From Candidatus Micrarchaeota archaeon (GTDB lineage Archaea > Micrarchaeota > Micrarchaeia > Anstonellales > Bilamarchaeaceae): a stretch of DNA of 64,000 nucleotides. This document shows positions 1 through 64,000 of this stretch, piece by piece. Positions within the stretch are counted from its first letter, which is position 1. Every line of letters starts with the position of its first letter. The notes below the pieces were generated by a model. It saw only the letters and a list, made by a program, of their open reading frames with translations. It had not been told where the DNA came from and did no database searches. A program made the translations under genes and the position numbers. The stretch spans positions 13,878 to 77,877 of the forward strand of contig JBFMCO010000028.1 of assembly GCA_040754495.1 (NCBI GenBank), given 5' to 3'.

Positions 1-1789
1 CCTCGGGCCCGCCGACTTCGCCTAGATAGCCGCCGCGGACGTCCACCGACACTCCGCGGTCGAACCTGAAGCCGAAGACGCCGAAGCCGTCGAGCGTGTG
101 GCTGCCGGACGAGATGTTGTAGTCGTACCTGAAGCCCGGGCTGAAGAACAGGGACCAGTTCGGGTTCAGCTGCCATGTGAAGTCGGCCGGCCTGAGCTCG
201 GCACCGACGCGGTGCTGCTCGAGGAAATACGAGTACTGGGGGGTGATTTCGGAGCGTATCCTCATCGTGTTCCCCTCCATCCAGTTGCCCTCGAAGCTTA
301 TGTTCGCGTAAACGTTCGTCGGCGCGCCCACTATCCCCGCGCCGACCCTGGACATCCTGACCGGGGCGCGCTGGCCCTCGCGGCCCGGGAACCTCACCTC
401 CACGCCGGTCACGCCGAGATACGCGCCCTGGTCGCCGACCTGCACCCTCTGCGTGGCGCCGGTCTGGTCCGCCACATCCGCGCCTATTTCCCACGCGCGG
501 TAGCCGACGTTGGCATGAAGGACGATTTCCATCGGGTTGCCCCATGCGCTCGCGCCTATGCCTATCTGCGGCGTGACGCCGATAACGTGGCCCGTTCCCT
601 CGAGCCTGCGGCTTCCCACCTGGCGGACGCCTCCGGCTTCGCCTGCGGCGCCCGGAGTTACCTCGAACTGCCGGAGCTGGCCGCTCATGAGCAGGTATTC
701 GTAGTGCAGGCCGAGCGCGAGCCACAGCACGCGGGGCTGGAACTCGCTGTCCCTAGAGCCCCGGATGAACTCGGTGAATGCCTCCATGTTCCTGTCGAAC
801 TCGTACCTGACCGTGACCCCCGCCCGCATGACCGCGATGGCACGCTGGTTCACGCTGATGACGTAGAGGTTGTTGAGCTGGCCGTACACCGCGTTCAGGG
901 CCGGCTCCTGCGACAGCTCGGCAAGGCCGGTGCGCAGGTCGCCGCGCGATAGGGCCGCCATTGCCGCGGCGAAGTGAGGATGCACCGAGGAGTTCCATAT
1001 CTCCTTGTTGGATGGTATCTGGCTGAGCGACTGGTGAAGCGCCTGCGCGGCAGCCGTCTGCGCCGCGATATCGTTCGGATGGTTGGTGAGCGTAGCGTAC
1101 GCGTTGCCGAGCGAGGTCATCGCGCCGACTGCGTTGCTCTCGCCGCCGAACATGGAGTTCAGGGCCGGGGTGCTGCTCGCGTTTACGGCCACGAGGCTTT
1201 CGTTCGCGGAGCTGCTAAGAAGGTGAATCGGGCCCATGTCGCGGAGCTGCGTCTCGATGAGCGGCAGGGACTGCCTTGTTGCGGCCTGGTCCTCGGCCCT
1301 CGGCGCCTGCGCAAGGGCACCGCCGCGGCTTGTGCGTATGAGGGCCGCTATCTCGGTCCCTATGGTTTCATATGAGGAGTACTGGGCCTCGCCCTGCCCG
1401 ATGCCCGCATCAATCGGCACGAGCGTCCTCTCGAGCGGCTGCGCCTGGTCCCCGAGCGTCCCTCCGCCCTGCACGAGCTCGTGCGTGCGGCGGATGGCGG
1501 CGATGTGGGAGCGCACGAGGTACGCGACCGCGCCGTCGCGGCCGTTCCCCTCGCCGAGCACCCGGATTGCCTCGTCATAGACAGCCCTGCGGGCGTCGCC
1601 TTCGGGCGGCCGGTCGCCCCTCATGAGCGTGATGAGTTCCCCTATGCGGACCGCGTACTGCGCCTGCGACTGCGCGTTCGGCGCGTTAGTCGGATGTGTC
1701 GCGCTCATCGGCCGGCTGAGGTCGTTTATCAGCGTAATCTGAGGATTCGCAGCTTCTTCCCTTCTTTCCCGAGTCGCAGGTCCGGTCAT
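1..1789 (-). CDS. Partial (runs off window start) ORFan, >596 aa; helical N-half plus amphipathic beta-strand-rich C-half; paralogue of 1982..4129
   Basis: Hand translation from ATG at 1789 (MTGPATRERREEAANPQ...) is open to position 1; GGTGA SD upstream; aligns with the neighbour (GDARRAVYDEA vs GDARRPVYDRA; IPSNKEIWNSSVHP vs IPSDKEIWNESVHP; QHRVGAELRP vs QHRVGADLRP). Absent from the ORF track because it lacks a stop. Confidence 0.85.
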   Translation of the reverse strand, partial: MTGPATRERREEAANPQITLINDLSRPMSATHPTNAPNAQSQAQYAVRIGELITLMRGDRPPEGDARRAVYDEAIRVLGEGNGRDGAVAYLVRSHIAAIRRTHELVQGGGTLGDQAQPLERTLVPIDAGIGQGEAQYSSYETIGTEIAALIRTSRGGALAQAPRAEDQAATRQSLPLIETQLRDMGPIHLLSSSANESLVAVNASSTPALNSMFGGESNAVGAMTSLGNAYATLTNHPNDIAAQTAAAQALHQSLSQIPSNKEIWNSSVHPHFAAAMAALSRGDLRTGLAELSQEPALNAVYGQLNNLYVISVNQRAIAVMRAGVTVRYEFDRNMEAFTEFIRGSRDSEFQPRVLWLALGLHYEYLLMSGQLRQFEVTPGAAGEAGGVRQVGSRRLEGTGHVIGVTPQIGIGASAWGNPMEIVLHANVGYRAWEIGADVADQTGATQRVQVGDQGAYLGVTGVEVRFPGREGQRAPVRMSRVGAGIVGAPTNVYANISFEGNWMEGNTMRIRSEITPQYSYFLEQHRVGAELRPADFTWQLNPNWSLFFSPGFRYDYNISSGSHTLDGFGVFGFRFDRGVSVDVRGGYLGEVGGPE

Positions 1790-1878
1790 AGATTAGTCAC
1801 CTCAATAATGACGCTTTAACACTTGGGGCGTGGTTATTAAAAAGATGCCCGGCCCGGAACGTCGGTGCGGCAGGGCGA

Positions 1879-1970
1879 GGGTTTCGGGTCTCCGGTTTCC
1901 TGTTTCCGGTTTCCGGTTTCGGGTTTTGCGCTCCCGGTACGGGGGACTGGAAACCGGATGCTGGCAGCCC
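1879..1970. repeat. Heptamer-unit imperfect palindromic repeat (GGTTTCC/GGAAACC family), intergenic copy
   Basis: Tandem 7-mers ggtttcg ggtctcc ggtttcc tgtttcc ggtttcc ggtttcg ggttttg followed by complementary-type units ggaaacc ggatgct ggcagcc. Confidence 0.75.
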
Positions 1971-1981
1971 GTCCGCCATGC

Positions 1982-4129
1982 TTACCGCCTTTCCCCGCTG
2001 TCGGTTCCGAGCCTGACTCCGCCGCTCACGCTTCCGCTGCTCCCCCAGTACCCTGGCGTGAGCACGAGGTTGAGCGTGCCGGTGACCGAGTCCGGGACGT
2101 GGTATGCCTCCTGCCCGAAGCGGTCCATGAAGTAGCCAACGCGCGCATCAAGGGCGACCCCGCCGGCGTATCTGAAGCTCGCATGCACGTACGGCTCGAA
2201 GCTGTGGATGAGGTGCTCGGTGTTCAGGTCGTACCTCAGCCCCGGGCCGAAGTACCACGTCCAGTTCTGCCCGCTCTGGATGCTGAAGTCTATCGGCCGC
2301 AGGTCCGCGCCCACGCGGTGCTGGAAGAACCATGAGTCGTCGAGCAGCTCCTGCCTCTTCCCCCAGAACAGCATGTAGTGGGGCGTGAGCGAGGTCTCGA
2401 GGCGCAGCGCGTTGCCCTCGGTCCACCTCTGCGACAGCGTGAAATATGCGTAGGGGTTCGTGTTGAACGTGCCGAGGCCCCACCTGCTCAGCCTGAACGA
2501 GGACATCCGCCCCTCGTAGCCGACCATGGCGACGTCGAAGTTCAGCAGCCCGTATATGCTGCCCTGGTTGACTGAGAGCCTCTCGGCGCTGCCGTTTATG
2601 TTCACGGTCTGGTCTATGTTCCACCAGAGGTAGCCGAGCCTCCCCGTGAGCGTGGTCTCGACCGGCTGGCTGAACATGCTCCCGCCCCAGGTCACCCCCG
2701 CCTGGAGGTCTATGGCATGGCCGTCGCCTTCGACAGGGCGGGCCGGGCCGCGCGAGACGGCCTGGTTCGTGGCCGGGTCTATGGATACCGTCTGGTCCCG
2801 CCCGCTCATGAGCAGCCAGGCGTAGTTGGCGCCCACGTCATAATGCAGGACGTCCCAGGCATAAGGCCGGTCGGACGTGCCGCGCCGGTATGCCTGGAAC
2901 TCGGTGATGTTCTCCTGCTCGGGGAACCTGAGTATGAGGCTGGTGCGGATGCGCGCGAGCGCCCGCTGGCTTATCGTGACCTGGTGGAGGTTGCCGAGGG
3001 AGTCGTAAACCGCGTTGAACGCGACCTCGCGCCTCAGCGCATCGAGCCCCCCGCGGAGGTCTCCCCTTGAAAGGGCCTGCATGGCCGCTGCGAAGTTCGG
3101 GTGAACGCTCTCGTTCCATATCTCCTTGTCCGAGGGAATCCTGCTGAGTGCCGAGTGGAGCGCCCGTGCCGCATCGGCCTGCGCCGAGAGGTCGCCGGGG
3201 CTGTTCATCATCACCGCATACGCGCTCGCGAGCGTGTTCAGGGATTCCTGCGCAATGGACTCGCCGCCGAAGAGGGAGTTCAGAGCGGGCGTGGACGCGG
3301 CGTCGAGCGCCACGAACTGCCTGTTGCCGAAGCCGCTCAGGAAGAACTGCGAGCCGAAATCGAACGGGAGCATAGCTATGAGCGGGAGCGACGGGTTCGT
3401 TACAGCCCGGTCCTGCTGCGTCGGGTGGTCGGTAATCCTCCCGCCCCTTATGGCGCGGATGAGCTCGGCCACTTCTGAGCTGACCGGGTCCAGCGCCTCG
3501 TAATTGCTCTCGCCCATCGCGACTCCGCGCTCGATGCGCACGAGCCTCTGCTCGAGGCCGGCGGTCTCTATCCTCGCGTTCTCGTCTGCGGCCACCATGC
3601 CGTGCAGCCTGTGAAGCGCGGTCGAGTACGCGCGGGTCACGGCGTCGAGGGCCGTGCCGCGGTTGTTCCCGTAGAGCGCCATCGCACGGTCGTAAACGGG
3701 CCGCCTCGCATCGCCTGATGCCGGGGGGTTGAGAAGCAGTTCGCGTATGTCGTGCAGCCTGACAAGGTTGACCGAGAGGGCTTCCATCGTCGGCGCGTTC
3801 ACCGGGTGGGTGATTGCGGTGACATCCCCGGGCAGGGCATTCAGCGTGGTGATGAGCTGGTCGTTCGTCGGCGCGCTGGCAGTAGCTCCGCCATCGGCCC
3901 TCTGCACCGCGGCCGGCTGTCTGGGCGGGGGCGGCTGGGAGGGGCCTCCGTCCTGGGCCAGCGCGTATCCGGGCGCGATGAGGCCGGCGACTGCGAGCGT
4001 GCCCGCGACCATGAACTCCCGCGCTCTCCTCGCGGTCGCTTCAAATCTGGTGGTTCCCCGTGTTTCCTTGTCGTTGATGCCGTTTGTCAGTCTCAAGCCT
4101 ATCCCCTCCCTCTGCGAATATCCATCCAC
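1982..4129 (-). CDS. Secreted ORFan, ~700 aa, with signal peptide and C-terminal beta-barrel-like domain (start uncertain: GTG 4129 or TTG 4096)
   Basis: ORF track; RRAREFMVAGTLAVAGLIAPGYALA|QD signal-like N-terminus; C-terminal ~300 aa of alternating Gly/aromatic-rich strands. Confidence 0.85.
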   Translation of the reverse strand: MDGYSQREGIGLRLTNGINDKETRGTTRFEATARRAREFMVAGTLAVAGLIAPGYALAQDGGPSQPPPPRQPAAVQRADGGATASAPTNDQLITTLNALPGDVTAITHPVNAPTMEALSVNLVRLHDIRELLLNPPASGDARRPVYDRAMALYGNNRGTALDAVTRAYSTALHRLHGMVAADENARIETAGLEQRLVRIERGVAMGESNYEALDPVSSEVAELIRAIRGGRITDHPTQQDRAVTNPSLPLIAMLPFDFGSQFFLSGFGNRQFVALDAASTPALNSLFGGESIAQESLNTLASAYAVMMNSPGDLSAQADAARALHSALSRIPSDKEIWNESVHPNFAAAMQALSRGDLRGGLDALRREVAFNAVYDSLGNLHQVTISQRALARIRTSLILRFPEQENITEFQAYRRGTSDRPYAWDVLHYDVGANYAWLLMSGRDQTVSIDPATNQAVSRGPARPVEGDGHAIDLQAGVTWGGSMFSQPVETTLTGRLGYLWWNIDQTVNINGSAERLSVNQGSIYGLLNFDVAMVGYEGRMSSFRLSRWGLGTFNTNPYAYFTLSQRWTEGNALRLETSLTPHYMLFWGKRQELLDDSWFFQHRVGADLRPIDFSIQSGQNWTWYFGPGLRYDLNTEHLIHSFEPYVHASFRYAGGVALDARVGYFMDRFGQEAYHVPDSVTGTLNLVLTPGYWGSSGSVSGGVRLGTDSGERR

Positions 4130-4138
4130 CCTCTAGTA

Positions 4139-7100
4139 TTACTGCCTTGTAGCGCTCGGCCTCACGATGAGCACCGGCGTGGTGTCGCCGTATTCGACGA
4201 CCGTGTTGGCAGGCGACGCCCTCTCGAAGCACACGTGCTGCGTGCCAGCCTCGTGGCTCATGCTGCGCTCCAGGCGCGCGTCCCTGATTGGCTCAAGCGT
4301 GCCCGCACGAACCTGGTAGAGGACGTTCTCTGCCCTCACCCTGCCGTTGTCCTCGAGGACCGGGACCCACTCGGGGCCGGTCGAGGCCGCAAGGCCCGAG
4401 CGCCTCACGCGTACGACGAAGTCGCCCCTCGTGCCGTCGCTGAGCGTAACGCCCCTCATGACCTGGCCGAGGTATCTCGGCGCTCCGGATTCGCGGTACT
4501 GCGGGTTCAGGACGTACTGTATGGGCGAGCCGGACGAATCCGTCGGGCCGAGCACCTGGTACATGAACCAGTAGTATGTGAGGTTCTGCTGGCCGTGCTG
4601 CCTCTGGTACGTGTCGAGGTCGACCGCGGAGCCGCTCCTGGGCTGTATCATGGTGCGCGTGGCCGAGAACCGGACGCGCCTCGGGTCTCCCGAGAGCCTC
4701 TCGACGCTTATTGCGTCCTGAGCCACGTAAGCGGATATCTCCGGCGTGACCACGGTCGGCCTCGGGATGTCCGTGAGGCGGCCGCCCGTGCCGTCCGTGA
4801 GGCTTTCGAGCCCCACCTCGGCCACCGCTATGCCAATCCTCGGGTCTACGCGGCCTGCGAAAAGGTCCTGGTCCATGGCCGCTGCGGCGTCCCTGCGGAC
4901 TCTCTGCGCCTCGGCAAGGGCGGCCTCTGCCCTAGTAATATATCTTACGCCGGGGGCCGGCCTCCTCTGCGCTCCTGTCCCGGCCACGGTGGACTGCTTG
5001 AGGTCCTGCACCCGAATCGGCTGGCCGTCCGCGAGCACGACGTTGCCGCCGAGCCGGTTGGACAGCTCGGCAATCCGTATGTCGAGGATAGCAAGGAACA
5101 GCCGGTTTACCTCGCGCTGCTGCGCCGCGGCGTCGCGCGAAGAATATGAGACGGATATCTCAGTCATCCGCTCGCCGAGCGCCTGCATGAGCGGCCTGCC
5201 GGCCGGAAGCCCGTATTCGCGCGCGATGCGCTGCATCTCGGTCTTGAGCGCGCGGTCCTGCGCCTCGTACGGAGTGCCCGTCCTTATCGGCCAGGAATCC
5301 GGCGCGTTGTTGAGCATGCGCAGGAGCGACGGCGTCGAATCATCTCCGCGCGTTATCGTCTGCCTGAAGAGCTCGGCGTATGCCTGCCCCCAGCGGTAGT
5401 GGTCCATGCCCTCGTGTGCGACGCTGGCCATGGCCTCATCGCCCGGGTTCTCGCCAGGCACCCAGTGCTGGTCCACCGGGCTGACCGTGGTCCTGCGCCT
5501 GCCTGCGAACCGCTCCATGTTCGGGAATCCGCCGAGCTGGTCCACGGCCGCTATCCTGCCCATCCTGAAATCAAGGGCTCCGAAAGGCCCGGAAAGGCTC
5601 CTTCCGGACATTGTGCGCTCGGTGGCCGAGGGCCCGAAGAGCGTCGCCTCGTCCCTGAGGCTGATGAGAAGCGATATGTGCCTCTGCTCGGCCGCGGCTG
5701 CTGCGGAGCGGCGCTCGGCCGATGTCGGGTTGGCGGCATCCGCGACGGTCACTTCGGTCGCCGGCGTCCCATATGCGGCCAGCGACGCGAACATCGCCGG
5801 GGCCTCGCTCACGGCAAGCGGCCTCGGCGCGAGCATGTTTATGGCCTCTTCGGCGTAGTTCCTCGAGATGTTCGGGTGGAACGTGCCTGCAAGGTCCGGG
5901 TAGTTCAGCAGGAACTGGGCCCTCGCGCGGCTTATTACGTCGCGGGCTGATGTCAGCGTCGCCGATGGCAGCGATGTGGGGCGCATGCCCGCGTTCGCGA
6001 CCCAGAGCTCGGCCTCCCTTATCGTGGAGAGGTTGAGCGCCATCTGGAAGAGCGTATCCGATACGAGAGGTATCTGCGCTGCCGGCGGGGCGGTAGCGGT
6101 GGCGGCCAGCCAGGCGTTCGCTGCCTGTATGAGCGCATCGTCCGCGGCCATGCCCGAGTCGCGCGCGAGCTGGACGGATGTCTCGAGGAATCCCCTGGCC
6201 ATGGTGAGCCTCTCCTGGCTCTGCCCGTCCACCGGGACGTATGCAGCGCCGACCCTCCTCGTTCCCATCTGGTACGGGAGATACTCGGTCTCGAAAACAG
6301 GCCTCACCGAGCGGAGCCTCGCCACATGCTGGACGTAGCCCTCGTTGGAGAGCGGCGCCCTCCTCGATATCTGGTCATAGACGCCGTAGAGGACGTCGTC
6401 GTGCACGTACTGCTTGGACTGCATGAGGGCCGGAATCACCGCGCGCTCGGCATCCTGCCTCTGCCTGGCCGTGACAGTCGTTCCCGGCGTAAGGCCGAGG
6501 TGCAGCTCCACGATTCTCGTGCGCACCTGCTGGGAATAAGCGTTGTACGGGTTGAACTGCGGGTCGACGAGCGTCATTGAGGCTATGGAGTAGTTCTCCC
6601 ACATGGGGATGCGGTCGCTCTGGTCCATGCCGTGGCCGCGGGCGTATTCCCACATGTCCACGAGCGTGTTGACGGTCCTCTCATCAGAGGTAACGGACTG
6701 GTAGAGGTCCGCGACCACGCGGAACGGAATCCCGGCGGTCTGGCCCGAAAGGGCCCTTGCCTGGGTAAGCCGGACCTGCATGCTAGATTCAAGGTCCTCG
6801 CGGCCGTTCCTCTTGCCGTGCGATGTGCGCGAATAGGTGCCTGCGCGGACCGAGTCGCGCCTCTCTGCCGCCTGGAGTTCCGCCCTCGTCGGCAGGTGGC
6901 TGGAATGAATCCTCGCCACCGCGCCGTCCGCTATCGGGATGACGCCCTGGTCGAGTATGAGCCGGTAAAACGCCTGCTCCCTCTGGAAGAGCTGCCTGGC
7001 TTCTGCTATCTTGCTTGCATCCGTGCGGCCGGCCTCGAGAAGGGAGAGCATCTGCTCCATGGGCCTCTCGCCGAGCAGCCAGACGCTGGGCAGGAGCTGC

Positions 7101-8143
7101 GCGATGTCGCGCGCTGCCTGCGTCGATGCGTTAGCCGGGTCCTGGACCCACTGCGAGAGCGCGGTGTACCTGTCGTTGAGCGGGTGCGCCCTGGCCTCGG
7201 AGACGGTGTAGCCCGCCGTTGTGGCGCCGGCCTCGAGAGCGCGCCTCCGCGCGTCGACTATCTCGCCGCTGTTTCCGTCGCGGCCGTAGGCGAACCTGCG
7301 TGCCTCCGCCACCTTGTCGTCGACGCTTCTCTGGCGGATTGGGGTGCGGTCTATCTCGCGGTTGAGCTCGCGGATGAGCCTCCCTGCCCTGTCCCGGACC
7401 GTCCTGCTCTGGCCGCTCTGCTGGATTGCGTTCAGGTCGTCCAGAAGCTGCTGGTTCTGGGTGCGGAGCGTCTCGGCCGTGACGGCCGGAACTACGACCG
7501 GCGCAGGCACCACCGTCGGGGCGGGCTGGGCGGTCTGAGCCGGCTGGGCTGGCTGCGGCGCACCGAGCGTCGGGACTACCACGGCCTGGACTGCGTCCGC
7601 TCCACCGCCGCTGAGGGCGATGTTCGTCCTGAGGAGAAGCTCGGTGAGCACTGCGTCGTTTATTGAGCTGTCCTGGGTCCTGCCGGTGAGTCCGGACCGT
7701 GTGCGCCAGGAGGAGTTGAGCCAGGTGTTGACCGAGCGGAACCTTTCCTGCGGCGTGGTGCCGGTCACTGGGATGCCGAGCCTCTGCGCGTTCGTGGCCA
7801 GAGTCTCGATGAGCGTATTGACCGGAGCGTCGAGCTGGGAAATCTCGGCAGGCACGCCGGCGCGCCTCTTCTCGTCCATGAGCCTGCGAACCGCGTCGAG
7901 CTGGGTGACGAGCGTGTCCCTCAGAGCCTCAGCAGTCCTAACATCCGCCTGCCGCGAATCCTGCGCAGCAGCCTCGCGCATACCCGGTCCAGTCATAGTA
8001 GCACCCGCCGTAAAAGCAACAAGCAGGAATCGCCCGAAATACGACGTCCTGCGCCCGATATGAACATTCCCGGAGTTAGGATTTAAATATTCGCGCTCCC
8101 CCCCGACTGAATCTTGAGAATGTCTAAGCCTCGGTCCACCCAT
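4139..8143 (-). CDS. Giant ORFan (~1,285-1,334 aa), mostly helical; start at ATG 8143 or ATG 7996 (MTGPG...)
   Basis: Long ORF with host-like GC3; SD-like GGGGAGG before 8143, GGGTG before 7996; the first 49 codons of the track ORF lie in AT-rich promoter-like DNA; stop lies 9 bp from the next gene. Confidence 0.85.
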   Translation of the reverse strand: MGGPRLRHSQDSVGGEREYLNPNSGNVHIGRRTSYFGRFLLVAFTAGATMTGPGMREAAAQDSRQADVRTAEALRDTLVTQLDAVRRLMDEKRRAGVPAEISQLDAPVNTLIETLATNAQRLGIPVTGTTPQERFRSVNTWLNSSWRTRSGLTGRTQDSSINDAVLTELLLRTNIALSGGGADAVQAVVVPTLGAPQPAQPAQTAQPAPTVVPAPVVVPAVTAETLRTQNQQLLDDLNAIQQSGQSRTVRDRAGRLIRELNREIDRTPIRQRSVDDKVAEARRFAYGRDGNSGEIVDARRRALEAGATTAGYTVSEARAHPLNDRYTALSQWVQDPANASTQAARDIAQLLPSVWLLGERPMEQMLSLLEAGRTDASKIAEARQLFQREQAFYRLILDQGVIPIADGAVARIHSSHLPTRAELQAAERRDSVRAGTYSRTSHGKRNGREDLESSMQVRLTQARALSGQTAGIPFRVVADLYQSVTSDERTVNTLVDMWEYARGHGMDQSDRIPMWENYSIASMTLVDPQFNPYNAYSQQVRTRIVELHLGLTPGTTVTARQRQDAERAVIPALMQSKQYVHDDVLYGVYDQISRRAPLSNEGYVQHVARLRSVRPVFETEYLPYQMGTRRVGAAYVPVDGQSQERLTMARGFLETSVQLARDSGMAADDALIQAANAWLAATATAPPAAQIPLVSDTLFQMALNLSTIREAELWVANAGMRPTSLPSATLTSARDVISRARAQFLLNYPDLAGTFHPNISRNYAEEAINMLAPRPLAVSEAPAMFASLAAYGTPATEVTVADAANPTSAERRSAAAAAEQRHISLLISLRDEATLFGPSATERTMSGRSLSGPFGALDFRMGRIAAVDQLGGFPNMERFAGRRRTTVSPVDQHWVPGENPGDEAMASVAHEGMDHYRWGQAYAELFRQTITRGDDSTPSLLRMLNNAPDSWPIRTGTPYEAQDRALKTEMQRIAREYGLPAGRPLMQALGERMTEISVSYSSRDAAAQQREVNRLFLAILDIRIAELSNRLGGNVVLADGQPIRVQDLKQSTVAGTGAQRRPAPGVRYITRAEAALAEAQRVRRDAAAAMDQDLFAGRVDPRIGIAVAEVGLESLTDGTGGRLTDIPRPTVVTPEISAYVAQDAISVERLSGDPRRVRFSATRTMIQPRSGSAVDLDTYQRQHGQQNLTYYWFMYQVLGPTDSSGSPIQYVLNPQYRESGAPRYLGQVMRGVTLSDGTRGDFVVRVRRSGLAASTGPEWVPVLEDNGRVRAENVLYQVRAGTLEPIRDARLERSMSHEAGTQHVCFERASPANTVVEYGDTTPVLIVRPSATRQ

Positions 8144-8353
8144 GTTAAGCAGCCTCCCCTCGTAAACACTGTTGTATATTATTTGAAACACATGGTTTTT
8201 AAACCAATCTTTTCCACCGTCGATAACTATCCGGGAGCCCTCCCTCCGGTGCCCGGGTGCGGTGATATGGGGGATAATATGCCCGAACATGTATATAAAT
8301 ATTATAGAATTTGGTTGTTTGCGCCTTTTGAAGAGCAGGGGGCTCCCTAAAAC

Positions 8354-8962
8354 TCAGGCGGCCTTGGCCGCGGGCTTTGCGGACTTGCCCTTCCGGACGA
8401 TGAAGCCGGCCACCTGCATGACGATGACTAGGGCGCCCAGGGCGAGGAGGGCGTATTCCGCGATGTTGGTGGGGCGGGCGCCGGTGGTTATCCCGCTCTG
8501 GGCGAGGAAATGGAACGGTGACAGGACGAAAGCGATGTAATTGAGCTGTTGTATCCGCTTCCACCACGGCCCGAGGCGGGCGAGGGCGAGGTCGTTCGAT
8601 ACTGCGGCTATCACGAGGAGGATTATGGCGGCGGCGGCCCCTATCTGCAGGGGGAGGAAACCCAGCATCATCTCTATGTTCCAGCCGAAATACAGCGCGG
8701 TTACGAGAAGGCCGTGCACGAGCACGAAGATGAACGCGGAAAGGCCGACCGCCCTCCGCGGCTCGACTAACGGGGCGAATTCCTTCGGCCGGAAGACGAA
8801 AAGCGGGCCTATCACGAGGCTGACGCAGAGCAGGAGGAACGCGGATACCCCCATGAATCGGATGATAAGCTGCGCAGGCTGACCTTCGAGCGTGGCGTAA
8901 TAGCCGGCAACGAGCGCGAGCGTTACCAGAAGCAGGAAGAACAGCATGCTGTGTTTCTGCAT
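8354..8962 (-). CDS. Ferric reductase-like transmembrane protein (MsrQ/YedZ family)
   Basis: Six hydrophobic helices; RRAVGLSAF..VLVHG and WKRIQQLNYIAFVLSPFHF heme-ligand motifs. Confidence 0.8.
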   Translation of the reverse strand: MQKHSMLFFLLLVTLALVAGYYATLEGQPAQLIIRFMGVSAFLLLCVSLVIGPLFVFRPKEFAPLVEPRRAVGLSAFIFVLVHGLLVTALYFGWNIEMMLGFLPLQIGAAAAIILLVIAAVSNDLALARLGPWWKRIQQLNYIAFVLSPFHFLAQSGITTGARPTNIAEYALLALGALVIVMQVAGFIVRKGKSAKPAAKAA

Positions 8963-9066
8963 GCAGATGCATCGGAAACTGGGATTAAAAAGCATCCACT
9001 AACTTCCGCGCCAGCCTGCAACCCGGCCCCCGAAAGGGCAATAAGCCTTTGGAGAATCATCTTCCC

Positions 9067-10638
9067 ATGAAGTTTGCCGGGCATATCGTGGACGTGTTCG
9101 AAGGGAAGGTGCACCCCGGGGAAATCGAATTCGGGAAGACGGTGCTGTCGGTCCGGAAGACCGGCTCCGCCCCGGGAAGATGCATTTTGCCCGGGCTCGT
9201 CGATGCGCACGTCCATACGGAAAGCTCCATGCTGGTGCCCTCCGAGTTCGCGAGGATTGCCATGGGGCACGGCACGGTGGGCGTGGTCGCGGACCCCCAC
9301 GAGATTGCGAACGTCCTCGGCCTGCGCGGGGTGGAGTTCATGATGCGCGACGCGGCACGCTCGCCGATGAAGTTCTTCTTCGGCGCATCATCGTGCGTCC
9401 CGGCAACAGGCTTCGAGACCGCCGGGGCGAAGCTCGGGCCGCGTGAAATCGGACGGCTGCTCCGCAGGAAGAATGTGACGCACCTTTCCGAGGTCATGAA
9501 CTACCCTGCCGTGATAGCCAGGGAAAAGGAGGTCATGGCCAAGATAGCGCTTGCGAAAAAATACGGGAAACGAATCGACGGCCACGCGCCGGGGCTGCGG
9601 GGCAGGATGCTTGATAAGTATCTCTCGGCCGGCATCGAGACCGACCATGAATGCTTCAGGGTGGAGGAGGCCCGCGAGAAGATGGAGAAGGGGATGCGGA
9701 TACTCGTGCGGGAGGGCTCGGCGGCCAAGAACCTGAAGGCCCTGCACCCGCTGCTCAAAAACAGGAACATGCTCTGCTCGGACGACACCCATCCGGACGA
9801 CCTGCTGGACGGCCACCTGGATGCAATCCTTCGCAAGTGCGTGGCTCTCGGCGTTGAGCCGATTGATGCGGTGAGGTGCTGCTCGCGCAACACGGCCGAG
9901 CACTACAGGCTGCCGGTCGGCCTGCTGCGCAGGGGGGACCCGGCTGATTTCGTTGTCGTGGACGACCTTAAGCGCTTCAATGTGCTCCAGACATGGATAG
10001 GGGGGAGGATGGTTTTCGGCGGGAGGCCGCCGGAGAGGAAGAAGCCGCTAGCGCCCATTAACAACTTCAAGGCCGCGCCCATAACGGCGGATGATATACG
10101 CCCTCCCTTTTCAGGCAGGTTCCCGGTCATCGGGGCGATAGACGGCGAGATTGTCACGGAGAAGCTCTTTCACGAAGGGAAGGCGCCGGATTTGCGGCAC
10201 GATATCCTGAAAATCGTGGTGATAAACAGGTACAGGACGGCCAAGCCCGCGGTCGGGTTCATAAAGGGCTTCGGCCTGCGCAGGGGGGCGATTGGCTCGA
10301 GCGTGATGCACGACTCGCACAATGTCGGGGTCGTCGGGGCGGACGACGAGTCCATATGCAGGGCGGCCAACCGGATAACCTCGATGAAGGGCGGGCTTGC
10401 GGTCTATGACGGAAAGATGGATTCGCTCGCCCTGCCTTATGCCGGGCTGATGAGCGGGGAGCGCGGGGAGGCAGTGGCGAAAAAATACGGCCTGCTGACG
10501 AAGAAGGCGAAAAGGATGGGATGCCGCCTGCACGCGCCGTTCATGACGCTATCTTTCATGGGCCTGCTCGTGATTCCGCACTTGAAGATATCCGACAAGG
10601 GCGTATTCGATGCTGACAGATTCAAGTTCGTCGGATAG
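9067..10638 (+). CDS. ade: Adenine deaminase
   Basis: PGLVDAHVHTESSM, ADPHEIANV, SEVMN, DGHAPG, TDHEC, REGSAAKNL, CSDD, HDSHN motifs. Confidence 0.95.
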   Translation: MKFAGHIVDVFEGKVHPGEIEFGKTVLSVRKTGSAPGRCILPGLVDAHVHTESSMLVPSEFARIAMGHGTVGVVADPHEIANVLGLRGVEFMMRDAARSPMKFFFGASSCVPATGFETAGAKLGPREIGRLLRRKNVTHLSEVMNYPAVIAREKEVMAKIALAKKYGKRIDGHAPGLRGRMLDKYLSAGIETDHECFRVEEAREKMEKGMRILVREGSAAKNLKALHPLLKNRNMLCSDDTHPDDLLDGHLDAILRKCVALGVEPIDAVRCCSRNTAEHYRLPVGLLRRGDPADFVVVDDLKRFNVLQTWIGGRMVFGGRPPERKKPLAPINNFKAAPITADDIRPPFSGRFPVIGAIDGEIVTEKLFHEGKAPDLRHDILKIVVINRYRTAKPAVGFIKGFGLRRGAIGSSVMHDSHNVGVVGADDESICRAANRITSMKGGLAVYDGKMDSLALPYAGLMSGERGEAVAKKYGLLTKKAKRMGCRLHAPFMTLSFMGLLVIPHLKISDKGVFDADRFKFVG

Positions 10639-10734
10639 GTTGGTATTTTATTTTGTTCTGAAAAGAAGCATCGTAGCCAAACCTCAGGAAGTTTGATAAA
10701 AGATTTACCCTGGGAGTTGTCTCGGAAATCTTTT

Positions 10735-11031
10735 GCAGGGGTTGCCGAGTGGTCAAAGGCGCCAGATTCAGGTGCGCTTCCCTATTGAAACGATGTTTCA
10801 ATGGGGCCCAAAGAACGGTTCGCCGTTCTTTGTGGTTTGGAAAAAAGCGCCCAAAAACGGGCTGTTGAAAAATCCTTCCGGATTTTTTTGCAAGTCAGTT
10901 TTGGGCCGCCTCGTCGAGAACGGCGTTCCGTTCTCGATGCGCAAGAACGCTTCGCGTTCTTGGCTGTTTCCTAAAAGGCGGAAACGTCTGGTCGGTTAGT
11001 CCGTTCGAGAGTTCAAATCTCTTCCCCTGCA
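10735..11031 (+). tRNA. tRNA-Leu(CAG) with ~213-nt intron at 37/38 (10773..10985)
   Basis: Acceptor GCAGGGG/CCCCTGC-A, GAGTGG D-loop, anticodon stem CCAGA/TCTGG, long variable arm, GTTCAAATC T-loop; relaxed BHB at the junctions. Confidence 0.85.
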
Positions 11032-11051
11032 TATACTCTTTCTTAAGTTGG

Positions 11052-11372
11052 TCAAAAGCACACGACCTTATCGCTCTTCTTTACCAGTGCGTACAGGTCT
11101 TTCAATGAGGAGATGGGGCATAAATTATCGCCTTCTTTGTTCCTCAGCTTAAGGCAGGTACCGCACGCGAGAATGATACCGCCTGCCGACGCAAATTTTT
11201 CTGCCTCGTCCTTTGCAGGGAATTTCTCAGTGCTTATCTCCTCATAGTCGACGGCTTTGCCCACAAGGAAAACCCTTACTTCGTCGCCTTCTTTTTTCGA
11301 GAAGTTCGCAAGCCTGAAGGCATTCCAGGCAGCCTCTATATCGCTGGTCGAAATCACGATTCCAAGTTCCAT
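11052..11372 (-). CDS. DsrE/DsrF-like family protein
   Basis: AWNAFRLANF, VRVFLVGKAV, LACGTCLKLR motifs. Confidence 0.85.
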   Translation of the reverse strand: MELGIVISTSDIEAAWNAFRLANFSKKEGDEVRVFLVGKAVDYEEISTEKFPAKDEAEKFASAGGIILACGTCLKLRNKEGDNLCPISSLKDLYALVKKSDKVVCF

Positions 11373-11385
11373 GTCAATCACCTGG

Positions 11386-12006
11386 TCATTCCAGGTCCTT
11401 CTTCATCTCTTCATATTGTTTTTTTGCTATCTCTCCCCGCGCATATCTCTGCTTAAGGATCTCTGAAGCCGTAAGCGCCCTGCTAGTCCCGGTAACGCTC
11501 CGGTAAAGCCAGAATATGGCCAGAATAAGCGCGACAAACACCAATACCCAAAACACAAGGCCGACTATCCAGCCCCAGCCGCCATACCCCATCATGTCGT
11601 AACCCATCATTCCGCCGTAAGGGTAATTCATCATGCCGCCTCCAAATCCTGATCCATAGCCACCGAACCTGCCCATCATGGGCATCATGCCCATCATGCC
11701 GCCGTATGTGACGCTCGTATTCGTTTGCCCGCAGTAGAGCACAAGCGCCATCTGTACATGCGCCTGCTCAAGGCTTGCAGAGCCTTCGCCGCCCATCATC
11801 TGGTCCATAGCCTCATGGGCTTGCCCCGGATGCATCTGCTCCATAAAATATTCGCCGATTAGTTCAAGCTGCTCCTGGCTGAGCTTGTCGCAGCTGATAT
11901 TGGAATCGATAAGCTGTTTCGAAGCGGTGGCGTCCTCAGTGCTCATTGTCGCGAATAAAGGAACCGCAAGCGCCATGACCAGCATCATCATTAGAAACTG
12001 CTTCAT
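11386..12006 (-). CDS. Membrane protein with Gly/Met-rich region and C-terminal SHOCT domain
   Basis: Signal peptide; His/Met-rich segment; GGMM repeats; TM helix; EILKQRYARGEIAKKQYEEMKKDL. Confidence 0.85.
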   Translation of the reverse strand: MKQFLMMMLVMALAVPLFATMSTEDATASKQLIDSNISCDKLSQEQLELIGEYFMEQMHPGQAHEAMDQMMGGEGSASLEQAHVQMALVLYCGQTNTSVTYGGMMGMMPMMGRFGGYGSGFGGGMMNYPYGGMMGYDMMGYGGWGWIVGLVFWVLVFVALILAIFWLYRSVTGTSRALTASEILKQRYARGEIAKKQYEEMKKDLE

Positions 12007-12338
12007 TCTATCACCTCGGATGCGCCGGCTAAATCCCTCATCTGCTTCAATCTCTCGCTTAAAATTTCGCGGATGATATCAAACGCCTTTATGATTTTAG
12101 GGTTAGCGAGGCGATAGTAGATATTCACTCCCTTCCTTTTAGGCACAAGAATGCCCCTGCTTTTCATTATGGTCAGGTGCTGGGAGACATTCGACTGGCT
12201 CAGATTCGTTTTCCTTGTCAGTTCGGAAACTGTCAGCTCGCCGTTGCGCAGAAGGTTTAATACCTCAAGTCTTGTAGGGCTGGAAAAGACCTTGCACATG
12301 TCGGCATGCAACCGATAAATCTCTTTATCCATAGACAT
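12003..12338 (-). CDS. ArsR/SmtB family transcriptional regulator
   Basis: KVFSSPTRLEVL, SQSNVSQHLTIMK, RKGVNIYYRL; 4-bp overlap with the downstream gene. Confidence 0.9.
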   Translation of the reverse strand: MSMDKEIYRLHADMCKVFSSPTRLEVLNLLRNGELTVSELTRKTNLSQSNVSQHLTIMKSRGILVPKRKGVNIYYRLANPKIIKAFDIIREILSERLKQMRDLAGASEVIE

Positions 12339-12364
12339 TAGGATATTCTAATAAGTTTAATAAC
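12337..12364 (-). promoter_or_regulatory. Candidate ArsR operator (ATTAG-N6-CTAAT) over the start codon, with upstream TATA-like TTATTAAA
   Basis: Inverted repeat at 12337-12352; AT-rich box ~25 nt upstream of ATG 12332. Autoregulation is inferred from family behaviour. Confidence 0.4.
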
Positions 12365-12574
12365 CATTCATGTCGCTCGAATCCAGCACTGCTGCCGGAC
12401 TTGGGGGAAGAAACCGAAAAAAGGCTTAAATCCTCTGCCCCTCGTCTGTCCTGCAGCGCTTTGGCTTAAACCCAGGCTCACAGAACGGCTCCGGGATACC
12501 CCGTATCCTTTTCTATGCCTAAGGCTAGGGGTATTGAATTCCAGAAGCGTCATTCTATGCTTTCGCGAACGCCT

Positions 12575-12769
12575 TCAGAGTTTTTTCACGTTCTTGGCGC
12601 GCGGCCCGCGCTCGCTTTGCTCGACTTCGTATTCCACGGCATCGCCGGCTGCGAGCACTGCGCCGCCTTCAATTGCCGAGGTGTGCACATACACGTCCTT
12701 GCCGTCGTCGCCCGTGATAAATCCGAAGCTCCGTGCGGCGTTGAACATCTTTACTTTTCCTTTCATCAT
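12575..12769 (-). CDS. csp: Cold-shock protein (CspA family)
   Basis: KGKVKMFNAARSFGFI (RNP1) and DVYVHTSAI (RNP2). Confidence 0.95.
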   Translation of the reverse strand: MMKGKVKMFNAARSFGFITGDDGKDVYVHTSAIEGGAVLAAGDAVEYEVEQSERGPRAKNVKKL

Positions 12770-12937
12770 ATCACCTTCGTTTCATCTTACCTGCAAGGAA
12801 TGTAGATGCAGAGGGTATAAAACATCTAGCGATGCCATCACCATTTTATTTTTAGCCCGCGAAATCAGGAACGGATGAACCAAAGCCCCTATGAACGGAC
12901 TACAAACCCAAGCTGGTGAGGGGCGGCGGGGACTGGT

Positions 12938-12974
12938 TTCCGCCTTTTAGTAAAAGGCGGCCCAAAACGGGCCG
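12938..12974. repeat. Double-hairpin element (CCGCCTTTTAGTAAAAGGCGG + CCCAAAACGGG) just past the glmU stop; related to modules in two tRNA introns
   Basis: Perfect inverted repeat; shares AAAA(A/G)GCG(G)CCCAAAA(A)CGGGC with 10841-10862 and 19686-19708. Confidence 0.65.
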
Positions 12975-14207
12975 TTAAACGTCCTCCTCGAACTTGCCGA
13001 ACTCAATTGGCTGCCTTGTATAGACGCGCGAGCCTGAGGGCACGTTCTTGTTCACCACGACTCCTGAATGAATCCAGCAGTTCGAGCCGATCAGCTTGCC
13101 CGGCATCGTGCAGGAGAGCACGCCGAATTTCGTGTTGTCGCCGACGAAAACGCCAAGCTTCTTCTTGCCTGAATTCGCCCATCCCCTCTCCGTGAGGACG
13201 TTCACGTTGTCGCCGTCGAAGCGGAAATTCGCGATTTGCGTGCCTGAGCCGAAATTGACATTCTCGCCTATCACGCTGTCGCCAATATAGGTGAGATGCT
13301 TGGCATTGACGGAATCAAGAAGGATGCTGCTTTTCACCGTGCTGCCCGGGCCGATTGAGCAGTTCTTCCCGATGCTGTTGAATCCCCGCAGGCATGCGTT
13401 CGGGCCTATGACCGTGTTTTCCCCTAGGTATGCGCACCCTTCCACGTAGCTGTTGATGATTCTCGCGCCCTTCTCCATGATTACCTTCCCTTCAATCGTG
13501 GAATTCTCGATGTGCCCGCTTTTCGCTTCCATCCCGGACAGCAGGTGCTCGTTCGCCTCGAGCAGGTCCCACGGGTACGCGATGTCCCGCCAGTAGCCTT
13601 CAACGGGCACGCCTTTCGCGCCGACAAAAAGGCTCACCAGCTCGTACTCGCCGCGCTCGGATTTCCCGAGGGATTTGAGCTCGCTGAACACGGTAGGCTC
13701 CATGCAGTATACCGAGAGGTTCGCGAGGTCGCTCTTCGGGTGCGCGGACTTCTCCTCGAAAAGGCTTATCCGCCCGCCCGAGAGCTCTGCCACGCCGTAG
13801 TTGTGCGGGTTCGCGACCTTCTTGAGGCCGACCGTGATTCCGCCCTCGTGCGCCTCCATGACCGCATTCATCACCGAAGCTTCGGTCACGATGTCGCCGG
13901 CAAGGGCAAGGAAGGTGTCGTCCAGCAGCTCCTGCGCGCACAGCAGCGCCGCGCCGGTGCCGTTGTCTGAGCCCTGCTCGACGAATTCGAGTTTCAGCCC
14001 GAGCCCGGCACTGGAAAGGTATTCGATGAGCTTCTCCTTCATGTGACGGACGACCACGACCGCCTCCTTCACCCCGGCCTTCTTCGCCTCGAGGAGAAGG
14101 TGGTGGATGATTGGCCTGCCGCCGGCGTAGAGCATGGGCTTGGGCCTCGTCTCGGTCAGGGGTCGCAGGCGCATGCCGTCCCCGGCTGCAAGAATCACGG
14201 CTTTCAT
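12975..14207 (-). CDS. glmU: Archaeal bifunctional sugar-1-phosphate nucleotidylyltransferase/acetyltransferase (GlmU-like)
   Basis: ILAAGDGMRLRPLTETRPKPM, hexapeptide repeats, GDNTKFG. Confidence 0.9.
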   Translation of the reverse strand: MKAVILAAGDGMRLRPLTETRPKPMLYAGGRPIIHHLLLEAKKAGVKEAVVVVRHMKEKLIEYLSSAGLGLKLEFVEQGSDNGTGAALLCAQELLDDTFLALAGDIVTEASVMNAVMEAHEGGITVGLKKVANPHNYGVAELSGGRISLFEEKSAHPKSDLANLSVYCMEPTVFSELKSLGKSERGEYELVSLFVGAKGVPVEGYWRDIAYPWDLLEANEHLLSGMEAKSGHIENSTIEGKVIMEKGARIINSYVEGCAYLGENTVIGPNACLRGFNSIGKNCSIGPGSTVKSSILLDSVNAKHLTYIGDSVIGENVNFGSGTQIANFRFDGDNVNVLTERGWANSGKKKLGVFVGDNTKFGVLSCTMPGKLIGSNCWIHSGVVVNKNVPSGSRVYTRQPIEFGKFEEDV

Positions 14208-14301
14208 GTTTCTCCCGATGGTAAAATCCGCGACTGTGTTTAAGTTATTTGTGATATATCAACATAATCATTTATAAACTGTAACAAACAAATCAGCACC
14301 T

Positions 14302-15147
14302 ATGCCGGGGAGGAAGAGGCTTGCTTACGGGGATGGGGAGGGGGTGGAGGCGCGGAGGCCGAAGCTCATCAGGACGCTTGTTTTCGGCTCAGCTTTTTTT
14401 GCGGCCATGACCGCGTGCACTCCATGCACCAATGCCGTGCCAATAAGGGAACCCGCGGTGGAGAGGCCGCGCAGGGCGCCGCCTGCCACGGAAAGCGCAG
14501 GGCATGCCGAGAGCCCAGGGGCGCCTTCATGCAGGTTCAGCGGGAGAACGCTTGAGTATTCCACCAATGATACCGTCATGAGGCTGGTCAATCTGCTCGA
14601 TAGCGGCGAGAGCGTGAGGGAGGTAATTTGCCGCAGGGACCGCGCTTTCGTGCTCACAGACACAAGCCGCATAATCGTGCGGCCGGGCTCCGGCAACCAG
14701 TTGCCTGATGGGGACGGGACAGCCATAAGCCATTTAGCGTCTTACACGCGGACGGATATGGCCGGGCTGAATTCGAGGGGCATCGTGGACTGGGAGGCAA
14801 CGGATTCTGCCTGCTATTTCCTCACCAGGGACAGGAGGCTGACGGTGCTCGCGAACGACGAGCTCGGGGATACGGTTCCCGAATACGAGCTTCCCTTCGA
14901 CACGGCGGGCCTCGGCCGCAACAGGATGGCCTTCCACTCGGGGTTCATTTTCATAGCGCCGCTTTCCGGGAGCGCGGTAGTGATGTCTTTCGGGGAGAAC
15001 GCGGGGGCCTCTTACCTGCCGCTCGAATCAGCCGACAGGAGGGCGGGGTTCATAGTGAGGGGGGACAGGCTGTTCTTCGGAAAAAACGGAAAGGAAAAAG
15101 AGATAATAATAGGCGGGCCTGATGCGCACGACGTCAGCGTCAGATGA
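14302..15147 (+). CDS. Hypothetical lipoprotein with beta-propeller-like repeats
   Basis: Basic N-region, hydrophobic stretch ending AAMTAC; repeated short beta units (RAFVLTD, ACYFLTRD, RLFFG). Confidence 0.7.
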   Translation: MPGRKRLAYGDGEGVEARRPKLIRTLVFGSAFFAAMTACTPCTNAVPIREPAVERPRRAPPATESAGHAESPGAPSCRFSGRTLEYSTNDTVMRLVNLLDSGESVREVICRRDRAFVLTDTSRIIVRPGSGNQLPDGDGTAISHLASYTRTDMAGLNSRGIVDWEATDSACYFLTRDRRLTVLANDELGDTVPEYELPFDTAGLGRNRMAFHSGFIFIAPLSGSAVVMSFGENAGASYLPLESADRRAGFIVRGDRLFFGKNGKEKEIIIGGPDAHDVSVR

Positions 15148-15858
15148 CTAGCCGCGCTCGCGCTCCGCCCTGCTTCTCCACCGGACATCTATTCGGCTGA
15201 TGACATCAAGGTCCGGGGTTTCGCCCCTGGCGTGCGCGCTGGCGAACTCCCTCTGGATGGCCACGTACGCAGGCCTCGCGGCGGCCATGAACTGGTCCCG
15301 GGTAAGCATGACTTCCCTGCCCTGGGCGTCGGTCGTGGTTATCCGGAAGTCGCTCGGCGCCGCGCTTTCGAGGTAGGTTATGAGCCTGCCGCCCTTCGTC
15401 TGGTCCGCGCGCGTCATGGTACCGCTCCACCTCAGGTCCCGGTTCGCGTCTATGGTATATGTCCGGCCGTCCACCGTGACCTCGTAGGAATGCCTGTGCG
15501 TCATGACCGGCGCGGGAGGCGTCCTGAGGGTGATTTCCGGCGAGATGTTCCGGATGCCGAGGTTCCTGTTGAGAAGCCTGCGGGCCTCGTCGAACCTCTT
15601 GTTGAGGCGGTGGTTGAGGATTTCGTTAAGCCTCGTAGCCACATTCATGAAGTCGCCTTGGGCCATGTAGGGCGGAACTACGACCCCCTCCCTTCCCCTT
15701 GCCACCTGGTCGGCGCGGGTGTAAATCTCACGCGCCTGCAGCGGGGAATATCCGAGCGCCTGCAACTGGGATATAACGGTCCTCTGGACCTCCTGCTGGG
15801 TAAGCCCCGTTGTCTCTTCCGCTCCTCCTCTCCTCCTCTGGGCTGGTGCTCCTGTCAT
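15148..15858 (-). CDS. ORFan, MTG-tag tandem family member 3 (divergent)
   Basis: Starts MTGAPAQRRR; GAGGTG SD; C-domain YEVTVDGRTY is homologous to the two upstream copies. Confidence 0.8.
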   Translation of the reverse strand: MTGAPAQRRRGGAEETTGLTQQEVQRTVISQLQALGYSPLQAREIYTRADQVARGREGVVVPPYMAQGDFMNVATRLNEILNHRLNKRFDEARRLLNRNLGIRNISPEITLRTPPAPVMTHRHSYEVTVDGRTYTIDANRDLRWSGTMTRADQTKGGRLITYLESAAPSDFRITTTDAQGREVMLTRDQFMAAARPAYVAIQREFASAHARGETPDLDVISRIDVRWRSRAERERG

Positions 15859-15867
15859 AATAACACC

Positions 15868-16527
15868 TCACGGGTTCCTCGTCCGCCTGCCCTGCTGGGG
15901 CGCCATGGCGATGCGTATGTCCGGCCGCTCCACGTACTGGCCGTTCGTGTAGGTCCTTCCGACATAATCGTCGCGGAAGATGTCGAGCCTCTGGTTCGGC
16001 GCGCCTGAGTTGAATGCGGCCGATTCGGCATCCCTTCCGACGCGCGTAACCTGCGCATACACGACCTGCCCTCCGCTTTCCACGAGCTTGTTGTTGAGGA
16101 GGAGGTCGTGGAGGATGGCCCTTGCGGCAACTTCATCCACCCTGCCGTTCGGCCTTGTCGGGAGGGGGTCCGGAAGGGCGACCTGGTAGGTCCTGTTGCC
16201 GAGCGTGACTTCATACACAGTAGCTTGGGTCATGCGTGGAGCCGGCCTTGGCTGCTGCGTCGGGGCCGGAGGCTGCGCCCTCTGCGGCACGGGCGAGAGC
16301 TGGGTGGGCTGCTGGCCGAGCTGCCGGGCAACCTCCTTCAGGCGCTCGGCTGCCTCCGCAAGGCGCTCGCTCTGCTCCATGAGCCTGCGCGCCTGGCTTG
16401 GCGGGATGGGCGAGCGAATCGGCGACAGGGCGTTTGCGATGTCCATCAGGGCGTCCCTTACCACCCTCAGCGTTCTATCCTGCTCCGTTTCCCGTTCTGG
16501 CCTTCTTTGTGCTGGTCCCGTCATCAA
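15868..16527 (-). CDS. ORFan, MTG-tag tandem family member 2
   Basis: Starts (M)MTGPAQRRPE; AGGTGAT SD; C-terminal domain nearly identical to member 1. Confidence 0.85.
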   Translation of the reverse strand: MMTGPAQRRPERETEQDRTLRVVRDALMDIANALSPIRSPIPPSQARRLMEQSERLAEAAERLKEVARQLGQQPTQLSPVPQRAQPPAPTQQPRPAPRMTQATVYEVTLGNRTYQVALPDPLPTRPNGRVDEVAARAILHDLLLNNKLVESGGQVVYAQVTRVGRDAESAAFNSGAPNQRLDIFRDDYVGRTYTNGQYVERPDIRIAMAPQQGRRTRNP

Positions 16528-16729
16528 ATCACCTTAAGGATTCCTCGTCCGCCTGCCCTGCTGGGGCGCCATGGCGATGCGTATGTCCGGCCGCTCCACG
16601 TACTGGCCGTTCGTGTAGGTCCTTCCGACATAATCGTCGCGGAAGATGTCGAGCCTCTGGTTCGGCGCGCCTGAGTTGAATGCGGCCGATTCGGCATCCC
16701 TTCCGACGCGCGTAACCTGCGCATACACG
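15875..16729. repeat. Direct repeat: 15875..16063 identical to 16541..16729 (189 bp, offset 666), with looser similarity for ~140 bp beyond
   Basis: Direct comparison of the two segments; first mismatch at 16064/16730. Confidence 0.9.
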
Positions 16730-17148
16730 GCCTGCCCTCCGCTCTCGACAAGCCTGTTGTTGAGGAGGAGGTCGTGGAGGATGGCCCTTGCGGCCACTTC
16801 ATCGACCTGGCCGCTGCGGGTGGTCGGGAGGGCCTGGGGAAGGGCGACCTGGTAGGTCCTGTTCCCGAGGTTGACCTGATAGACGAATGCCTGCGTCATC
16901 TGTGGTGCCGGCCTCGGCTGCTGGACCGGACCGGCCTGCTGGGGCGTCTTCTGCGGCACGGGCGAGGGGCGGCTCAGAAGGTTCTCGATTGTGTTGAGAA
17001 GCTCCCGCAGCGCGTCCCTTAAGCGCTCCAGTACCGGCCTCGGAGGCGGCCTGATTTGCACTTCCTGCCTAAATCTCTCGAGCGCCTCCGGATTGATCGT
17101 TATTACATGCTGCTCCGCTTCAGGTCTTCTTTGTGCGGGTCCAGTCAT
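16534..17148 (-). CDS. ORFan, MTG-tag tandem family member 1
   Basis: Starts MTGPAQRRPE at ATG 17148; GTGAT SD. Confidence 0.85.
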   Translation of the reverse strand: MTGPAQRRPEAEQHVITINPEALERFRQEVQIRPPPRPVLERLRDALRELLNTIENLLSRPSPVPQKTPQQAGPVQQPRPAPQMTQAFVYQVNLGNRTYQVALPQALPTTRSGQVDEVAARAILHDLLLNNRLVESGGQAVYAQVTRVGRDAESAAFNSGAPNQRLDIFRDDYVGRTYTNGQYVERPDIRIAMAPQQGRRTRNP

Positions 17149-17211
17149 AATATCACACAAAATGTATATTCGAAGAGAAGATTTTTTAACAGGCTTAGTA
17201 TCAGATATGAT

Positions 17212-18255
17212 ATGCTTGAGCGAAAGAGGGTAGAGGACATACTATCCGGCTACAGGAAATTCAAGATTGCGACCATCTGCTCGCACTCCTCCCTCCAGAT
17301 ATTCAAGGGCGCAAGGGAGGAGGGGATAAAGACCATCGGCATCGTGCAGAAGGACAAGCGCAAGCTGTACGAGTCTTTTCCCCTTGGGCGGCCGGACGAA
17401 TTCATCGAGGTGGACAGCTACGGGGACATACCGTTCGATTACCTCGTGGACGAGGAAGCGATAGTCATCCCTCACGGCTCGTTCGTGGAATACGTGGGGC
17501 AGGCTTTCGACGACATGGAAGTCCCGGTCTACGGCAACCGCGCCAGCATCGCGTGGGAGCGGAGCCGCGAGAAGATGTTCCAGTGGATAAGGAAGGCCGG
17601 CATCAAGACGCCCCGGACGTTCAAGCCCGACGAGATAGACGGGCCGGTCATGGTGAAGTTTCCGGGCGCCAAGGGCGGCAGGGGCTATATCATCGTGCGG
17701 TCGGAGAAGGAGTTTCGGGAAAAGGTCGGCGCTGACCGCGAGTGCATGATACAGGAGTTCCTGATAGGGGTCCGCGCGTACCCTCATTACTTCTTCAGCC
17801 CGTTCAAGAACCGCGGCTACGAGACGAAGCAGGGGGAGCTCGAGCTTCTCGGCGTAGACAGGAGGGTGGAGAGCAGCGCAGACGAGATTGCGCGCGCGGT
17901 CTCGCTCGGGATGGAGCCGCACATGGCTTTCACGGTCATAGGAAACGAGCCCCTGGTCCTCCGCGAATCGCTCCTCTCCGAGTACATGGAGATAGGGCGG
18001 ATGATAAGCGAGACCTCCTTCGACCTCTTCGGGGGCCTGATAGGGCCCTTCTGTGTCGAGACCATAATAACCGAGGAGCTGGAGATATACGCCTTTGAAA
18101 TCAGCGCGCGCATCGTCGCCGGGACGAACGTATATCCGGAGGGCTCGCCGTATTCGGTCTATTATTACAAGGAGCCGATGAGCGCGGGCAGGCGCATCGC
18201 CAAGGAGCTGAAGAAAGCGGCAAGGGCGAAGAAGCTCAAGCAGATAGTATACTGA
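17212..18255 (+). CDS. purP: 5-formaminoimidazole-4-carboxamide ribonucleotide synthetase (ATP-grasp)
   Basis: CSHSSLQI, PHGSFVEY, VKFPGAKGGRGY, EISARIVAGTN, GRRIAKELK. Confidence 0.92.
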   Translation: MLERKRVEDILSGYRKFKIATICSHSSLQIFKGAREEGIKTIGIVQKDKRKLYESFPLGRPDEFIEVDSYGDIPFDYLVDEEAIVIPHGSFVEYVGQAFDDMEVPVYGNRASIAWERSREKMFQWIRKAGIKTPRTFKPDEIDGPVMVKFPGAKGGRGYIIVRSEKEFREKVGADRECMIQEFLIGVRAYPHYFFSPFKNRGYETKQGELELLGVDRRVESSADEIARAVSLGMEPHMAFTVIGNEPLVLRESLLSEYMEIGRMISETSFDLFGGLIGPFCVETIITEELEIYAFEISARIVAGTNVYPEGSPYSVYYYKEPMSAGRRIAKELKKAARAKKLKQIVY

Positions 18256-18959
18256 TGGTCAGGATGGCAAGGGACAGCAGACCGGTGCATATCGCGATAA
18301 TTCCTGACGGAAATCGCAGATGGGCCGAGAGGAAGGGCATAAGCAAGCGCGAGGGCTACGCCATAGGGATACGCAAGATAGGCGACGTCCTCAAGTGGTG
18401 CAAGGCCAGGAACGTCCGCATGCTCACCATGTGGGGCTTCTCCACCGACAACTTCAAGCGCGACAAGGAGGAGGTCGGCGAGCTTTTCGGCCTTTTCAAG
18501 GAGAACCTGGGGAAGGCGATAGAGAGCGACGACCGGAACAAAAAGGAGTTGCGGGTGCGCTTTTTCGGCCGGCTGCACCTGTTCCCGAAAGAGATGCAGG
18601 ACATGATAAGGAAGGCCGAAGAGGTGACCTCTTCCGGAGACCGCAAGTACCAGCTCAACCTCCTGCTTTCGTACGGCGGCCGCGAGGAGATTGTCGATGC
18701 GGTCAACAGGATAATCGCGGAAGGCATCCGGGAAGTGGACGAAGACGGGATAAGCAGCCATCTTTACACGAAAGGCGTCCCGGACCCGGACCTGATAATA
18801 AGGACGTCGGGCGAGCAGAGGCTCTCAGGCCTGATGCCGTGGCAGAGCTGTTACAGCGAATTCTATTTCTGCAAAAAGCTCTGGCCGGACTTCTCCAGAA
18901 GGGATTTCGACTCGGCCCTGAAGGAGTACGCAAGGAGAAGAAGGAGATACGGCAGGTGA
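18255..18959 (+). CDS. uppS: Undecaprenyl/polyprenyl diphosphate synthase (cis-prenyltransferase)
   Basis: HIAIIPDGNRRWA, FSTDNFKR, YGGREEI, DPDLIIRTSGEQRLSG. Confidence 0.95.
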   Translation: MVRMARDSRPVHIAIIPDGNRRWAERKGISKREGYAIGIRKIGDVLKWCKARNVRMLTMWGFSTDNFKRDKEEVGELFGLFKENLGKAIESDDRNKKELRVRFFGRLHLFPKEMQDMIRKAEEVTSSGDRKYQLNLLLSYGGREEIVDAVNRIIAEGIREVDEDGISSHLYTKGVPDPDLIIRTSGEQRLSGLMPWQSCYSEFYFCKKLWPDFSRRDFDSALKEYARRRRRYGR

Positions 18960-18966
18960 GAAAGGC

Positions 18967-19395
18967 TCACTTATGGAGCCCACTGTACCTGTCGCGGTAG
19001 CGGCGCATCATGTCGTCCACGCTGTTCGCCTGGTCGATTGCGAAGAGCACCTTCGATGCCATGAACAGGAGCACGACCGGCAGGAGGAGAAGGGCCCGCG
19101 CGGTCAGGCTGTCCTCCACCACCATGAGGGCGACGAAAAGGAACATCCCCAGGCCGACGATGAAGTGCATCTTCGATATCAGCGCAAGGAGGAAGCTGAA
19201 GGGGCCGTCCTTCTTTTTGTTGTCGGCATCTGAAAACTCGATATGACCTGAGGCGAGAGCCGCGAGCACCCCGGTCTCAGGATGCGCAGCCCTGTCGTCG
19301 AGAGCCGAGGAGAGGCACATTGCGGCGAGGATGACGAGAACGGGTGCCAGGTGCCATATATTAACCACTGGGGGCTCAGAAATGCTAGTGGTCAT
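18967..19395 (-). CDS. Hypothetical membrane protein
   Basis: ORF with three hydrophobic segments; fills the gap between uppS and the tRNA. Confidence 0.65.
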   Translation of the reverse strand: MTTSISEPPVVNIWHLAPVLVILAAMCLSSALDDRAAHPETGVLAALASGHIEFSDADNKKKDGPFSFLLALISKMHFIVGLGMFLFVALMVVEDSLTARALLLLPVVLLFMASKVLFAIDQANSVDDMMRRYRDRYSGLHK

Positions 19396-19525
19396 ATAAG
19401 TGTATAAATGACCGGCAAGAGTTTTTTAATTTCATGCTTACTTTTATGGGATGGAAGTTACTTTTTGGGAAGCCCTGCGGGTAATGGAATCGCTTATAAA
19501 AACTACCATCAAACAACCCTATCAT

Positions 19526-19743
19526 GCCGCAGTAGCTCAGTGGGAGAGCACACCCGGTTCTTTTAGGCATTGTTCTGCTGAAAGAATCTGTGAAGCTGAA
19601 GACTCTCAGTGAGTCGGAGGCCCTTTTCGGGCTGCCTTATCAAGGCAGAAACGGTGGGGTCGCTTGTTCAATGCGCTTTTTTAGTAAAAAAGCGCCCAAA
19701 AAACGGGCTTGCTAAAACGCGCGGACAAATCAGGCCTGCGGCA
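19526..19743 (+). tRNA. tRNA-Phe(GAA) with three introns: 30/31 (19555..19594), 37/38 (19602..19650), 58/59 (19672..19728)
   Basis: Joining exons 19526-54, 19595-601, 19651-71 and 19729-43 gives a 72-nt cloverleaf (GCCGCAG/CTGCGGC-A; CACCG/CGGTG; loop CTGAAGA; GCTTG/CAGGC). BHB helices: CACA/TGTG, CTG/CAG, GTTC/GGAC. Confidence 0.88.
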
Positions 19744-20023
19744 TTTCCTTCTTTTTCTTCTGAACCTCGATGGCGGGAGCTTCCCGGAGCTTCTTCTGGA
19801 CTTCCTTCATAGGGTAAATCCTGAGGCAAGGCTCGGCGTCATTCCAAATGATTATCACCGGCCCATTCGTCCAGCCGGACGCTTTTAGAGCGGCTCTTAG
19901 TTTCTTTGGAAGGGTTATCTGCCTCGCTCCACCGTCGATAAAAATACTCGCCGTGCTCGCGATTTCTCCACTCTCTCCAAATCCTTTAGGGCCGAAAAAC
20001 CTATCAGTTCCAACCATGCACAT
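19730..20023 (-). CDS. AbrB/SpoVT-like DNA-binding protein, C-terminally truncated by attL
   Basis: TASIFIDGGARQITLPKKLRAAL...VIIIW...LRIYP looped-hinge-helix pattern; the stop falls at the outer edge of the att core. Confidence 0.75.
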   Translation of the reverse strand: MCMVGTDRFFGPKGFGESGEIASTASIFIDGGARQITLPKKLRAALKASGWTNGPVIIIWNDAEPCLRIYPMKEVQKKLREAPAIEVQKKKKEMPQA

Positions 20024-20104
20024 GCACGTTAATGGTTGTTTATTTAAACCTTTTCATCTCGACACATGCAAAGGGTTTTAAATGTTATTAATGTTTGCAA
20101 ATGC

Positions 20105-20266
20105 ATGAAAACGCAAACAAATATCTCAGCTATACGCCTCCATCGCCCGACGGTCGAGCGGCTCCGAAAGTTCAAGCCATACCCTGAAATGAGCGATGAT
20201 AAGCTCCTCAACATTCTCATTGACAAGCTGGAGGCCGCCGAGCCCAAACCGGAGGCATCATCGTGA
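20105..20266 (+). CDS. Ribbon-helix-helix-like small DNA-binding protein
   Basis: SAIRLHRPTVERLRKFKPYPEMSDDKLLNILIDK: beta-strand plus two helices, typical of archaeal MGE regulators; divergent from the AbrB gene across an AT-rich spacer. Confidence 0.7.
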   Translation: MKTQTNISAIRLHRPTVERLRKFKPYPEMSDDKLLNILIDKLEAAEPKPEASS

Positions 20267-20457
20267 AGCACGGAGCTATCCTATGCGCCACAGTGGGCTA
20301 TTTTTCAGACGATATCACGGCAGAATGTTTCAAGCTCATGACCCGCCAGCTCGCAAAAGCAGCGGAGGAAGTCGAGGAGGACGACGCCGCCGAGGATGAG
20401 GACGTTTGCCCGGTCTGCGGCTGCGAGCCCTGCGATTGCGAGGATGAGGATGGATGA
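20263..20457 (+). CDS. Small acidic Cys-rich protein
   Basis: GTGA overlap with the RHH gene; EDVCPVCGCEPCDCEDEDG tail. Confidence 0.65.
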   Translation: MKHGAILCATVGYFSDDITAECFKLMTRQLAKAAEEVEEDDAAEDEDVCPVCGCEPCDCEDEDG

Positions 20458-20663
20458 AACGCGCCCTCCTGCTTCTTGGAATCGCGGCCTTCCTCATAAT
20501 CGCATCGGTAACGGCACGGCGCGAGCCTGAAACCGTCCAGGGCTACCGGACAGAGGAGCATCTCACACGGGCCTATTCCACCATCAACCATACCGGGCCC
20601 AACCGGACGGCCCGATGCCGCCTCTTCATAGACGGCTCGATGAGCTGTGGGGCGAGGCCTTGA
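20454..20663 (+). CDS. Small protein with N-terminal TM/signal helix
   Basis: ATGA overlap; MKRALLLLGIAAFLIIASVTA. Confidence 0.6.
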   Translation: MKRALLLLGIAAFLIIASVTARREPETVQGYRTEEHLTRAYSTINHTGPNRTARCRLFIDGSMSCGARP

Positions 20664-20814
20664 ACGCGCATGGGAGGCCGAAAGGCCGGGGGGCTGGCGG
20701 CGCACTGGTCGCCATAATCGCCTCTGCCAGCCCCTTTCCCGGTCCTCAAGCAGGACATAGTGGAGATGGGGCGGCGGACCTTCGGGCAACCGCTGCCCTT
20801 CTCTTTCTGACGTG

Positions 20815-20985
20815 ATGCTGATGCCGCCCGCCCGTTCCTATCCTCTCCGCCGCTGCCTTCGATGCTACCACGAAACCCGCGAGGAGGACGACCACTGCCG
20901 CCGCTGCGGCGGCCGGATGCAGTTTCTCTTTCAAGACCGCTTATCAGGAGGTCCTACCCATGTCCCCGCCCCAAAATTCCAATAA
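20815..20985 (+). CDS. 56-aa zinc-ribbon microprotein (not in ORF track)
   Basis: Hand translation MLMPPARSYPLRRCLRCYHETREEDDHCRRCGGRMQFLFQD...*; CxxC-x10-CxxC. Confidence 0.65.
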   Translation: MLMPPARSYPLRRCLRCYHETREEDDHCRRCGGRMQFLFQDRLSGGPTHVPAPKFQ

Positions 20986-21799
20986 GAATAAAGCCTCAAA
21001 AAAAGAGGAGTTTCTCGCTGGTAGCGAGCCGACCAGCGAGCCGCACGTCGAAAAACCAGCGAGCGCCCAAAAATCGCCCTCCGACGATGATTCCAAAAGG
21101 AATCTCGCTGGTTTCTCGCTACCCAGCGAGCCCAACGTCGGAGAATCAATACCAGTGTCCGCACACCGGTTGCAGTGGAAATTCTCGCTCCGTTCACACC
21201 GCCCGCAGCGCCCGCCTTTCCGCACCGTGAAGATGCGGAACTGGGAGCAGCGCATATGGACGCATGAGGGCGCGACCTTCGTAAGCGGTCCGAATACGCT
21301 CCAACTCTTCCTGGAGCTCGGAAAGCGCCGCTCGACCGCCTCGACCTTGCATGCGGGCGAGCTCGGAAACCGCGCCTGGGACACGGACCGGAGCATTTTC
21401 GACAGCTTCTTAAGCTGCCAGTGGGGGGCCCGCTCAATTCGAGCGCCGAAATCCCCCAGGAACGCCGAAAATTCATGGTCCGTCATCTGCCCACCCGTCC
21501 TTATACTGGTGGGCTATGGCGTTATGAAATGTATTATTTTGCCGGGCCCTCACCCTTCGGCTCGAAGTCCCCGCAGCGGCAGAGCGAACAGCTCCCCCCG
21601 GCGTCGTGGTCTCGCATCTCGTGGCCGCACGTGCATGTCATGCCAGGACCTCCAGCTCCTCCGGCTCGTCGTACAGGGGCCGGATGACGAGCTCCGGTTC
21701 ATTACAGGCCTGCGGCAATTTTTTCCTACTGATTTCCGCTCCGGAATTGCGTTCCTCTGTGAAAAAAGTTACACTAATAAAGGCATACCCACAAAATGA
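20960..21799 (+). CDS. Largest ORF of the element, function unknown (possible replication-initiator remnant); real coding part probably ends near 21530
   Basis: AGGAGGT SD 7 nt before the ATG, high GC3, co-oriented with the upstream operon; the 3' part is antisense to more plausible minus-strand genes. Confidence 0.5.
   Translation: MSPPQNSNKNKASKKEEFLAGSEPTSEPHVEKPASAQKSPSDDDSKRNLAGFSLPSEPNVGESIPVSAHRLQWKFSLRSHRPQRPPFRTVKMRNWEQRIWTHEGATFVSGPNTLQLFLELGKRRSTASTLHAGELGNRAWDTDRSIFDSFLSCQWGARSIRAPKSPRNAENSWSVICPPVLILVGYGVMKCIILPGPHPSARSPRSGRANSSPRRRGLASRGRTCMSCQDLQLLRLVVQGPDDELRFITGLRQFFPTDFRSGIAFLCEKSYTNKGIPTK
21534..21641 (-). CDS. 35-aa Cys/His zinc-binding microprotein (not in ORF track)
   Basis: MTCTCGHEMRDHDAGGSCSLCRCGDFEPKGEGPAK*; ATGA overlap with the orphan C-terminal fragment ending at 21638. 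Confidence 0.65.
   Translation of the reverse strand: MTCTCGHEMRDHDAGGSCSLCRCGDFEPKGEGPAK
21638..21717 (-). other. Start-less C-terminal fragment of the AbrB-like gene (PQACNEPELVIRPLYDEPEELEVLA*), separated by integration
   Basis: Same reading frame across the att core as the 19730..20023 ORF (CCG CAG GCC TG). Confidence 0.7.
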
Positions 21800-21805
21800 T
21801 GCCTT

Positions 21806-22807
21806 ATGAAACTAGTTATACCAAAGGGCTACACGCCCGCTCTGGACGTGAGGAGAACCGAGGAGGCGATTCCGAGGATAAAATCCTTCTTCGAGAGGAG
21901 CCTTGCGGAGAACCTCAGGCTCGAGAGGGCCTCGGCGCCCCTGTTTGTCAGGAGAGGGACGGGCATAAACGACGACCTGAACGGCGTTGAGAGGAAGGTT
22001 TCGTTCGACATCATGGACGGCGCCATCGATGTCGAGGTGGTGAACTCGCTCGCGAAATGGAAGCGGATGGCTCTCGCCCGCTACGGCTATGGCCAAGGCG
22101 AGGGCATCTGGACCGACATGAACGCCATCCGCCGCGACGAGGAGCTGGACAACCTCCACTCGGTGTACGTGGACCAGTGGGACTGGGAGAGGGTCATAAG
22201 CAGGGCGGAGAGGACGGTGGAGTTCCTCATGGCCGTGGTGGACCGCATCTACGATGCCATGAAGAGGACGGAAATGATGATATTCGACAGGTACGGCGTC
22301 GAGCCGGCATTGCCGGAACGCATGGAATACGTCACAACGCACCAGCTCGAGGAGGCGCATCCGAACCTGTCAAGGAAGGAGAGGGAGGTCGTCGCGGCGA
22401 GGGGGGCCGGGGCCCTGTTCCTCATGAAGATAGGGGGCAGGCTCAAAGACGGCAAGCCGCACGACGGCCGCGCCCCGGATTACGACGACTGGGAGCTGAA
22501 CGGGGACATAATAGTCTGGAATCCAGTGCTCCAGTCCGCCTTCGAGCTCTCCTCCATGGGGATACGCGTGGACAAGGACGCGCTCCTGCGCCAGCTCCGC
22601 GAGGCCAACGCAATGGACCGCCTCGGACTGGAGTTCCACAGGATGCTCATGGATGGCGAGCTTCCGCTTTCGGTCGGCGGCGGGATAGGGCAGTCGAGGA
22701 TGTGCATGTTCCTGCTCAGGAAGGCCCATATAGGCGAGGTGCAGGCCAGCGTCTGGCCCCCGGACATGATTTCCGAGCTGGAACGGCACGGCGTCAGGCT
22801 GCTCTAG
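21806..22807 (+). CDS. asnA: Aspartate-ammonia ligase (asparagine synthetase A)
   Basis: GINDDLNGVER, VVNSLAKWKR, HSVYVDQWDWE, HDGRAPDYDDW, GGGIGQSR. Confidence 0.95.
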   Translation: MKLVIPKGYTPALDVRRTEEAIPRIKSFFERSLAENLRLERASAPLFVRRGTGINDDLNGVERKVSFDIMDGAIDVEVVNSLAKWKRMALARYGYGQGEGIWTDMNAIRRDEELDNLHSVYVDQWDWERVISRAERTVEFLMAVVDRIYDAMKRTEMMIFDRYGVEPALPERMEYVTTHQLEEAHPNLSRKEREVVAARGAGALFLMKIGGRLKDGKPHDGRAPDYDDWELNGDIIVWNPVLQSAFELSSMGIRVDKDALLRQLREANAMDRLGLEFHRMLMDGELPLSVGGGIGQSRMCMFLLRKAHIGEVQASVWPPDMISELERHGVRLL

Positions 22808-22933
22808 CAGGCGGGGAAGGATTAAATACGCTTCTGCCTAGAAGCTATAACACAGAAACAAACCGGCCAGTCTTACTGATAGGGAGCTAAGGTCGGCAAA
22901 AAATTTTCCGCTCAGCTTGAAGAAGGTGATGGA

Positions 22934-23170
22934 TTGAAACTCGACCAGATGGTGCTCTGCTGCTGGCACAAGCCCAGGGAGGCGATAGTGGTGCTGAAGA
23001 CAGGCGCAGCCATTCCCAGGGAAGTGCTTGACCGCATCCCCGCCAGCAGGGAGAAATCCCTCATGATGGAATCCGGCGGGATGTGCGACCCGTGCGCTGC
23101 AGGATTTGTGGCAGGACTCAAAGGAAGGAAGCCGGCCGAAGAAGGGATAATGAAGGGCGGGCAGGGCTAG
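22934..23170 (+). CDS. Small hypothetical protein, possible Zn ligand set (CCWH...CDPC)
   Basis: AGGTGAT SD before TTG; convergent with the next gene. Confidence 0.55.
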   Translation: MKLDQMVLCCWHKPREAIVVLKTGAAIPREVLDRIPASREKSLMMESGGMCDPCAAGFVAGLKGRKPAEEGIMKGGQG

Positions 23171-23718
23171 AGCGAGCGGATTATCTCCATCAGCCTCTCA
23201 TACTTCGTGAAGCCGGCGCCCTCGTTTATGTGGCCCGCGCCGGGCTCGGTTATGAGTTTTGCGTTCAGGAGCTTTGCCATCCTCTGTCCCTCTGAAAGCT
23301 CTATGTAAGGGTCGTTGTCCGAGCTTATCACGATGAATTTGTCCGCCTTTTCCCGTATCCTCTTCCAGTCGAAATCCCTGTCGACGAAATTTCTTATCTC
23401 ACGTATGCCCAGGTCCTTGGCGAAGCCCGCGACCATTATTACCGCCTTTGCCTTCTCGCCCGGCCCGAAGCTCTCGAGCAACCGGAGGATGGCCGGGCCG
23501 CCGAGGCTGTGGCTTATCAGCACCCATCCGTCTTCAGGGCGGAACTCCGGGACAATGCTCCGCGCCGTGGCGAGCCAGGCTTCGAGTTTAGGGTTCTGGG
23601 TTTCGGGAAAGTCAGGACTCAGAACCTCATAACCCAAAACCCGCAGCTCGTCCTGCAGCCAGCCGCTCCAGCAGCTTCGCCCATCGCCGCCCCAGCAGTG
23701 GAAGAGGAAGAACTTCAT
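23167..23718 (-). CDS. RBBP9/YdeN family alpha/beta hydrolase
   Basis: HCWGG, ISHSLGG nucleophile elbow, SDNDPYI, GAGHIN. Confidence 0.9.
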   Translation of the reverse strand: MKFFLFHCWGGDGRSCWSGWLQDELRVLGYEVLSPDFPETQNPKLEAWLATARSIVPEFRPEDGWVLISHSLGGPAILRLLESFGPGEKAKAVIMVAGFAKDLGIREIRNFVDRDFDWKRIREKADKFIVISSDNDPYIELSEGQRMAKLLNAKLITEPGAGHINEGAGFTKYERLMEIIRSL

Positions 23719-23723
23719 CCCAA

Positions 23724-24074
23724 TCACAACAGCTTCAGCTTCCCGAAAACCGCGTCCAGCTCAGACTCGTCCCACGGCCCGGCCGCGAAGCACGTGATGG
23801 TGCCCGGCTCGAGCTGGGTGTGCCCGGCGTCCCGTATCAGCTCGCACGGGATGCCTGCCGCCTTCCCCTTGTTGTAGAATTCGAGCAGCTCCTCCTCGCT
23901 CTGGACCTTGAGGACGACTTTCATCTGGCCTTCCATCTCCCAGGCGCGGGTGATTTCAGGATTGGATTTGGCGACGCGCTTGTAGGCGGAAAGCGACGCG
24001 TGACTGGACTGGGCGGCGAGCTTCCCCTTCCCCATGCCCAAATCCGCGCGCACCACAATAGTCTGCTTGAACAT
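23724..24074 (-). CDS. pth2: Peptidyl-tRNA hydrolase Pth2
   Basis: KQTIVVRADLGMGKGKLAAQSSHA, KVVLKV, IRDAGHTQLEPGT. Confidence 0.95.
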   Translation of the reverse strand: MFKQTIVVRADLGMGKGKLAAQSSHASLSAYKRVAKSNPEITRAWEMEGQMKVVLKVQSEEELLEFYNKGKAAGIPCELIRDAGHTQLEPGTITCFAAGPWDESELDAVFGKLKLL

Positions 24075-24114
24075 CGCAATCAGATGGCAGGGAAAACTTA
24101 AAATGAGCAGGCTT

Positions 24115-24783
24115 TCAGCCGGCGCTCCTCGCTTCGGCGGATGAGGCTGCGGGAGCGGCAGCAGGCGGCTTCGACGTCCTCGCTTTCGATAGGTCCACGA
24201 GATTGTCCGGGACGTCCTCGTGGATGCCGGCCGGCCTCAGCATGTGTGCAAGGCGGAGGAGGCCCTCCGCACTCTGCGGGGCGCGCATGAGGTCGGCGGA
24301 CGAGTACCTGCCTTCGCTGATTATGTAGGTCCTTATCGTCGCCGGCTCGTACCAGATAACCGGCTCGCCGTTCGAGTCGAACCGGCATCTGGCCTCGTAC
24401 CGCTCGAACTCCGGGACGCCAGTGACAGGAACGCTTCTCAGCGTAAGGTCGAAGCCCATCCCGGCCACTCTGTGGTGCAGGTCCTCGTCTATCGTCCTGT
24501 CCGTGGTCAGGAACTCGAGCCTTGCCGCCACCTTGAGCCCCCCGTGGAACTCGTCGACGACCTCGATTGTCGCCCCGAAGAGCTCCCTGAGCTTGCTCCG
24601 CGCGTCCGTGAAGCGTGCGTAGCTGTCGAAGAAATTCCTGCGGAAGAGCGATGAGAATACGGAGCGCACCTCGTCATCAGGAAGAACCCGGATTCCTTCC
24701 GGCAGGGGCTCGGCTTTCTTGAAGCTGCTGCCGTCGCCGGAAAGGCGTACGCCTGCCCTTTGCGCTGGAAGGTTCCGCATCAT
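24115..24783 (-). CDS. Hypothetical protein (ORFan)
   Basis: ORF with host-like codon bias; no motif recognised; start approximate. Confidence 0.65.
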   Translation of the reverse strand: MMRNLPAQRAGVRLSGDGSSFKKAEPLPEGIRVLPDDEVRSVFSSLFRRNFFDSYARFTDARSKLRELFGATIEVVDEFHGGLKVAARLEFLTTDRTIDEDLHHRVAGMGFDLTLRSVPVTGVPEFERYEARCRFDSNGEPVIWYEPATIRTYIISEGRYSSADLMRAPQSAEGLLRLAHMLRPAGIHEDVPDNLVDLSKARTSKPPAAAPAASSAEARSAG

Positions 24784-24842
24784 GGTCACCTGTGTATTTC
24801 CGCACAAAGAAGACTTATAAAGGTCTGTCACAAAAACAGAGC

Positions 24843-25256
24843 ATGCTCCCTGAGAGCGAAATCGTGCTCCGCATGGTGGCCGCGACCATCATCGGCCTGC
24901 TTGTGGGATTCTCCAGGCGCCAGAAAGTCGCGGGCGTGCGGACTTTCGCGCTCTTCTGCCTGGGCTGCGCCATATTCACCCTCATCTCGATAAGCGACAT
25001 TTTCGGGCCGATGACTGACCAGACGAGGATACTCGGCCAGGTGGTAACCGGCATCGGCTTCCTCGGGCTCGGCGTCATCTGGAAGCAGGGAGTGAAACCC
25101 ACTGGCCTCACCACCGCCGCGGCGATATGGGTGACTGCGGCAATCGGGATGCTCATCGGCCTCGGATTGTGGGTTGAGGTAGTGGTCGCTACAGTACTGA
25201 CGCTCTTCCTCGTCTATTCCAAAGGGCTGCTCTCACGGATGGGCATCTCGGACTAG
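24843..25256 (+). CDS. MgtC/SapB family membrane protein
   Basis: AGVRTFALFCLGCA, GQVVTGIGFLGLG, GLTTAAAIWVTAAIG. Confidence 0.9.
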   Translation: MLPESEIVLRMVAATIIGLLVGFSRRQKVAGVRTFALFCLGCAIFTLISISDIFGPMTDQTRILGQVVTGIGFLGLGVIWKQGVKPTGLTTAAAIWVTAAIGMLIGLGLWVEVVVATVLTLFLVYSKGLLSRMGISD

Positions 25257-25349
25257 ATTAGCGGCATCCGGTTTCGTGTCGGGTGCATGGTTTTCGGAGT
25301 TGAGCCGGGAGGAGGGGCCGGACCTCAGGAAGTTTGATGACCGGGCGAA

Positions 25350-25392
25350 GCGCAAAGCGCTTCGCTGGTCCCTTGGACGATGCGTCGTCCAA
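25350..25392. terminator. Two adjacent hairpins between convergent mgtC-like and lhr genes
   Basis: GCGAAGCGC-AAA-GCGCTTCGC and TTGGACGA-TGCG-TCGTCCAA. Confidence 0.45.
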
Positions 25393-25418
25393 GTGGAAAA
25401 TTTAACCGGAGCACGGAC

Positions 25419-27980
25419 TTAGGAGATTTTCCAGTACTTCTTGTTCTTCACGAAGTTCTTCTGCGCTTCTATGAGGTCCAGATAGAACGCCTCCTCGCTC
25501 CGGTGGAGGCGCCGGAGGACGCGGTCGGCCGTGGCCGGCCCTATCCCGTATGTGGAGAGCGCGATGAGCGCTTTTTTGCCGTACGTGCGGATGAGGCCTG
25601 CCGAGTATTCGAGGTCATGCGTAGCCTCCCCCTCCCGGCCGAGCAGCGCGAGGGACATCTGGCCGCACTTGTGGCATTTCACGCTCTCCGGGGCGCCTGC
25701 AAGGTGGAGGAAACGGGTGGCGCCGCAGCTTACGCATCTGAGCTGGAGCGTTTTCGTAAGAGCATGCTCCTTGAACGTGGAGACCATGCGCTCGCGCGGC
25801 TCGAATCCTCCGACGGCTTCCGCGCCGGATATGCGCGCAAGGCCTATTGCCGCGAAGAAGCTCGGCTTCTTCCTGACATCGAAGGCGAGGCGCGTCCTGC
25901 CGGCACGGACATCCCCGAGCAGCTTCTCCAAGCCCTCGGTGTCGAAGTAGCGGAAGAAGATTGAGCGCATAGCCTCCTCGTACACGACCGAGTGCCGCAT
26001 GGCGCTCAGGAAGCGCCCGCTCACGCTCGCATCCTCAGAGAGCAGGCCGAACATGCGCCCGACATGCAGGAACTTGAAACGCAGGAGGGCGGAATTCTCA
26101 AGGGCCTCCTCGAGATGGGCGCGCACATTGCGCAGCTCGCGGAACGCGCGCTCCACTGTGTCCTGCTTCAGGGGAAACGGCAGCTTCACCATGACGCGGT
26201 AGGGATCCGCGACGGCTATCACGCTCTCGCCTATCAGCCCCGAGAGCTTTTTGGAGAATATGCGCGAGAGGCATTCGTTTATCCTCGTGCCGGTGCAGGA
26301 GTGTATCACCACGATGTCGTCTATCATCTCCACGACCATGGTCCGCTCGTCTGGCAGTGGCGAGACGTCTTTCTTCGCGGCCCGCATCCGGCCGACATGC
26401 TGGGCGACTTCCAATGAGACTGGTATGTCCTCGCCGGCCCAGGAAGGCACCATTATGTCCGTGCCGCCGCCCGGCTCGGCCAGCACCTCGCTCCCGGTTA
26501 TGTCGATTACGTGCCAGGGCATGCCGTGCGAGAGGAAGCTCGAGCCTTCTGCCAGGCTGACCACGAACTCCTCGTCCAGGCTCGAGATGACGCGGTTGGT
26601 GGTTATGTCCTTCATGAGGAACCGCTTCGTTTTTGGAATCGTGCTCAGGAAGGACGAATAGTACTGGCGCGCCCGGCTCTTCGCCCTGATGCTCACCCTG
26701 TGGGCGTCCTCGTCGTAGAATACAAGGCCCTCCGCATAGAGCTGCAGCGCGACCATGCGCAGCTTGTCGTACGTGATGCCGTACGCATAGGAGCGGGAGA
26801 GGATGGAGTGCGCCTTCATCAGGTCCATCCTGCCCAAATCGAGGCAGAGGCCGACAAGCTGGTGCGCGATTACGTCCAGGGCGCCGCGCTCTGCCCGCTT
26901 GTCCTCCATCCATCCGTTGCGGGCAAGGACTGCGATGACCTCGCTTTCCAGCATGTCGTCGAAATCAGAGGGGAACACGATTCCTTTCGGCGTCTTGCCG
27001 AGGCTGTGGCCGGAGCGGCCGACGCGCTGGAGGAGGCGGAAGACCTGGTGCGGGGAGCCGTACTGCATGATGAGGGACACGTCGCCTATGTCTATCCCGA
27101 GCTCGAGGGACGAGGTGCAGAGTATTGAGTTCAGCTTTCCGCTCTTGAATTCGTCCTCGGCCGACTGGCGCACGTCCTTTGCGAGCGAGCCGTGGTGGAC
27201 GCCGATGGGGGCGCCGAGCTTCCTCAGGGACGCCCCGAGCTCCTCGGCCGTGCTGCGGGTGTTCACGAATATGAGGGAGCGGTTCCTGGCTGAGAGCTCG
27301 CTGATGCGTTCGAGCTTCCTGCCCTCATGCTCGACCGAGACGTCCATAGGCCGGTTCCTGCCGCTCTCGCAGACCACGTGGGCGCGCTCGCCGAAGAGGA
27401 GCTTCGCGGCCTCGCTCTCGTTGGCCACCGTCGCGGTGAGGCCGATGCGCTGGAACGACGCCAGCTCCGAGAAGCGCTCGAGGCCCATCGAGAGCTGCGC
27501 ACCGCGCTTGTTGTCGAGGATGTCGTGCACCTCGTCCACTATCACGAACTCCACGGTGGCAAGGTGCTTCCGCATAATCCTGCCGAGCATGAGGGCCTGT
27601 AGCGACTCCACGGTCGTGAGCAGGATGCGGGGCGGGCTCCTGCGGTGCTTCGCCCGCTCGGCCATTGTCGTGTCGCCGGTGCGGATATCGTGGCTTATCT
27701 CCAGCCGCTCGCACCACCAGCCAAAGCGCTCCTTGAGGTCTCGCGAAAGGGCGCGCAGCGGGGTGATGTAGAGCGCCTTTATTCCAGGCTCCCGGTTCCC
27801 TGCATCCAGCCCTGCCTTTATCTTCTCCAGTACCGGGAGCAGCGCGCTCTCGGTCTTGCCTGAGCCCGTAGGGGCAAGTATAAGGACGTTCTCGCCGGCA
27901 AGCAGCCTGGGTATGGCGAGTTTCTGGATGGGGGTAAGCTCTCCGAACCGTTCCCTGACCAATTCGACTACCGTAGGCAT
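25419..27980 (-). CDS. lhr: Lhr-like SF2 helicase with C-terminal Zn ribbon
   Basis: APTGSGKT, DEVH, GLTAT, HHGSL, SSLELGIDIG, QRVGRSGH, CVSC..CHKC. Confidence 0.92.
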   Translation of the reverse strand: MPTVVELVRERFGELTPIQKLAIPRLLAGENVLILAPTGSGKTESALLPVLEKIKAGLDAGNREPGIKALYITPLRALSRDLKERFGWWCERLEISHDIRTGDTTMAERAKHRRSPPRILLTTVESLQALMLGRIMRKHLATVEFVIVDEVHDILDNKRGAQLSMGLERFSELASFQRIGLTATVANESEAAKLLFGERAHVVCESGRNRPMDVSVEHEGRKLERISELSARNRSLIFVNTRSTAEELGASLRKLGAPIGVHHGSLAKDVRQSAEDEFKSGKLNSILCTSSLELGIDIGDVSLIMQYGSPHQVFRLLQRVGRSGHSLGKTPKGIVFPSDFDDMLESEVIAVLARNGWMEDKRAERGALDVIAHQLVGLCLDLGRMDLMKAHSILSRSYAYGITYDKLRMVALQLYAEGLVFYDEDAHRVSIRAKSRARQYYSSFLSTIPKTKRFLMKDITTNRVISSLDEEFVVSLAEGSSFLSHGMPWHVIDITGSEVLAEPGGGTDIMVPSWAGEDIPVSLEVAQHVGRMRAAKKDVSPLPDERTMVVEMIDDIVVIHSCTGTRINECLSRIFSKKLSGLIGESVIAVADPYRVMVKLPFPLKQDTVERAFRELRNVRAHLEEALENSALLRFKFLHVGRMFGLLSEDASVSGRFLSAMRHSVVYEEAMRSIFFRYFDTEGLEKLLGDVRAGRTRLAFDVRKKPSFFAAIGLARISGAEAVGGFEPRERMVSTFKEHALTKTLQLRCVSCGATRFLHLAGAPESVKCHKCGQMSLALLGREGEATHDLEYSAGLIRTYGKKALIALSTYGIGPATADRVLRRLHRSEEAFYLDLIEAQKNFVKNKKYWKIS

Positions 27981-28023
27981 GGCTGACCTTGATTAGCACG
28001 GAGCATGATAAAAAACGAACCTG

Positions 28024-28284
28024 CTAGAGCCGTATCTCGAAGACGCCGCGCTCGGGGCTATCTTCGGGCGGCTTCCTCTCCTGCTTCCTCTGCCACTCTT
28101 CATAGCGGCGCCAGGTCTCCTCATCGGCGCCGTCCTCCACAGTGGGCTGCGGACGCCTGTCAGGCTCCTGCTTTTGCTTCCTGCGGTCGATAAGCGGGAT
28201 TATGTATGCAGGGGGAACCCATGACGGCACCGGAAGCTGGGTAACCGCTTTCTGGCTTCTCTGTTGCCCGAACTGCAGCTTCAT
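28024..28284 (-). CDS. Small hypothetical protein
   Basis: 86-aa ORF, Pro/Glu/Arg-rich, ends RGVFEIRL. Confidence 0.65.
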   Translation of the reverse strand: MKLQFGQQRSQKAVTQLPVPSWVPPAYIIPLIDRRKQKQEPDRRPQPTVEDGADEETWRRYEEWQRKQERKPPEDSPERGVFEIRL

Positions 28285-28586
28285 GACTCTATTGTGCCTG
28301 ACACTGTTTTTAAACTTATGTCACACAAAATGGAAGATTTTCCAGCCGGGGCTTTTATAGCGGAGTAAATTTGGCCAGTGATTTGGAAAATTTACATGTC
28401 CAGGCACAATAAATGGCCGATTCTTGGAAAAATTTTACAGCAAAGCGCCGTTCCGGCCTTGCGGCAGCGTGAATACATTTTATATTCACGACGATTTTAT
28501 TTAGTTGAGAGGGTTTTGAAGCGATTGAAGAAGGGCAGTGGATGGGGATGCAAAACCCCACTATGAAATGCTGAAGAGGGTTTTGA

Positions 28587-29483
28587 ATGGATGAGAAGGA
28601 ACTGGACAGCTTCAGGCAGGCTGGAAAAATCGCGTCCAAGATACGGGAGGACAGCAAGCGCCTGATAATGGTGGGGGAATCCCTGCTGGACATAGCCGAG
28701 ACCGTGGAGAAGATGATAGACGAGGAGGGGGCGAAGCCGGCCTTCCCCGTGAACATCTCGGTCAACGACATCGCCGCGCACTACACCCCGGAATTCGAAT
28801 CCGCAGCTTCGCTCGGAGAAAAAGACCTCGTGAAGGTGGACCTGGGGATAGAGGTCAACGGGGCCCTCTCGGACACCGCATATACGGTTGACCTGGACGG
28901 CTCGAACGAAAAGCTTGTGCTGGCATCATCCGTTGCGCTCGAAAACGCCATAAAGGCCATCCGGCCGGGCGTCGCGGTGGGCGATGTTGGCGGGACAATC
29001 GAGCAGACGATAAAAGGATACGGGTTCAACCCGATTTCCAACCTGTCCGGGCACATGATAAAATCGAACGAGCTCCATGCGGGAGTGGAGATACCGAACA
29101 TAAAGACGAACGACCCGTACCGCTTCGTCGCCGGGGACATATTCGCGGTCGAGCCTTTCGCGACGACCGGGAGCGGGTACGTTGAGGATTTGGAGCAGGT
29201 GGAGATATTCTCGCTCTACATGCCCTCCAAGATAAGGATGAGGCAGTCGCGCAAGATTGTCGAGCACGTGCTGCAGAACTACGGGATGCTGCCTTTTGCT
29301 GAGAGATGGGTGCGCAAGAGCTTCCAGTCAAAGCTCCTTGTCAGCGCCGCGCTCAAAGAGCTGCTGCAGAACCACTTCATCCGGGGCTACCCGGTCCTGC
29401 GCGAGGTGTCGCGCGGGCTTGTCTCGCAGACCGAGCACACGATACTGGTGACCGAAAGCGGGTGCGACGTCCTGACAAGATGA
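28587..29483 (+). CDS. map: Methionine aminopeptidase type II
   Basis: AFPVNIS..AAHYTP, KVDLG..DTA, NLSGH, FAVEPF, QTEHT. Confidence 0.95.
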   Translation: MDEKELDSFRQAGKIASKIREDSKRLIMVGESLLDIAETVEKMIDEEGAKPAFPVNISVNDIAAHYTPEFESAASLGEKDLVKVDLGIEVNGALSDTAYTVDLDGSNEKLVLASSVALENAIKAIRPGVAVGDVGGTIEQTIKGYGFNPISNLSGHMIKSNELHAGVEIPNIKTNDPYRFVAGDIFAVEPFATTGSGYVEDLEQVEIFSLYMPSKIRMRQSRKIVEHVLQNYGMLPFAERWVRKSFQSKLLVSAALKELLQNHFIRGYPVLREVSRGLVSQTEHTILVTESGCDVLTR

Positions 29484-30220
29484 CTATTTCAGCGAGACAA
29501 GAACCATGCTGCCCCGCTCCCTGACGCTCTCGTCCAGCGCCGGATAGGCAGCCGGCTGATAGGCGGCCGGGTCGGGAAAGAACATGGCTGCGGGCGGAAA
29601 GTGCAGATGCTCAAGCGTTAGGCCGGCGCGATCAAGGAACCCGAGCAGCTCGCTATTGCCCCTTGGCCTCCGGGGCGAGAACGCCTCGTTCAATCCCATG
29701 CCCGGGATATTGCTGACCACCAGCCTCCCCCGGGCCTCAGGAACGGGAGGAGGCATGAGAGCGTCCTGCGATAATCCACGTAGTTCAGGATGTCGACCAT
29801 GATGAACGTGTCGAAGAGCGGAGGGCCCGTGCGTATGTCAGCGCCGATATGGCGGGCAAGGAGGGCAAGCTTCTTTTTCTGCGAAAACGCGTCCGGCTCC
29901 GGGTGCTCTATGTCGGCCTGCAGCTCGAGGACGTTCCCGCTGAGACTGTAAGGGTACGGCATGCCGATGTCCACGCGTACTACGCGCTTGCCCTCGGACG
30001 GATAGTAGAGGGGGCGGGCCTTGCCATTCCGGCCGGCCACGCTGCCGCTCCCCAAATCCAGCAGGCGCTCGCCTAGCGTCCCCCTGAGCTGCATCCGGTC
30101 GAGAAGGGGCCGGACCTGGGCGTATTTGAAGTCAGGGGCATATCCGGAGCCCCACTGGCCCTTCCAGAATTCCCGCCTCGCCTCTCCTTCGCCCTCGATG
30201 CGGCGGATTGCGGCGCGCAT
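29484..30220 (-). pseudogene. Class I SAM-dependent methyltransferase split by a frameshift in a G5 run (29727-29731)
   Basis: LLDLGSG motif I and DILNYV in one frame; expected LRPGGRLVV continues in another frame; one more G restores a single ORF. Confidence 0.7.
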
Positions 30221-30221
30221 G

Positions 30222-30737
30222 TCACATCTTCCCGGTCCGGCCCGCGAACGCGTACGCGCGGTCCAGGTCGTTGAACTGGCGGTGCCGGTCCTTATCATCT
30301 TCAGGGCCCTTTTCCTCCTGCTGCTGGCAGAACTCTGCCAGGAGCATGGGCGTGTCCTCTTCAAGGAGCCGTTCCCTCCCTACTACCCGGTTGCCCCTAA
30401 GAAAACGGAACTCCGCGGACTCACGGACGATGACGAAGGCGCTGCCTTTCACGAGGTCGTTGCACCGCTCCGATTTGCGAAAGCCGTAGAAAGTGGAAAG
30501 CTGGCGGCTGATGGATTCCCGAATTGCCTCGCCGCCGCGGATTTCACCGGACACGAGTGGCAGCCTGGAGGAGAATTCATCGCTGAATACCACCCTGCAC
30601 GACTCGCTGGTTTCGCATGCATGTGCCCTTATTGAGGAATGGAGGACCGTGCCCGTAGCGATTGGCGGGGGGGCCTGGCGGCCCGCGCACGAGGATAGCG
30701 CCAAGGCGGATGCCACGGCAAGTTTCCTGAGATGCAT
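30222..30737 (-). CDS. Hypothetical lipoprotein
   Basis: MHLRKLAVASALALSS|C lipobox-type signal. Confidence 0.7.
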   Translation of the reverse strand: MHLRKLAVASALALSSCAGRQAPPPIATGTVLHSSIRAHACETSESCRVVFSDEFSSRLPLVSGEIRGGEAIRESISRQLSTFYGFRKSERCNDLVKGSAFVIVRESAEFRFLRGNRVVGRERLLEEDTPMLLAEFCQQQEEKGPEDDKDRHRQFNDLDRAYAFAGRTGKM

Positions 30738-30814
30738 GGGTCCTTATTTGCACAAATGTATTTTTAATACCACACACATCAAATTATAGAAATGCTAGGT
30801 AAAGACTAGCTCAA

Positions 30815-30923
30815 GGGCCCGTGTGGCAACCTGGATAACCGGCAGGGCTTCGGATGCCTTTGACCGATTGCGGTCTTTTGCTGGAGCCACCCTGAGATGC
30901 GGGTTCAAATCCCGTCGGGCCCG
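30815..30923 (+). tRNA. tRNA-Arg(TCG) with 35-nt intron at 37/38 (30854..30888)
   Basis: GGGCCCG/CGGGCCC-G, CAGGG/CCCTG stem, CTTCGGA loop, GGTTCAAATCC; BHB helix CTTC/GGAG. Confidence 0.9.
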
Positions 30924-30970
30924 TTTTTGTCAACTTCGCTCGCTTACGCTCGCGGTTGACAGGCATTGCT

Positions 30971-31795
30971 TCAGGACAGGAATTGCTTCTGGACCGGCCT
31001 CAGGGCAGGATACATATCGGCAAGCGCGGCTACTGCCTCCTCCATGGGCCCGGACAGGTAGTGGCCGCTCGCGCACCCGAGGGCTAAATCGCTGATGATG
31101 GCGCCGTAGCGCTCCTGCGCGTCGCTCTCGCGGGCTTCTCCGGCATCTATGTCCCTGAGCAGTTTCCTGGCCTCGTTGCCGGCACGCAGGAGGCTGAGGA
31201 AACAGAGCACCTCCGGGTCCTCGAAGATAGTAAGCCCGGACATTCCCGGATGGGCGCCGTGCACCGTGAAGCTGGAGACGCCGGAGCCGCCCATCACTGC
31301 AAGAGCCGAGAACTTAGAGCCGTCCGGCGCCTCGACCGTGGAGAGATAAGCCGGGTGCCCGAATTCGCGCAGCATCGCGGCAGCCAGAAGGCTGGATTCC
31401 TCCATCACGCTTACGGTGATTATCCTGGGGCCGCTCTCCTCCTTGGAATGTGCAAGCAGCACCTCCGGCCGCATCGGCTTCCTGGTCTGGTGCACGTGGG
31501 TGCGGGCCGCGCGTATCATGGCCGCGCCCCCTTCACGCATCAGCGGGAGGCCGAGGCTTATGACAAGCATGGCGTCATCAGGCCCGGCAGGCATTGCCCC
31601 CGGGGCCGCATGGTCCACGAGCCTGGCGACTTCATCCCCTCCCTTGTAGGGACATATGGCGGCTGCGTCCAGGCGGCTCGATTTGAGGGCCTGCTCCAGC
31701 ATCGGGTCCTGCAGGCGCTCGCCCAGCCGGAGGAGAGGCCCCTTGCTGCTGCGCGGCGGGCGGAGAGGCGGGTTGAACGTGTAGGTGTGGGGCAT
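30971..31795 (-). CDS. ORFan with degenerate transglutaminase-like motif; paralogue of the C-half of 31800..33356
   Basis: SSLLAAAMLREFGHPAY ... ALAV ... HPGM. Confidence 0.75.
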   Translation of the reverse strand: MPHTYTFNPPLRPPRSSKGPLLRLGERLQDPMLEQALKSSRLDAAAICPYKGGDEVARLVDHAAPGAMPAGPDDAMLVISLGLPLMREGGAAMIRAARTHVHQTRKPMRPEVLLAHSKEESGPRIITVSVMEESSLLAAAMLREFGHPAYLSTVEAPDGSKFSALAVMGGSGVSSFTVHGAHPGMSGLTIFEDPEVLCFLSLLRAGNEARKLLRDIDAGEARESDAQERYGAIISDLALGCASGHYLSGPMEEAVAALADMYPALRPVQKQFLS

Positions 31796-31799
31796 GGAA

Positions 31800-33356
31800 T
31801 CAGCCTTTTTCAGGCTCCTTTTTGGCGTCGCTTATCCATTTGCCGAGAAGCACCTGGACGGTATGTGGGAAGCCGTTTCTGGCCATGATGGAGTCGATAG
31901 CCGTTTCCTTGGCTGCAAGCACTATGGGGTCCTCGCTTTCGATTGACTCCGGGTCAATCTCCTCGGCGAGTATGCGCCCGGCCACCTGGGCAATTGCGTC
32001 GGCGGCTTCCTTCCCGTTGTTGATGCGGTGCCTGTTGATGTCGGATTCGAGCAGGGCCGAGCCTGCGCCGGCCGAGAGCATGGTCATCGCACGCGGGATG
32101 AATGGGTTTCCGTCCCACCTTTTCACGGACTCGAAGAGGCATCTGGCTATCCTGTTGAGCTGGTTTCCGGCCTCGTCCGGAGAAAGCTGCCTGTCCTCCA
32201 GGCTCTGCGAGATTATCTCCGCGACAAGGTGCCTTATCCTCGTTTCGGCCAGCATCGCATGCGCGGCCCCCTGCGCCGCCCTGTCGCTGAGCAGGTCTAT
32301 CGCGCCCATATCGGGATGGAAGCGCGTGAGGTCGAATGTCACGAGCGGCACGTCCTTCGTCATGTCTATCACGGCCAGGAGGGGCACGGTCGCCTCGCCC
32401 CCGTCAAGGCCCGGCATGACAGCCTGCGCTGGGTATGCCATGATGCCCCTGATGCGGAGCGCGGCCGCGGCCAGCATATACTGCTCGAACGGGTGCATGA
32501 GCGCGAACTGCTCCGCGCCCGTAACATGGGACTGGAGCTTTCTCCCTTCCTGCCCCAATATGAGGCCGGCGGATGGAATCTCGTCCGGGGGGAGGTACGC
32601 GGTCATGGCCTCCCCGTAGACGAAGCTGTGGCCGCTGGAATGATGCCTCGGCAACCGGTTGTAATCAATCATGCTCCGGGCCATCTCAGGCGGCATGCCG
32701 CTGGAAACAAGAATCTCAGGCCTGATGTCCATCAGCCGTTCTATCATCGGGTAGAGGTCGCTGCCCTTCAAGCCCCTGAAGACCGCTTCTGCGAATCTCT
32801 CCACGTGGCCGTCCTTGTCGGCATAAGGCCCCCTCTGGAGAGGAATCGCATGCCTCTCCAGTTGTGGCATAGCCATCTCAAGCTGCGCAAAGATGTCGTC
32901 GCCGCCCCGCGCTGGCCCTTCACGCACAAGGGCGAGCTTTCCGCGCACCCCAGAGGGCCGTTCTCCAAGGCCCCATACGTAGCCTTTCATGTGGCCCTCA
33001 TCTGAGCATCCGGCCGCTTCCCGTGTGCTTACGCCTTCAGAACCCGGCGTCTCAGAATCAAGGATTCTGCCGAACCGCACCCTCTGGACGGTTCCGGCGA
33101 GTATGACGTGCTCCGCTTTCTCGAACGCTGCCCTCTCGGCATAATCGCGCTCGTATGCGCCAATGCTGCCCGGGGATTGCGCCTTCTCCGGCCCTGCAGC
33201 GACGGCAGCTCCGGCGCTGGCCGCAAGGGTTTCGACTGACGCTGCCGATGCTGGCGTTTCGGCAATCGGCTCGGCTTTCGGCTCCGGCGGCTTCGGCGGC
33301 TCGTCCCTGCCTCCTCCGCTACCCCTTTTCTTCCTCATGTCCCTGAGCAGCCCCAT
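31800..33356 (-). CDS. ORFan (518 aa) with degenerate transglutaminase-like motif
   Basis: QYMLAAAALRIRGIMAY ... LLAV ... HPDM; low-complexity N-terminus. Confidence 0.8.
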   Translation of the reverse strand: MGLLRDMRKKRGSGGGRDEPPKPPEPKAEPIAETPASAASVETLAASAGAAVAAGPEKAQSPGSIGAYERDYAERAAFEKAEHVILAGTVQRVRFGRILDSETPGSEGVSTREAAGCSDEGHMKGYVWGLGERPSGVRGKLALVREGPARGGDDIFAQLEMAMPQLERHAIPLQRGPYADKDGHVERFAEAVFRGLKGSDLYPMIERLMDIRPEILVSSGMPPEMARSMIDYNRLPRHHSSGHSFVYGEAMTAYLPPDEIPSAGLILGQEGRKLQSHVTGAEQFALMHPFEQYMLAAAALRIRGIMAYPAQAVMPGLDGGEATVPLLAVIDMTKDVPLVTFDLTRFHPDMGAIDLLSDRAAQGAAHAMLAETRIRHLVAEIISQSLEDRQLSPDEAGNQLNRIARCLFESVKRWDGNPFIPRAMTMLSAGAGSALLESDINRHRINNGKEAADAIAQVAGRILAEEIDPESIESEDPIVLAAKETAIDSIMARNGFPHTVQVLLGKWISDAKKEPEKG

Positions 33357-33532
33357 GAATGTACATCCCTCTGGCGTGGTTTATGTTGTAATTACTGTTA
33401 CAAAATATATAAAAATGTATAGAAAACAGCAAAACCGACCGAAACGACGGTTGCCGATAGGTGATTCGATACTTTTATATTAGCTAGCTCCAACACAACT
33501 TGAAACCTACACTTCGAGCCAGGACTTTTCCG

Positions 33533-33565
33533 CTTGGAAACTGGAAACTGAAAACCGCAAATGAC
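33533..33565. repeat. Short heptamer repeat copy upstream of the oxidoreductase operon
   Basis: ggaaact ggaaact gaaaacc gcaaatg. Confidence 0.55.
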
Positions 33566-33574
33566 AGTGATGTT

Positions 33575-35383
33575 ATGGATTTTGTCTGCAAGATAGCCGG
33601 CCAGGCCGGGGCAGGCGTTATGACCACCGGCAGGCTGATGGTGAAATGCTTCACGAGAGGCGGCTACAACGCCATAGGGTATCCCGAGTATCCGTCCCTC
33701 ATCCGGGGCGGCCACAACACCGTGCAGGTCCGCGTAAGCGACAATCCTGTGAATTCCCCGCTCCAGACGCTGGACATAGTGATTGCCCTCAACAAGGACG
33801 CGATATTCTACCACATGAACAGCATGGCAAAGGGCGGCATCATCATCTACGACCAGCTCATAGACGCAGGCAAGTTCAGGATACGGGACGACGTGAAGAT
33901 GTATCCGCTCCCGCTTTCCAAGCTGACGCAGGAGGCCGGCGGCACCGAGCAGATGAAGAACACGGCCGCGCTGGGGGCGGCGCTTGCCGCCGTGGATTAC
34001 CCCTTTGAAGTCCTGGAAGGAATCATGCGGGACGAGTTTCGGCGCAAGGGAGAGGAGGTTATAAAGAAGAACGTCGGGGCGGCCAAAGCGGGCTACGACT
34101 ACGTGAAAGGCAACGGGATAAAATGCCTGAAGACGCTCAAGCCGCTTTCCGACAAGCGGAAGATAATCATAACGGGCAACGAGGCCATAACCCTCGGGGC
34201 GATAAGGGGAGGGCTGAAGTTCTATGCCGCCTACCCCATGACGCCCGCCTCCAGCATCCTGCACTACATGATAGAGAACGAGAAGGCGTTCAACCTGGTC
34301 GCGAAACAGACCGAGGACGAGATAGCGGCCATCAACTATGCAATCGGCGCGTCCTTTGCCGGCGCCCGGAGCATGGTCGGCACATCCGGCGGCGGGTTCG
34401 CGCTCATGGTCGAGGCGCTCGGCATGGCCGCGATATCCGAAACGCCCATCGTCGTGGCCCTCGCGCAGAGGATAGGCCCGAGCACCGGCATGCCAACCTG
34501 GACCGAGCAGGGAGACCTCAGGTTCGCGCTCCACGCGTCCCAGGGCGACTTCCCGAGAATCATACTCGCCCCGGGCGACGTGCAGGAGTGCTTCTTCCTG
34601 GCGGCAAAGGCCCTGAACCTTGCGGAGAAATACCAGGTTCCGGTCATACTGATGTCGGACAAGAACCTCTCCGAGAGCGTGTTCTCTACGGAAAAGTTCG
34701 ACCAGTCGAAGGTGAAAATCGAGCGGGGAAAGATAGCGCCGGGCCTCCCGCCGCTTCCGCCAATGACGCGCTGGAAGCGGTATGAACTCACCGGGGACGG
34801 GGTGTCGCCGAGGGTATTCCCCGGGACGGAAAACGGCATCCATGTCTCGACTTCTTACGAGCATGACGAGACCGGATTCAGCTCGGAGAGCTTCATCATG
34901 CGCACGAAGCAGGTGCAGAAGAGGGCTTCCAAGGTGAAATCCATCCTGAAGGAGATGGAGGCGCCGGGGCTTTATGGGCCGAAGGACGCCGAGGTCACGC
35001 TTGTTGGCTGGGGCTCGATGAAGCTTTCCGCGCTGGATGCCCTGCCGCTCCTTGAGCAGAAGGGGATAAAGGCGAACTTCCTGCACTTTACGCATATCTT
35101 CCCGCTCGATGAGGCCGTGGTGAAGGCTGCGCTCGCCGGCGCGAAGAAGACCGTCCTGCTCGAGAACAACTCCACCGCGCAGTTTGCCGGCGTGCTCAGG
35201 GAGCACATGGGCGCGGTGATGGACTTCCACATCCTCAAGTACGACGGCAGGCCCTTCTTCCCGGAGCAGATTGCCGGGGAGGTGGAAAGGCTGAGGAAGG
35301 CCGGATACAGGGGCGACAAGGAGACTGTCGTAGTTGAGAAGGAGGACCTGGAATACTACCATCCGCAGAGGCATGGTCTTTAG
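33575..35383 (+). CDS. korA: 2-oxoacid:ferredoxin oxidoreductase alpha subunit (fused gamma-alpha)
   Basis: IAGQAGAGV, YPSLIRGG, AYPMTPAS, QTEDEIAAI, TSGGGFALM, STGMPT.TEQGDL. Confidence 0.92.
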   Translation: MDFVCKIAGQAGAGVMTTGRLMVKCFTRGGYNAIGYPEYPSLIRGGHNTVQVRVSDNPVNSPLQTLDIVIALNKDAIFYHMNSMAKGGIIIYDQLIDAGKFRIRDDVKMYPLPLSKLTQEAGGTEQMKNTAALGAALAAVDYPFEVLEGIMRDEFRRKGEEVIKKNVGAAKAGYDYVKGNGIKCLKTLKPLSDKRKIIITGNEAITLGAIRGGLKFYAAYPMTPASSILHYMIENEKAFNLVAKQTEDEIAAINYAIGASFAGARSMVGTSGGGFALMVEALGMAAISETPIVVALAQRIGPSTGMPTWTEQGDLRFALHASQGDFPRIILAPGDVQECFFLAAKALNLAEKYQVPVILMSDKNLSESVFSTEKFDQSKVKIERGKIAPGLPPLPPMTRWKRYELTGDGVSPRVFPGTENGIHVSTSYEHDETGFSSESFIMRTKQVQKRASKVKSILKEMEAPGLYGPKDAEVTLVGWGSMKLSALDALPLLEQKGIKANFLHFTHIFPLDEAVVKAALAGAKKTVLLENNSTAQFAGVLREHMGAVMDFHILKYDGRPFFPEQIAGEVERLRKAGYRGDKETVVVEKEDLEYYHPQRHGL

Positions 35384-36259
35384 GTGATTCTTATGGCCAT
35401 CATGGACTTCAACGTCAGGGAAAAGAGCCAGTGGTGCATCGGCTGCGGGGATTTCGCCATAGTGGGCGGCCTTAAGCAGGCGCTTGCCGAGCTGAATATC
35501 CCGCACCACCAGGTGGCGATATCGTCGGGCATAGGGTGCAGCGGCAAGACGCCGCATTACCTGAACGTCTACGGGTTCGAGGGCCTGCACGGCAGGTCCC
35601 TCCCGGTCGCATCAGGAATCAAGCTCGCGAACCACAAGCTGACCGTGCTCGCCATGGGCGGGGACGGCGACGGCTACGGCATCGGGGCCGGCCATTTCGT
35701 GCATATCATGAGGCGCAACTACGACATGACGTACATAGTCCATAACAACCAGATATACGGCCTCACGACCGGGCAGGCTTCCCCGACCACGCAGCTCGGC
35801 ATGAAGACCAAGACCACGCCCGGGGGCGTCATAGAGATGCCCTTCAATCCGATGGCGGGCGCCATCATTGGAGGCGCTACGTTCGTCGGGAGGGCTTTTG
35901 CGGGCGACCTCCTGCACATGAAGGCCATGATGAAGGAGGCGATTGCGCACAGGGGATTCGCGCTTCTCGACGTCTTGCAGCCATGCGTCACGTTCAACAA
36001 GCTTAACACATACGATTTCTTCACCAAAAGATGCTACAAGCTCCAGGATGCCGGGCATGATTCGTCGGACAAGCCCAGGGCGCTCGATAAGGCGATGGAG
36101 GACTTCCGCTCGAATTACGAGAAGATTCCGGTCGGCGTATTCTACAAGGAGAGCAGGCCGACCTACGAGGACAGCCTGCCGCAGCTGAAGGAGAAGGCGC
36201 TTGTGGAGCACTCGCTTGATGGGATAGACATCTCGCCAGCGTATGCGGACCTCGAGTAA
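35384..36259 (+). CDS. korB: 2-oxoacid:ferredoxin oxidoreductase beta subunit
   Basis: WCIGCGD, SGIGCSGK, LHGR, GGDGDG TPP motif, NNQIYGLTTGQASPT, QPCVTF. Confidence 0.92.
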   Translation: MILMAIMDFNVREKSQWCIGCGDFAIVGGLKQALAELNIPHHQVAISSGIGCSGKTPHYLNVYGFEGLHGRSLPVASGIKLANHKLTVLAMGGDGDGYGIGAGHFVHIMRRNYDMTYIVHNNQIYGLTTGQASPTTQLGMKTKTTPGGVIEMPFNPMAGAIIGGATFVGRAFAGDLLHMKAMMKEAIAHRGFALLDVLQPCVTFNKLNTYDFFTKRCYKLQDAGHDSSDKPRALDKAMEDFRSNYEKIPVGVFYKESRPTYEDSLPQLKEKALVEHSLDGIDISPAYADLE

Positions 36260-36262
36260 GCA

Positions 36263-37105
36263 TCAGGCAGGCTTTGGCGGAGGCTCCTCTCCGTCCCAGA
36301 CGCTCCAGTCATAAATTGCATTCACCGGTATCCCTCCACGGACCATGAAGGTTTTTCCGTATTCGCATCTGACGCCCATGCATTCCGGGTCGGCGAAAAT
36401 GCTCCTGCTTTCCATTAGCCTTGGAACGTCTATATGGAACCGCACCTGCACCTCCCCGGTTCCATAAACCGAACCCCCCATGTCCCCGGCATCCTCCTCG
36501 TATTTCTTCAGGTACATGAACGATTTTGCCGGTTCGGTAATTGCCGGGTTGATTATTACGCCCCCTTCAAGGGCGCTTATGAAACTGCGGAAAGATGAGC
36601 GGTCGGGGCGCAGGTGGCCGTCGAAAGCGAATGCCGCCCGGTCATGGTTCAGGAAGCGGTCGGGAAGCGAGAGCGGAACCAGGTGGACAAGATAGGACGA
36701 CTCGGCATCCATATAGTCTTCCACGCTCGGGGGGCCTGCCTGTCCCGGGCGCCTGCTCATCAGGGCTTCTTCATACGCCCGCTTCCACCTGCGCATCTCT
36801 GCCAGCACTTTTTCCCTGAATTCCGGCGGAACCGCGTCTATCAGCCTGTATTCGTAGATAATCCCCAGGCGTGCGGCCTCTTCCCTCCGCCTTTCTATGA
36901 AACCATATGAGAAGAGGGTCTCAGAATCCGATTCATCGAAAGAATCCCATGGCATGCATTGCCGGTACGGATAAGCGAACTCAGGCAGGCTGACTTTTTC
37001 CGGCTTTATCGGGTCCGGCTGGACCTTGTGCCTGTTTTCAAGTACCCTCGAAAGGGCGGTTTTTACCTCCCTCCGAAGAGCTGCTTCCCGCTGTCTGCCA
37101 TACAT
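36263..37105 (-). CDS. Hypothetical protein; C-half may have an ADP-ribosyltransferase/Tpt1-like fold
   Basis: 280-aa ORF; HL..., FMYL, IDVPRL, GGIPVNAI pattern (weak). Confidence 0.65.
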   Translation of the reverse strand: MYGRQREAALRREVKTALSRVLENRHKVQPDPIKPEKVSLPEFAYPYRQCMPWDSFDESDSETLFSYGFIERRREEAARLGIIYEYRLIDAVPPEFREKVLAEMRRWKRAYEEALMSRRPGQAGPPSVEDYMDAESSYLVHLVPLSLPDRFLNHDRAAFAFDGHLRPDRSSFRSFISALEGGVIINPAITEPAKSFMYLKKYEEDAGDMGGSVYGTGEVQVRFHIDVPRLMESRSIFADPECMGVRCEYGKTFMVRGGIPVNAIYDWSVWDGEEPPPKPA

Positions 37106-37202
37106 ATTGTTATATTTAATGGTAAAATATTATAAATCAACCCATAACAGCGCCTGCGGCAATAAGCAGGATAAAATAGTTATCGGGGGCAGAACCATTA
37201 TC

Positions 37203-40200
37203 GTGCAACTAGTCCCGCGGGCGTACCAGCTCTCAATCTACGAGTCCATCAACAGGCACGGCAACACGCTAGTCGTACTGCCGACTGGCCTTGGCAAGAC
37301 GCTGATCGCCCTCATGCTCATCCGGGACAGGATGAAAACCGGGAGGTGCCTTTTCCTCACGCCGACAAAGCCCCTTGCGAAGCAGCACCAGCATTCTGTC
37401 ATGAAGACCCTGGAGCTGCCGGACAAGAACGTCGTGCTTGTTACCGGCGAGGTGAGCCCGAAGAAGCGCAAGGAGATGTACCTTACCGATGTGATTGTGA
37501 GCACCCCGCAGACGATAAAGAACGACCTTGAGAACGGCGTGCTCGAGCCGAAATTCTCCCTTGTCATATTCGACGAGTGCGTAGCTGCTGATACGAAGGT
37601 TTTGTTAGCAGATGGCTCGATGGCTCCGATATGGAGGATAGTTAAGGAAAGAAAGCCGGTTTGGGTGAACTCGTATAATGAAAAAAGCGGGAGAATAGAG
37701 CCGAAAGAGGTCATAGGTTTCCATCGTATCCCCTGCAAAAAGAATTTTGTCAGGGTTGAGGCCGGCGATACGCTCGTAGATTGTACCGAGGACCACCTTT
37801 TTTTATGCCAAAGCGTGGACGGGGTCGAATGGAAAAAAGCATCCGAATTGGACGGGGGGACTTCAGTCCTTGTACAGGAGGCATTCCAGGGGAAAGGAGG
37901 GGGTGTAAAGATCTCTTCCGCACCACTAGTCAGCGAGGCGGCTATAAAAAGCACCTACACAGGCAACTGGAACCGGGCCAAACAACATTTTTATAGAACT
38001 ATTGAAAAATTGCAAAAAGCAGGGATATTTCCTTTCACATACCAAAATCCGAATTGCCTGACCATGGCTAGGCTTTTTGGCTATGCACTTGGCGACGGGT
38101 GGCTGACCAAAAAGAATGGGCAGGCCACATATTTAGGTTTCTGCGGGCCGACGGATGATTTAAGGCTCGTTGCGGAAGACCTGGATTCCCTTGATAGCCG
38201 ATACTCAAACATAAGCAGCAGAATGACAAACTCGCTGGTATCAGGCCCATACGGGGATGTGACGATAAGGGGACGCTCCGAAAGCTTCCTCTGCGCTTCA
38301 CCACACATTGTCCGAATTACTTACGCTCTTGGCTTCCCTGTGGGGGATAAGGCAAAAACAGAGTTCGCATTGCCTAATTGGTTAATGAATGCGCCATCCC
38401 CGGTAGCACGTGCGTTTCTCTCTGGATTGATATCAGCCGAATGTCATGTGCCCACACCAAGAGGAAACGGACGGACAATCTTCGCAAGCAAATTAGCATT
38501 CTATAAAGATAAAAAACTCGAGACGAACGGTAGAATATATGCGAGGGACCTGGTGGCTTTGTTTAAAAAAGTAGGCGTCAGGGCAGTTTATGCGATAAGA
38601 AAAGGGAATAAAAGAAAAGATAAAACAGAAACCTTGAAGTTTGAGATAACAATTGGAAACTCTCTTTCGAACCAGCTTGCATTCCTAGGCAATGTCCCTT
38701 TTGCATATTCGAAGAGAAAATCCTCAAAAGCAGGTTCCATACTTGCCTACTTGCAAATGAAAAGGGAGGCGCTTTGTGAGAGGGAGCGCTACTGGAAAGC
38801 CAGTAAAAAACTGCACGCCAGTGGTTTGAGTGCCAGTAAGATATCAAAAAAACTCGGAATAGCAGCGCATACAATTGAATCATGGTTATACTTGGGAAGG
38901 AAACCCACCCAGACAAGCATATTGGTTCCCTCCTTCAACGAGTGGATTAGCCATAATCGCGACAATAGCGCAGCTTCTTTTCCACGGCTGCAGGTAAAGA
39001 AAGTAACGAAGATAAAGAGACCAAAATACGTATATGACCTGAGTGTCAGGGACAATCATAATTATTTTGCCAACAATGTCCTGGTTCACAACTGCCATCG
39101 TGCAGTAGGAGACTACGCGTATACAATCGTAGCGGAGAAGACGCGCGGGCCGGAGACGCTCTTCGTCGGCCTCACCGCCTCCCCGGGAGGGCAGATGGAC
39201 CGCATACGGGAGGTCATGAAGGCCCTTTCCATCGAGAACGTGGAGATAAGGGGCCACGACGACCCGGACGTCGCGCCGTACGTGCAGAAGAGCACGGTGA
39301 GCTGGGTGCCGGTGCCCCTTTCGGACCATTTCAAGGACATAAAGAGGGAGCTCGACCCGCTCGCATCCAAATACGCCGAGCGCCTCGCCTCGATGGGATT
39401 CCCGCCGCCCCTCAAGCACAAGGGCAAGTTCATGCAGCTGCGCGAGCGCATCCTGAACATCCCGCACAACATCAAATATCCGGCGCTCGTCGCCTATTCG
39501 GTCCTCCTGCATCTCTTGCACATGACCGAGCTGCTCGAGACGCAGGGCGTCTATCCCCTGCGCGACTATTTGAAGAAGCTGGAGGAAAAAGACAGCAAGT
39601 CGGCCAGGCTCCTGCTCCACGAGCCTGGCCTCGCGCGCATCAGGGCTCTTTGCCAGAAGGATGAGGACCACCCGAAGATGCCCGTCCTCATCGACATGGT
39701 GAAGAAGCTTTCTGGGAAGAAGATGATTGTCTTCGTGCAATACCGCTCGCAGATTGCCAGGATTGAGGAGGTCCTTAATTCGAGCGGCGTGAGCGCGAAG
39801 CGCTTTGTCGGCAAGAAGGACGGCGTCACGAAAAAGATGCAGGAGGAGACCATCGCGGATTTCCGGGAGGGGAAGTTCGACGTCCTCGTCGCTTCGAGCA
39901 TAGGGGAGGAAGGGCTGGACATACCGGCCGTGGATGCCGTGATATTCTACGAGCCTGTCCCGAGCGAAATCCGCAGCATACAGAGGCGCGGGAGGGCAGC
40001 GAGGCTGAAGGAAGGGCAGATAATCGTGCTCATGACCAAGGGCACGAGGGATGAGTACTACTATTACGCGGCGAACAACCGCGAGAAGAGGATGAAGAAA
40101 ATCCTCGGCGGCATGCAGAGGGCGAAGAAGAAGCCGGGATTCGAGAGGGCGGATGCGCTTTCGAAGGATTCGGAGAGCGATGCGCAGCCCCGGGTGCCGG

Positions 40201-40340
40201 AGCCGGGAGGGCTGAAAGCGGAGGCTGGAAACCCGGAACCGGAAACCATAGGGCGGAAGCCGCCCTTAACCGTGGGGCCGGGGGCGGCGGCAGGAAAACG
40301 CAAGCAGCCCCCGAAACAGACGAAGATGACCGATTTTTAA
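37203..40340 (+). CDS. hef: Hef/FANCM-like SF2 helicase (intein-containing), no C-terminal nuclease, ends in a PIP box
   Basis: PRAYQ, LPTGLGKT, DE^CH, GLTASPG, SIGEEGLDIP, IQRRGRAAR; C-terminus KQTKMTDF; GTG start inferred. Confidence 0.9.
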   Translation: MQLVPRAYQLSIYESINRHGNTLVVLPTGLGKTLIALMLIRDRMKTGRCLFLTPTKPLAKQHQHSVMKTLELPDKNVVLVTGEVSPKKRKEMYLTDVIVSTPQTIKNDLENGVLEPKFSLVIFDECVAADTKVLLADGSMAPIWRIVKERKPVWVNSYNEKSGRIEPKEVIGFHRIPCKKNFVRVEAGDTLVDCTEDHLFLCQSVDGVEWKKASELDGGTSVLVQEAFQGKGGGVKISSAPLVSEAAIKSTYTGNWNRAKQHFYRTIEKLQKAGIFPFTYQNPNCLTMARLFGYALGDGWLTKKNGQATYLGFCGPTDDLRLVAEDLDSLDSRYSNISSRMTNSLVSGPYGDVTIRGRSESFLCASPHIVRITYALGFPVGDKAKTEFALPNWLMNAPSPVARAFLSGLISAECHVPTPRGNGRTIFASKLAFYKDKKLETNGRIYARDLVALFKKVGVRAVYAIRKGNKRKDKTETLKFEITIGNSLSNQLAFLGNVPFAYSKRKSSKAGSILAYLQMKREALCERERYWKASKKLHASGLSASKISKKLGIAAHTIESWLYLGRKPTQTSILVPSFNEWISHNRDNSAASFPRLQVKKVTKIKRPKYVYDLSVRDNHNYFANNVLVHNCHRAVGDYAYTIVAEKTRGPETLFVGLTASPGGQMDRIREVMKALSIENVEIRGHDDPDVAPYVQKSTVSWVPVPLSDHFKDIKRELDPLASKYAERLASMGFPPPLKHKGKFMQLRERILNIPHNIKYPALVAYSVLLHLLHMTELLETQGVYPLRDYLKKLEEKDSKSARLLLHEPGLARIRALCQKDEDHPKMPVLIDMVKKLSGKKMIVFVQYRSQIARIEEVLNSSGVSAKRFVGKKDGVTKKMQEETIADFREGKFDVLVASSIGEEGLDIPAVDAVIFYEPVPSEIRSIQRRGRAARLKEGQIIVLMTKGTRDEYYYYAANNREKRMKKILGGMQRAKKKPGFERADALSKDSESDAQPRVPEPGGLKAEAGNPEPETIGRKPPLTVGPGAAAGKRKQPPKQTKMTDF
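37578..39092 (+). mobile_element. 505-aa intein with LAGLIDADG homing endonuclease, in Hef motif II
   Basis: CVAADTKVLLADG N-terminus, block B DCTEDHLF, LFGYALGDG, FLSGLISAEC, VYDLSV..NHNYFANNVLVHN|C; visibly AT-richer than the flanks. Confidence 0.95.
40190..40250. repeat. Heptamer repeat copy inside the Hef C-terminal linker (in frame)
   Basis: ggaaacc cggaacc ggaaacc encoding GNPEPET; near-identical to 45386-45406. Confidence 0.55.
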
Positions 40341-40364
40341 ACACTATTATATAGTTTTAATAAC

Positions 40365-40892
40365 ATGCGTTCAGTAAGGCTCGCCTGGAGCGCCGGGGCA
40401 GGCGCCGAGAGGCGCTACGGGGCCTGGGAGAAGACGAAGGCATTCGCCCGCGCGGCAGTCCGGCTGGAGGACCCCCTCCTGTCGGTCGCGAAGAGCGGCC
40501 TTCTCGGCCTCCACGACATTCCTGATTCGAAGTGGGACTCGTACCGGAGGCGCTGCCGCAGGAAAGGCGTCGTGTTCGATGAAGCGGAGGAGGAGTATTT
40601 GTGGGCTTCAGGCGCATACAGGTTCCTGAAAGCCGGGAGGGAAGAGAGGGAGCAGGCCCCGAGGACGCTGAAGATATTCGACAGCTACCGCAAAATAAGC
40701 GGCCGCCTTGAATCAGCAGGCGGAGCCGAAATTCAAAGGCTCACCGTGTTCCTGGACGACTTGTGCGCCATGGCGGACATCCTGGCCCAGTCCGGAGCCG
40801 TGAATTCTAAGGACGGGCTTGAAGACCTTTCCACGGTCCTGCTGCTGCACTCTAGGTTTTCTTCACGCGGCTCACGCTCGTCTCAAGGATGA
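40365..40892 (+). CDS. Hypothetical protein
   Basis: 175-aa ORF after an AT-rich promoter-like stretch. Confidence 0.6.
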   Translation: MRSVRLAWSAGAGAERRYGAWEKTKAFARAAVRLEDPLLSVAKSGLLGLHDIPDSKWDSYRRRCRRKGVVFDEAEEEYLWASGAYRFLKAGREEREQAPRTLKIFDSYRKISGRLESAGGAEIQRLTVFLDDLCAMADILAQSGAVNSKDGLEDLSTVLLLHSRFSSRGSRSSQG

Positions 40893-42030
40893 ACGCAAGC
40901 TCGTCCTCCGAGAACTCGTAGAAGTCCATCAGCGCGTGCGGGTTCTTCTTGCCGAACTCCTTGAGGAGCGGGAGGTAGCCGAGCGAATGGCGCCTGCTCG
41001 CATGCACTTTGGCGCCGATTTTCGAGCCAATCGCCTTCAGCATCGCCCTGCGCTCCACCGTGCGGGACATGTTCCGCAGGTAGGTCGGGAAGCTGTACTT
41101 GGTGAATTTCCTGTATGCGCCCGCTTTCGCGAGCGCGACGCCCGCGGTAGACAAATCTATGGAATATTTCAGGAGCTGCCAGTTGGTCCTCCTGATGCGC
41201 CCGTCGAAGATGTCGGCTTTGGAGAGCGTGGCGTATGCGCGGGCGATTTCGTCGGGCTTCTCGTATTCCGCGGGGATGTTCTCGTCTATCCACAGCTTGA
41301 TGAGGTCGTAGTCTATTTCCCCGCTGATGGCCTCGCGCACTGCCGAGTAGCTCTCGGCCTTGAGGATGCCGCGGATAATCTCGAATATGTCCTTCTCATG
41401 CACCCTTGCAGTCGGGCCGAGCGACTGCAGGTCGGTCAGGGCCGCGCGCATGTCGCCTTCCGCGCGCAGGGCGATTTCATCGATAACGGCAGGCGCGAGG
41501 GGGAGCGACTCGGCCTTGGCAACATGCTCGAGATGCTTCTTGAGCGAGAGGCGGTTTATGCGCTTGAGCTCCACGATGTCGCACTCGGAGCGGATGCCGG
41601 AGAACGTCTTGTCCCAGATGTCCGTCGCGGTGACGATGGCCGGGCACGGCGCCTCCGCGAGGAATCCCTTTATGGCTGCCCCGCCTCCGCTGTCGGCCCT
41701 GCCCGCAAGCACGTCCGCGTCGTCGATGAGGATGAGCTTCTGCCTGCCAAATAAGCTGCCGGCCATGGCGGACTGGCCGAGGATGCGCTCGACACGCTGG
41801 CGGTTGCGCAGCTCGCTCGCGTTCATCTCCACCAGGTCGAGGTCGTATTCCTGCTTAAGCGCGTAGGCGATGGACGTCTTGCCGGTTCCTGGAGGGCCCC
41901 ACAGGAGAATGGGCTTCCTGCGCTTGCCTGCAACCCACTGCAGGAGCCACTGGCGGATGTACTCGATTTTTTCCTGGTTGCCGACTATCTCCCCGAGCTT
42001 TTTCGGCGCGTATTTGACTGTGAAAAGCAT
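40852..42030 (-). CDS. rfcL: Replication factor C large subunit
   Basis: KYAPKK, GPPGTGKT, EMNASELR, ILIDDAD, GDMRAAL, WIDENIP, SKADIFDGRI. Confidence 0.92.
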   Translation of the reverse strand: MLFTVKYAPKKLGEIVGNQEKIEYIRQWLLQWVAGKRRKPILLWGPPGTGKTSIAYALKQEYDLDLVEMNASELRNRQRVERILGQSAMAGSLFGRQKLILIDDADVLAGRADSGGGAAIKGFLAEAPCPAIVTATDIWDKTFSGIRSECDIVELKRINRLSLKKHLEHVAKAESLPLAPAVIDEIALRAEGDMRAALTDLQSLGPTARVHEKDIFEIIRGILKAESYSAVREAISGEIDYDLIKLWIDENIPAEYEKPDEIARAYATLSKADIFDGRIRRTNWQLLKYSIDLSTAGVALAKAGAYRKFTKYSFPTYLRNMSRTVERRAMLKAIGSKIGAKVHASRRHSLGYLPLLKEFGKKNPHALMDFYEFSEDELAFILETSVSRVKKT

Positions 42031-43889
42031 CAGGACACCTCGCGGATTTTCCCGCTCTTGGCCCAGAATTCCTCCACCGCGGCTTCGGGCGCTCCTGTCA
42101 CTATCGTCCTCTCGTCCCTGCTGAGTATCCAGCTGTACTTGCTCCACTTGAACCGCTCATCCATATAAACTATGGCCACCCGGTCGCTCTCCTTCCTCCG
42201 CGCGCGCCCAGCGGCCTGGAGCGCCTTTATTGTCCCGGGATAGAGATAGCCGTAGTCCCACCCCCGGCCGAACCTCTCGTCGTAGTAGTCTATCAGCGCC
42301 CTTGACTCGAGACCCATCTCGTCGAGGGCCACCCCGACTATGACGACGCTCTTTATCTGCCCGTCCGCATAATCCACGCCCTCGGAGAGGGATCCGCCCT
42401 GCACCCCGCACAGGACGCCGCCCGAGTCGAAGTCCCTCAGCATCTGCCGGATTTCGTGCGGCCTCATCTGCGGCCTCTGGACATGCAGGTTCCGGGAGAG
42501 CATGAGGGGCAGGACGTGGTTCTGGACCTCGTAGGACGGGAAGAACACCGCGGTGCCGCCCGGAGTCTTCGATACTATGGCGTCAAGCTTGCCGGCTATG
42601 GCCGCGTAGCCCTCTGCGTCGCGTTTTGAGTACCGGGTTGTGAGGTTTTCGGTTATGACATTCACCACGCTCGACGGGTCGAAAGGCGAGGGGTAGCTGC
42701 GCATGACGGTCCGCTCCCTGTCCAGGCCGAGGACGTCGCGGTGCATCTCCATGGGCAGCAGCGAGCCGCTCATGAGAACGGCTGACGCGCACTGGTTGAG
42801 GATGGCCGTCCCTACGCTCGGGTCAAGGACCTTCCGGGACAGGAAGAAGTTCACCCCGCGCCTGCTGAGTATGCGGACGCACGAGCGGTCGGCCCCGTCA
42901 TTCCACTCTGCAAGGAACCTGGCGAGCCGGAGGCATGCGCTCTTGCGGCCGGTCTTCTCCACGAATGCCTCGCCGGACTGCTCGAGGCGGGCGACCGCCT
43001 CCTCCATGCCGAGGCCGAAGCGCCCGATGAACTCCTCGAAATCAACTGCCGAGACTACGCGCTCCCTGGACTTGCCGAGGAGCCCCTCGCTCCATGAGGC
43101 GAACTCCTCCTCCACCGGCCCTGCGTCCAGGCCGAGGAACCGCATCTCCTTTGCCATCCTGGCGAATATGAACGAGCTGACCGTCCTGGAGAGGCTGCTG
43201 CGCACGCGCGGGGCGAGGTTGTGCGCCTCGTCCACGATTATTATGGAGTCCTCTACCCTCTTCTTGATTTTCATGAGGAAGATGTCCCTTATGTGCGGGG
43301 ACATTATGTGGTGGTAGTCCGCGATGATGACGTTCGAGGCCGAGGCGAGCTTGAGCAGCCATTCGTACGGGCAGGAGAGCTGCTCCCTGCCCATGCGTAT
43401 CAGCTCGTGGTGCGAGCGGCCTGTGCCGTAGCCTTCCAGGACGACCTTGAACTTCGCTTCCGCCTTGGCTTCCTGCGCCCGCCCGTACCCTTTCGCGTTG
43501 CCGAAGAACTGGCACTCGGCTTTCTGCCTCTTCCTCTGGCAGGCGGCCTGGAAGCTCTCGTTGTCCAGGCCGGCTAGCGTTTCGTCGATGCAACAGTGCG
43601 AGCGGCCGACCATGTCCACTGCGCGGATTGGAAGCGAATATTTCCCCGCTATGCCGCGGACGACGTCCATCGCGATTTTATGCTGGGAGATTTTCGGCGT
43701 TAGGAAGAATACTGTGCGGCTCTCCTCCAGCGCGTTCGATATCGCGGCGGCGAGCGAGGCGTCGGTCTTTCCGAGGCCCGTTGGGGCGTGCGCCATGAAC
43801 GTGCAGCCGAAGGATATGGCGCGGTGCATGTCCTCCATCAGCTCCTTCTGGTGCGGGCGGACCGAGGGGTGCCTGAAATAGAGCGCCAT
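42030..43889 (-). CDS. xpd: XPD/Rad3-like Fe-S DNA helicase
   Basis: APTGLGKT, Fe-S cysteines (GRSHC, AC..C, CPYE), DEAHN, MSGSL, FFPSY, SEGVDY, QAAGR. Confidence 0.9.
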   Translation of the reverse strand: MALYFRHPSVRPHQKELMEDMHRAISFGCTFMAHAPTGLGKTDASLAAAISNALEESRTVFFLTPKISQHKIAMDVVRGIAGKYSLPIRAVDMVGRSHCCIDETLAGLDNESFQAACQRKRQKAECQFFGNAKGYGRAQEAKAEAKFKVVLEGYGTGRSHHELIRMGREQLSCPYEWLLKLASASNVIIADYHHIMSPHIRDIFLMKIKKRVEDSIIIVDEAHNLAPRVRSSLSRTVSSFIFARMAKEMRFLGLDAGPVEEEFASWSEGLLGKSRERVVSAVDFEEFIGRFGLGMEEAVARLEQSGEAFVEKTGRKSACLRLARFLAEWNDGADRSCVRILSRRGVNFFLSRKVLDPSVGTAILNQCASAVLMSGSLLPMEMHRDVLGLDRERTVMRSYPSPFDPSSVVNVITENLTTRYSKRDAEGYAAIAGKLDAIVSKTPGGTAVFFPSYEVQNHVLPLMLSRNLHVQRPQMRPHEIRQMLRDFDSGGVLCGVQGGSLSEGVDYADGQIKSVVIVGVALDEMGLESRALIDYYDERFGRGWDYGYLYPGTIKALQAAGRARRKESDRVAIVYMDERFKWSKYSWILSRDERTIVTGAPEAAVEEFWAKSGKIREVS

Positions 43890-44006
43890 GTAAGGAATTT
43901 CTGCGGGAGCGTATTTAAGCCGTTTCCGGGGCGGTTTCCCGGACCGGAGAGAACTATTAAGAACTTCATAGGAATACCTAAGAGCAGACACCCGGAGGCG
44001 TATCTT

Positions 44007-45299
44007 ATGAAAGTGCTGCTGGTCGGAGACCGGGCGCGCGAGAACGTGCTTGCTGAGCAGCTTGCGCGGAGCTCGGAGCTGTATGTCGCCATGCAGCATC
44101 CCAACCCGGGGATAATGAAGGCCTCGCAGAAGGTATTTGTCTGCGACTTCTCGAACATCGAGGCAATCGGGGGATGGGCGGTCAGGGAAGGGATAGATTT
44201 CGCGCTCGTCACGTCCGAAACCGCGCTGGCAAAGGGCCTCACGGACGCGCTCGAGGAGGTCGGAATCCGCATGGCTTCGCCGCCTAGCGCCGGAACGGTG
44301 ATAGGGGAGAGCGCGGTTTATGCGATGAACATGATGAGGGCCGCAGGCATAGCCACGCCGCGCTTTGCGGTCTGCAAGGACGAGGCGGAAATGATTAAGG
44401 CGATGAAGGAGATTCCCAGGATGGTCGTGAAGCCTTCGGTCAAGGTCGAATGGAAAGGCACGCGGTTCGGGGAGACTGATTTCAAAAAGCCGGCGGAGGC
44501 CCTCAGCCACGGGAAGAAGATGATAAGAAGGCACGGCTCGGTCGTCATCGAGGAGCTCGTGGACGGGGAGACGTTCTCCATGCAGGGCCTGACGGACGGG
44601 AAGTCGCTGTCGGTGATGCCGCCGGTGCATATAGTGAAGAGGGCGCAGGAGGGCAACAAAGGAGAGCTGACCGAGGGAATGGGCGGCTTCTCCGCAGGGA
44701 AGCTGCTGCCCTTCCTGAGGCAGGCAGACCTGGACTACGCCCGGGACAGCCTCTGGAAGCTCGTCGCCGCGCTCAAGTCCAAAGGCGTCGAGTACCGCGG
44801 CCCCATCCGGGGCGAGTTCATGGCCACCGGAAGCGGCACCATCATGCTTGACGCGTACGCGACGCTCGGCGACATAGACGCGCTGAATAATTTCCTGCTC
44901 CTGCGCACGCAGCTCGGTGAGGTGCTCACATCCGTCGTGGAAGGCTCGCTGAAGCCGTTCTCGTTCATGGAGAGGGCGACAGTGGTGAAATACCTCGTGC
45001 CAGAGGGGTACCCCGGGAAGGCGAAGAAGACCGGGGTCGAAATAGACGAGAGGGCGCTGTGGAACAACGGGGCGAAGGCGTATTTCGAGAAGGTCGAAAG
45101 CCGGGACGGGTCCCTGGAAACGACCGACCAGAGGGCGCTCGCAATCTGCGCCGGCGGCCAGACGCTGGACGAGGCGCAGGCGAAATGCGAGGACGCGGCC
45201 TGCTCGGTGCGCGGCGCGCTATCGCACAGGAGGGATATCGCTTCACCCGAGTACATCAGCCGCACCATAAAGCACATGGCCCTCCTGCGCAGCCGGTAG
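44007..45299 (+). CDS. purD: Phosphoribosylamine-glycine ligase (PurD) family protein with degenerate active-site motifs
   Basis: Overall PurD layout (VIEELVDGE, KR..GNKG..TEGMG), but EFNxRFGDPE reads DAYATLGDID. Confidence 0.8.
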   Translation: MKVLLVGDRARENVLAEQLARSSELYVAMQHPNPGIMKASQKVFVCDFSNIEAIGGWAVREGIDFALVTSETALAKGLTDALEEVGIRMASPPSAGTVIGESAVYAMNMMRAAGIATPRFAVCKDEAEMIKAMKEIPRMVVKPSVKVEWKGTRFGETDFKKPAEALSHGKKMIRRHGSVVIEELVDGETFSMQGLTDGKSLSVMPPVHIVKRAQEGNKGELTEGMGGFSAGKLLPFLRQADLDYARDSLWKLVAALKSKGVEYRGPIRGEFMATGSGTIMLDAYATLGDIDALNNFLLLRTQLGEVLTSVVEGSLKPFSFMERATVVKYLVPEGYPGKAKKTGVEIDERALWNNGAKAYFEKVESRDGSLETTDQRALAICAGGQTLDEAQAKCEDAACSVRGALSHRRDIASPEYISRTIKHMALLRSR

Positions 45300-45301
45300 C
45301 A

Positions 45302-45410
45302 GGAACTGGTTTCCGGCATCCGGTTGCCGGCAGCCGGTTTCGGGTTGTGGGTTTTGGGTTTTGGCGGAACGAAAGGCCGGGAACCGGAAACCCGGAACTG
45401 GAAACCCTGA
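45302..45410. repeat. Heptamer-unit palindromic repeat, intergenic copy
   Basis: ggtttcc ggcatcc ggttgcc ggcagcc ggtttcg ggttgtg ggttttg ggttttg ... ggaaacc cggaact ggaaacc. Confidence 0.8.
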
Positions 45411-45413
45411 AGA

Positions 45414-46145
45414 ATGGCCGTGATTCAGATGAAGTTCCTCTACAATGCCCCTGCGCTATTCCACAAAGGCGCGATAATTGTCGGCGACACGCATTTCGGC
45501 ATGGAGGAAAAGCTCCGCCGCAGGGGAATCTACGACGACCAGTTCAGCATGCGGCTTGCGGAGAAGCTGTTGGGGCTGGTCCATGAGCATCGGGCGAAGA
45601 AGCTGATATTCCTTGGAGACGTGAAGGAGGACATCACCATGCTCGACCGCAGGTGCGACGAGGCGCTCTCAAGATTGTCAATGGCCTGCCAGCTCACCAT
45701 TGTCAGGGGCAACCATGACGGGGGCATCGAGCAGTTCGGGCGCGCCCGCGTGGAGCCGGCAGGGGGCATGGTGTACGAGGGCCTCGGCCTGATGCACGGG
45801 CACTCGTGGCCCTCGCCGGAACTCATGATGTGCGACTATCTCGTGATGGGCCACCAGCACCCGATGGTCTCGATTACGGACGCGTTCGGGAAACGGCACA
45901 GCGAGCCGGTGTGGCTTGTCGCGGAATGCTCCGCGGAAACGCTCGCGAAACGCTATCCGGAGTCCAACAGGAAAATAAAACTCGTCCTCATGCCCGCATT
46001 CAACCCGCTGGTCGGTTCATCCATAAATGCCGACGATAAAGAGCGCCTCGGGCCGATTCTTAACAACAAACTATTTAAACTCGACGATGCATTAGTATTC
46101 CGTCTGGACGGCACACGTCTTGGTAAGCTCGAAAACATTGTTTGA
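45414..46145 (+). CDS. Metallophosphoesterase (calcineurin-like, archaeal ICC-like family)
   Basis: GDTHFG, LGDVKE, RGNHD, HGH, GHQHP, MPAFNPL. Confidence 0.88.
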   Translation: MAVIQMKFLYNAPALFHKGAIIVGDTHFGMEEKLRRRGIYDDQFSMRLAEKLLGLVHEHRAKKLIFLGDVKEDITMLDRRCDEALSRLSMACQLTIVRGNHDGGIEQFGRARVEPAGGMVYEGLGLMHGHSWPSPELMMCDYLVMGHQHPMVSITDAFGKRHSEPVWLVAECSAETLAKRYPESNRKIKLVLMPAFNPLVGSSINADDKERLGPILNNKLFKLDDALVFRLDGTRLGKLENIV

Positions 46146-46156
46146 GGCGGCCATAT

Positions 46157-46408
46157 ATGGGAAGAAGGAGACGCGGACGCGAAAGGCTCGAAACTTGCGT
46201 ATCATGCGGCCGGGCGGTGCCGCGCGACAAGGCTGTTGAGTACACAAGAAGGACTCACTTCACGACCGACTTGAAAGAGGATAATGTTACGTACACGGGT
46301 TTCAGCGATTCCTATTATTGCATCAGCTGCGCCAAGCACAGGAGGATATTCGAGATGAAGAAACAGCAGGCGCAGAGGCAGAGGGAAAAGAGGGAACTCT
46401 ATGGATGA
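46157..46408 (+). CDS. rps26e: 30S ribosomal protein S26e
   Basis: CVSCGRAVPRDKAV and YCISCAKHRRI. Confidence 0.9.
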   Translation: MGRRRRGRERLETCVSCGRAVPRDKAVEYTRRTHFTTDLKEDNVTYTGFSDSYYCISCAKHRRIFEMKKQQAQRQREKRELYG

Positions 46409-46694
46409 GATATCCTTCGATGGCAAGAAGTACGTAGCTCTGAAACAGGATATCGGAAATCTCCCGCTGATTGTTGTCAAGGCAAAGAAAGGGTACATAG
46501 CCTGCAGCTACATAGACAAGGACACCGCGGAGAAGGTCGGCGACATAGCCGCCTTCGTGTCCGGCGTCAAGTGCCTGGACGACCTCAAGAAAGCGAAAAT
46601 CAGGCAGGCGACCACCTGGGCCGAGGACCTCGGCATCCGTGAGGGCATGAGCGTGAAGAAGGCGCTCGAGCTCATGGACGTAGTGACCGAGTAA
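46401..46694 (+). CDS. YunC/DUF1805 family protein
   Basis: KGYIACSYID..AAFVSGVK..AEDLGIREGM. Confidence 0.8.
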   Translation: MDEISFDGKKYVALKQDIGNLPLIVVKAKKGYIACSYIDKDTAEKVGDIAAFVSGVKCLDDLKKAKIRQATTWAEDLGIREGMSVKKALELMDVVTE

Positions 46695-46724
46695 TCCGGC
46701 ATCCTGAGCCGGTTAGGAGAAGCT

Positions 46725-47276
46725 TCAGCGTTTGCCGCGTATGACCCCTATCACGAATAGCGGCAGTATGTAGACGAGCGCGCAGATGTTGTTCGGGTTA
46801 AGCGTGTAGTAGTTCTCAGGGGCAATCTTCGCGAGGTTCTCGGTCTCGTCATAGCACATGTCCCGCGTCACTTCGTCCCCCAGAAGCGCGGTCCCGAAGT
46901 CGTCCCTGCGGGTTATGAAGCCGCACGTGTCCGAGTTCCTCGTTATCTTTGCGACCTCGAAGTAGCAGTTGTTGGAGACGAGCTCGGCCTTCCTCCGGAT
47001 GTCCTTCTGCTGGCCGTTCGGGTCGTATGGCGAGCCGTACGTGTTCCAGATGGCGTCGCAGATGTTGACCGCCTCGCTGCAGGGGCCGAAGGAGCCGGAT
47101 GGGCGGGAGCCGCACAGGTATGCCATCGTGATGGCCGCCTCGCTGTAGCACCTCATCTTCTCCGCGTCCCTTGTCAGGGACGGGTCGCTGTTGCACTCCG
47201 GCACGGTGCGCAGGCCGAGGGCTCCCGAGAGGAGCAGGAACGATGAGAACAGCATGAGGACAAGGACTGGTCTCAC
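46725..47276 (-). CDS. Cys-rich surface protein with signal peptide and C-terminal TM anchor
   Basis: Hydrophobic N- and C-termini; repeated CY.E(A/V)A motifs; start approximate. Confidence 0.7.
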   Translation of the reverse strand: MRPVLVLMLFSSFLLLSGALGLRTVPECNSDPSLTRDAEKMRCYSEAAITMAYLCGSRPSGSFGPCSEAVNICDAIWNTYGSPYDPNGQQKDIRRKAELVSNNCYFEVAKITRNSDTCGFITRRDDFGTALLGDEVTRDMCYDETENLAKIAPENYYTLNPNNICALVYILPLFVIGVIRGKR

Positions 47277-47842
47277 ACCGACCCCTTCTCTGCGTAAGGC
47301 TTGAGAAGCGTCTTGGCCTTCGCGAGCACGATGCGTATCTCCTTCTCGTTCTTGGCCCCGGCGCATATGACCTTGCCGTTCTTGAAGAGCAGGAGCGATG
47401 CCTTCGGGTCCTTGAACTTCAGGATGGCACCCGGGAACTGCTCGGGCTCGTACTCCACGTCCTTTATCTTGTAGGCGATTTTGTACAGGTCGAGCTCAAG
47501 GCCCAGGTTGGCCGAGGCGACGATGTTCGTTATCTCTATTTTCGGCTTCTTGGTCTTCGTGATTTTCTTCGCATAAGGCGTGAGCATCTTTATGGTCTTC
47601 TGTATCGTCTTCTCTATGAGCTCCCTCTTCTTGCAGCCCACGCACACGACCTTGCCGTTCTTGAAGAGCAGGAGCGATGCCTTCGGGTCCTTGAACTTCA
47701 GGATGGCACCCGGGAACTGCTCGGGCTCGTACTCTATCTCCGGAATCTTGTTGGCCAGGGCGTAAAGGTCCAGCTCAAGGCCCAGAGAAGCAGAGGCTAC
47801 CATGTTCGTTATGACGAAATCGGGTTGTTTAGATTTAGACAA
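47273..47842 (-). CDS. tbp: TATA-box binding protein
   Basis: Two repeats of ITN.VASA.LGLELDL...EYEPEQFPG...LFKNGKV; TTG start. Confidence 0.95.
   Translation of the reverse strand: MSKSKQPDFVITNMVASASLGLELDLYALANKIPEIEYEPEQFPGAILKFKDPKASLLLFKNGKVVCVGCKKRELIEKTIQKTIKMLTPYAKKITKTKKPKIEITNIVASANLGLELDLYKIAYKIKDVEYEPEQFPGAILKFKDPKASLLLFKNGKVICAGAKNEKEIRIVLAKAKTLLKPYAEKGSV
47369..47734. repeat. 87-bp perfect direct repeat inside tbp (47369..47455 = 47648..47734)
   Basis: Base-by-base identity; offset 279 nt = 93 codons. Confidence 0.92.
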
Positions 47843-47950
47843 GGAACCACCTGTTAGGCTAGCCTAACATAGATGACCTTTATAAATGAAGCAATTGTTT
47901 AAAAACACTTTCCATTATCAATCCCGTAAAACTAATTACCAGTGATTCAC

Positions 47951-48229
47951 ATGGTCAAGGCTTCGAGAGGCTCATTCAGCAGACGGACGAGGAAGCTCAA
48001 GGGCAAGAGCGTAACCAGCGTAGCCACGCTGGTCCGGACTTTCAACGTCGGAGACAAGGTCATAATAGCACCGAGGGCGAGATTCGAGGCCCTGCCGCAC
48101 CTGCGCTATTCGAGCAGGCACGGCGTTATAAAGGAGAAGCGCGGCAAGAGCTACGTAGTGGAAGTGGGCGACTTTAACACGAAAAAAAGCGTGATAGTCG
48201 GCCCGGTCCACCTGAAACTGGCATCCTGA
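47951..48229 (+). CDS. rpl21e: 50S ribosomal protein L21e
   Basis: TRKLK, F.VGDKV, PHLRYSSRHGV, PVHLK. Confidence 0.9.
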   Translation: MVKASRGSFSRRTRKLKGKSVTSVATLVRTFNVGDKVIIAPRARFEALPHLRYSSRHGVIKEKRGKSYVVEVGDFNTKKSVIVGPVHLKLAS

Positions 48230-48238
48230 GGTGTTAAT

Positions 48239-48556
48239 ATGAACATCAAATCTTCAAAGCCTGTTCCAGTCAGCCTTTCCAAGGAGATAATGGCAAAGAG
48301 GAGCGAGGAGGGCGAGCTGGGCTATGAGCAGTCGCAGACGCTCGACAACACTGCGCGCTTCGCCGTTTTCGACAGCAAGAAGGCCCAGAAACTAATCGAG
48401 GCGCTCGCCGGAAGCGGCAAGATCAGCGAGGAGCTGGCGGTCAAGATAGTGGATGTGCACCCGGACAACGCGGCTACCCTGAAGGCCATCCTAGTCAAGG
48501 ACAGAGTCGAACTCTCAGAAGAAGAGCTTAACAATATCCTCAAGGAGCTCGCTTGA
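48239..48556 (+). CDS. rpoF: RNA polymerase subunit Rpo4/RpoF
   Basis: ELGYEQ..TL, KIVDVHP, LSEEELNNIL; conserved rpl21e-rpoF-DUF655 order. Confidence 0.88.
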   Translation: MNIKSSKPVPVSLSKEIMAKRSEEGELGYEQSQTLDNTARFAVFDSKKAQKLIEALAGSGKISEELAVKIVDVHPDNAATLKAILVKDRVELSEEELNNILKELA

Positions 48557-48569
48557 GGGAGGGGATGGG

Positions 48570-49130
48570 ATGGAAGACTATGCATGGGTCATCGAGTATT
48601 TGCCATCAGGCCGCGCCGACGCCATAAAGAAGGAGGCGGCAGTGCAGCTTCTCGGGACCAGGTTCTTCACGCTGCTCGAGGCTACGGTCAACCCTAACGC
48701 CACGATAGTGATGGGCCAGAAGGTCTATGTGGGGAAAGAGGGGCGGGAAGAGGTAGCCCACATCAAGGGCAGGATAAAGTACGACGACCTCACAGGAGGC
48801 GCAAGGGACTTCCTGCCGACCATGCTCAAGAAGGCCGTCCAGGAAAGGGAAGCGGATTTCGTCGCATTCATCAACACTGCAAAGCCCATCTCCATCCGGG
48901 TCCATACGCTCGACCTCCTCCCGGGCATAGGGAAGAAGAACATGGAGGCGCTCCTGCGGGAGAGGGAAGTCAAGCCTTTCGAGTCTTTCGCAGACATACA
49001 CGCGAGGGTTCCCAGCCTGGCAGACCCCATGGGGGTGTTCATACACCGCATCCTCAGCGAGCTGGAGGGGAAGGAGAAGTACTACCTTTTCACGAAGCCG
49101 CCGTTCCAGCCCAGGTTCCCCGGAAGATGA
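48570..49130 (+). CDS. DUF655 family (HhH, predicted RNA-binding) protein
   Basis: EDYAWVIEYLP, FFTLLEA, HTLDLLPGIGKK. Confidence 0.88.
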   Translation: MEDYAWVIEYLPSGRADAIKKEAAVQLLGTRFFTLLEATVNPNATIVMGQKVYVGKEGREEVAHIKGRIKYDDLTGGARDFLPTMLKKAVQEREADFVAFINTAKPISIRVHTLDLLPGIGKKNMEALLREREVKPFESFADIHARVPSLADPMGVFIHRILSELEGKEKYYLFTKPPFQPRFPGR

Positions 49131-49134
49131 GCTT

Positions 49135-50376
49135 GTGAGACACCTTCTGCTGCTGCTGTTCCTAGCCCCGCCGCTTTTGGCAGCCCCTTATGAGGTTGGG
49201 CACGACGACAACATGTCCGCGGTGATGCTCAGGATATACGCGGTGGTGGACACCAACGCGACTACGCAGGCGGAATACGAGGCGTTCCTCGGCGCCCGCA
49301 CGCTCATCGTCCCGGGGAGCGGCATAAACATAGGAGAGCGCTCGCTCCTGGAGATGTCAAAGGCAGAGAACACCTGGCTTGCCCGGGCGAAGGAAGGCAA
49401 CGACAGCAACGCGACATTCTCTTCGATTTCGGCAGGCAATTACCCGCTCGTGATACTTATAGGGGGGACCGAGCAGAATGAGATTACCCGGCAGGCCGTG
49501 GCCGCAGGCTGGTTCAACCAGACGGACACGGTCGAAGGCGGCTATGTAGTCAAGACCGGGAAGCTGCCTTCCGGGACGGTGGTTGTGGCGGTATCCGACA
49601 AGCTCGGGTTCAAGGAGGGCAATCCGCAGCGCGAGAGCGTCGCATATTCGCCGCTTGGCGCCATCATGCCGAAGGAATACGTCCCTGCGGCTGCCACCGG
49701 CATATCGCTCCTTCTCCTCGCGCTCATGAACCTGGGCAGGACCGTCTTCGAGTTCAAGGCACTCGACATCGGGAGGAAGGGGAAGAAGGTCGGGGAGGGC
49801 GCGGTGATGTACCGGGGCCTGAACATTACCGAGATGGCGGCCATCCTCGGGGCTTCGCTAATCCTCGGCATATCCATCAGCTGGCAGTATTTCGGCGCCA
49901 ATTTCCTCGGCTGGCTCGCAATCAACACGATTATCTGCCTCGTGGGAGCTGTAATCCACGAGGTCACGCACAGGATTTTCGCGCACCACTTCAAAATCAG
50001 GATGGAGTACCGCTTCTGGTCCGCGGGCTCGCTCCTCACGCTGGTCAGCTCGTACCTGGGCAACGCCTTCTCCATACAGGCGTTCATACTGGAGGAGGTG
50101 GAACCGGGGACGGCGAAGTGGAAGGTCGGCCTGATGAAGCTTTCGGCTCCGCTCGTCAGCACTTTCATAATGGTATTCTTCGCTTTCCTGCACTATTCCT
50201 CGCCCTCGCCCATCTACAAGATAATATACACGACGAGCGCGCTCTGGGCCATGGCAGAGATACTGCCCTTCGGCTCGCTTGACGGGAAGGACATAAGGGA
50301 CTGGAGCCACACGGTCTGGTTCCTGGCGTTCTCCCTCATCAGCATATGCTACATCGCGGTTACGTTCCTTATCTAG
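49135..50376 (+). CDS. M50/site-2-protease-like membrane metalloprotease with extracellular N-domain
   Basis: Signal peptide; IHEVTH in a TM helix; EILPFGSLDG. Confidence 0.75.
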   Translation: MRHLLLLLFLAPPLLAAPYEVGHDDNMSAVMLRIYAVVDTNATTQAEYEAFLGARTLIVPGSGINIGERSLLEMSKAENTWLARAKEGNDSNATFSSISAGNYPLVILIGGTEQNEITRQAVAAGWFNQTDTVEGGYVVKTGKLPSGTVVVAVSDKLGFKEGNPQRESVAYSPLGAIMPKEYVPAAATGISLLLLALMNLGRTVFEFKALDIGRKGKKVGEGAVMYRGLNITEMAAILGASLILGISISWQYFGANFLGWLAINTIICLVGAVIHEVTHRIFAHHFKIRMEYRFWSAGSLLTLVSSYLGNAFSIQAFILEEVEPGTAKWKVGLMKLSAPLVSTFIMVFFAFLHYSSPSPIYKIIYTTSALWAMAEILPFGSLDGKDIRDWSHTVWFLAFSLISICYIAVTFLI

Positions 50377-51275
50377 CAGCCGAGGCAGCCGGACAGCGCG
50401 TCCGCCATCTCTTCCGCGTCATGGAACCTTCTCATCGGGTCCTTCTCCAATGCGCGGGCGGCAACGAATGAGAGCCGCGGCGGTATCCACGGCGAGCGCT
50501 CGTGCATCATGGGCGCGTGCGCGCTCCGGTGAAGCGCCATCATCCCCTCTGCGCTGTCATCGGATATCAGGTAGGGGTAGTGGCCGCTCGCGAAAGAATA
50601 GAGCATTACGCCCACAGAGTATATGTCAGCCTTCCTGCCCAGTCTCGCGCTGCGGTAGGTCTGCTCCGGGGCCATGTACATGGGAGTGCCGACCGGGATA
50701 TCAGTGCCCTGGGCCATATCCGGCATGCCCGGGACGAGTGCGAGGCCGAAATCCAGTATCGAAACGGCATTCTGGTTCTCCCGGAGGACGAGGTTCGAGG
50801 GCTTCATGTCCCTGTGCACGATGCCAGCCTTATGCATGGCGGAAAGGGAATCGCACACGCTGATGAAAGACTCGATTAATGCCCTTTTCGGCCTTGCAAT
50901 GAAGCCGTTCAGGCTGAATGGGAGTCCTGCCGCGTATTCCTCGGCAAGATACGGCTCCGGACCTTCCAGCGATGCGGCAATCAGGGCAGGGATGCCCGGG
51001 TGGCTGATGTGCGCGAGGGCCGCCGCCTCGTTCGCGAGCGCGGCCAGAGGCCTCTCCCGCCCGAGCATTTCGTCTTTGAGCCTCTTGAGCGCGACATGGT
51101 TGCCTGTCTTCAGGTCGGATGCCAGCTGGACGTAGCAGACCGCCCCCTGGCCGATTTCGCATTCGGGCTTGAAGCGGCTGGCCACGACGGCGAACATGCG
51201 CCTGTCCGAGAGCGTTGCCCGGCTGGCGCTGGATTTGTGCATGCTTATATTGGGCTGCGTAGGCTTTAAATACAT
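50373..51275 (-). CDS. Hanks-type Ser/Thr protein kinase (PknB-like catalytic domain)
   Basis: IGQG, VALK, HRDMKPSN, DFG, GTPMYMAPEQ, ADIYSVG. Confidence 0.92.
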   Translation of the reverse strand: MYLKPTQPNISMHKSSASRATLSDRRMFAVVASRFKPECEIGQGAVCYVQLASDLKTGNHVALKRLKDEMLGRERPLAALANEAAALAHISHPGIPALIAASLEGPEPYLAEEYAAGLPFSLNGFIARPKRALIESFISVCDSLSAMHKAGIVHRDMKPSNLVLRENQNAVSILDFGLALVPGMPDMAQGTDIPVGTPMYMAPEQTYRSARLGRKADIYSVGVMLYSFASGHYPYLISDDSAEGMMALHRSAHAPMMHERSPWIPPRLSFVAARALEKDPMRRFHDAEEMADALSGCLGC

Positions 51276-51305
51276 ATATTACCACGAAAGACGACCGAAA
51301 TCCTA

Positions 51306-51326
51306 GACCGGAAACTGGAAACTCAA
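51306..51326. repeat. Short heptamer repeat copy just 3' of tRNA-Val
   Basis: gacc ggaaact ggaaact. Confidence 0.45.
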
Positions 51327-51334
51327 AAGGATAC

Positions 51335-51439
51335 TGGGCCCACCCAGGATCGAACTGGGGATCTTCGCTGTTTGCTCTCTGCATGCCATGATGTCATGCA
51401 AACGTAAGAGCGACGTCTTCACCACTCGACTATGGGCCC
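51335..51439 (-). tRNA. tRNA-Val(TAC) with 32-nt intron, best placed at 36/37 (51372..51403)
   Basis: GGGCCCA/TGGGCCC-A, TCGCT/AGCGA, CCCAG-TTCGATC-CTGGG; an 8-bp intron helix supports a cut after C36, giving loop CTTACAC. Confidence 0.85.
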
Positions 51440-51469
51440 TGCGTAGAAATGGCTCAGGACTCTTTAAAA

Positions 51470-51994
51470 TCACTCCAGGTACATCGCCTTTTTGCACTTT
51501 GCGCAAAAATCCGCCCCCTTGTAATCCACCCCGGCTATCGAATCCGAGAACACCATCACGCATTTTTTGTCGTCGCAGTGCGGCAGGCCGAGGGTATGCC
51601 CCAGCTCGTGCATGATTTCCTTGAGGATGCGGTCCTTGAACAGGGCGTTCGCCAACGCATTGTCCTCGACCGGCCCGTAGAACCTCGGGTCCAGCCTCGC
51701 GGTCGAGACTATGGCCGCATCGCCCCTGGCAAGGCCGAAGACGAAGTTGAGGGGCGCGGAGAATATGTCCTCCCGCACCACGAAAATGGTCTTCTCGCCC
51801 GGGGAGAAGAACCGGCCTATTTCATCGAGGAGAACGTCAGCGTCGTACTGCTGGCGGCCGCTCCGGAACGAGCGCGTCATCGGGAAGTCCATGAACTCCA
51901 GGTCCGCCTCGGCCCTGAACTCCTTGCGTATGGCCTCCACTATCCTGGTGAATGCTGGAATCGTGCGCCCTACAAGGACAAGCGAGACGCGCAT
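51470..51994 (-). CDS. amzA: Archaemetzincin (Zn-dependent protease)
   Basis: R.QYDAD, NFVFGLA, HELGHTLGLPHC...CVM.FS...C..C. Confidence 0.92.
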   Translation of the reverse strand: MRVSLVLVGRTIPAFTRIVEAIRKEFRAEADLEFMDFPMTRSFRSGRQQYDADVLLDEIGRFFSPGEKTIFVVREDIFSAPLNFVFGLARGDAAIVSTARLDPRFYGPVEDNALANALFKDRILKEIMHELGHTLGLPHCDDKKCVMVFSDSIAGVDYKGADFCAKCKKAMYLE

Positions 51995-52034
51995 GGAATG
52001 ATAAGAAAGGGAGGGAAATAAAAAAGAAAGTTTC

Positions 52035-53405
52035 TCAGACGTTGAAGTACTTCTGGAGCTCGTAGCCGGAAACGCCCTTCATGGACTCCTTGTGCTGCCT
52101 GAGCTTGACCTCCAGGTAGTCTCCGAGGAGCTCGGTGGGCACGACCCCTTTCAGGAACGCGGTGTCGCTCTGCAGCGCCGACGCGGCCTCGAACAGGCTG
52201 TCCGGCAGCTCCTTCTCCACGCGCTTCTTTCCTCCTTCCTCCTCGAGCGGGTCTCCCGGGTCGGTCTTCTTCTTTATGCCGTCGAGGCCTGCCGCTGCCA
52301 CGAGGGCCTGCGCGAGATACGGGTTCGCTGCCGGGTCCGCGCCGAAGTAGGCGATTCTCTTGGTCTCCTTGATGTTCTTCTTGTAGCTCGGCACGCGGAC
52401 TAGCGCGTCCTTGTGCGACACGCTATAGCCCACCCTGAAGCCCTCCGCAGCCAGCCTCCTGTAGGAGTTTGGCGTGGGCGCGGTGAAGAGCGAGAGCGCG
52501 GCCGAGTGCTCGAGGAGGCCGCCGATGAAGTACAGGCCGCTCTGGCTGAGCTGGCCGTAATCCTCCTTGCCGTCGTAGAAGATGTTCTGCTCGCTCGTCT
52601 TCCACAGGCTGATGGCTATGTTGAACGAGTTGCCCTTCTCGCCCTCGACTGGGTACGGCATGAACGTCGCGGACGCGTTGACCGCGGTCGCGAGGTTCTT
52701 TGTTATGAACTTCAGCGTGTTCACGGCATCGCCGGCCGACTTGAGGCCGCGCGGGGAGAGCTCGAAGCTCTGCTGGGCCGTCGGAGCGCGGCCGTGCCTG
52801 TGCGAATCGACGAGCACGCCGAAGCTGTCCTCCAGCGTCTCGGATATCTGCGTCCTCGCGGAGTACATGGAGTCGCGCGGGGTGGCCGCGTATGCTCCCG
52901 TGTCTTCGTTGGAGAGGACGGACGGCCCCCACTTCGCCTCGCGGGAGTCCATTATCAGGCCGGTTCCCCTGCCGCGCGTTGTCTTGTCCGCGGTGGCGGT
53001 GTCGAAGATGTAGCAGTCCATCTCGCTGCCGACAAGCGCGCTCTTCACGCCTGCCGCGCCGAGGTTCGTCTCCATCCTGTCTGCCACGTAGCGCGGGTCC
53101 TTGAGGAACCTCTCCTTCCTGACCGCGACATAGACGTCGCAAATCAGCCTGACCGTCGCCGGCTCCCAGGGAAGCCTGGCAAGGGTGTCCGGGTCCGGGA
53201 GCAGGACGAGGTCGCCCTGCTCGGATGCACCGAATACCTCGGAAAGGTCCGCCGCGTGGAGGCCGTTCCCGAAGGACGCCTCCTCCAGCTTCCGGGTCGA
53301 CACGCTCACGCGGTGCATCTGCCCCTTTATGTCGAAAAACTGGAGGTCGACCCAGCGTATCTCGTTAGTAGCGATATATTTCATCACGTCATCTATAGCC
53401 GACAA
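52035..53405 (-). CDS. glnA: Glutamine synthetase type I family protein with degenerate catalytic residues
   Basis: RWVDLQFFDIKG, LLPDPDT, TFMPYP, NSYRRL, DPAANPYLA, LPDSL.EA; catalytic Glu/His/Arg largely replaced. Confidence 0.85.
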   Translation of the reverse strand: MSAIDDVMKYIATNEIRWVDLQFFDIKGQMHRVSVSTRKLEEASFGNGLHAADLSEVFGASEQGDLVLLPDPDTLARLPWEPATVRLICDVYVAVRKERFLKDPRYVADRMETNLGAAGVKSALVGSEMDCYIFDTATADKTTRGRGTGLIMDSREAKWGPSVLSNEDTGAYAATPRDSMYSARTQISETLEDSFGVLVDSHRHGRAPTAQQSFELSPRGLKSAGDAVNTLKFITKNLATAVNASATFMPYPVEGEKGNSFNIAISLWKTSEQNIFYDGKEDYGQLSQSGLYFIGGLLEHSAALSLFTAPTPNSYRRLAAEGFRVGYSVSHKDALVRVPSYKKNIKETKRIAYFGADPAANPYLAQALVAAAGLDGIKKKTDPGDPLEEEGGKKRVEKELPDSLFEAASALQSDTAFLKGVVPTELLGDYLEVKLRQHKESMKGVSGYELQKYFNV

Positions 53406-53471
53406 AATACCACCTCGGGATGACTATCTTAGCCATAAATACTAATAAATAGGTTTCGAACAATTCCGGCG

Positions 53472-55034
53472 TCAGCATGCGCTTTTGCGCTCAGCCGCGA
53501 GGCGCCTCGCCACAGGCGTCACGTAGTCCCCGTTCAGGCATCCGGTGCATATGGGCTGGCCTATCGCCTCCCGGAGCCCGGCAAGGGAGAGGTAGCCGAG
53601 GCTGTCGACTCCAAGGAAACGGGCGACCTCGTCCTCCTGCTTGTCGCTCGCGACGAGCTCCCTGTAGGATTTCATGTCCACCCCGTAGAAGCATGGGGCC
53701 CGAATCGGCGGGCAGGTTATGCGGACATGGACCTCACTTGCGCCGGCGCCGCGGACCAGAGAGATTATCTCCTTCAGGGTGGTCCCCCGGACGATGCTGT
53801 CGTCTATGAGGACCACGCGCTTGCCGGCTACGAGCGAGCGGACCGGGTTGAGTTTCAGGCGCACGTTGCCGCTGCGCTCCTCCTGCCTGGGCATTATGAA
53901 CGTCCTGCCGATGTAGCGGTTCTTTATCAGGCCCTCTTCGAGCGGGATGGACTGCGCCCTGGCGTAGGCCTCGGCGGCAGTGCGGGAGGTGTCGGGGACC
54001 GGGACCACCACGTCGGCATCGGCCGGATGCTCCCGGGCGAGCAGCGTCCCGAGGCGCTTGCGCACCTCCAGTACCTCCTTCCCGTTTATGACCGAGTCCG
54101 GGCGGGAGAAATACACGTATTCGAACATGCAGTGGCGAGGCTCCTTCTTCATCAGCGATTTCCGCTCCATGGGGCTTGCGAGGATGACGAGCTCGCCGCC
54201 ATCGACCGAGCCTTTGAACGGTATGCCGTTCACGTCGAGGGCGCAGCTTTCGCTGGCGAACGAGACGAAGCGGTCGTTCTCCCCCCATACGAGGGGCCTG
54301 ATTGCATGCGGGTCGCGGAAAACGGCCAGCCTGCCGTTGATTATGGCGGCATCGGAGTACGCCCCGTCCAGCGTGCCCATGACGTGCCTGACTGCGTCCT
54401 CTACGCTCCTGCCCTGCTTCAGCTGGGAGTGGAGGAGGTAGGCGATAGGCTCGGAATCCACGGTGCCGGTGAATGCGTAGCCCTCTGACTCGAGCGATGA
54501 GCGCACCGCGTCATAATTGGCGATGTGGCCGTTGTGCGTCACCGATATCCCGTCTATCACGGAAGGCTGGATGTCCTCCATCAGGCAGCGGCCCGTGGTC
54601 GGGTAGCGGGTATGGCCTATGCCAAGCCTCCCTTTGAGCAACATGTCCTCCTTGGTGAAAATGTCGCTGACAAGCCCGAGGCCCCGGCGGGCAACCAGTT
54701 TCCCGCCACCAGCCTCCAGTCCGGGGTTTGGGGTTTCCTGTTCAGGGTTCTGGACCCTGCCCTCCGTTCCGCCAAAACCCAAAACGCCGGACCCGGAACC
54801 CGAAACCGCCTGCCATGGGGCTGAAGCCCCAAGCCCTCCAGCGCTTCGCGCTGAAGGCCGGCTGCCCGATGCCGGCTGCTGGGGGCCGAGCACCACCATG
54901 CCGGCCGCATCCTGGCCCCTGTGCTGGAGCGCAACGAGCGCGCGGTAGATATAGGGGGCGACGTCCTCGCCGTTTTTCGAGTAGATTGCGATTATTCCGC
55001 ACTCTTCTTTTTTCTCTGAGGAGAAGGATACCAT
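53472..55034 (-). CDS. purF: Amidophosphoribosyltransferase with a 59-aa insertion
   Basis: EE|CGI, LQHRGQD, GHTRYPT, HNG, C.FEYVYFSRPDS, NRYIGRTFI, VLIDDSIVRGTT. Confidence 0.95.
   Translation of the reverse strand: MVSFSSEKKEECGIIAIYSKNGEDVAPYIYRALVALQHRGQDAAGMVVLGPQQPASGSRPSARSAGGLGASAPWQAVSGSGSGVLGFGGTEGRVQNPEQETPNPGLEAGGGKLVARRGLGLVSDIFTKEDMLLKGRLGIGHTRYPTTGRCLMEDIQPSVIDGISVTHNGHIANYDAVRSSLESEGYAFTGTVDSEPIAYLLHSQLKQGRSVEDAVRHVMGTLDGAYSDAAIINGRLAVFRDPHAIRPLVWGENDRFVSFASESCALDVNGIPFKGSVDGGELVILASPMERKSLMKKEPRHCMFEYVYFSRPDSVINGKEVLEVRKRLGTLLAREHPADADVVVPVPDTSRTAAEAYARAQSIPLEEGLIKNRYIGRTFIMPRQEERSGNVRLKLNPVRSLVAGKRVVLIDDSIVRGTTLKEIISLVRGAGASEVHVRITCPPIRAPCFYGVDMKSYRELVASDKQEDEVARFLGVDSLGYLSLAGLREAIGQPICTGCLNGDYVTPVARRLAAERKSAC
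54708..54884. repeat. Heptamer palindromic element inserted in frame in purF (177 nt)
   Basis: 21-nt identity (GTTTTGGGTTTTGGCGGAACG) with intergenic copy 45351-45371; 7-mer periodicity on both arms. Confidence 0.8.
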
Positions 55035-55083
55035 AAGCTATAGTGGGGAAGCGGATTTAAATCAGTTTGGGCAAAACGGATTC

Positions 55084-56403
55084 ATGTTCGGCACCTCCGG
55101 CATCAGAGGCATCTATGGACACGACATCACCATAGGCCTCGCCTCGAAGGTAGCGTCCATTTTCGCATCGGGCCGGCTGGTTGCCGGAAGGGATATCCGG
55201 GAGAGCGGCCCGGCGCTGTTCGGGGCAGTCTGCCGTGGAGCCCATTCGGCCGGCGCAGATGTCGTGGACCTCGGCATCGTCCCCACGCCCACTGCCGCCC
55301 TGGCAACGAAAAAGCACTCCTGCAGGGGCATCATGATAACCGCATCGCACAATCCGCCGGAATACAACGGCCTCAAGCTCATCGAGGGCGGCAAGGAAAT
55401 CGGCAAGCCCCTTGAGAGGGAGGTCACTGCAAGATACGGGAAGGCGGCGGACGTGAAGGGCGGCGTGCACGGGAGGACCATACGCGACGCGGCCATCATA
55501 GAAGACCACAAGGGACTGGTGGCCGGGGTGGTCGATTGCAAGGCGATAGCCGCCAGGAAGCCGAAGGTGGTCGTGGACTGCAACGGCGCCGCATGCGCGA
55601 TAACCCCCCAGCTCCTGACCGACCTCGGCTGCAGGGTGGTCAGCGTGAACGCATCCGAATCGTGCTTCAACAGGCCGTCCGAGCCTAGCGCGGGGAATCT
55701 CGCCTACCTCTCCTCTTTCGTCCGGGAAATCGGGGCGGATTTCGCACTCGCACACGACGGCGACGGGGACCGATGCATGGTGCTGGACGAGTTGGGGGAG
55801 GCATTGGCCCTCGATACCCAGCTCGCCATCATGATAGAGCATGAGCTTGGCCGGAAATCGCGCGGCGGGGCCAAGGTCGTTTCCACGGTGGAGGCATCGC
55901 TCACCATACGGGATGTCGTGGAAAAAAGCGGCGGGGAGATCCTCATCACGCCGGTCGGCAGCACCTACGTCGGCGACGCGCTGGAGGAGAGCGGGGCGCT
56001 TTTCGGGGGCGAGCCGTGCGGCGAATACATCTACAAGGCCGGCGTCCACGTGCCGGATGCGGTCATGGCAGCGGCCATGTTCGCCGAAATCTTCTGCGCG
56101 GGGGGGCCTTTCTCGAAACTCAAAACCCGATACCCGCAACATTTCATGGCAAGGGAGAAGTTCCGGGCCGGCGACAAGCATGCCGCGATGCGGAAGGTCA
56201 TTGATGCCGTTTCCGCGCTCGGGATAGCCGGGAAGACAAGGACTGACGACGGGATACGCGTAGATGAGGAGGATGGATGGTTCCTGATCCGTGCCTCCGG
56301 GACCGAGCCGGTCGTACGGCTTACTATGGAATACAAGGCCAGGGCGAGGCGTGATGAGAGGCATGCCGCGCTGAAGCGCATCATCTCCCTTGCCCTTGCC
56401 TAG
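55084..56403 (+). CDS. glmM: Phosphoglucosamine mutase / phosphohexomutase
   Basis: FGTSGIRG, ITASHNP, DGDGDR, GGEPCG, IRASGTEP. Confidence 0.88.
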   Translation: MFGTSGIRGIYGHDITIGLASKVASIFASGRLVAGRDIRESGPALFGAVCRGAHSAGADVVDLGIVPTPTAALATKKHSCRGIMITASHNPPEYNGLKLIEGGKEIGKPLEREVTARYGKAADVKGGVHGRTIRDAAIIEDHKGLVAGVVDCKAIAARKPKVVVDCNGAACAITPQLLTDLGCRVVSVNASESCFNRPSEPSAGNLAYLSSFVREIGADFALAHDGDGDRCMVLDELGEALALDTQLAIMIEHELGRKSRGGAKVVSTVEASLTIRDVVEKSGGEILITPVGSTYVGDALEESGALFGGEPCGEYIYKAGVHVPDAVMAAAMFAEIFCAGGPFSKLKTRYPQHFMAREKFRAGDKHAAMRKVIDAVSALGIAGKTRTDDGIRVDEEDGWFLIRASGTEPVVRLTMEYKARARRDERHAALKRIISLALA

Positions 56404-56404
56404 C

Positions 56405-56937
56405 TCATTTTACCGGGATGTAGTAAAGCGGCACGAAGACGGTTGGCATGGGGGGCGGGAAGGGGCCCTCATAGGCGCATCCATAGGGCGAGGAGTCCAG
56501 CGCCTCCCAGAGCTCCCTTTGCGCAATCTCCATCCCCGAGGAGCTGAGATAGAATATGGCCAGGTTCCGCTGCCTTCCGGGCGGGGAGAATGCCACGACA
56601 TCGCCGAGAGTCTCTACGCTCACAAGCACGTCTACTGGCCGGCTGCTCAGGAGAAGCCCGGAAAGGCGCCCCATGCACTGCTCCTTCCCGGAGAAGGCCA
56701 GAAGCGAGGCGGCCGGGAGCGCCTCGTCGTAGTATAGCGCCTCCCGAATCTCCCTGATGAGGAACGGGGCATACCATTCCGTGACCATGTCCGCGATGCG
56801 GCGCAAAAACCCGGGCGCGGATGCGCAGTCCTCGGCAAGCGGCTCCTTCAGCGGCCCGAGGGCTGCCCTCAGCCTCCCCCATGCCTCGCGCTGCCGCTCG
56901 TGCGTGACGGCGCGGTCCCTGTACGGTCCGTTCATAT
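56405..56937 (-). CDS. Hypothetical protein
   Basis: ORF; start uncertain; no motif recognised. Confidence 0.55.
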
Positions 56938-56970
56938 GTTGCAGTATTAGTAACAAAATGCTTATATTTG

Positions 56971-57399
56971 CTAACGGGCGCCTGCCGATAGCCTTGCGAG
57001 GCACGCCATTGCGTCCTTTCCCCGCCCGGACGGGACGAGCAGGTGGTCGTGGTGGTATGCAGAGAACGCGTTCACGCTGATTTTTTCCCCGGCAAGGGCC
57101 GCAGTTATCCTTGCAAGGAAGCCGACCGCCATCAGGTCTGACTGGACCGACAGCGTTATCAGGGCGAATGGCCCCTGGACGCTTTCCCCGCTGAGAGGGG
57201 AGATGTCCTCCAGCGCATCCTCGGAAAACACGACCGTCAGGCCTTCCTCCTCCCGGAAGATGGCAAGAATGGAATCCAGATGGTTGGCAAGGACCATGAG
57301 CTGGCCTTCCTCAACGGACGCGAAATAGTATTTCGTTTCCGAAAGGGCCGGGCTCATGGAGCGCAGGAGAGTACCGAGGTCAGATATCGCCATAGCCAT
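56971..57399 (-). CDS. ACT domain-containing protein (ACT_3/ACT_7)
   Basis: DLGTLLRSMSP, FREEEGLTVV, ALITLSVQSDLMAVG, HHDHLLVP. Confidence 0.88.
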   Translation of the reverse strand: MAMAISDLGTLLRSMSPALSETKYYFASVEEGQLMVLANHLDSILAIFREEEGLTVVFSEDALEDISPLSGESVQGPFALITLSVQSDLMAVGFLARITAALAGEKISVNAFSAYHHDHLLVPSGRGKDAMACLARLSAGAR

Positions 57400-57421
57400 C
57401 CCCTCAAAACGCTGGACGCAG

Positions 57422-57460
57422 AACGCACAACCCGAAACCTGGAGCCGGCTGCCGGATGCT
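57422..57460. repeat. Heptamer repeat copy between translin and ACT genes
   Basis: cacaacc cgaaacc tggagcc ggctgcc ggatgct; reverse-complement-like to 45315-45348. Confidence 0.65.
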
Positions 57461-58011
57461 CATAACAGCTCCCCCCGTGCCTGCTCTATCTGGTGGCGGG
57501 CCGAATCCTGCTTCTTGCGGAACTCCGGGAGGACCGAATTCGAGAAGCGGAGCGGGAGCAGCTCGTCGTATATCTCCTCCATCATCCTGAAATAGAAGCC
57601 GGCCTCGTGCTTGTTGCCCCTGCGGAGGGACTCGTACATCTCCCTCTTGAGCTCGCCTATCGCATCAAGGAGGCCAAGGAGGTAAGGTATCTCCGGGACC
57701 TTCAGCTGGGCGTAGCCCGGGATTTTCTTCTGCTCGATGGCTGAGAGGACGATGCGCGCCTCGGCGTATTCCTGGTAGATGTGGCCAAGCTGGGACGGGA
57801 ACCCGTCCGAATACGGCGAGAGGGCCTTGAGGGCTTTTTCCGCCTCGTCAAGGTGCGCCTTCGCGTTTTTGAGCTCGTAGGCGTGCATGCATTTTATTGC
57901 GTTAGAGCAGGAGCGCACGACCTTCCGCTGCTCGGCGAGCACGAAATCCAGGCTCTTCTCCTTCTCGGAGAGCTTTTTCATGATTTTCTCGACGCCTATG
58001 TGGAGTGACAT
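57460..58011 (-). CDS. Translin family protein
   Basis: YQEYAEA, YLLGLLDAIGELKR, RKKQD. Confidence 0.85.
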   Translation of the reverse strand: MSLHIGVEKIMKKLSEKEKSLDFVLAEQRKVVRSCSNAIKCMHAYELKNAKAHLDEAEKALKALSPYSDGFPSQLGHIYQEYAEARIVLSAIEQKKIPGYAQLKVPEIPYLLGLLDAIGELKREMYESLRRGNKHEAGFYFRMMEEIYDELLPLRFSNSVLPEFRKKQDSARHQIEQARGELL

Positions 58012-58061
58012 GAAGGGATAGGCCCAGCGAAGCTTAAAAAGATGGGCGCGGAGAGCCATGC

Positions 58062-58838
58062 ATGGCACTCGAAATTCTCGCGGTCTGCGCAGTCCCGGTC
58101 GGGCTAATCCTGCTTTTCATGCTGATTGGCTCGATAAGGGTCCTCTACCAGTACCAGAAGGGCATACTCTTCCAGCTCGGCAAATACCAGAAGACGATGG
58201 AGCCCGGGGTGACGGTGGTGCTGCCCATGCTGCAGGAGCTGCGCGTCGTTGACATGAGGATAACCACGGCCGACATCCCCAAGCAGGAGGTCATCACCAA
58301 GGACAACATCCCGGTCCTCGTGAACACGGTCGTGTATTACAAGGTCGAGAAGCCCGAGGCCGCGGTCCTCAAGATACAGAACTTCGATTTCGCGGTGAGG
58401 CAGTACACGCAGGCCGCGCTGAGGGATGTGGTCGGCAACAATGAGCTGGATTTCGTGCTCACCGAAAGGGAGAAAGTCGCGGAGTCCATAAAGAAGATTG
58501 TCGATACTGAGACCTCGGACTGGGGCGTGGACATCTCCGCCATCAAGATACAGGAAATCGAGCTGCCTGCAGAGATGAAAAGGGCCATGGCCAAGCAGGC
58601 GGAGGCGGAGAGGGAGCGCAGGGCCGCGATCATCGTTTCCGAAGGCGAGATGCAGGCTTCGGAGAACCTCAGGAAGGCAGCGGAAACCCTCGCCCGCTCG
58701 CCGGCCGCCCTGCAGCTGCGGACGCTGCAGACGATACGGGACATTGCGGCCGACCCGTCCGAGAAAATCGTGCTCTTCATCCCGAGCGACTATCATAAGC
58801 TTGCAAGCAGCCTGCTTGGCAAGAAGAAGGAGGAGTGA
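58062..58838 (+). CDS. SPFH/stomatin family protein
   Basis: VDMR..T.DIPKQEVITKDN, QAALRDVVG, MAKQAEAERERRA, LQLRTLQT. Confidence 0.92.
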   Translation: MALEILAVCAVPVGLILLFMLIGSIRVLYQYQKGILFQLGKYQKTMEPGVTVVLPMLQELRVVDMRITTADIPKQEVITKDNIPVLVNTVVYYKVEKPEAAVLKIQNFDFAVRQYTQAALRDVVGNNELDFVLTEREKVAESIKKIVDTETSDWGVDISAIKIQEIELPAEMKRAMAKQAEAERERRAAIIVSEGEMQASENLRKAAETLARSPAALQLRTLQTIRDIAADPSEKIVLFIPSDYHKLASSLLGKKKEE

Positions 58839-59504
58839 ATGCTCGAGCGCAAGAAGAGGTATCTCCAGCTGGCATTCAACCAGGACTCCTCAACTGTCGC
58901 GAGGCTGCTCCCGCGCATCCCCCGCGACGAGAGGATAATCATAGAGGCCGGGACGCCATATATAAAAAGGGAGGGCGAGCGCGCCATCCGGTTCATAAGG
59001 GGCATGTGGGGGGGATACGTGGTCGCAGACATCAAGACCATGGACGGGGCCGCGGAAGAGGCAGCCGAGGCTGCTGAGGCAGGGGCTAATGGCGCGACAG
59101 TCCTCGGAGCCGCGCCGAAAGAGACGCTTGACGTGTTCATCGAGAGCTGCGCCGAGGCCGGGATAGACTCCTTCGTGGACATGATTGGCGTGGAGGACCC
59201 CCTCCGGGTCCTCATGAAGCTGAAGAAGCCGCCCCACGTCGTCGTCCTGCACAAGGGAAGGGACGAGGAGAGCACCCGCTCCAAGTTCATCAAATACGTC
59301 CATATCAAGCGCGTCCGGAGCAAATTCGACGTGCTCATTTCGGCCGCAGGCGGCATAGACCTCAAGGCGGCGCAGAGCGCATCCTTCAACGGCGCTGACA
59401 TAGTGGCCGTCAATATCGTGACGCCTGACGACCCCTTCGAGGGCATAGCGACCGACGAGGCCATCGAAACGCTCGCGGTCGAGTTCCTGCGGGGCATAGA
59501 CTGA
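58839..59504 (+). CDS. 3-hexulose-6-phosphate synthase-like (OMPDC/HUMPS family) protein
   Basis: LQLAF, IEAGTPYIKREG, ADIKTMD, AGGI. Confidence 0.8.
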   Translation: MLERKKRYLQLAFNQDSSTVARLLPRIPRDERIIIEAGTPYIKREGERAIRFIRGMWGGYVVADIKTMDGAAEEAAEAAEAGANGATVLGAAPKETLDVFIESCAEAGIDSFVDMIGVEDPLRVLMKLKKPPHVVVLHKGRDEESTRSKFIKYVHIKRVRSKFDVLISAAGGIDLKAAQSASFNGADIVAVNIVTPDDPFEGIATDEAIETLAVEFLRGID

Positions 59505-59512
59505 GGTGCTCT

Positions 59513-60262
59513 ATGGACGCAGCAATCTTCGCCCTGGGAGCGGCAGTCTCTGTTTCCGTCATACTTGCTTATATCGCCATGGCAATAGGCGGCGCAATCA
59601 TCCGGCCGCGGATAAAGGACGCGAAGGCGCTGGAAAAGGCGGTGAAGGCGCTCGCGCTCGCCCTTTTCGTTGTGCTGGGTTTTTCCATAGTGCCGGTCAT
59701 GGTCGGGGTTTTCGTATTCATGCTCGATGAGGCAGGCATCACCGGCTTCCCCGCTGATGCCTTCATCGAGAACGACATGCTGCTCGTGTATCTGTTCTGG
59801 GCTGTTTATGCAATCGGGATGGTTATCGCCTTCCCTGCCATGAAAAAAGACTTTTTCGGGCCAGATGGGGGCGGCGAGGCCAAACCGCACGGGCCCACAT
59901 GGCCGCCGCTGGATTACCAGATAAAGACGGCAGGAGCCATTTTCCTTGCCAGGACAATCGGGGATGAACCCTCGGCCGCTTACGAGGTGCTCGAGATATG
60001 GAAGAAACCGGAGGGGTTCATGTTCAAAAAAGGCGATGCCGCCGCAATAGACACGAAGTTTTTCCAGCTCCTCGGATACAGGCCCGAAGACGGACAGCTC
60101 GTCGTTTTTTTCATCATGGACAAGCCCCCCTACGACAGTCCGGTCGAGCTGCTCCCTGCCGCGGACGGCAGGGTTGTTTTCGCCCCGGGGGACCCCACCG
60201 TGCGCGAGGAGCTTTCGATAAGCGGGCTGAAGGAGCGGGTCCTCCGGGCAGTCAGGAGATAG
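59513..60262 (+). CDS. Hypothetical membrane protein (three TM helices plus soluble C-domain)
   Basis: ORF; hydrophobic N-half. Confidence 0.6.
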   Translation: MDAAIFALGAAVSVSVILAYIAMAIGGAIIRPRIKDAKALEKAVKALALALFVVLGFSIVPVMVGVFVFMLDEAGITGFPADAFIENDMLLVYLFWAVYAIGMVIAFPAMKKDFFGPDGGGEAKPHGPTWPPLDYQIKTAGAIFLARTIGDEPSAAYEVLEIWKKPEGFMFKKGDAAAIDTKFFQLLGYRPEDGQLVVFFIMDKPPYDSPVELLPAADGRVVFAPGDPTVREELSISGLKERVLRAVRR

Positions 60263-60268
60263 GCACCG

Positions 60269-61069
60269 CTAACTGGTGTCAATGATGCGTGTTTTCTCAT
60301 CGATGTCCTCTATGACCACATTTTCCATGCGCTTTGCGAAATCGAGCAGTTTTTTGAGCTGGTCTTCCCGCATCAGGACACGTTCCTTCCCAGGTAGCGG
60401 GCCTTTTCCGCGGATTGGGTAAAATCCGAAGCTCACTATAGAGTAATCCCTGAATCTCCTTATCAGTAGAAAAATGCCGTTTTTCCCGCAGATTTCCAGC
60501 GAGTCGAGGTTTTTGCCGGCATATCTCGCAGTTATTCCGTCCCCGATTTTGGTGAAAAGGAACGGATTGGCTTGTTTTGCGGCCATCACGGGGATGCCGA
60601 GAATGAAGAAAAGGAAGCCGATAAAGAAGCCCATGGATGGATTGACGGGATTTGGCAGCTGGAATTCCTTCCTCGCTTCTGCAACCAGCAGGCTCATGTA
60701 CTCCACATAATCCTCTCGGCTCGAAACTGTCCCGTTGCACTCCAGCTCATAGACCGCACTGCAGTAGCGTTCCATTTCATTCGGCGTCAGTTCCTGCTCG
60801 AACGCCGGGATGCTGAGGTTATGGCACCGGTCGTACTGTTCGATGAGTTTGGATTTGACGAATGTGTCGTCAGAGAAAGGGAGGGGCCCGGACAGCGAAG
60901 GGCCCATGAAAGCGAAGAGGAGCGAGATGCCGGCAAGTGCGCACAAAATAGCGAGGAAGTATTTTGCCAGCTCTTTGGCGTCCGGCGCAAATATGCAGGA
61001 ACGGATGTCATCGTCAGTGATTGACAGGATTTCATCGCGGTCCAGGGCCTCGAAAGCGGCTTTGGCCAT
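60269..61069 (-). CDS. Hypothetical two-TM membrane protein
   Basis: ORF; two TM helices flanking a Cys-containing loop; somewhat AT-richer. Confidence 0.6.
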   Translation of the reverse strand: MAKAAFEALDRDEILSITDDDIRSCIFAPDAKELAKYFLAILCALAGISLLFAFMGPSLSGPLPFSDDTFVKSKLIEQYDRCHNLSIPAFEQELTPNEMERYCSAVYELECNGTVSSREDYVEYMSLLVAEARKEFQLPNPVNPSMGFFIGFLFFILGIPVMAAKQANPFLFTKIGDGITARYAGKNLDSLEICGKNGIFLLIRRFRDYSIVSFGFYPIRGKGPLPGKERVLMREDQLKKLLDFAKRMENVVIEDIDEKTRIIDTS

Positions 61070-61122
61070 CGTATGATGCTTTGCGGGGCGAAGGATTTAA
61101 AGCGTGGGGAAGAATGCTAGCC

Positions 61123-61809
61123 ATGCACGTCGTTCTCTCAATCGGTGGAAGCTCGATAATACCGGATGGCAAGCCGGACCTCGCCTTTTTGCGCGCGATT
61201 TCTGCCCTCATAAAAAAGAGCAGGAACAGCTTCGGCATCCTCTGCGGCGGCGGAACGGTCGCCCGCCTCTACGCGAACGCGGCAAGGGAGCTCGGAGCCG
61301 GCGAATACGAGGCCGACTCCATCGCCATCCGCTCGACCAGGCAGAACGCGCACCTCTTCCTCACAGCCCTGAGGGGCGCCGGGATAGACGTATATGAGCG
61401 TGTCGTGGAGGATTTCGAGCTGGCCAAGGAGCCGTCGCGCGAGTGCAAGGCCGTCGTCATGGGCGGGACGATACCCGGCATCACAACGGACACGGACTCG
61501 GTGCTCCTTGCCGAGGCGATAGGGGCAAGGAGGCTGGTGAATGTCAGCAACGTGGATGCCATCTACGACTCCGACCCGAGGAAGAATCCGGCCGCGAAAA
61601 GGTTCCAGAGGATGTCATACGACGAGCTGATAGCCCTCGCCAGCTCCAGCGACAAGCGGATGGCAGGGACTAATTTCGTCTTCGACCTCCTTGCCTGCAA
61701 GCTTATTGCGCGCTCGAAAATCGAGACGCATTTCGTGTCGTTCAGGAAGATGGACGACCTTGAGGCCGCTGTGGAAGGGAAGAAGCACTCCGGCACGGTA
61801 GTCTCGTAG
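61123..61809 (+). CDS. pyrH: Uridylate kinase
   Basis: SIGGS, GGG..AR.Y, GIT TD, NVDAIYDSDPRK, DLLACKLI. Confidence 0.92.
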   Translation: MHVVLSIGGSSIIPDGKPDLAFLRAISALIKKSRNSFGILCGGGTVARLYANAARELGAGEYEADSIAIRSTRQNAHLFLTALRGAGIDVYERVVEDFELAKEPSRECKAVVMGGTIPGITTDTDSVLLAEAIGARRLVNVSNVDAIYDSDPRKNPAAKRFQRMSYDELIALASSSDKRMAGTNFVFDLLACKLIARSKIETHFVSFRKMDDLEAAVEGKKHSGTVVS

Positions 61810-61845
61810 GGCCGGAAGCGGATTGAAACCGGGGAAGAAGAAAAA

Positions 61846-62562
61846 TCAGGAGCTCTTGAGGTATTTCCCGACGTCCTTGTCAGGCAGGCATACGCACTTC
61901 CTGGTCTTCATCGGGACGTAGGAAATCTCGACGTTCTCCTGCATGAGCTTCTCCTCCTGCGTCTTGCGGAGGGCCTCCACGCAGAGCCGGATGGCCTCGT
62001 CGAGGGCGAGCTTCTCGTCGTATTTGGATTCCAGGAACTCGTCGACCTCCTTCTTGTTCGCGCCGATGGAGTCGGCCTTGTAGGCGGTCATGGCACCTGA
62101 CGGCTCGGCCTCGAAGAGCTTAGGGCCCTGGCTGTCCACGCCGGCAATCAGGAGCGACACGCCGAAAGGCCTTATGCCGCCGTACTGCGTGTATACTTGC
62201 ATCAGGTCGCAGACGCTCCTTGCAATCGAGTCCACGGTCGGGGCCTCGTTGTACGTTATCCTGTGCCTCTGCGAATCAACGCGGGCGATTTCGACAAGGC
62301 GCCTCGCGTCCGCAATCAGCCCGCTTGCCGTGACGACGATGTGGTCGTCTGCCGTGAACACCTTCTTCAGGGATTCCGGAACGACCAGCTTGGAGTGTAT
62401 GGACTTGAAGGCGACGAGCGCGACGCCTTCCCTGCACGTTATGCCGACCGCGGTCGCGCCCCTTTTCACGGCCTCCTTGGCGTATTCCACCTGGAACAGC
62501 CGGCCATCAGGGCTGAAAACTGTTATCGCTCTGTCATAAGCCTGGGGGGAAACTCCGTACAT
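61846..62562 (-). CDS. psmA: Proteasome subunit alpha
   Basis: YDRAITVFSPDGRLFQVEYA, SGLIADAR, TQYGGIRPFGVSLLIAG. Confidence 0.97.
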   Translation of the reverse strand: MYGVSPQAYDRAITVFSPDGRLFQVEYAKEAVKRGATAVGITCREGVALVAFKSIHSKLVVPESLKKVFTADDHIVVTASGLIADARRLVEIARVDSQRHRITYNEAPTVDSIARSVCDLMQVYTQYGGIRPFGVSLLIAGVDSQGPKLFEAEPSGAMTAYKADSIGANKKEVDEFLESKYDEKLALDEAIRLCVEALRKTQEEKLMQENVEISYVPMKTRKCVCLPDKDVGKYLKSS

Positions 62563-62685
62563 GCATGCACCTCTAAATGAGAATTTGAATAGATTAGAGT
62601 GGGGGTGTTTAAATGCATTATCATTGCCCCCCTGGGCCCTTTTGCGGCATGGGCCATTAAAAGCCCCGGAGGCAAGCATGTCATC

Positions 62686-64000
62686 ATGGCAGGCGAAACC
62701 GGGCAGGCCCTTGAAAAGCTGAAAAGCAGGGACAGGGACAAGAGACTGGATGCCGCAAACGCGCTGGGAAACGCTGCGCTGGGCGGTGAAGACATCAGCG
62801 CTGCGGCAGGCCCATTGGACCGCGCCCTTTCCGACGAGGATGGCATAGTGAGGGTGAGGGCCGCCTGGGCGCTCGCCATCCATCATTTCCAGAAAGGCGA
62901 CCTTGACGCCGTCAACAAGCTCAGGGGAAGCGGCGATAGGGACGTCAGGCACGGCGCGGCCCAGGCCTTCGGCTTTGCCCTAAGCAAGGGCATTGACCTC
63001 ACCCCGCTGATGCCGGAGCTCGAGAAGGACCTCTCAGAAGCCGCCGACAGTTCGCTGCGGTACGAGCTGGCGGGAACCCTCGCAGGCATCTACCTGAGAA
63101 ACGGCCTGGCTGGGAAGGCAGCCGGGATGCTCAGGCACGAAGACAAAAGCATCAGGAGCCGCGCGGCGTCTTCCTATATGATTGCGGCGGGTGACGGCGC
63201 TGACATATCTCCATTGCTTGAGGCGCTGAGGGAGGCGCTCTCCGACGTGGAGCAGGAGGTCCGGCACTACGCCGCTTCGGCGCTGGCAGGGTTTCATGCC
63301 CGGAGGAAGCAATGGAAGGAAATCGACGGGCTGCTGGTGAACAAGGACTCGACTGTCCGGTATACAGTTATAACCGACTTGCAATCCCATGCCGGAAGCT
63401 TCGGGTTTTCAGATATCCCGAACCTGCTCAAATGCCTCGATGACAGTGATTTTGACGTCAGGAAGGGAGTCGTCTCGCTCCTCAGGATGGCGGCGAAAGA
63501 GGGGGAGGACATATCGTTCGCGGTGCCTGCATTGAAGAAAGCCGCCACATACGGGGATGAGGAGGTGAAGGAGGCTGCCGGGAACGCCCTCCGGGAATAC
63601 GAGCTCAGGAAGGACGCGGGGCAGCGCTGCAGGCACTGCATGGACTGCGAGCTGGGCCCGGAGCCTGGCAACGAATCGAAGAGCCTTGAGGACTTGGCGG
63701 TCATCGTGAAGGAGATGGCATGCTGCGGCGGGGAGGTCACGCACAGGATATTCAGGTGCAGGCAGTGCGGGAAGCATTACCTGTCCTCCTATTTCGACCA
63801 TACGGGTTTCGAGGCCGAGCAGTTTTCCATAGTGGTGATAGGCAAGGAGGACGCCGGGAAACTGGCGGACGAGAATAAATACTTAACTCGGCGCTCGGGA
63901 CTGCCGGTCACAGACCGGCAGTTTTCTATCCCCTCGCGCCTAGTTGAAGAAGGCGCCGAGCTTCGTCTGGCCTCTTGGGATTCCCTGGTTTTTCACATAC
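62686..64000 (+). CDS. HEAT-repeat protein with C-terminal Cys-rich (Zn) domain, partial (no stop in window)
   Basis: Hand translation from ATG 62686: repeated LSD.D..VR..AA.AL units; CRHCMDC..CC..CRQC; open to the window end. Confidence 0.85.
   Translation, partial: MAGETGQALEKLKSRDRDKRLDAANALGNAALGGEDISAAAGPLDRALSDEDGIVRVRAAWALAIHHFQKGDLDAVNKLRGSGDRDVRHGAAQAFGFALSKGIDLTPLMPELEKDLSEAADSSLRYELAGTLAGIYLRNGLAGKAAGMLRHEDKSIRSRAASSYMIAAGDGADISPLLEALREALSDVEQEVRHYAASALAGFHARRKQWKEIDGLLVNKDSTVRYTVITDLQSHAGSFGFSDIPNLLKCLDDSDFDVRKGVVSLLRMAAKEGEDISFAVPALKKAATYGDEEVKEAAGNALREYELRKDAGQRCRHCMDCELGPEPGNESKSLEDLAVIVKEMACCGGEVTHRIFRCRQCGKHYLSSYFDHTGFEAEQFSIVVIGKEDAGKLADENKYLTRRSGLPVTDRQFSIPSRLVEEGAELRLASWDSLVFHI
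63900..63922. terminator. 10-bp stem hairpin between convergent genes
   Basis: ACTGCCGGTC-ACA-GACCGGCAGT. Confidence 0.5.
63940..64000 (-). CDS. 3' end of an off-window gene terminating in a PCNA-interacting PIP box
   Basis: YVKNQGIPRGQTKLGAFFN*; QxxLxxFF. Confidence 0.6.
   Translation of the reverse strand, partial: YVKNQGIPRGQTKLGAFFN

Follow-up and report, generated by a model that had tools for sequence, protein, structure and literature searches.

A 213-nt intron in a Micrarchaeota tRNA-Leu(CAG) gene that appears to combine a family core with two inserted double hairpins

A tRNA-Leu(CAG) gene of a Candidatus Micrarchaeota archaeon is interrupted by an intron of 213 nt that is rich in hairpins. 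This raises the question of how such an intron came about, and whether the gene that carries it can still deliver a tRNA. The gene lies in the window analysed here, a stretch of 64,000 nt from an assembly of 1.63 Mb in 72 contigs that is about 80% complete. The genome holding the window is referred to as G000, C-numbers denote its contigs, and other G-numbers denote related genomes of the genus, for which the comparison set comprised 40 species-level genomes. With a probability of roughly 0.7, we regard the locus as a single functional tRNA-Leu(CAG) gene with a composite, protein-spliced intron at position 37/38, made up of a 102-nt core from an intron family and two double hairpins that were inserted later at the DNA level.

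The interrupted gene and its orthologues

ARAGORN recovered the interrupted gene at 10735-11031, with its 213-nt intron, once the intron limit was set to 400 nt. The joined exons (10735-10772 and 10986-11031) give the cloverleaf of a regular class-II tRNA-Leu of 84 nt with the anticodon CAG. With default settings the same program reported no tRNA anywhere in the 64,000-nt window, and the Rfam tRNA model missed the gene at the gathering threshold as well as, in a search of this region only, at E-values up to 5. The suspicion of the preliminary description that standard tRNA finders may overlook this gene was thus well founded. Two further intron-bearing tRNA genes were detected in the window by Rfam (30815-30923 on the forward strand and 51335-51439 on the reverse strand); ARAGORN assigns them introns of about 35 and 32 nt, and misses both by default. 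A 248-nt intron that ARAGORN placed in a "tRNA-Glu" on C26 proved to be a false call in coding-like DNA; among the credible introns found in G000, none is therefore longer than the one of 213 nt. The gene is organised as follows:

10689..10709, forward strand: promoter motif of 21 nt at a distance of 25 nt from the start of the tRNA, recurring upstream of other class-II tRNA genes
10735..10772 (38 nt), forward strand: 5' exon, tRNA-Leu(CAG) positions 1-37, defined by the cloverleaf and 92-97% identical to intronless orthologues
10773..10985 (213 nt), forward strand: intron at the canonical 37/38 position, its borders set by intronless orthologues
10986..11031 (46 nt), forward strand: 3' exon, tRNA-Leu(CAG) positions 38-73, CCA not encoded, 100% identical to the G021 and G017 orthologues

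The promoter motif is found, at the identical spacing of 25 nt, before four more Leu or Ser tRNA genes of G000 (C9:27349, C31 on the reverse strand, C56:59794 and C71:14219), and the upstream regions of the relatives' Leu(CAG) genes align with it. Motifs resembling it also precede protein genes on C60 and C25.

The gene for tRNA-Leu(CAG) is uninterrupted in 14 genomes, where the sequence runs continuously across the junction predicted for G000. All 14 carry the spliced junction CAGG|GTCTGG that had been proposed beforehand, and together with the ARAGORN cloverleaf they confirm the intron at 10773..10985. Overall, the G000 exons are 92-100% identical to those of the orthologues. Introns of 51-54 nt with a strict 3-4-3 motif occupy the same 37/38 site in G001, G002 and G050; G024 belongs to this class as judged by match coordinates only, and G006 has a different intron, placed in the D arm. 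The 213-nt intron was found in no other Leu(CAG) orthologue of the genus. Likewise, no second copy of the composite intron was detected in the 40 genus genomes or in a metagenome scan with the 19-mer spanning the exon-intron junction, in which all 70 matches were to unrelated coding DNA and none to a tRNA.

These observations bear on the view that insertions have turned the gene into a pseudogene, with CUG codons being read by tRNA-Leu(UAG). The orthologues are indeed mostly intronless, and a tRNA-Leu(UAG) gene is present at C9:27396-27523 (with an intron in the variable-arm region, and miscalled as tRNA-Pro(agg) by ARAGORN). CUG might be covered by wobble reading of this tRNA, so the Leu(CAG) gene need not be essential. 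However, the exons, besides their close match to functional orthologues, have kept all conserved tRNA features, the promoter is intact, and CUG is heavily used, being the second most frequent Leu codon with 29 per 1000 in 773 long ORFs. The preliminary description had also considered a pseudogene that coexists with an intact Leu(CAG) gene elsewhere; this is unlikely, since no second Leu(CAG) gene was found in the approximately 80% complete assembly. The tRNA-Leu(CAG) gene is real and intact, and it is probably needed by the cell.

Modules and inserts of the intron

At least four perfect or near-perfect hairpins had been noticed in the intron, and all of those named could be located: 10780-10806 with a 12-bp stem, 10809-10832 and 10914-10937 with perfect stems of 10 bp each, and 10942-10962 with a perfect stem of 9 bp. 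A long, imperfect hairpin spans 10849-10906. The three hairpins that had been said to share an AGAACG/CGTTCT core were recovered as one family of direct repeats, D1. The pre-tRNA has a predicted folding energy of -139.6 kcal/mol, compared with -95.2 ± 4.6 for 200 shuffled sequences, none of which was as stable (z = -9.6).

Three readings of the intron were set aside. A box C/D guide RNA was rejected: a C box (RUGAUGA) is absent from both strands of the intron even when one mismatch is allowed, and a D box (CUGA) is absent from its forward strand, in agreement with the earlier remark that no C/D box was seen. A group I intron of tRNA-Leu was dismissed because no covariance model matched and because 213 nt falls short of the expected minimum of 250 nt. 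Rfam searches of the intron, both at the gathering threshold and at E-values up to 5, gave no match. The ORFs that overlap it lack Pfam matches, which disposes of a protein-coding intron and bears out the earlier impression that there is no credible ORF. The intron can instead be divided into the following parts:

10774..10779, forward strand: left end module A, first part; joined to 10836-10858 it forms a 29-nt module with one mismatch to the copy at C14:46139
10780..10835, forward strand: insertion I1, a 56-nt double hairpin (10780-10806 and 10807-10835)
10836..10858, forward strand: left end module A, second part; matched on the opposite strand by the nhmmer profile of the 3' module
10859..10897, forward strand: central hairpin B of the core intron, with a run of seven U at 10883-10889, similar to the C59 intron
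10898..10911, forward strand: right end module C, first part; with 10967-10981 it forms a 29-nt module identical to copies on C29, C46 and C59
10912..10966, forward strand: insertion I2, a 55-nt double hairpin (10914-10937 and 10942-10962)
10967..10985, forward strand: right end module C, second part, with a 4-nt tail predicted to pair with positions 32-34 of the anticodon loop

This division is based on excision. Deleting the 55 nt at 10912-10966 restores a 29-nt hairpin module of which three identical copies exist (on C29, C46 and C59) and 13 within two mismatches, and deleting the 56 nt at 10780-10835 restores the mirror module with its single mismatch to the C14:46139 copy. The last 19 nt of the intron and the 14-nt block 55 nt upstream of them are contiguous in many other tRNA introns of G000. 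Without both inserts the intron measures 102 nt, the usual size of the family, and is predicted to fold as a rod with its ends paired. A profile built from the 3' modules finds the 5' modules on the opposite strand in nhmmer searches, so that A and C are mutual reverse complements.

The core has many relatives. At E ≤ 0.02, 27 end modules in both orientations were found in G000, 15 of them within 13 tRNA genes predicted by ARAGORN; of the remainder, several belong to tRNA genes overlooked by ARAGORN or are solitary. The centre of the intron matches the tRNA intron at C59:8576-8654, with 86% identity over 76 nt to window positions 10836-10911 (pre-tRNA positions 102-177) and 89% identity in a 62-nt block, and it also matches an intron of G017, with 83% identity. 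Public genomes contain 60 stretches that match the 29-nt motif of the intron 3' end exactly, and those of the matching records that carry a title name only Micrarchaeota, Micrarchaeia, Bilamarchaeum/Bilamarchaeaceae or an unclassified archaeon. As judged by these alignments, the core belongs to a pre-existing intron family that is present in at least 13 tRNA genes of G000.

One of the solo modules lies close to the gene studied here:

12940..12968, reverse strand: solo 29-nt end module, a few bases past the stop codon of the nucleotidyl-transferase gene, matched by the module profile
12975..14207, reverse strand: nucleotidyl-transferase (GlmU-like) gene

The nucleotidyl-transferase gene immediately precedes tRNA-Leu(CAG), in the same orientation, in at least six relatives. 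The arrangement in G000 is different: the two genes are inverted and 1.9 kb apart, with the solo module at the breakpoint, which hints at a rearrangement that took place at a module. According to tblastn, the genes flanking the G000 locus are not kept beside the orthologues, save for a partial match in G002.

The two inserts are also found elsewhere, both inside and outside introns. In I1, a hairpin of the AGAACG type comes after a first hairpin whose base is conserved and whose top varies. The genomes G011, G047 and G048 have copies of this type in introns of other tRNAs, where they occupy precisely this site of the left module; the first 105 nt of the Leu(CAG) intron, I1 included, are 88% identical to an intron of G047. 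In G000, one copy is present in inverted order in the 190-nt intron of tRNA-Ala(CGC), and free copies exist on C25, C50 and C16. A double hairpin of the I2 type is found at the same end-module site in the tRNA-Val(GAC) intron of G000, to which copies at this site in introns of G047 and G018 are 92% identical, and also in a free-standing module of G010. The most telling copies are those in promoters: double hairpins lie inside the Leu(CAG) promoter of G019, G053 and G017, inverted in the latter, and the uninterrupted promoters of G000 and G022 have flanks that align with the filled ones. The elements in the G019 and G017 promoters are copies of I1.

Each insertion lies within a T-run whose T count is unchanged, and no target duplication is therefore seen. 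Since either orientation is possible, insertion would have been into DNA rather than RNA. The two inserts are precise insertions of dispersed double-hairpin elements, and the filled and empty sites strongly indicate that these elements are mobile. The double hairpins thus have the appearance of insertions made into T-runs at the DNA level, with no apparent duplication of the target, although their presence at the same site in several introns could reflect the spread of composite modules as units instead of repeated insertion.

A second family of double hairpins, characterised by the central 6-nt palindrome GCATGC, was observed at C16:2081-2134, C19:19579-19632, C24:495-548 and C44:13626-13679, as well as in locus L027 upstream of its tRNA. 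Some of these copies adjoin tRNA genes, namely tRNA-Arg on C24, tRNA-His on C44 and, in G053, Leu(CAG) at its promoter. In addition, a non-coding region near a contig end (C50:30540-30830) harbours an end module of the left type along with a double hairpin and additional hairpins, and contains no recognisable tRNA.

Could the hairpins instead have arisen in place, through local duplication or slippage of a single AGAACG hairpin in an older intron? Three hairpins of one intron do share this core, and 10824-10849 and 10955-10980 are direct repeats with 73% identity. Yet the first hairpin of I1 is unrelated to the hairpins of I2, closer relatives exist elsewhere than within the intron (the G047 intron and a full, inverted copy of I1 on C4, each 88% identical), excision restores both modules to the base, and the same elements are present in promoters of other species. 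The palindrome AGAACGS-N3-5-SCGTTCT has 47 sites in 19 of the 40 genus genomes, compared with two for a reversed control pattern, and three of the five sites in G000 fall inside the Leu(CAG) intron; within the genus it is thus a repeat of low copy number. An origin in place is quite improbable. The earlier proposal of growth by hairpin accretion stands in so far as the length comes from added hairpins, but these appear not to have multiplied in place, the intron being best described as a 102-nt family intron with two precise insertions of dispersed elements.

The extreme predicted structure (z = -9.6) might alternatively mean that the hairpins serve the RNA, with the excised intron forming a structured RNA that is stable and probably circular, or else a platform to which proteins bind, and having its own function. 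Excised archaeal bulge-helix-bulge introns are known to be circularised, and in an alignment of 11 copies of the I1 type five of the ten pairs of the first hairpin show compensatory changes that keep it paired. However, hairpins in DNA explain this covariation equally well. These hairpins are found in either orientation, and also in promoters and spacers outside introns, neither C/D boxes (C on either strand, D on the forward strand) nor Rfam matches were detected, and the orthologues manage without the intron. We consider a function of the excised RNA improbable, and favour the insertion of mobile double hairpins into a family intron.

Splice site and splicing enzymes

The inserts spare 7 nt at the start of the intron and 19 nt at its end, and the splice site should for this reason have remained undisturbed. 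The site does not conform to the strict 3-4-3 hBHBh' motif, but to a relaxed form. In the predicted canonical frame both 3-nt bulges are present, the central helix is made up of U:A, U:A and C:G pairs and one A·G mismatch, while the inner helix is 2 bp long; in a slipped frame the latter would have 5 bp, with a 5-nt bulge. The mismatch at 35:(n-5) recurs in the family introns of G000 tRNA-Val(GAC) and G024 Leu(GAG), whereas other family members are strict. In constrained folds, in which the D-stem coordinates were off by one and of which only the energy differences among the three folds were used, the BHB-competent folds lay 3.6-6 kcal/mol above the best cloverleaf-compatible fold. An oligo-T tract can terminate the archaeal RNA polymerase, and the run of seven U inside the intron could stop transcription early.

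Both the relaxed motif and the internal U7 run would suit a pseudogene. On the other hand, comparable family introns of 187-190 nt are present in other tRNA genes, two of them with the same kind of mismatch, and G000 encodes an endonuclease of the epsilon-2 type. Its 391-aa EndA, encoded at L021:889-2064, aligns end to end (residues 4-391) with 4FZ2, the structure of the epsilon-2 enzyme of ARMAN-2, at E = 1e-132. The ARMAN-2 enzyme cleaves strict as well as relaxed motifs (PMC3239211), and the G000 protein is a full-length orthologue, so that the same broad specificity may be expected of it by analogy. RtcB is also encoded in G000 (551 bits). Taken together with the intact exons and promoter and the heavy use of CUG, this makes an insertion-killed pseudogene very improbable. 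A second, short EndA-like protein of 168 aa is encoded at L022:1276-1782 (C31 of G000).

For the functional gene with a composite intron, the following course of events may be envisaged. The gene would be transcribed from its own promoter, and the two 29-nt ends of the intron, being reverse-complementary hairpins, are predicted to pair in the RNA. Positions 32-34 of the anticodon loop would be bound by the tail of the right module, and the paired ends and the tail pairing would together form the relaxed bulge-helix-bulge site. The epsilon-2 endonuclease would cut this site, whereupon RtcB would join the exons. Because the A-rich tail would pair with the near-universal pyrimidine-U at positions 32-33, it may explain how one family is found at 37/38 in many tRNAs. 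The 56- and 55-nt double hairpins would have been inserted later, one into the T-run of each end hairpin, thereby doubling the length of the intron. These inserts look like passengers: they would be removed by the host together with the intron, and would thus impose little cost.

Mobility and comparison with known systems

REP-like, palindrome-associated miniature elements are moved by Y1 (IS200/IS605-type) transposases. The double hairpins resemble them in being short hairpin elements that insert beside a short preferred sequence without target duplication. They differ in their setting, as no Y1 transposase was found in the approximately 80% complete G000 assembly, and no double hairpins were found at the ends of its four TnpB-like (Cas12f1-like_TNB) genes (C66:1722-1919 on the reverse strand, C5:28975-29172, C46:48913-49107 and C53:7361-7546). 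The copy on C66 is situated within about 0.7 kb of an intron-bearing tRNA-Glu(UUC) gene. Y1 transposase genes are present in 9 of the 40 genus genomes, and in locus L181 (G049:C3) a double hairpin of the I1 type at 244-298 precedes a Y1 (IS200/IS605-type) transposase frame at 400-870 by about 100 nt. We treat this link between Y1 and the double hairpins as a lead, not as evidence.

Related intron sequences in unrelated tRNA genes of one genome, which imply that introns spread, are reportedly also known from the Thermoproteales, where Fujishima et al. are said to have described transposed tRNA introns in 2010 (reference 29 of PMC3239211). The G000 introns differ in being about 100 nt long, in having ends that are mutually reverse-complementary hairpins, in the existence of solo ends outside tRNA genes, and in the smaller elements nested inside them. 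The tRNA-Trp intron of Haloferax and other Euryarchaeota is long (about 100 nt) and carries a box C/D guide RNA. It is likewise an unusually long, structured intron at or near the anticodon loop, but the Leu(CAG) intron of G000 lacks C/D boxes on the forward strand, has no evident guide function and is missing from most orthologues. A reference related to the tRNA-Trp intron is listed in PMC4090602.

The closest precedent is provided by the disrupted tRNA genes of ARMAN-2 (Candidatus Micrarchaeum acidiphilum), a member of the same phylum whose splicing enzyme has its orthologue in G000 (PMC3239211, PMC3488258, PMC12397907). Many tRNA genes of ARMAN-2, too, contain protein-spliced introns, and their bulge-helix-bulge sites include strict as well as relaxed ones. 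The two introns in the splicing assay of PMC3239211 are 13 and 25 nt long. In contrast to what was found in G000, the accessible portions of PMC3239211, PMC3488258 and PMC12397907 describe neither a conserved intron family with palindromic ends nor an intron of about 200 nt. The Leu(CAG) intron thus behaves like a relaxed-motif, protein-spliced archaeal tRNA intron in a lineage known for disrupted tRNA genes. What is new, relative to the available text of PMC3239211, PMC12397907, PMC4090602 and a 2026 Asgard preprint, is its length, the palindromic-end family and, above all, the nested second kind of small element with filled and empty sites in sister genomes.

The present locus shows one way in which archaeal tRNA introns grow. 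It offers datable events within one genus, from the intronless gene (14 species) and the 51-54-nt intron (four species) to the 213-nt composite of G000, in which both added pieces can be excised to the base, with filled and empty sites being found in the promoters of sister species. Other small elements can apparently land safely in a tRNA intron. Since routine annotation will miss such genes, the tRNA sets of genomes will look incomplete. With this locus, a natural substrate that makes high demands also becomes available for the epsilon-2 endonuclease, an enzyme of known structure.

A bolder reading, which we regard as less likely than not, would make the tRNA introns of the Micrarchaeota mobile DNA elements, small and palindromic. 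With their paired ends and A-rich tail they would imitate a splice site in whichever anticodon loop they entered, and the broad-specificity endonuclease of the host would make their insertions harmless, while a second tier of double hairpins, possibly moved by Y1 transposases on single-stranded DNA, would colonise the introns. If this is true, the intron of the Leu(CAG) gene would be a parasite nested at two levels, and would illustrate concretely how archaeal tRNA introns arrive and grow.

Follow-up and report, generated by a model that had tools for sequence, protein, structure and literature searches.

The window analysed here, a stretch of 64,000 nt from a Candidatus Micrarchaeota archaeon, contains the genes for tRNA-Leu(CAG) and tRNA-Phe(GAA) and, between them, the glmU gene. 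Both tRNA genes are interrupted by introns, and copies of a short palindromic element lie inside these introns and at the end of glmU. The terminal hairpins of this element are designated H1 and H1'. The features are as follows:

10735-11031, plus strand: tRNA-Leu(CAG) gene, exon 1 10735-10772, exon 2 10986-11031 (ARAGORN, introns allowed)
10773-10985, plus strand: Leu intron, 213 nt, position 37/38 (ARAGORN, introns allowed)
10841-10910, plus strand: internal, end-truncated full palindromic element in the Leu intron, including 10841-10862
10963-10985, plus strand: 3'-terminal part of the Leu intron, a degenerate H1' hairpin with AAAC tail (direct reading)
12938-12981, plus strand: extragenic short-form element with H1, CCCAAAACGGG mini-hairpin and partial CCGTTAAACG hairpin
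12975-14207, minus strand: glmU coding sequence, 410 aa (ORF list, orthologues)
19526-19743, plus strand: tRNA-Phe(GAA) gene with three introns (spliced product called by ARAGORN)
19555-19594 (30/31), 19602-19650 (37/38) and 19672-19728 (58/59), plus strand: Phe introns
19634-19650, plus strand: 3'-terminal eroded H1' of the Phe 37/38 intron, TGCCTTATCAAGGCA plus GAA (orthologue comparison)
19672-19728, plus strand: T-loop intron, 57 nt, position 58/59, containing 19686-19708

A preliminary description had reported the motif AAAA(A/G)GCG(G)CCCAAAA(A)CGGGC at 10841-10862, 19686-19708 and 12953-12972, together with a preceding hairpin common to the Phe and glmU copies. All three sites and the shared hairpin were found in the sequence as described. 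The claimed similarity of the glmU copy, read on the minus strand, to the 3'-terminal part of the Leu intron was also real, with a 15-mer match and with 18 of 19 bases alike between the glmU copy and the H1' at 10963-10985; none of 500 shuffles reached this score.

The module consists of two hairpins. H1 has a 9-bp stem of the form CCGCC/GCGCC-T4-6-NNN-A4-6-GGCGG/GGCGC and is followed on its 3' side by CCCAAAAC, which frequently folds as a mini-hairpin. A complete unit comprises about 95 nt and is palindromic, with the order H1, CCCAAAAC, central hairpin, GTTTTGGG, H1'. Full units are near-perfect palindromes, and terminal inverted repeats are thus present in the form of the H1 and H1' ends. 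Short forms measure about 35-57 nt and composites up to about 250 nt. The outer clamp pair of H1 was C-G in 89 copies and G-C in 51, rarer compensated clamps were seen as well, and Watson-Crick pairing at the clamp amounted to 81% compared to 41% with shuffled partners. At the level of sequence comparison, this showed covariation of the predicted H1 hairpin.

Predicted removal of the intron from tRNA-Leu(CAG) gave a product that was called as tRNA-Leu(CAG) by ARAGORN and that matched intronless orthologues. The intron opens with TGCGCTT (10773-10779), which corresponds to the start of an H1 5' strand. The motif in this intron is not a stand-alone hairpin; it represents the left arm of the end-truncated element at 10841-10910, which is composed of the H1 3' half, CCCAAAAAC, the central hairpin, GTTTTGGGC and the first H1' bases. 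The partner arm, GTTTTGGGC, is located at 10898-10906, and both arms were paired in the minimum-energy fold. Over 62 nt, this element showed 89% identity to the intron within the tRNA gene C59:8528-8710. Comparison with relatives, which for both tRNA-Leu(CAG) and tRNA-Phe(GAA) took the species tree into account, revealed tRNA-Leu(CAG) without an intron in 14 species of the same genus (84-mers). An H1 intron at position 37/38 was present in G024, G002 and the own genome (G000), and an H1 intron in the D-loop of the same tRNA was present in the sister species G006 and in G018. The 213-nt intron itself was found in this species only. The Leu intron is young, and its presence and position vary.

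In the tRNA-Phe(GAA) gene, predicted removal of all three introns resulted in a tRNA-Phe(GAA) call by ARAGORN, and the product matched intron-poor orthologues. The T-loop intron has the order T, H1 (GCGC-T6-AGT-A6-GCGC), CCCAAAAAACGGG mini-hairpin, half H1' (CTAAAACGCGC), GGAC, AA. Among about 27 orthologues compared, the 58/59 intron occurred in only four species (G000, G011, G006 and G041) and was absent in about 20; the homologous intron of G011 ends with GAAC AG. It is young as well. The H1' of the Phe 37/38 intron is eroded in the window and intact in the orthologues of G020, G047 and G022 (CGCC..GGCG), and compensated forms (CACC..GGTG, AAAC..GTTT, AGC..GCT) were also observed. We concluded that this H1' is old and orthologous across the genus, so that its conservation is partly vertical.

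Sequence comparison showed that most copies of the element are predicted protein-spliced tRNA introns of the bulge-helix-bulge type, located in the D-loop, at 30/31, at 37/38 or in the T-loop. In the junctions that we worked through, one bulged base (usually T) opens the intron and is followed by the 5' strand of H1; at the 3' end, the H1' 3' strand precedes a 4-nt tail that is complementary to the exon, and 2 more nt close the intron. With H1 and H1' at the intron edges, these hairpins would form the intron-side helix (h') of the splice motif and the 4-nt tail would form the central helix. The geometry was read by hand, since minimum-energy folds of whole pre-tRNAs gave no splice motif, and pairs were counted over the 4-bp central helix. 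All four central pairs were found for Phe 58/59 (GTTC AA^T GCGC...GCGC GGAC AA^A, one of them G-U), Phe 30/31 (CACA CC^C GGTTCTTT...AAAGAATC TGTG AA^G) and the D-loop of tRNA-Pro (GCTC AG^T CCGCC...GGCGG GAGC AG^C). At Phe 58/59, GGAC pairs with GTTC of the exon (positions 53-56), and together with the three-base bulges this results in a bulge-helix-bulge geometry. Leu 37/38 reached only three of four pairs, and tRNA-Thr and some Phe 37/38 orthologues two to three of four. An EndA catalytic domain (PF01974, 81 bits) was detected in a 421-aa frame, and a second locus gave a weaker match. By its length, the 421-aa frame fits the three-unit epsilon-2 type of splicing endonuclease.

The motif was by no means confined to the three sites first noticed. 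A genome-wide search with nhmmer identified 30 oriented copies at E<0.01, and of the roughly 30 copies in the 1.63-Mb genome, 24 lie within about 20 tRNA genes. Related intron sequences thus recur across these genes at D-loop, 30/31-37/38 and T-loop positions. A 28-mer pattern had 16 matches in the own genome and many in relatives, while the reversed control gave 0 matches in the 41 genomes. Within the same genus, 18 of 24 genomes had the motif; among 16 further genomes of the order, none had it. Two relatives with better assemblies had 19 copies, of which 16 were in tRNA genes, one in a tRNA trailer and two elsewhere. For public MAGs, 50 of 81 matches were strictly within detectable tRNA genes, and their orientations (26 versus 24) fit an H1 that sits outermost at the 5' or the 3' end of an intron. 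Altogether, 80-90% of the copies are within tRNA genes and about 10-20% are not, which makes this foremost an intron family. Most of these tRNA genes escape standard tRNA finders: in the window, ARAGORN in default mode found none of them, and Rfam detected only the two tRNA genes with canonical introns.

A scan of 185,579 species gave matches almost exclusively in Micrarchaeota MAGs. An exact 28-mer was also seen on two contigs of one bacterial (Ruminococcaceae) MAG. The family appears to be restricted to one Micrarchaeota genus. A viral or plasmid source of the element was rejected, as a search of IMG/VR with the pattern gave 0 matches.

The glmU copy at 12938-12981 adjoins glmU and extends over its stop codon (12975-12977, minus strand). 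The motif at 12953-12972 is directly downstream of glmU, and a csp gene is next on the minus strand. In many relatives tRNA-Leu(CAG) follows glmU on the same strand. We considered whether the glmU copy is a relic of an ancestral tRNA-Leu(CAG), since an origin of intergenic copies from tRNA fragments would speak against the preliminary description. No convincing exon remnant was found. Only a 10-mer of the variable arm matched, with wrong spacing, and 29 of 2000 shuffles reached this match (p ~0.015). The relic is also countered by the best matches of the copy: 43 of its 44 positions agree with the T-loop intron that another tRNA carries in three further species (L074, L111 and L181), and the orthologue of that tRNA in the own genome does not have such an intron. 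We therefore do not favor a relic. No target duplication was seen at the glmU copy and it bears an intron-type GAAAC tail, so that it could be a stray intron copy rather than an intron precursor.

Other copies outside tRNA introns were found after stop codons, at tRNA and SRP-RNA ends, in frame within pyrF and at the junction of the aIF2beta and aIF1A genes. Where H1 is not part of an intron, its start is located 0-8 nt past the end of a gene. In at least five cases it comes after the discriminator base of a tRNA, and in others after an SRP-RNA-like gene, a C/D-like sRNA or, several times, a stop codon. The copy in the tRNA-Gly trailer was conserved between distant species. Within pyrF, the in-frame H1 was present only in G000 and G018, and their respective sister species do not have it; the insert is flanked by a GGAG repeat only, without a clean duplication. 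It was rejected as a spliced mRNA intron, and as it is in frame and has no splice-motif geometry, it is probably translated. The aIF2beta/aIF1A junction was empty in G000 and others and filled, in both orientations, in G047, G022, G017, G048, G045 and G021. In the filled alleles a 9-11-bp repeat (AAGRTRA...AAGGTGATATG) flanks the insert. The repeat itself carries a stop codon and a ribosome-binding site, and it could reflect selection on these signals instead of a target-site duplication. Most element sites showed no clear target duplication. Split or permuted tRNA halves at extragenic copies were dismissed, as inspection by eye gave no exon-like sequence. A box C/D guide RNA was dismissed as well: TGATGA occurs in few copies only, and the module has no Rfam match. 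The only C/D-like match lies upstream of the copy on C50.

Neither the own genome nor the Y1 loci of relatives, all from incomplete MAGs, yielded an autonomous element or a transposase associated with the same ends. The own genome, which is 80% complete, contained neither a Y1 transposase nor a reverse transcriptase, and four TnpB loci were without H1 ends. Y1 genes were present in 9 of 40 relatives with no adjoining H1 hairpin, except for one case (G018) in which the H1 belongs to the intron of a neighboring tRNA-Trp gene. An IS200/IS605 origin (PATE/REP type) was rejected, because G000 lacks Y1 and the examined TnpB and Y1 loci contain no H1. A larger element bounded by inverted modules was rejected too: there were two candidate pairs, both explained by neighboring tRNA genes, and the ORF between one of the pairs had no Pfam match.

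Taken together, the ~95-nt palindrome, the introns at multiple positions and the minority of extragenic copies supported the earlier proposal of a miniature palindromic element that occurs both in tRNA introns and at non-tRNA sites. Orthologous tRNA genes differ in intron presence and position, and copies also occur in a coding sequence and at a junction that is filled or empty; from this we consider a MITE-like reading largely supported. The module probably represents the end hairpin of small palindromic DNA elements that form a family specific to the genus and that are moved or copied at the DNA level. According to this reading, copies would survive mainly where the element ends and the local exon together complete a motif that is cut by a broad-specificity splicing endonuclease, and such survival where spliceable would explain the more than 100-fold enrichment in tRNA genes. 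The palindromic ends would pre-encode the intron-side helix, and an insertion that completes the 4-bp central helix would be spliceable immediately. Elsewhere, the element would persist only at neutral or useful places, namely a tolerant protein loop or the 3' ends of genes, with a possible role of its T-run in termination. One-sided copies may have lost half of the palindrome by deletion. The element had also been proposed as a possible source of intron gain. Recent gain or loss among tRNA orthologues agrees with this. The direction may run from element to intron or from intron to stray copy, and we suggest only tentatively that the element is what brings new introns into the tRNA genes of this lineage.

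We also considered that H1 is a functional hairpin selected by the host, as a terminator, a 3'-processing signal or a site bound by a processing protein, and that it is spread and homogenised by recombination between tRNA genes. The start of extragenic H1 copies 0-8 nt after gene ends, the conserved tRNA-Gly trailer copy and the compensatory changes in the Phe 37/38 H1' are in line with this, as is the T4-T6 run of H1, which we take to be a plausible archaeal terminator. A T-run inside an intron should however be harmful, like the T6 upstream of the 3' exon in the Phe T-loop copy, and many orthologous tRNA genes work without the element. Since host selection would also leave the palindromic full units, the nested composite introns and the in-frame pyrF copy unexplained, we consider it unlikely.

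Transposition at the RNA level would start from an excised intron whose tail pairs with a new tRNA, followed by insertion through reversed endonuclease and ligase action and copying into DNA. Under this model, extragenic copies would either be infrequent by-products or derive as fragments from genes that once carried an intron. Pairing of the 4-nt tail with the exon would provide a natural targeting mechanism, and the extreme bias of copies towards tRNA genes would be expected. The GAAAC tail of the glmU copy and the position of tRNA-Leu(CAG) after glmU in many relatives also fit. The copies in pyrF and at the aIF junction, neither with a tRNA-like splice motif, argue against RNA-level transposition, as do the two orientations and flanking direct repeats at the aIF junction, the glmU flank with nothing beyond the poorly spaced 10-mer and the lack of a reverse transcriptase in the 80%-complete genome. 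This makes it quite improbable. Chance likeness of low-complexity A/T runs with GC clamps, for which one could cite that 0.19 occurrences per window are expected for a single 14-mer when one mismatch is allowed and that the Ruminococcaceae MAG shares the exact 28-mer, is hardly conceivable in view of 30 copies at E<0.01, no matches of the reversed control, the precise placement relative to splice sites and the genus-restricted pattern.

Prokaryotic MITEs and REP-like repeats are small, non-coding, have terminal inverted repeats or hairpins and occur in tens of copies in both orientations. The element described here shares these traits and, in addition, shows a 9-11-bp flanking repeat at one site and an occasional in-frame gene insertion. 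It differs from MITEs and REP-like repeats in that more than 80% of its copies are predicted introns of tRNA genes, in that no parent transposon or cognate transposase was found and in that a clear target duplication is missing at most sites.

In Thermoproteales, similar sequences of transposed tRNA introns recur across tRNA species and positions (Fujishima et al. 2010, Mol Biol Evol 27:2233, as summarised in PMC4033280 and PMC3239211). As far as these summaries go, lineage-specific gain and placement constrained by the bulge-helix-bulge motif are common to both systems, whereas the Micrarchaeota (DPANN) host, the defined palindromic layout, whose terminal hairpin is highly conserved, and the copies beyond tRNA genes (gene ends, a coding sequence, an intergenic junction that is filled or empty) set the present family apart. 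Candidatus Micrarchaeum acidiphilum ARMAN-2, from the same phylum, resembles the present genome in having disrupted tRNA genes with many non-canonical intron positions, including 58/59-59/60 and two in the T-loop. A single-chain endonuclease of the epsilon-2 type with broad specificity cuts its relaxed splice motifs (PMC3239211, PMC3488258). The 421-aa EndA frame would be the counterpart of this enzyme. These papers cover the enzyme and the intron positions and describe no shared intron family or hairpin, as judged from the absence of "hairpin" and "palindrom" in the text of PMC3239211.

In Caldiarchaeum subterraneum, a tRNA-Thr gene is disrupted by a 1.8-kb recombinase-encoding element (PMC3293823). 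As proposed for the present case, intron gain and tRNA fragments are tied to mobile DNA within a short evolutionary time, but the element described here is non-coding and has only 35-100 nt. Asgard archaea show many recent lineage-specific tRNA intron gains at motif-forming sites, with almost no introns in shared families and the route of arrival left undecided (bioRxiv 10.64898/2026.10.13.758758). Recent lineage-specific gains are common to both, whereas a shared intron family with extragenic copies is evident here.

The palindromic element in Micrarchaeota tRNA genes is a concrete lead on tRNA intron gain in archaea. It offers a tractable case, with a recognisable intron family and young gains in single genes, at several positions of tRNA-Leu(CAG) and tRNA-Phe. 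Because the same element is also present at non-tRNA DNA sites, models of DNA transposition and of RNA reverse splicing are directly testable. If true, the MITE-like reading would document a route from mobile DNA to protein-spliced introns in archaea, in parallel to the transposon-derived "introner" elements of eukaryotes.

The preliminary description had placed one motif at 10841-10862 (tRNA-Leu intron), 19686-19708 (T-loop intron of tRNA-Phe) and 12953-12972 (after glmU), and direct reading returned these sequences exactly as stated. In default mode ARAGORN called no tRNA in the window, and Rfam reported two tRNA genes only, both with canonical introns. Once long introns were allowed, ARAGORN called a tRNA-Leu(CAG) with a 213-nt intron; tRNA-Phe(GAA) was placed manually. 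The tRNA features and the extragenic copy in the window are as follows.

10773-10985, intron of tRNA-Leu(CAG)
19526-19743, tRNA-Phe(GAA) gene with three introns
19555-19594, tRNA-Phe intron 30/31
19602-19650, tRNA-Phe intron 37/38
19672-19728, tRNA-Phe intron 58/59
30815-30923 (+), tRNA gene, anticodon TCG, canonical intron of 35 nt (ARAGORN)
51335-51439 (-), tRNA gene, anticodon CAA, canonical intron of 32 nt (ARAGORN)
12938-12981, extragenic copy overlapping the glmU stop codon (minus-strand gene)

Without its three introns the Phe gene comprised 73 nt and was called tRNA-Phe(GAA) by ARAGORN, and removal of 10773-10985 left an 84-nt tRNA-Leu(CAG) in the same program. Both predicted spliced products agreed with intron-poor orthologues from related species.

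We scanned the assembly (G000; 1.63 Mb, 72 contigs, 59.5% G+C) genome-wide. The mini-hairpin GCCC-A3-7-CGGGC occurred seven times, and the same larger hairpin adjoined every occurrence. A looser scan together with an nhmmer profile gave about 30 oriented copies in the whole genome at E<0.01, which bears out the claim that the motif is more than a chance resemblance at three sites. The module consists of the terminal hairpin H1, with a 9-bp stem ([C/G]CGCC-T4-6, a 3-nt purine-rich loop, A4-6-GGCG[G/C]), and of the arm inward of it, CCCAAAAC. The complete unit, found in four tRNA genes, is a palindrome of about 95 nt in the order H1, CCCAAAAC, central hairpin, GTTTTGGG and H1', the inverted-side counterpart of H1. 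Two examples from contigs (C numbers) of G000 are:

C26:1414-1509, full unit, Trp intron
C58:3256-3349, full unit

Short forms retain one end only, with the arm closed into CCCAAAACGGG, and in some of them a third small hairpin, CCGTTAAACGG, comes next. Within the Leu intron, the copy at 10841-10910 is a full unit in which both H1 hairpins lack their outer half. It sits in a composite intron bounded at one end by an H1 5' strand (TGCGCTT) and at the other by a degenerate H1' (10963-10985). The same intron holds two further hairpin modules at 10784-10838, CCCTATTG...CAATGGGG and then a AAAGAACGG...CCGTTCTTT hairpin. These two modules recur in another tRNA intron (C56:56456-56747), near a C/D-like sRNA (C50:30600-30650) and, in other species, in the spacer that precedes tRNA-Leu (extracted loci L055 and L069). 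It seems that several families of hairpins are being shuffled with one another. The H1 module was absent from the window tRNA genes at 30815-30923 (+) and 51335-51439 (-).

For covariation, 176 distinct copies were collected by an anchor that left the clamp unconstrained. At the outermost clamp pair 89 copies had C-G and 51 had G-C; Watson-Crick pairing there reached 81%, versus 41% with shuffled partners, and the inner H1 pairs were Watson-Crick in 94-95%. Compensated stems were found in orthologous Phe introns (CACC..GGTG, AAAC..GTTT, AGC..GCT), and in G000 the Phe intron stem is eroded with its pairing retained (TGCCTTATCAAGGCA). Judging from this covariation, the H1 hairpin structure is under selection.

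The archaeal splice motif is a 4-bp helix between 3-nt bulges, in which cleavage follows the second base of the bulge. Introns with H1 ends showed a regular pattern when set against this geometry. Their 5' exon ends in four bases (H) plus two; the intron starts with one bulged base, usually T, and the H1 5' strand, and it ends with the H1' 3' strand, a tetranucleotide complementary to H and a final dinucleotide. From this regularity, H1 and H1' supply the intron-side helix. The junctions read as follows.

Phe 58/59: GTTC AA^T GCGC...GCGC GGAC AA^A
Phe 58/59 in the related genome G011: tail GAAC AG
Pro D-loop: GCTC AG^T CCGCC...GGCGG GAGC AG^C
Phe 30/31 (not an H1 intron): CACA CC^C ...TGTG AA^G

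The anticodon-loop introns fitted worse, with three of four central pairs in Leu and in several Phe orthologues and only two to three in the Thr intron and in the Phe intron of G022. The types of the archaeal splice motif have been described (PMC3239211), and the epsilon-2 endonuclease, known from Micrarchaeota, accepts a relaxed motif (PMC3239211). An EndA domain is present in a 421-aa frame on contig C14 of G000.

We compared intron presence in relatives (other G numbers), as the preliminary description had proposed for the Leu and Phe 58/59 positions; Leu genes were intronless in 14 of 21 species and the Phe 58/59 intron occurred in four of about 27. Among the species with an intronless tRNA-Leu(CAG) are G017, G047 and G044, all close relatives. 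A 37/38 intron starting with H1 was present in G024, G002 and G000, a D-loop intron starting with H1 in G006 and G018, and a different D-loop intron in G010. Since G006 is the sister of G000 in the glmU+pyrF tree, the 213-nt Leu intron is species-specific and the sister gained a different one. The Phe 58/59 intron was of the H1 type in G000 and G011 and of another type in G006 and G041. The Phe 30/31 intron was found in about two thirds of the roughly 27 species, and the 37/38 intron with H1' was nearly universal among them and is therefore old. By these comparisons the element family has both old and young members.

Among the 30 best copies in G000, 24 lay inside about 20 tRNA genes, one directly after a tRNA, one was ambiguous and four lay elsewhere (downstream of glmU; inside pyrF; intergenic on C29; after a C/D-like small RNA on C50). 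Two better-assembled relatives had 16 of 19 copies in tRNA genes, one in a tRNA trailer and two elsewhere. On public contigs, 50 of 81 matches were strictly inside tRNA genes recognised by a simple detector, and many of the remaining ones were visibly in tRNA genes that it missed. As tRNA genes make up an estimated share of well under 1% of the genome, copies are enriched in them more than 100-fold. Both orientations were equally common in tRNA genes of public contigs (26 versus 24). In the G000 copies whose flanks were read, H1 occupied the intron's outer edge, with the arm directed inward.

A 28-mer pattern was present in 18 of 24 other genomes of the genus and absent from all 16 genomes that represented the order's other families; a reversed control pattern gave no match in the same-genus or other-family genomes scanned. 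Scanning one genome per species (185,579 species) returned at least 111 stretches with the pattern. The labels among the matches listed were Micrarchaeota, Micrarchaeia, Bilamarchaeum, Bilamarchaeaceae, archaeal MAGs and two 'ainarchaeum' MAGs, with two contigs of one Ruminococcaceae MAG (UMGS1591; L096, L144) as the sole exception. This MAG carries the exact 28-mer twice, with mutually similar, non-archaeal flanks, and the match is probably an unrelated terminator-like repeat or contamination. The pattern was not found in IMG/VR viral contigs.

The glmU copy, beyond which the next minus-strand gene encodes a cold-shock protein, was identical in 43 of 44 positions to an intron that three other species (L074, L111, L181) have in the T-loop of a tRNA whose T-loop carries the unusual sequence TGCGAGT; the G000 orthologue of this tRNA is without that intron. 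TGCGAGT replaces TTCRAAT in these genes (C22:56376 and C4:14150 in G000; L074, L111, L181), and in some species the T-loop is interrupted by a short-form element. Because tRNA-Leu(CAG) follows glmU on the same strand in many relatives, the copy was tested as a relic of that tRNA. This reading is not favoured, with a single 10-mer match (p about 0.015) at the wrong spacing. The copy in pyrF lies outside the window.

C14:17190-17220, copy inside pyrF (orotidine-5'-phosphate decarboxylase; gene at 1072-1947 (-) of the pyrF locus L001)

Here H1 is in frame and translated as RLLGKGAPKRG. G018 was the only other carrier among 30 same-genus orthologues, and the sister species of both G000 and G018 have pyrF without H1; the insertion was either a recurrent event or a transferred one.

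The junction between the aIF2beta stop and the aIF1A start (L266-L295) was a hot spot for hairpin insertions, in some species by unrelated hairpins. The empty form, ATAAGGTGATATG..., in which the stop codon overlaps the ribosome-binding site, was present in G000 (C63, about 1290) and many other genomes. Filled forms contained the sense module (G047, G022) or an inverted half (G017, G048, G045, G021), with AAGRTRA at the left border and AAGGTGATATG at the right one. A repeat of 9-11 bp, in which the stop codon and ribosome-binding site are duplicated, brackets the inserts; in G023 another hairpin sits between exact 9-bp copies of ATAAGGTGA. The sisters G047 and G017 have opposite halves, most simply explained if a single complete palindrome was reduced to one half in G047 and to the other in G017.

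T plus H1 also starts right after the discriminator base of several tRNAs, after an SRP-RNA-like gene and 0-3 nt past stop codons. T + H1 + CCAAAAAAC directly follows the tRNA discriminator base at:

C22:18773-18805
C14:44063-44090 (-)
C23:10331-10360 (-)
L090
L135

In one such trailer variant the clamp is CCCC and the T-run is T6, and a tRNA-Gly trailer copy is conserved between distant species. The T + H1 + CCAAAAAAC copies may be a terminator or 3'-processing signal. At C23:10280-10500 (-), an A/T hairpin comes after a complete tRNA-Gly(GCC); next stands another T-arm with a 3' acceptor fragment, and the H1 module closes the series. The arrangement may have arisen by partial duplication or may represent a second tRNA-Gly with several introns.

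The glmU, pyrF, aIF2beta/aIF1A and gene-end copies, in our reading, show insertion or copying at the DNA level independent of the tRNA splice motif. Of the two main rivals, spread by reverse splicing at the RNA level would account for the complementary tail of the introns, and a terminator or processing hairpin selected by the host for the positions at gene ends. Either one leaves unexplained the copy within a coding sequence, the junction that is empty or filled in either orientation, and the nesting of palindromes.

Neither a Y1 transposase nor a reverse transcriptase was found in G000, which is 80% complete. It has four TnpB genes with a Cas12f-like TNB domain (C66:1399-2676, C5, C46, C53), one of them about 600 nt from an intron-bearing tRNA; H1 was not at the ends of any. 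Y1 transposases occurred in 9 of 40 genomes of the genus, and these loci had no adjoining H1 except in one case. That lone H1 was considered as a transposon end and rejected, as it belongs to the intron of the neighbouring tRNA-Trp. A larger element bounded by inverted modules was looked for and not found.

The closest known case is, as relayed in PMC4033280 and PMC3239211, the intron transposition inferred for Thermoproteales (Fujishima 2010). For Micrarchaeota, intron positions and the epsilon-2 endonuclease have been described (PMC3239211), and the literature searchable here yielded no description of a shared intron family or hairpin. A 2026 study of Asgard archaea reported repeated intron gains and no route of arrival (bioRxiv 10.64898/2026.10.13.758758). 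The family is best read, on the sequence features, as a MITE-like palindromic element whose ends would already be suited to forming the splice motif's intron-side helix, and its insertions would persist chiefly at sites where that motif is completed by the flanking exon.

Follow-up and report, generated by a model that had tools for sequence, protein, structure and literature searches.

A probable provirus remnant at an archaeal tRNA-Phe gene with an attachment site inside an AbrB-like regulator gene

Results and Discussion

The window, a 64,000-nucleotide stretch of Candidatus Micrarchaeota DNA, contains a 1,974-bp insert at a tRNA-Phe gene that is very probably the remnant of a virus-like tyrosine-integrase element, about 10 kb long in intact relatives and here reduced by internal deletion. 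Two direct repeats bound the insert, an AbrB-like regulator gene is split between its two ends, and an integrase stub runs up to a deletion junction. The remnant cannot move by itself. Based on these features and on related elements, we propose that the ancestral element integrated by recombination at the 3′ terminus of the host tRNA-Phe gene and that a single internal deletion followed.

An integrated element at the tRNA-Phe gene

The 13-mer CAGGCCTGCGGCA, which the initial annotation had already recognized as tRNA positions 61-73, occurs in exact copies at 19731-19743 and 21705-21717 and nowhere else in the 1.63-Mb assembly, a metagenome-assembled genome (MAG) of 72 contigs that is 80% complete. 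A third copy is also absent from the window if one mismatch is permitted. The first copy represents the attL core on the plus strand and comprises the 3′ strand of the T-stem, the 3′ strand of the acceptor stem and the discriminator base; the second copy, also on the plus strand, is the attR core. The host gene is a tRNA-Phe(GAA) with three introns (19526..19743, plus strand) and the sole Phe gene detected in the assembly. ARAGORN and Rfam detected no tRNA in the unspliced locus. In-silico removal of the introns of 40, 49 and 57 nt, joining the exons 19526-19554, 19595-19601, 19651-19671 and 19729-19743, resulted in a canonical cloverleaf that ARAGORN recognized and in which the repeat occupies positions 61-73. 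The insertion in the T-loop was considered as an older integration scar and rejected, since it is a member of an intron family common to many tRNAs.

Directly after attR, a T6 run is present as previously noted. Together with the adjacent spacer, it constitutes the original host DNA 3′ of tRNA-Phe (21718..21805, plus strand), which is directly followed by asnA (21806-22807). An empty site had been predicted for relatives lacking the element, and this expectation was borne out: in genome G017, asnA directly follows a tRNA-Phe gene, here with one intron, without any insert, and in G006 the DNA immediately 3′ of tRNA-Phe resembles positions 21718-21750 of the window. A search of the genome contigs for asnA revealed bacterial relatives only and no further tRNA-Phe-asnA context.

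Codon usage sets the element genes apart from the host, with codon scores of 0.05-0.2 versus about 0.4 and GC3 values of 0.58-0.72 versus 0.8-0.85. A length of 13 nt is short for an att site, and one could regard the repeat as a coincidence within ordinary host DNA. This explanation can practically be dismissed: it is at odds with the restriction of the 13-mer to these two sites in 1.63 Mb, the empty site in a relative, the foreign codon usage and the presence of the identical tRNA-Phe sequence within the same gene of homologous elements. The 1,974-bp insert between the 13-nt repeats is thereby confirmed as a real integrated element at tRNA-Phe. For this element, the predicted junctions are ...GGTTCATTACAGGCCTGCGGCATTTCCTTC... 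for attP and ...GGACAAATCAGGCCTGCGGCAATTTTTTCC... for attB.

The attachment site and the split AbrB-like regulator

At attL, the minus strand encodes an AbrB/MazE-like regulator in an integrated, C-terminally shortened form of 97 aa (19730..20023), with homologues in P0004, P0005 and the G005 copy. The protein ends ...EMPQA*, and its TGA stop codon straddles the attL edge: on the minus strand, TG derives from the last two bases of the repeat and A from the neighboring base of the tRNA T-loop. The same frame reads ...PQACNEPELVIRPLYDEPEELEVLA* at attR and overlaps a 35-aa Cys/His ORF by ATGA. This detached 3′ end of the AbrB-like gene, ...CNEPELVIRPLYDEPEELEVLA* (21638..21704, minus strand), matches the tail of P0004 and shows a GC3 of 0.85 and a positive codon score. 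Both reading frames thus agree with the initial annotation, which had further suggested that the circular form joins the two halves into a 119-aa protein heading an operon. In agreement with this suggestion, a contiguous form of the gene is found in the metagenomic contig L030 and in P0004. AbrB homologues that never carry the tail had been named in the initial annotation as evidence that would count against its reading. P0004, which is 45% identical to the regulator, does carry it: the protein is uninterrupted, includes the att sequence as well as the tail and ends ...ICTDEVIRPLHDDEAAVLEVSA. The pattern VIRPL.D....LEV.A is kept in the tails of the two elements. Taken together, the sequence comparison confirmed the placement of the att site inside the AbrB-like gene, and L030 and P0004 directly show a free form that has an extra tail and stands at the head of an operon.

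P0004 and P0005 surfaced only in an exhaustive HMMER search. A word-based homologue search with the AbrB-like protein returned the self-match alone, and locus searches of the viral and genome collections matched nothing; an AbrB-like match in G014 stands isolated and is uninformative. Against Pfam, the regulator matches MraZ (E 0.0097) and P0004 matches MazE_antitoxin (E 4e-4), both below the curated cut-off, and the best match in a PDB profile search was VapB at an E value of only 0.39. The AlphaFold model of the regulator is of low confidence (pLDDT 45), with a strand-helix-strand-strand order that fits the AbrB/MazE/SpoVT fold.

Since attP is placed within the last codons of the regulator gene, integration both shortens the regulator, from 119 to 97 aa with a stop codon created across the attL edge, and separates the downstream genes from its promoter. 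The other end of the provirus then holds the tail together with the genes for the Zn microprotein and the integrase. We infer that the regulator acts as a repressor and that its long and short forms differ in behavior; the remnant may also have retained the ability to confer immunity.

Related elements share the regulator-embedded attP

The metagenomic contig L030, derived from run SRR32844785, contains an unbroken AbrB-like gene that holds 18 nt of the tRNA-Phe 3′ end and ends ...VIRPLHDDEAAVLEVSA. On the same strand, it is followed by an overlapping Zn microprotein gene and then by a tyrosine integrase gene. The opposite strand carries a Cys-rich gene and a frame at the RHH position, the latter read from the sequence and without a BLAST match to the RHH gene of the remnant.

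An intact provirus of 9,980 bp is present in a tRNA-Ser gene of the congener G005, where the last 22 nt of this gene are repeated on either side of the element. Within the provirus, the AbrB-like gene borders directly on the tRNA gene and the 266-aa integrase gene is located at the opposite end. Contig L031 harbors the same gene set in a circularly permuted, unintegrated order, with the integrase gene directly after the AbrB-like gene. The attP is placed inside the regulator gene in the G005 provirus and in L031 as well. Regulator-embedded attP sites were thus found in four related elements (the remnant, L030, the L031-L033 contigs and the G005 provirus) with two tRNA targets. Across the element family, attP occupies the final codons of an AbrB/MazE-like regulator gene divergent from an RHH-led operon, and the integrase gene lies downstream of the regulator on the same strand, with a Zn microprotein gene placed between them in this sub-lineage.

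An integrase stub meets a truncated convergent gene at a deletion junction

The initial annotation had found no integrase and preferred to read the insert as an integrase-less satellite. We identified a stub of 55 integrase codons on the minus strand (21486-21322), corresponding to codons 1-55 of a tyrosine integrase with the catalytic domain missing. It is 71% identical to the N-terminus of the L030 integrase, 49% to the 242-aa PF00589 protein P0008, 47% to the G005 integrase and 37% to the L031 integrase. All four alignments end at 21322, exactly at the start of the catalytic domain. A tyrosine recombinase catalytic domain (PF00589) was detected nowhere in the window and is present in L031, L032, G005 and P0008. 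With only integrase codons 1-55 left, the insert is therefore a defective member of the tRNA-targeting tyrosine-integrase elements.

A convergent plus-strand gene is cut short at the same place. Its conserved N-terminal core (HRLxW...PQR..FxxVKMRNWExRIW) is encoded at 21149..21313, and its relatives run 150-220 aa further, with a conserved C-terminal half. Plus-strand homology stops at 21313 and minus-strand integrase homology at 21322, which defines a deletion junction at 21314..21321. Because the integrase gene and the convergent gene both break at this one junction, we conclude that one deletion took both 3′ halves together with the DNA between them. It would have occurred after integration and joined integrase codon 55 to about codon 118 of the convergent gene. 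The deletion eliminated the catalytic domain of the integrase and, judging from relatives, about 8 kb of cargo as well, the size of the ancestor being estimated from relatives without the 21149-21313 gene.

Two longer ORFs across the junction were rejected as whole genes. The minus-strand ORF of 180 aa has homologues only for its first 55 residues; the other residues are encoded in antisense orientation to the plus-strand gene. In the plus-strand ORF of 279 aa, homology ends at about residue 118; the part beyond this point has a low GC3 and covers the integrase stub, the Zn microprotein gene and the tail in antisense orientation. The gene at 20960-21313 matched nothing in Pfam, PDB sequences or the ESM Atlas. 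Its AlphaFold model is poor (pLDDT 49), and Foldseek revealed only weak TBP-like matches (E about 0.07) that we do not trust.

We weighed against these data the alternative of a satellite or minimal element that had no need of an integrase gene, being mobilized in trans by the integrase of a related helper and using the att site in the regulator gene as a switch. In its favor, the two att cores are undamaged and identical to each other, neither the regulatory genes nor the candidate cis repeats are disrupted, and the genome encodes six other tyrosine recombinases. However, truncated integrase and convergent genes that meet at one point indicate decay rather than design. Moreover, searches of the same genome, of 176 genomes belonging to the order and of the viral and metagenome collections found no second copy or relative with the reduced 2-kb layout, and the nearest integrases of the same genome are only 33-35% identical and of a longer type (347-372 aa). 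We therefore regard such a satellite as improbable. Still, the intact remaining small ORFs and the identical repeats would also fit a recently formed element that can be mobilized in trans.

Alternatively, the cells could contain a full-length provirus, with the 2-kb form of the MAG consensus reflecting either a collapse during assembly or a deletion variant carried by a minority. The fragmentation and incompleteness of the MAG, as well as a short repeat, AGCTCGGAAA, at 21315 and 21360 close to the junction, would be compatible with such an artifact. But with a length of about 10 nt, this repeat would not suffice to misdirect an assembler, the junction lies within a 78-kb contig, and the missing integrase half and other element genes are found on no other contig of the assembly, making this explanation very unlikely. 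The deletion derivative of a larger provirus, which the initial annotation had kept as a fallback, is the reading favored by the stub, the junction and the intact relative in G005.

Comparison with known integrative elements

The locus is a defective (grounded) provirus remnant. Like other such remnants at tRNA genes, it has two att repeats, has lost the recombinase catalytic domain and cargo and has kept regulatory genes, and it does not differ in substance from that class. The locus itself is thus an ordinary decayed provirus, and it adds a record of mobile elements and of how they decay in an archaeal lineage about which little is known; the useful result lies at the level of the element family.

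In SSV1-type elements, attP is located within the integrase gene, which is split upon integration. The initial annotation had compared the insert with SSV1. This comparison holds with regard to an element gene being split at a tRNA-derived att site and fails with regard to the integrase: here, the regulator gene is split, whereas 219 nt separate the integrase ATG from the att core, so that the integrase gene stays uninterrupted upon integration. In pNOB8-type archaeal integrative elements, the integrase gene remains intact upon integration. The element family resembles them in using a tRNA 3′ end as attB, in its flanking direct repeats and in an attP outside the integrase gene, and the G005 relative retains its whole 266-aa integrase gene. 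In contrast to the pNOB8 type, the integrases are short (233-266 aa) and attP forms part of the regulator ORF upstream; the present copy has, in addition, a truncated integrase gene.

Mycobacteriophage immunity provides a better match than SSV1, and a regulator-embedded attP is the wiring that underlies integration-dependent immunity in actinobacteriophages. In BPs, the integrase gene adjoins the regulator gene, and there is also a divergently transcribed small regulator. In this type of system, a C-terminal tag destabilizes the longer viral form, and repression is exerted by the shorter form. Integration-dependent immunity with an attP within the repressor gene was described for mycobacteriophage BPs and its relatives (Villanueva, Oldfield and Hatfull 2015, PMC4557955). 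Common to BPs and the elements studied here are an attP in the regulator gene with a C-terminally shorter integrated product (here 97 versus 119 aa), a tyrosine integrase and a tRNA 3′ end as target. Unlike BPs, these elements have an archaeal host and a regulator that is AbrB/MazE-like by Pfam clan, the BPs counterpart being gp33; moreover, they have an additional gene, for a Zn microprotein, in translational coupling with the tail, and the present copy is defective.

By analogy, it is possible, though rather doubtful, that the ~10-kb DPANN-type element family represents an archaeal form of integration-dependent immunity. The attP would be retained at the 3′ terminus of the gene for an AbrB-like repressor, irrespective of whether a Phe or a Ser tRNA is the target. 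Integration would convert a long repressor with a conserved acidic tail into a short, stable one and simultaneously cut off the genes for the Zn microprotein and the integrase from the promoter that drives them, and the remnant would be a domesticated immunity module. Integration-dependent immunity of the archaeal AbrB type would be a new variant of the BPs mechanism, and a limited literature search found no description of regulator-embedded attP wiring for archaeal elements. The family gives a concrete, testable model of how archaeal viruses or plasmids of very small size could register whether or not they are integrated.

Other genes and sites of the remnant

The Zn microprotein gene (35 aa, Cys/His; 21534..21641, minus strand), whose start overlaps the stop codon of the tail frame, is 45% identical at the protein level to the same-position gene of L030, where the overlap is GTGA. 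The AbrB-like gene and the divergent RHH-led operon are separated by intergenic DNA at 20024..20104, which is presumably the switch and promoter region, judging from the gene layout. This divergent layout is also found in L030 and in the G005 provirus.

PHROGs and Pfam searches with the small ORFs gave no reliable matches. The small RHH-like gene (20066..20266, plus strand, likely start ATG 20105) shows only a weak Pfam match and 43% identity to the gene at the RHH position of the G005 provirus. It is followed on the plus strand by a 64-aa acidic, Cys-rich ORF (20263..20457), which has ...AAEDEDVCPVC in common with the same-position gene of L030, by a 69-aa ORF with a hydrophobic N-terminal segment and no homologues found (20454..20663), and by a 57-aa zinc-ribbon-like ORF with weak DZR matches in Pfam (20812..20985). 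Further downstream, two copies of a hairpin plus GCC(G/C)(C/A)ACGTCG (21013..21148, plus strand) form a candidate cis site, for instance an origin or an operator. In L028 and L029, the paired hairpin motif likewise precedes the homologous gene, and its stems show compensatory changes.

Insertion into a tRNA-Phe gene with three introns

Two copies of the 13-mer CAGGCCTGCGGCA lie at 19731-19743 and 21705-21717. No third copy was found in the 64-kb window with up to one mismatch, and no further exact copy in the 1.63-Mb assembly, so that the direct repeat described in the initial annotation is exact and has only these two copies. ARAGORN and Rfam detected no tRNA at this locus in unspliced window DNA, because the gene contains three introns. 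After in silico removal of these introns (40, 49, and 57 nt), the remaining 72 nt, with plus-strand exons at 19526-19554, 19595-19601, 19651-19671, and 19729-19743, fold as tRNA-Phe(GAA) in ARAGORN. The 13-nt repeat spans the 3′ strands of the T-stem and the acceptor stem as well as the discriminator base. No other Phe gene was found in the whole assembly. The 57-nt T-loop intron (19672-19728) belongs to a family of ∼55-nt sequences, also found on L034-L043, in which a hairpin GCGCTTTTTTAGTAAAAAAGCGC is followed by CCAAAAAACGGGC. Its members are introns of many different tRNAs of the genus, located in the anticodon loop or the T-loop, and one copy in the own genome (contig C22) lies directly 3′ of a tRNA end.

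The 2-kb element at this locus is an insertion, as comparison with relatives shows. The congener G017 carries a tRNA-Phe gene that has a single intron and an unbroken T-arm, followed ∼190 nt downstream by an asnA homologue (68% protein identity to asnA of the window), with nothing element-like seen in between. In the related genome G006, the sequence immediately 3′ of tRNA-Phe, TTTTTTGTTAACTGATTTTCCCTGCGG, is ∼70% identical to window positions 21718-21744 behind attR, ATTTTTTCCTACTGATTTCCGCTCCGG. The membrane-protein gene upstream of tRNA-Phe is syntenic in five relatives. The element genes have no paralogues in their own genome, score 0.05-0.2 per codon in codon usage versus ∼0.4 for the flanking host genes, and show a GC3 of 0.58-0.72 versus 0.80-0.85.

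In the congeners G011 (L012 ∼1596-1625) and G017 (L003 minus strand ∼2674-2622), short stretches of 20 and 44 nt immediately 3′ of tRNA-Phe end with a partial second copy of the tRNA end (CCTGCGGCA and CCGCGGCA); the conserved downstream hairpin comes next. These stretches may be scars, almost wholly decayed, of earlier integrations into this site. The adjoining asnA gene (aspartate-ammonia ligase, 21806-22807) finds its best matches (54-60% identity) among genomes of Clostridia and Bacteroidota and was found in the genus by DNA search only in G017 and G020, a distribution consistent with acquisition from bacteria.

The attachment site splits a regulator gene

At attL, a minus-strand ORF of 97 aa terminates with ...EMPQA*; we call it AbrB-like, an assignment resting on sub-threshold Pfam matches and a low-confidence structure model. 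At attR, the same frame reads ...PQACNEPELVIRPLYDEPEELEVLA*, and its stop overlaps (ATGA) the start of a 35-aa Cys/His ORF. Joining both parts over a single repeat copy yields a protein of 119 aa. All of this agrees with the initial annotation, which had proposed that the att site splits the regulator gene.

The 97-aa protein, used as query in an exhaustive HMMER search, retrieved two short relatives, P0004 and P0005. P0004 (108 aa, 45% identity) has the C-terminus ...EKNAAGLICTDEVIRPLHDDEAAVLEVSA and therefore possesses the tail whose counterpart in the window, VIRPLYDEPEELEVLA, is stranded at attR. Its metagenomic contig, L030, reads ...AAAAATGCCGCAGGCCTGATTTGCACG... within the ORF, the reverse complement of 18 nt from the 3′ end of tRNA-Phe. 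The stop codon overlaps (GTGA) a gene for a 38-aa Zn microprotein homologue (45% identity). Divergently oriented upstream are a frame at the RHH position, recognized by inspection and without a BLAST match to the RHH protein of the window, and a Cys-rich ORF homologue sharing AAEDEDVCPVC. L030 thus represents the unintegrated arrangement that had been predicted, and this contiguous homologue confirms the split of the regulator gene. P0005 (104 aa) also includes AATGCCGCAGGCCTGAT; DNA was retrieved for three contigs encoding it (L031-L033), and two additional contigs encode the same protein. Among 176 genomes of the order, matches to the regulator profile were limited to G000, G005, and G014, the last with a single gene standing alone.

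Intact relatives

The congener G005 carries a 9,980-bp insert between copies of the 22-nt repeat AAAACGCCGAGGGCAGGATTTG, the 3′ end of tRNA-Ser(TGA) (L054 9898-19899, corresponding to G005:C6 ∼50897-60898). Its layout mirrors that of the window element: an AbrB-like gene runs into tRNA-Ser, using a TGA in the T-loop as its stop, and an RHH-like gene diverges from it, followed by a long operon. This operon includes a terminase-large-subunit-like gene (phrog_2666, E 2e-14); the genes are otherwise ORFans, and a complete integrase gene (266 aa) adjoins the second repeat at the far end. The insert is an intact provirus, a virus-like element of very small size in this archaeal genus. L031 (9.2 kb, 41% GC) shares several of its genes in the same order, with the integrase gene directly 3′ of the AbrB-like gene, and judged from this order is a circularly permuted, unintegrated form. 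The layouts of G005, L031, L030, and the window element place attP of this family within the final codons of the regulator gene, shortly before the integrase gene, and do so for two different tRNA targets.

An integrase stub and a deletion junction

On L030, the gene following the Zn microprotein begins MTDFDFLDFLGHFRARIERAPHWQLKRLSK... and continues into a PF00589 match. In the window, the minus-strand frame read from 21486 starts with MTDHEFSAFLGDFGARIERAPHWQLKKLSK... and is 71% identical to this integrase over exactly 55 residues; identity of the stub is 49% to P0008 (a 242-aa PF00589 integrase), 47% to the G005 integrase, and 37% to that of L031. All alignments end at 21322, where the catalytic domain starts in the relatives, and no integrase catalytic domain is detectable in the whole window. 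Genuine homologues of the plus-strand ORF from 20960 are P0002, encoded on L028, and an ORF of 361 aa on L029. Solid homology (HRLxW...PQR..FxxVKMRNWExRIW...) stops at 21313, and the C-terminal half conserved between the relatives is missing. The two convergent genes are thus cut short of their 3′ parts at the same point, 21314-21321, the hallmark of one internal deletion; that this junction is an assembly or population artefact seems very improbable. The integrase-less satellite favored initially thus gives way to the alternative also raised there, a deletion derivative: as far as the sequence tells, the locus is a deletion remnant with an integrase stub. Long ORFs crossing the junction on either strand were rejected as whole genes, being antisense artefacts beyond it.

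Paired hairpin copies with GCCGCACGTC(G/A)GAGA occur at 21013-21148 of the window, on L028 (∼955-1075), and on L029 (∼265-385), three unrelated contigs, upstream of the conserved core of this unknown protein family. The stems vary compensatorily (CTCGCT/AGCGAG, CTCAC/GTGAG, CTCAT/ATGAG), and the contigs differ in reading frame here. This suggests a DNA or RNA element acting in cis, for instance an origin or an operator, and not a coding role.

Regulation and mobility

Integration removes 22 residues from the regulator here (13 and 27 in two relatives, as read from their sequences) and places the tail, together with the genes for the Zn microprotein and the integrase, at the other end of the provirus. 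The AbrB-like and RHH proteins could form a lysogeny-type switch, with the short regulator made after integration as the maintenance form. Having lost its promoter and translational coupling, the integrase gene would be expressed less once the element has integrated. Among described systems, the nearest counterpart is the integration-dependent immunity of mycobacteriophage BPs, whose repressor gene 33 likewise contains attP; gp33-103, the form made by the prophage, is stable and active, whereas the viral form gp33-136 is degraded via a C-terminal tag (PMC4557955). The window locus itself is ordinary; the wiring of its family would be a new version, in an archaeal lineage, of an already known type of switch.

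Elsewhere in the assembly, the closest integrases belong to a different and longer type (33-35% identity). Since the window copy also lacks a recombinase of its own, it can most likely move only after superinfection by a close relative, but may still be a source of the short regulator. Another six tyrosine recombinase genes (PF00589) on contigs C58, C60, C44, C13, C14, and C46 (L014-L019) suggest several other integrated elements in this 80%-complete, 1.6-Mb genome.
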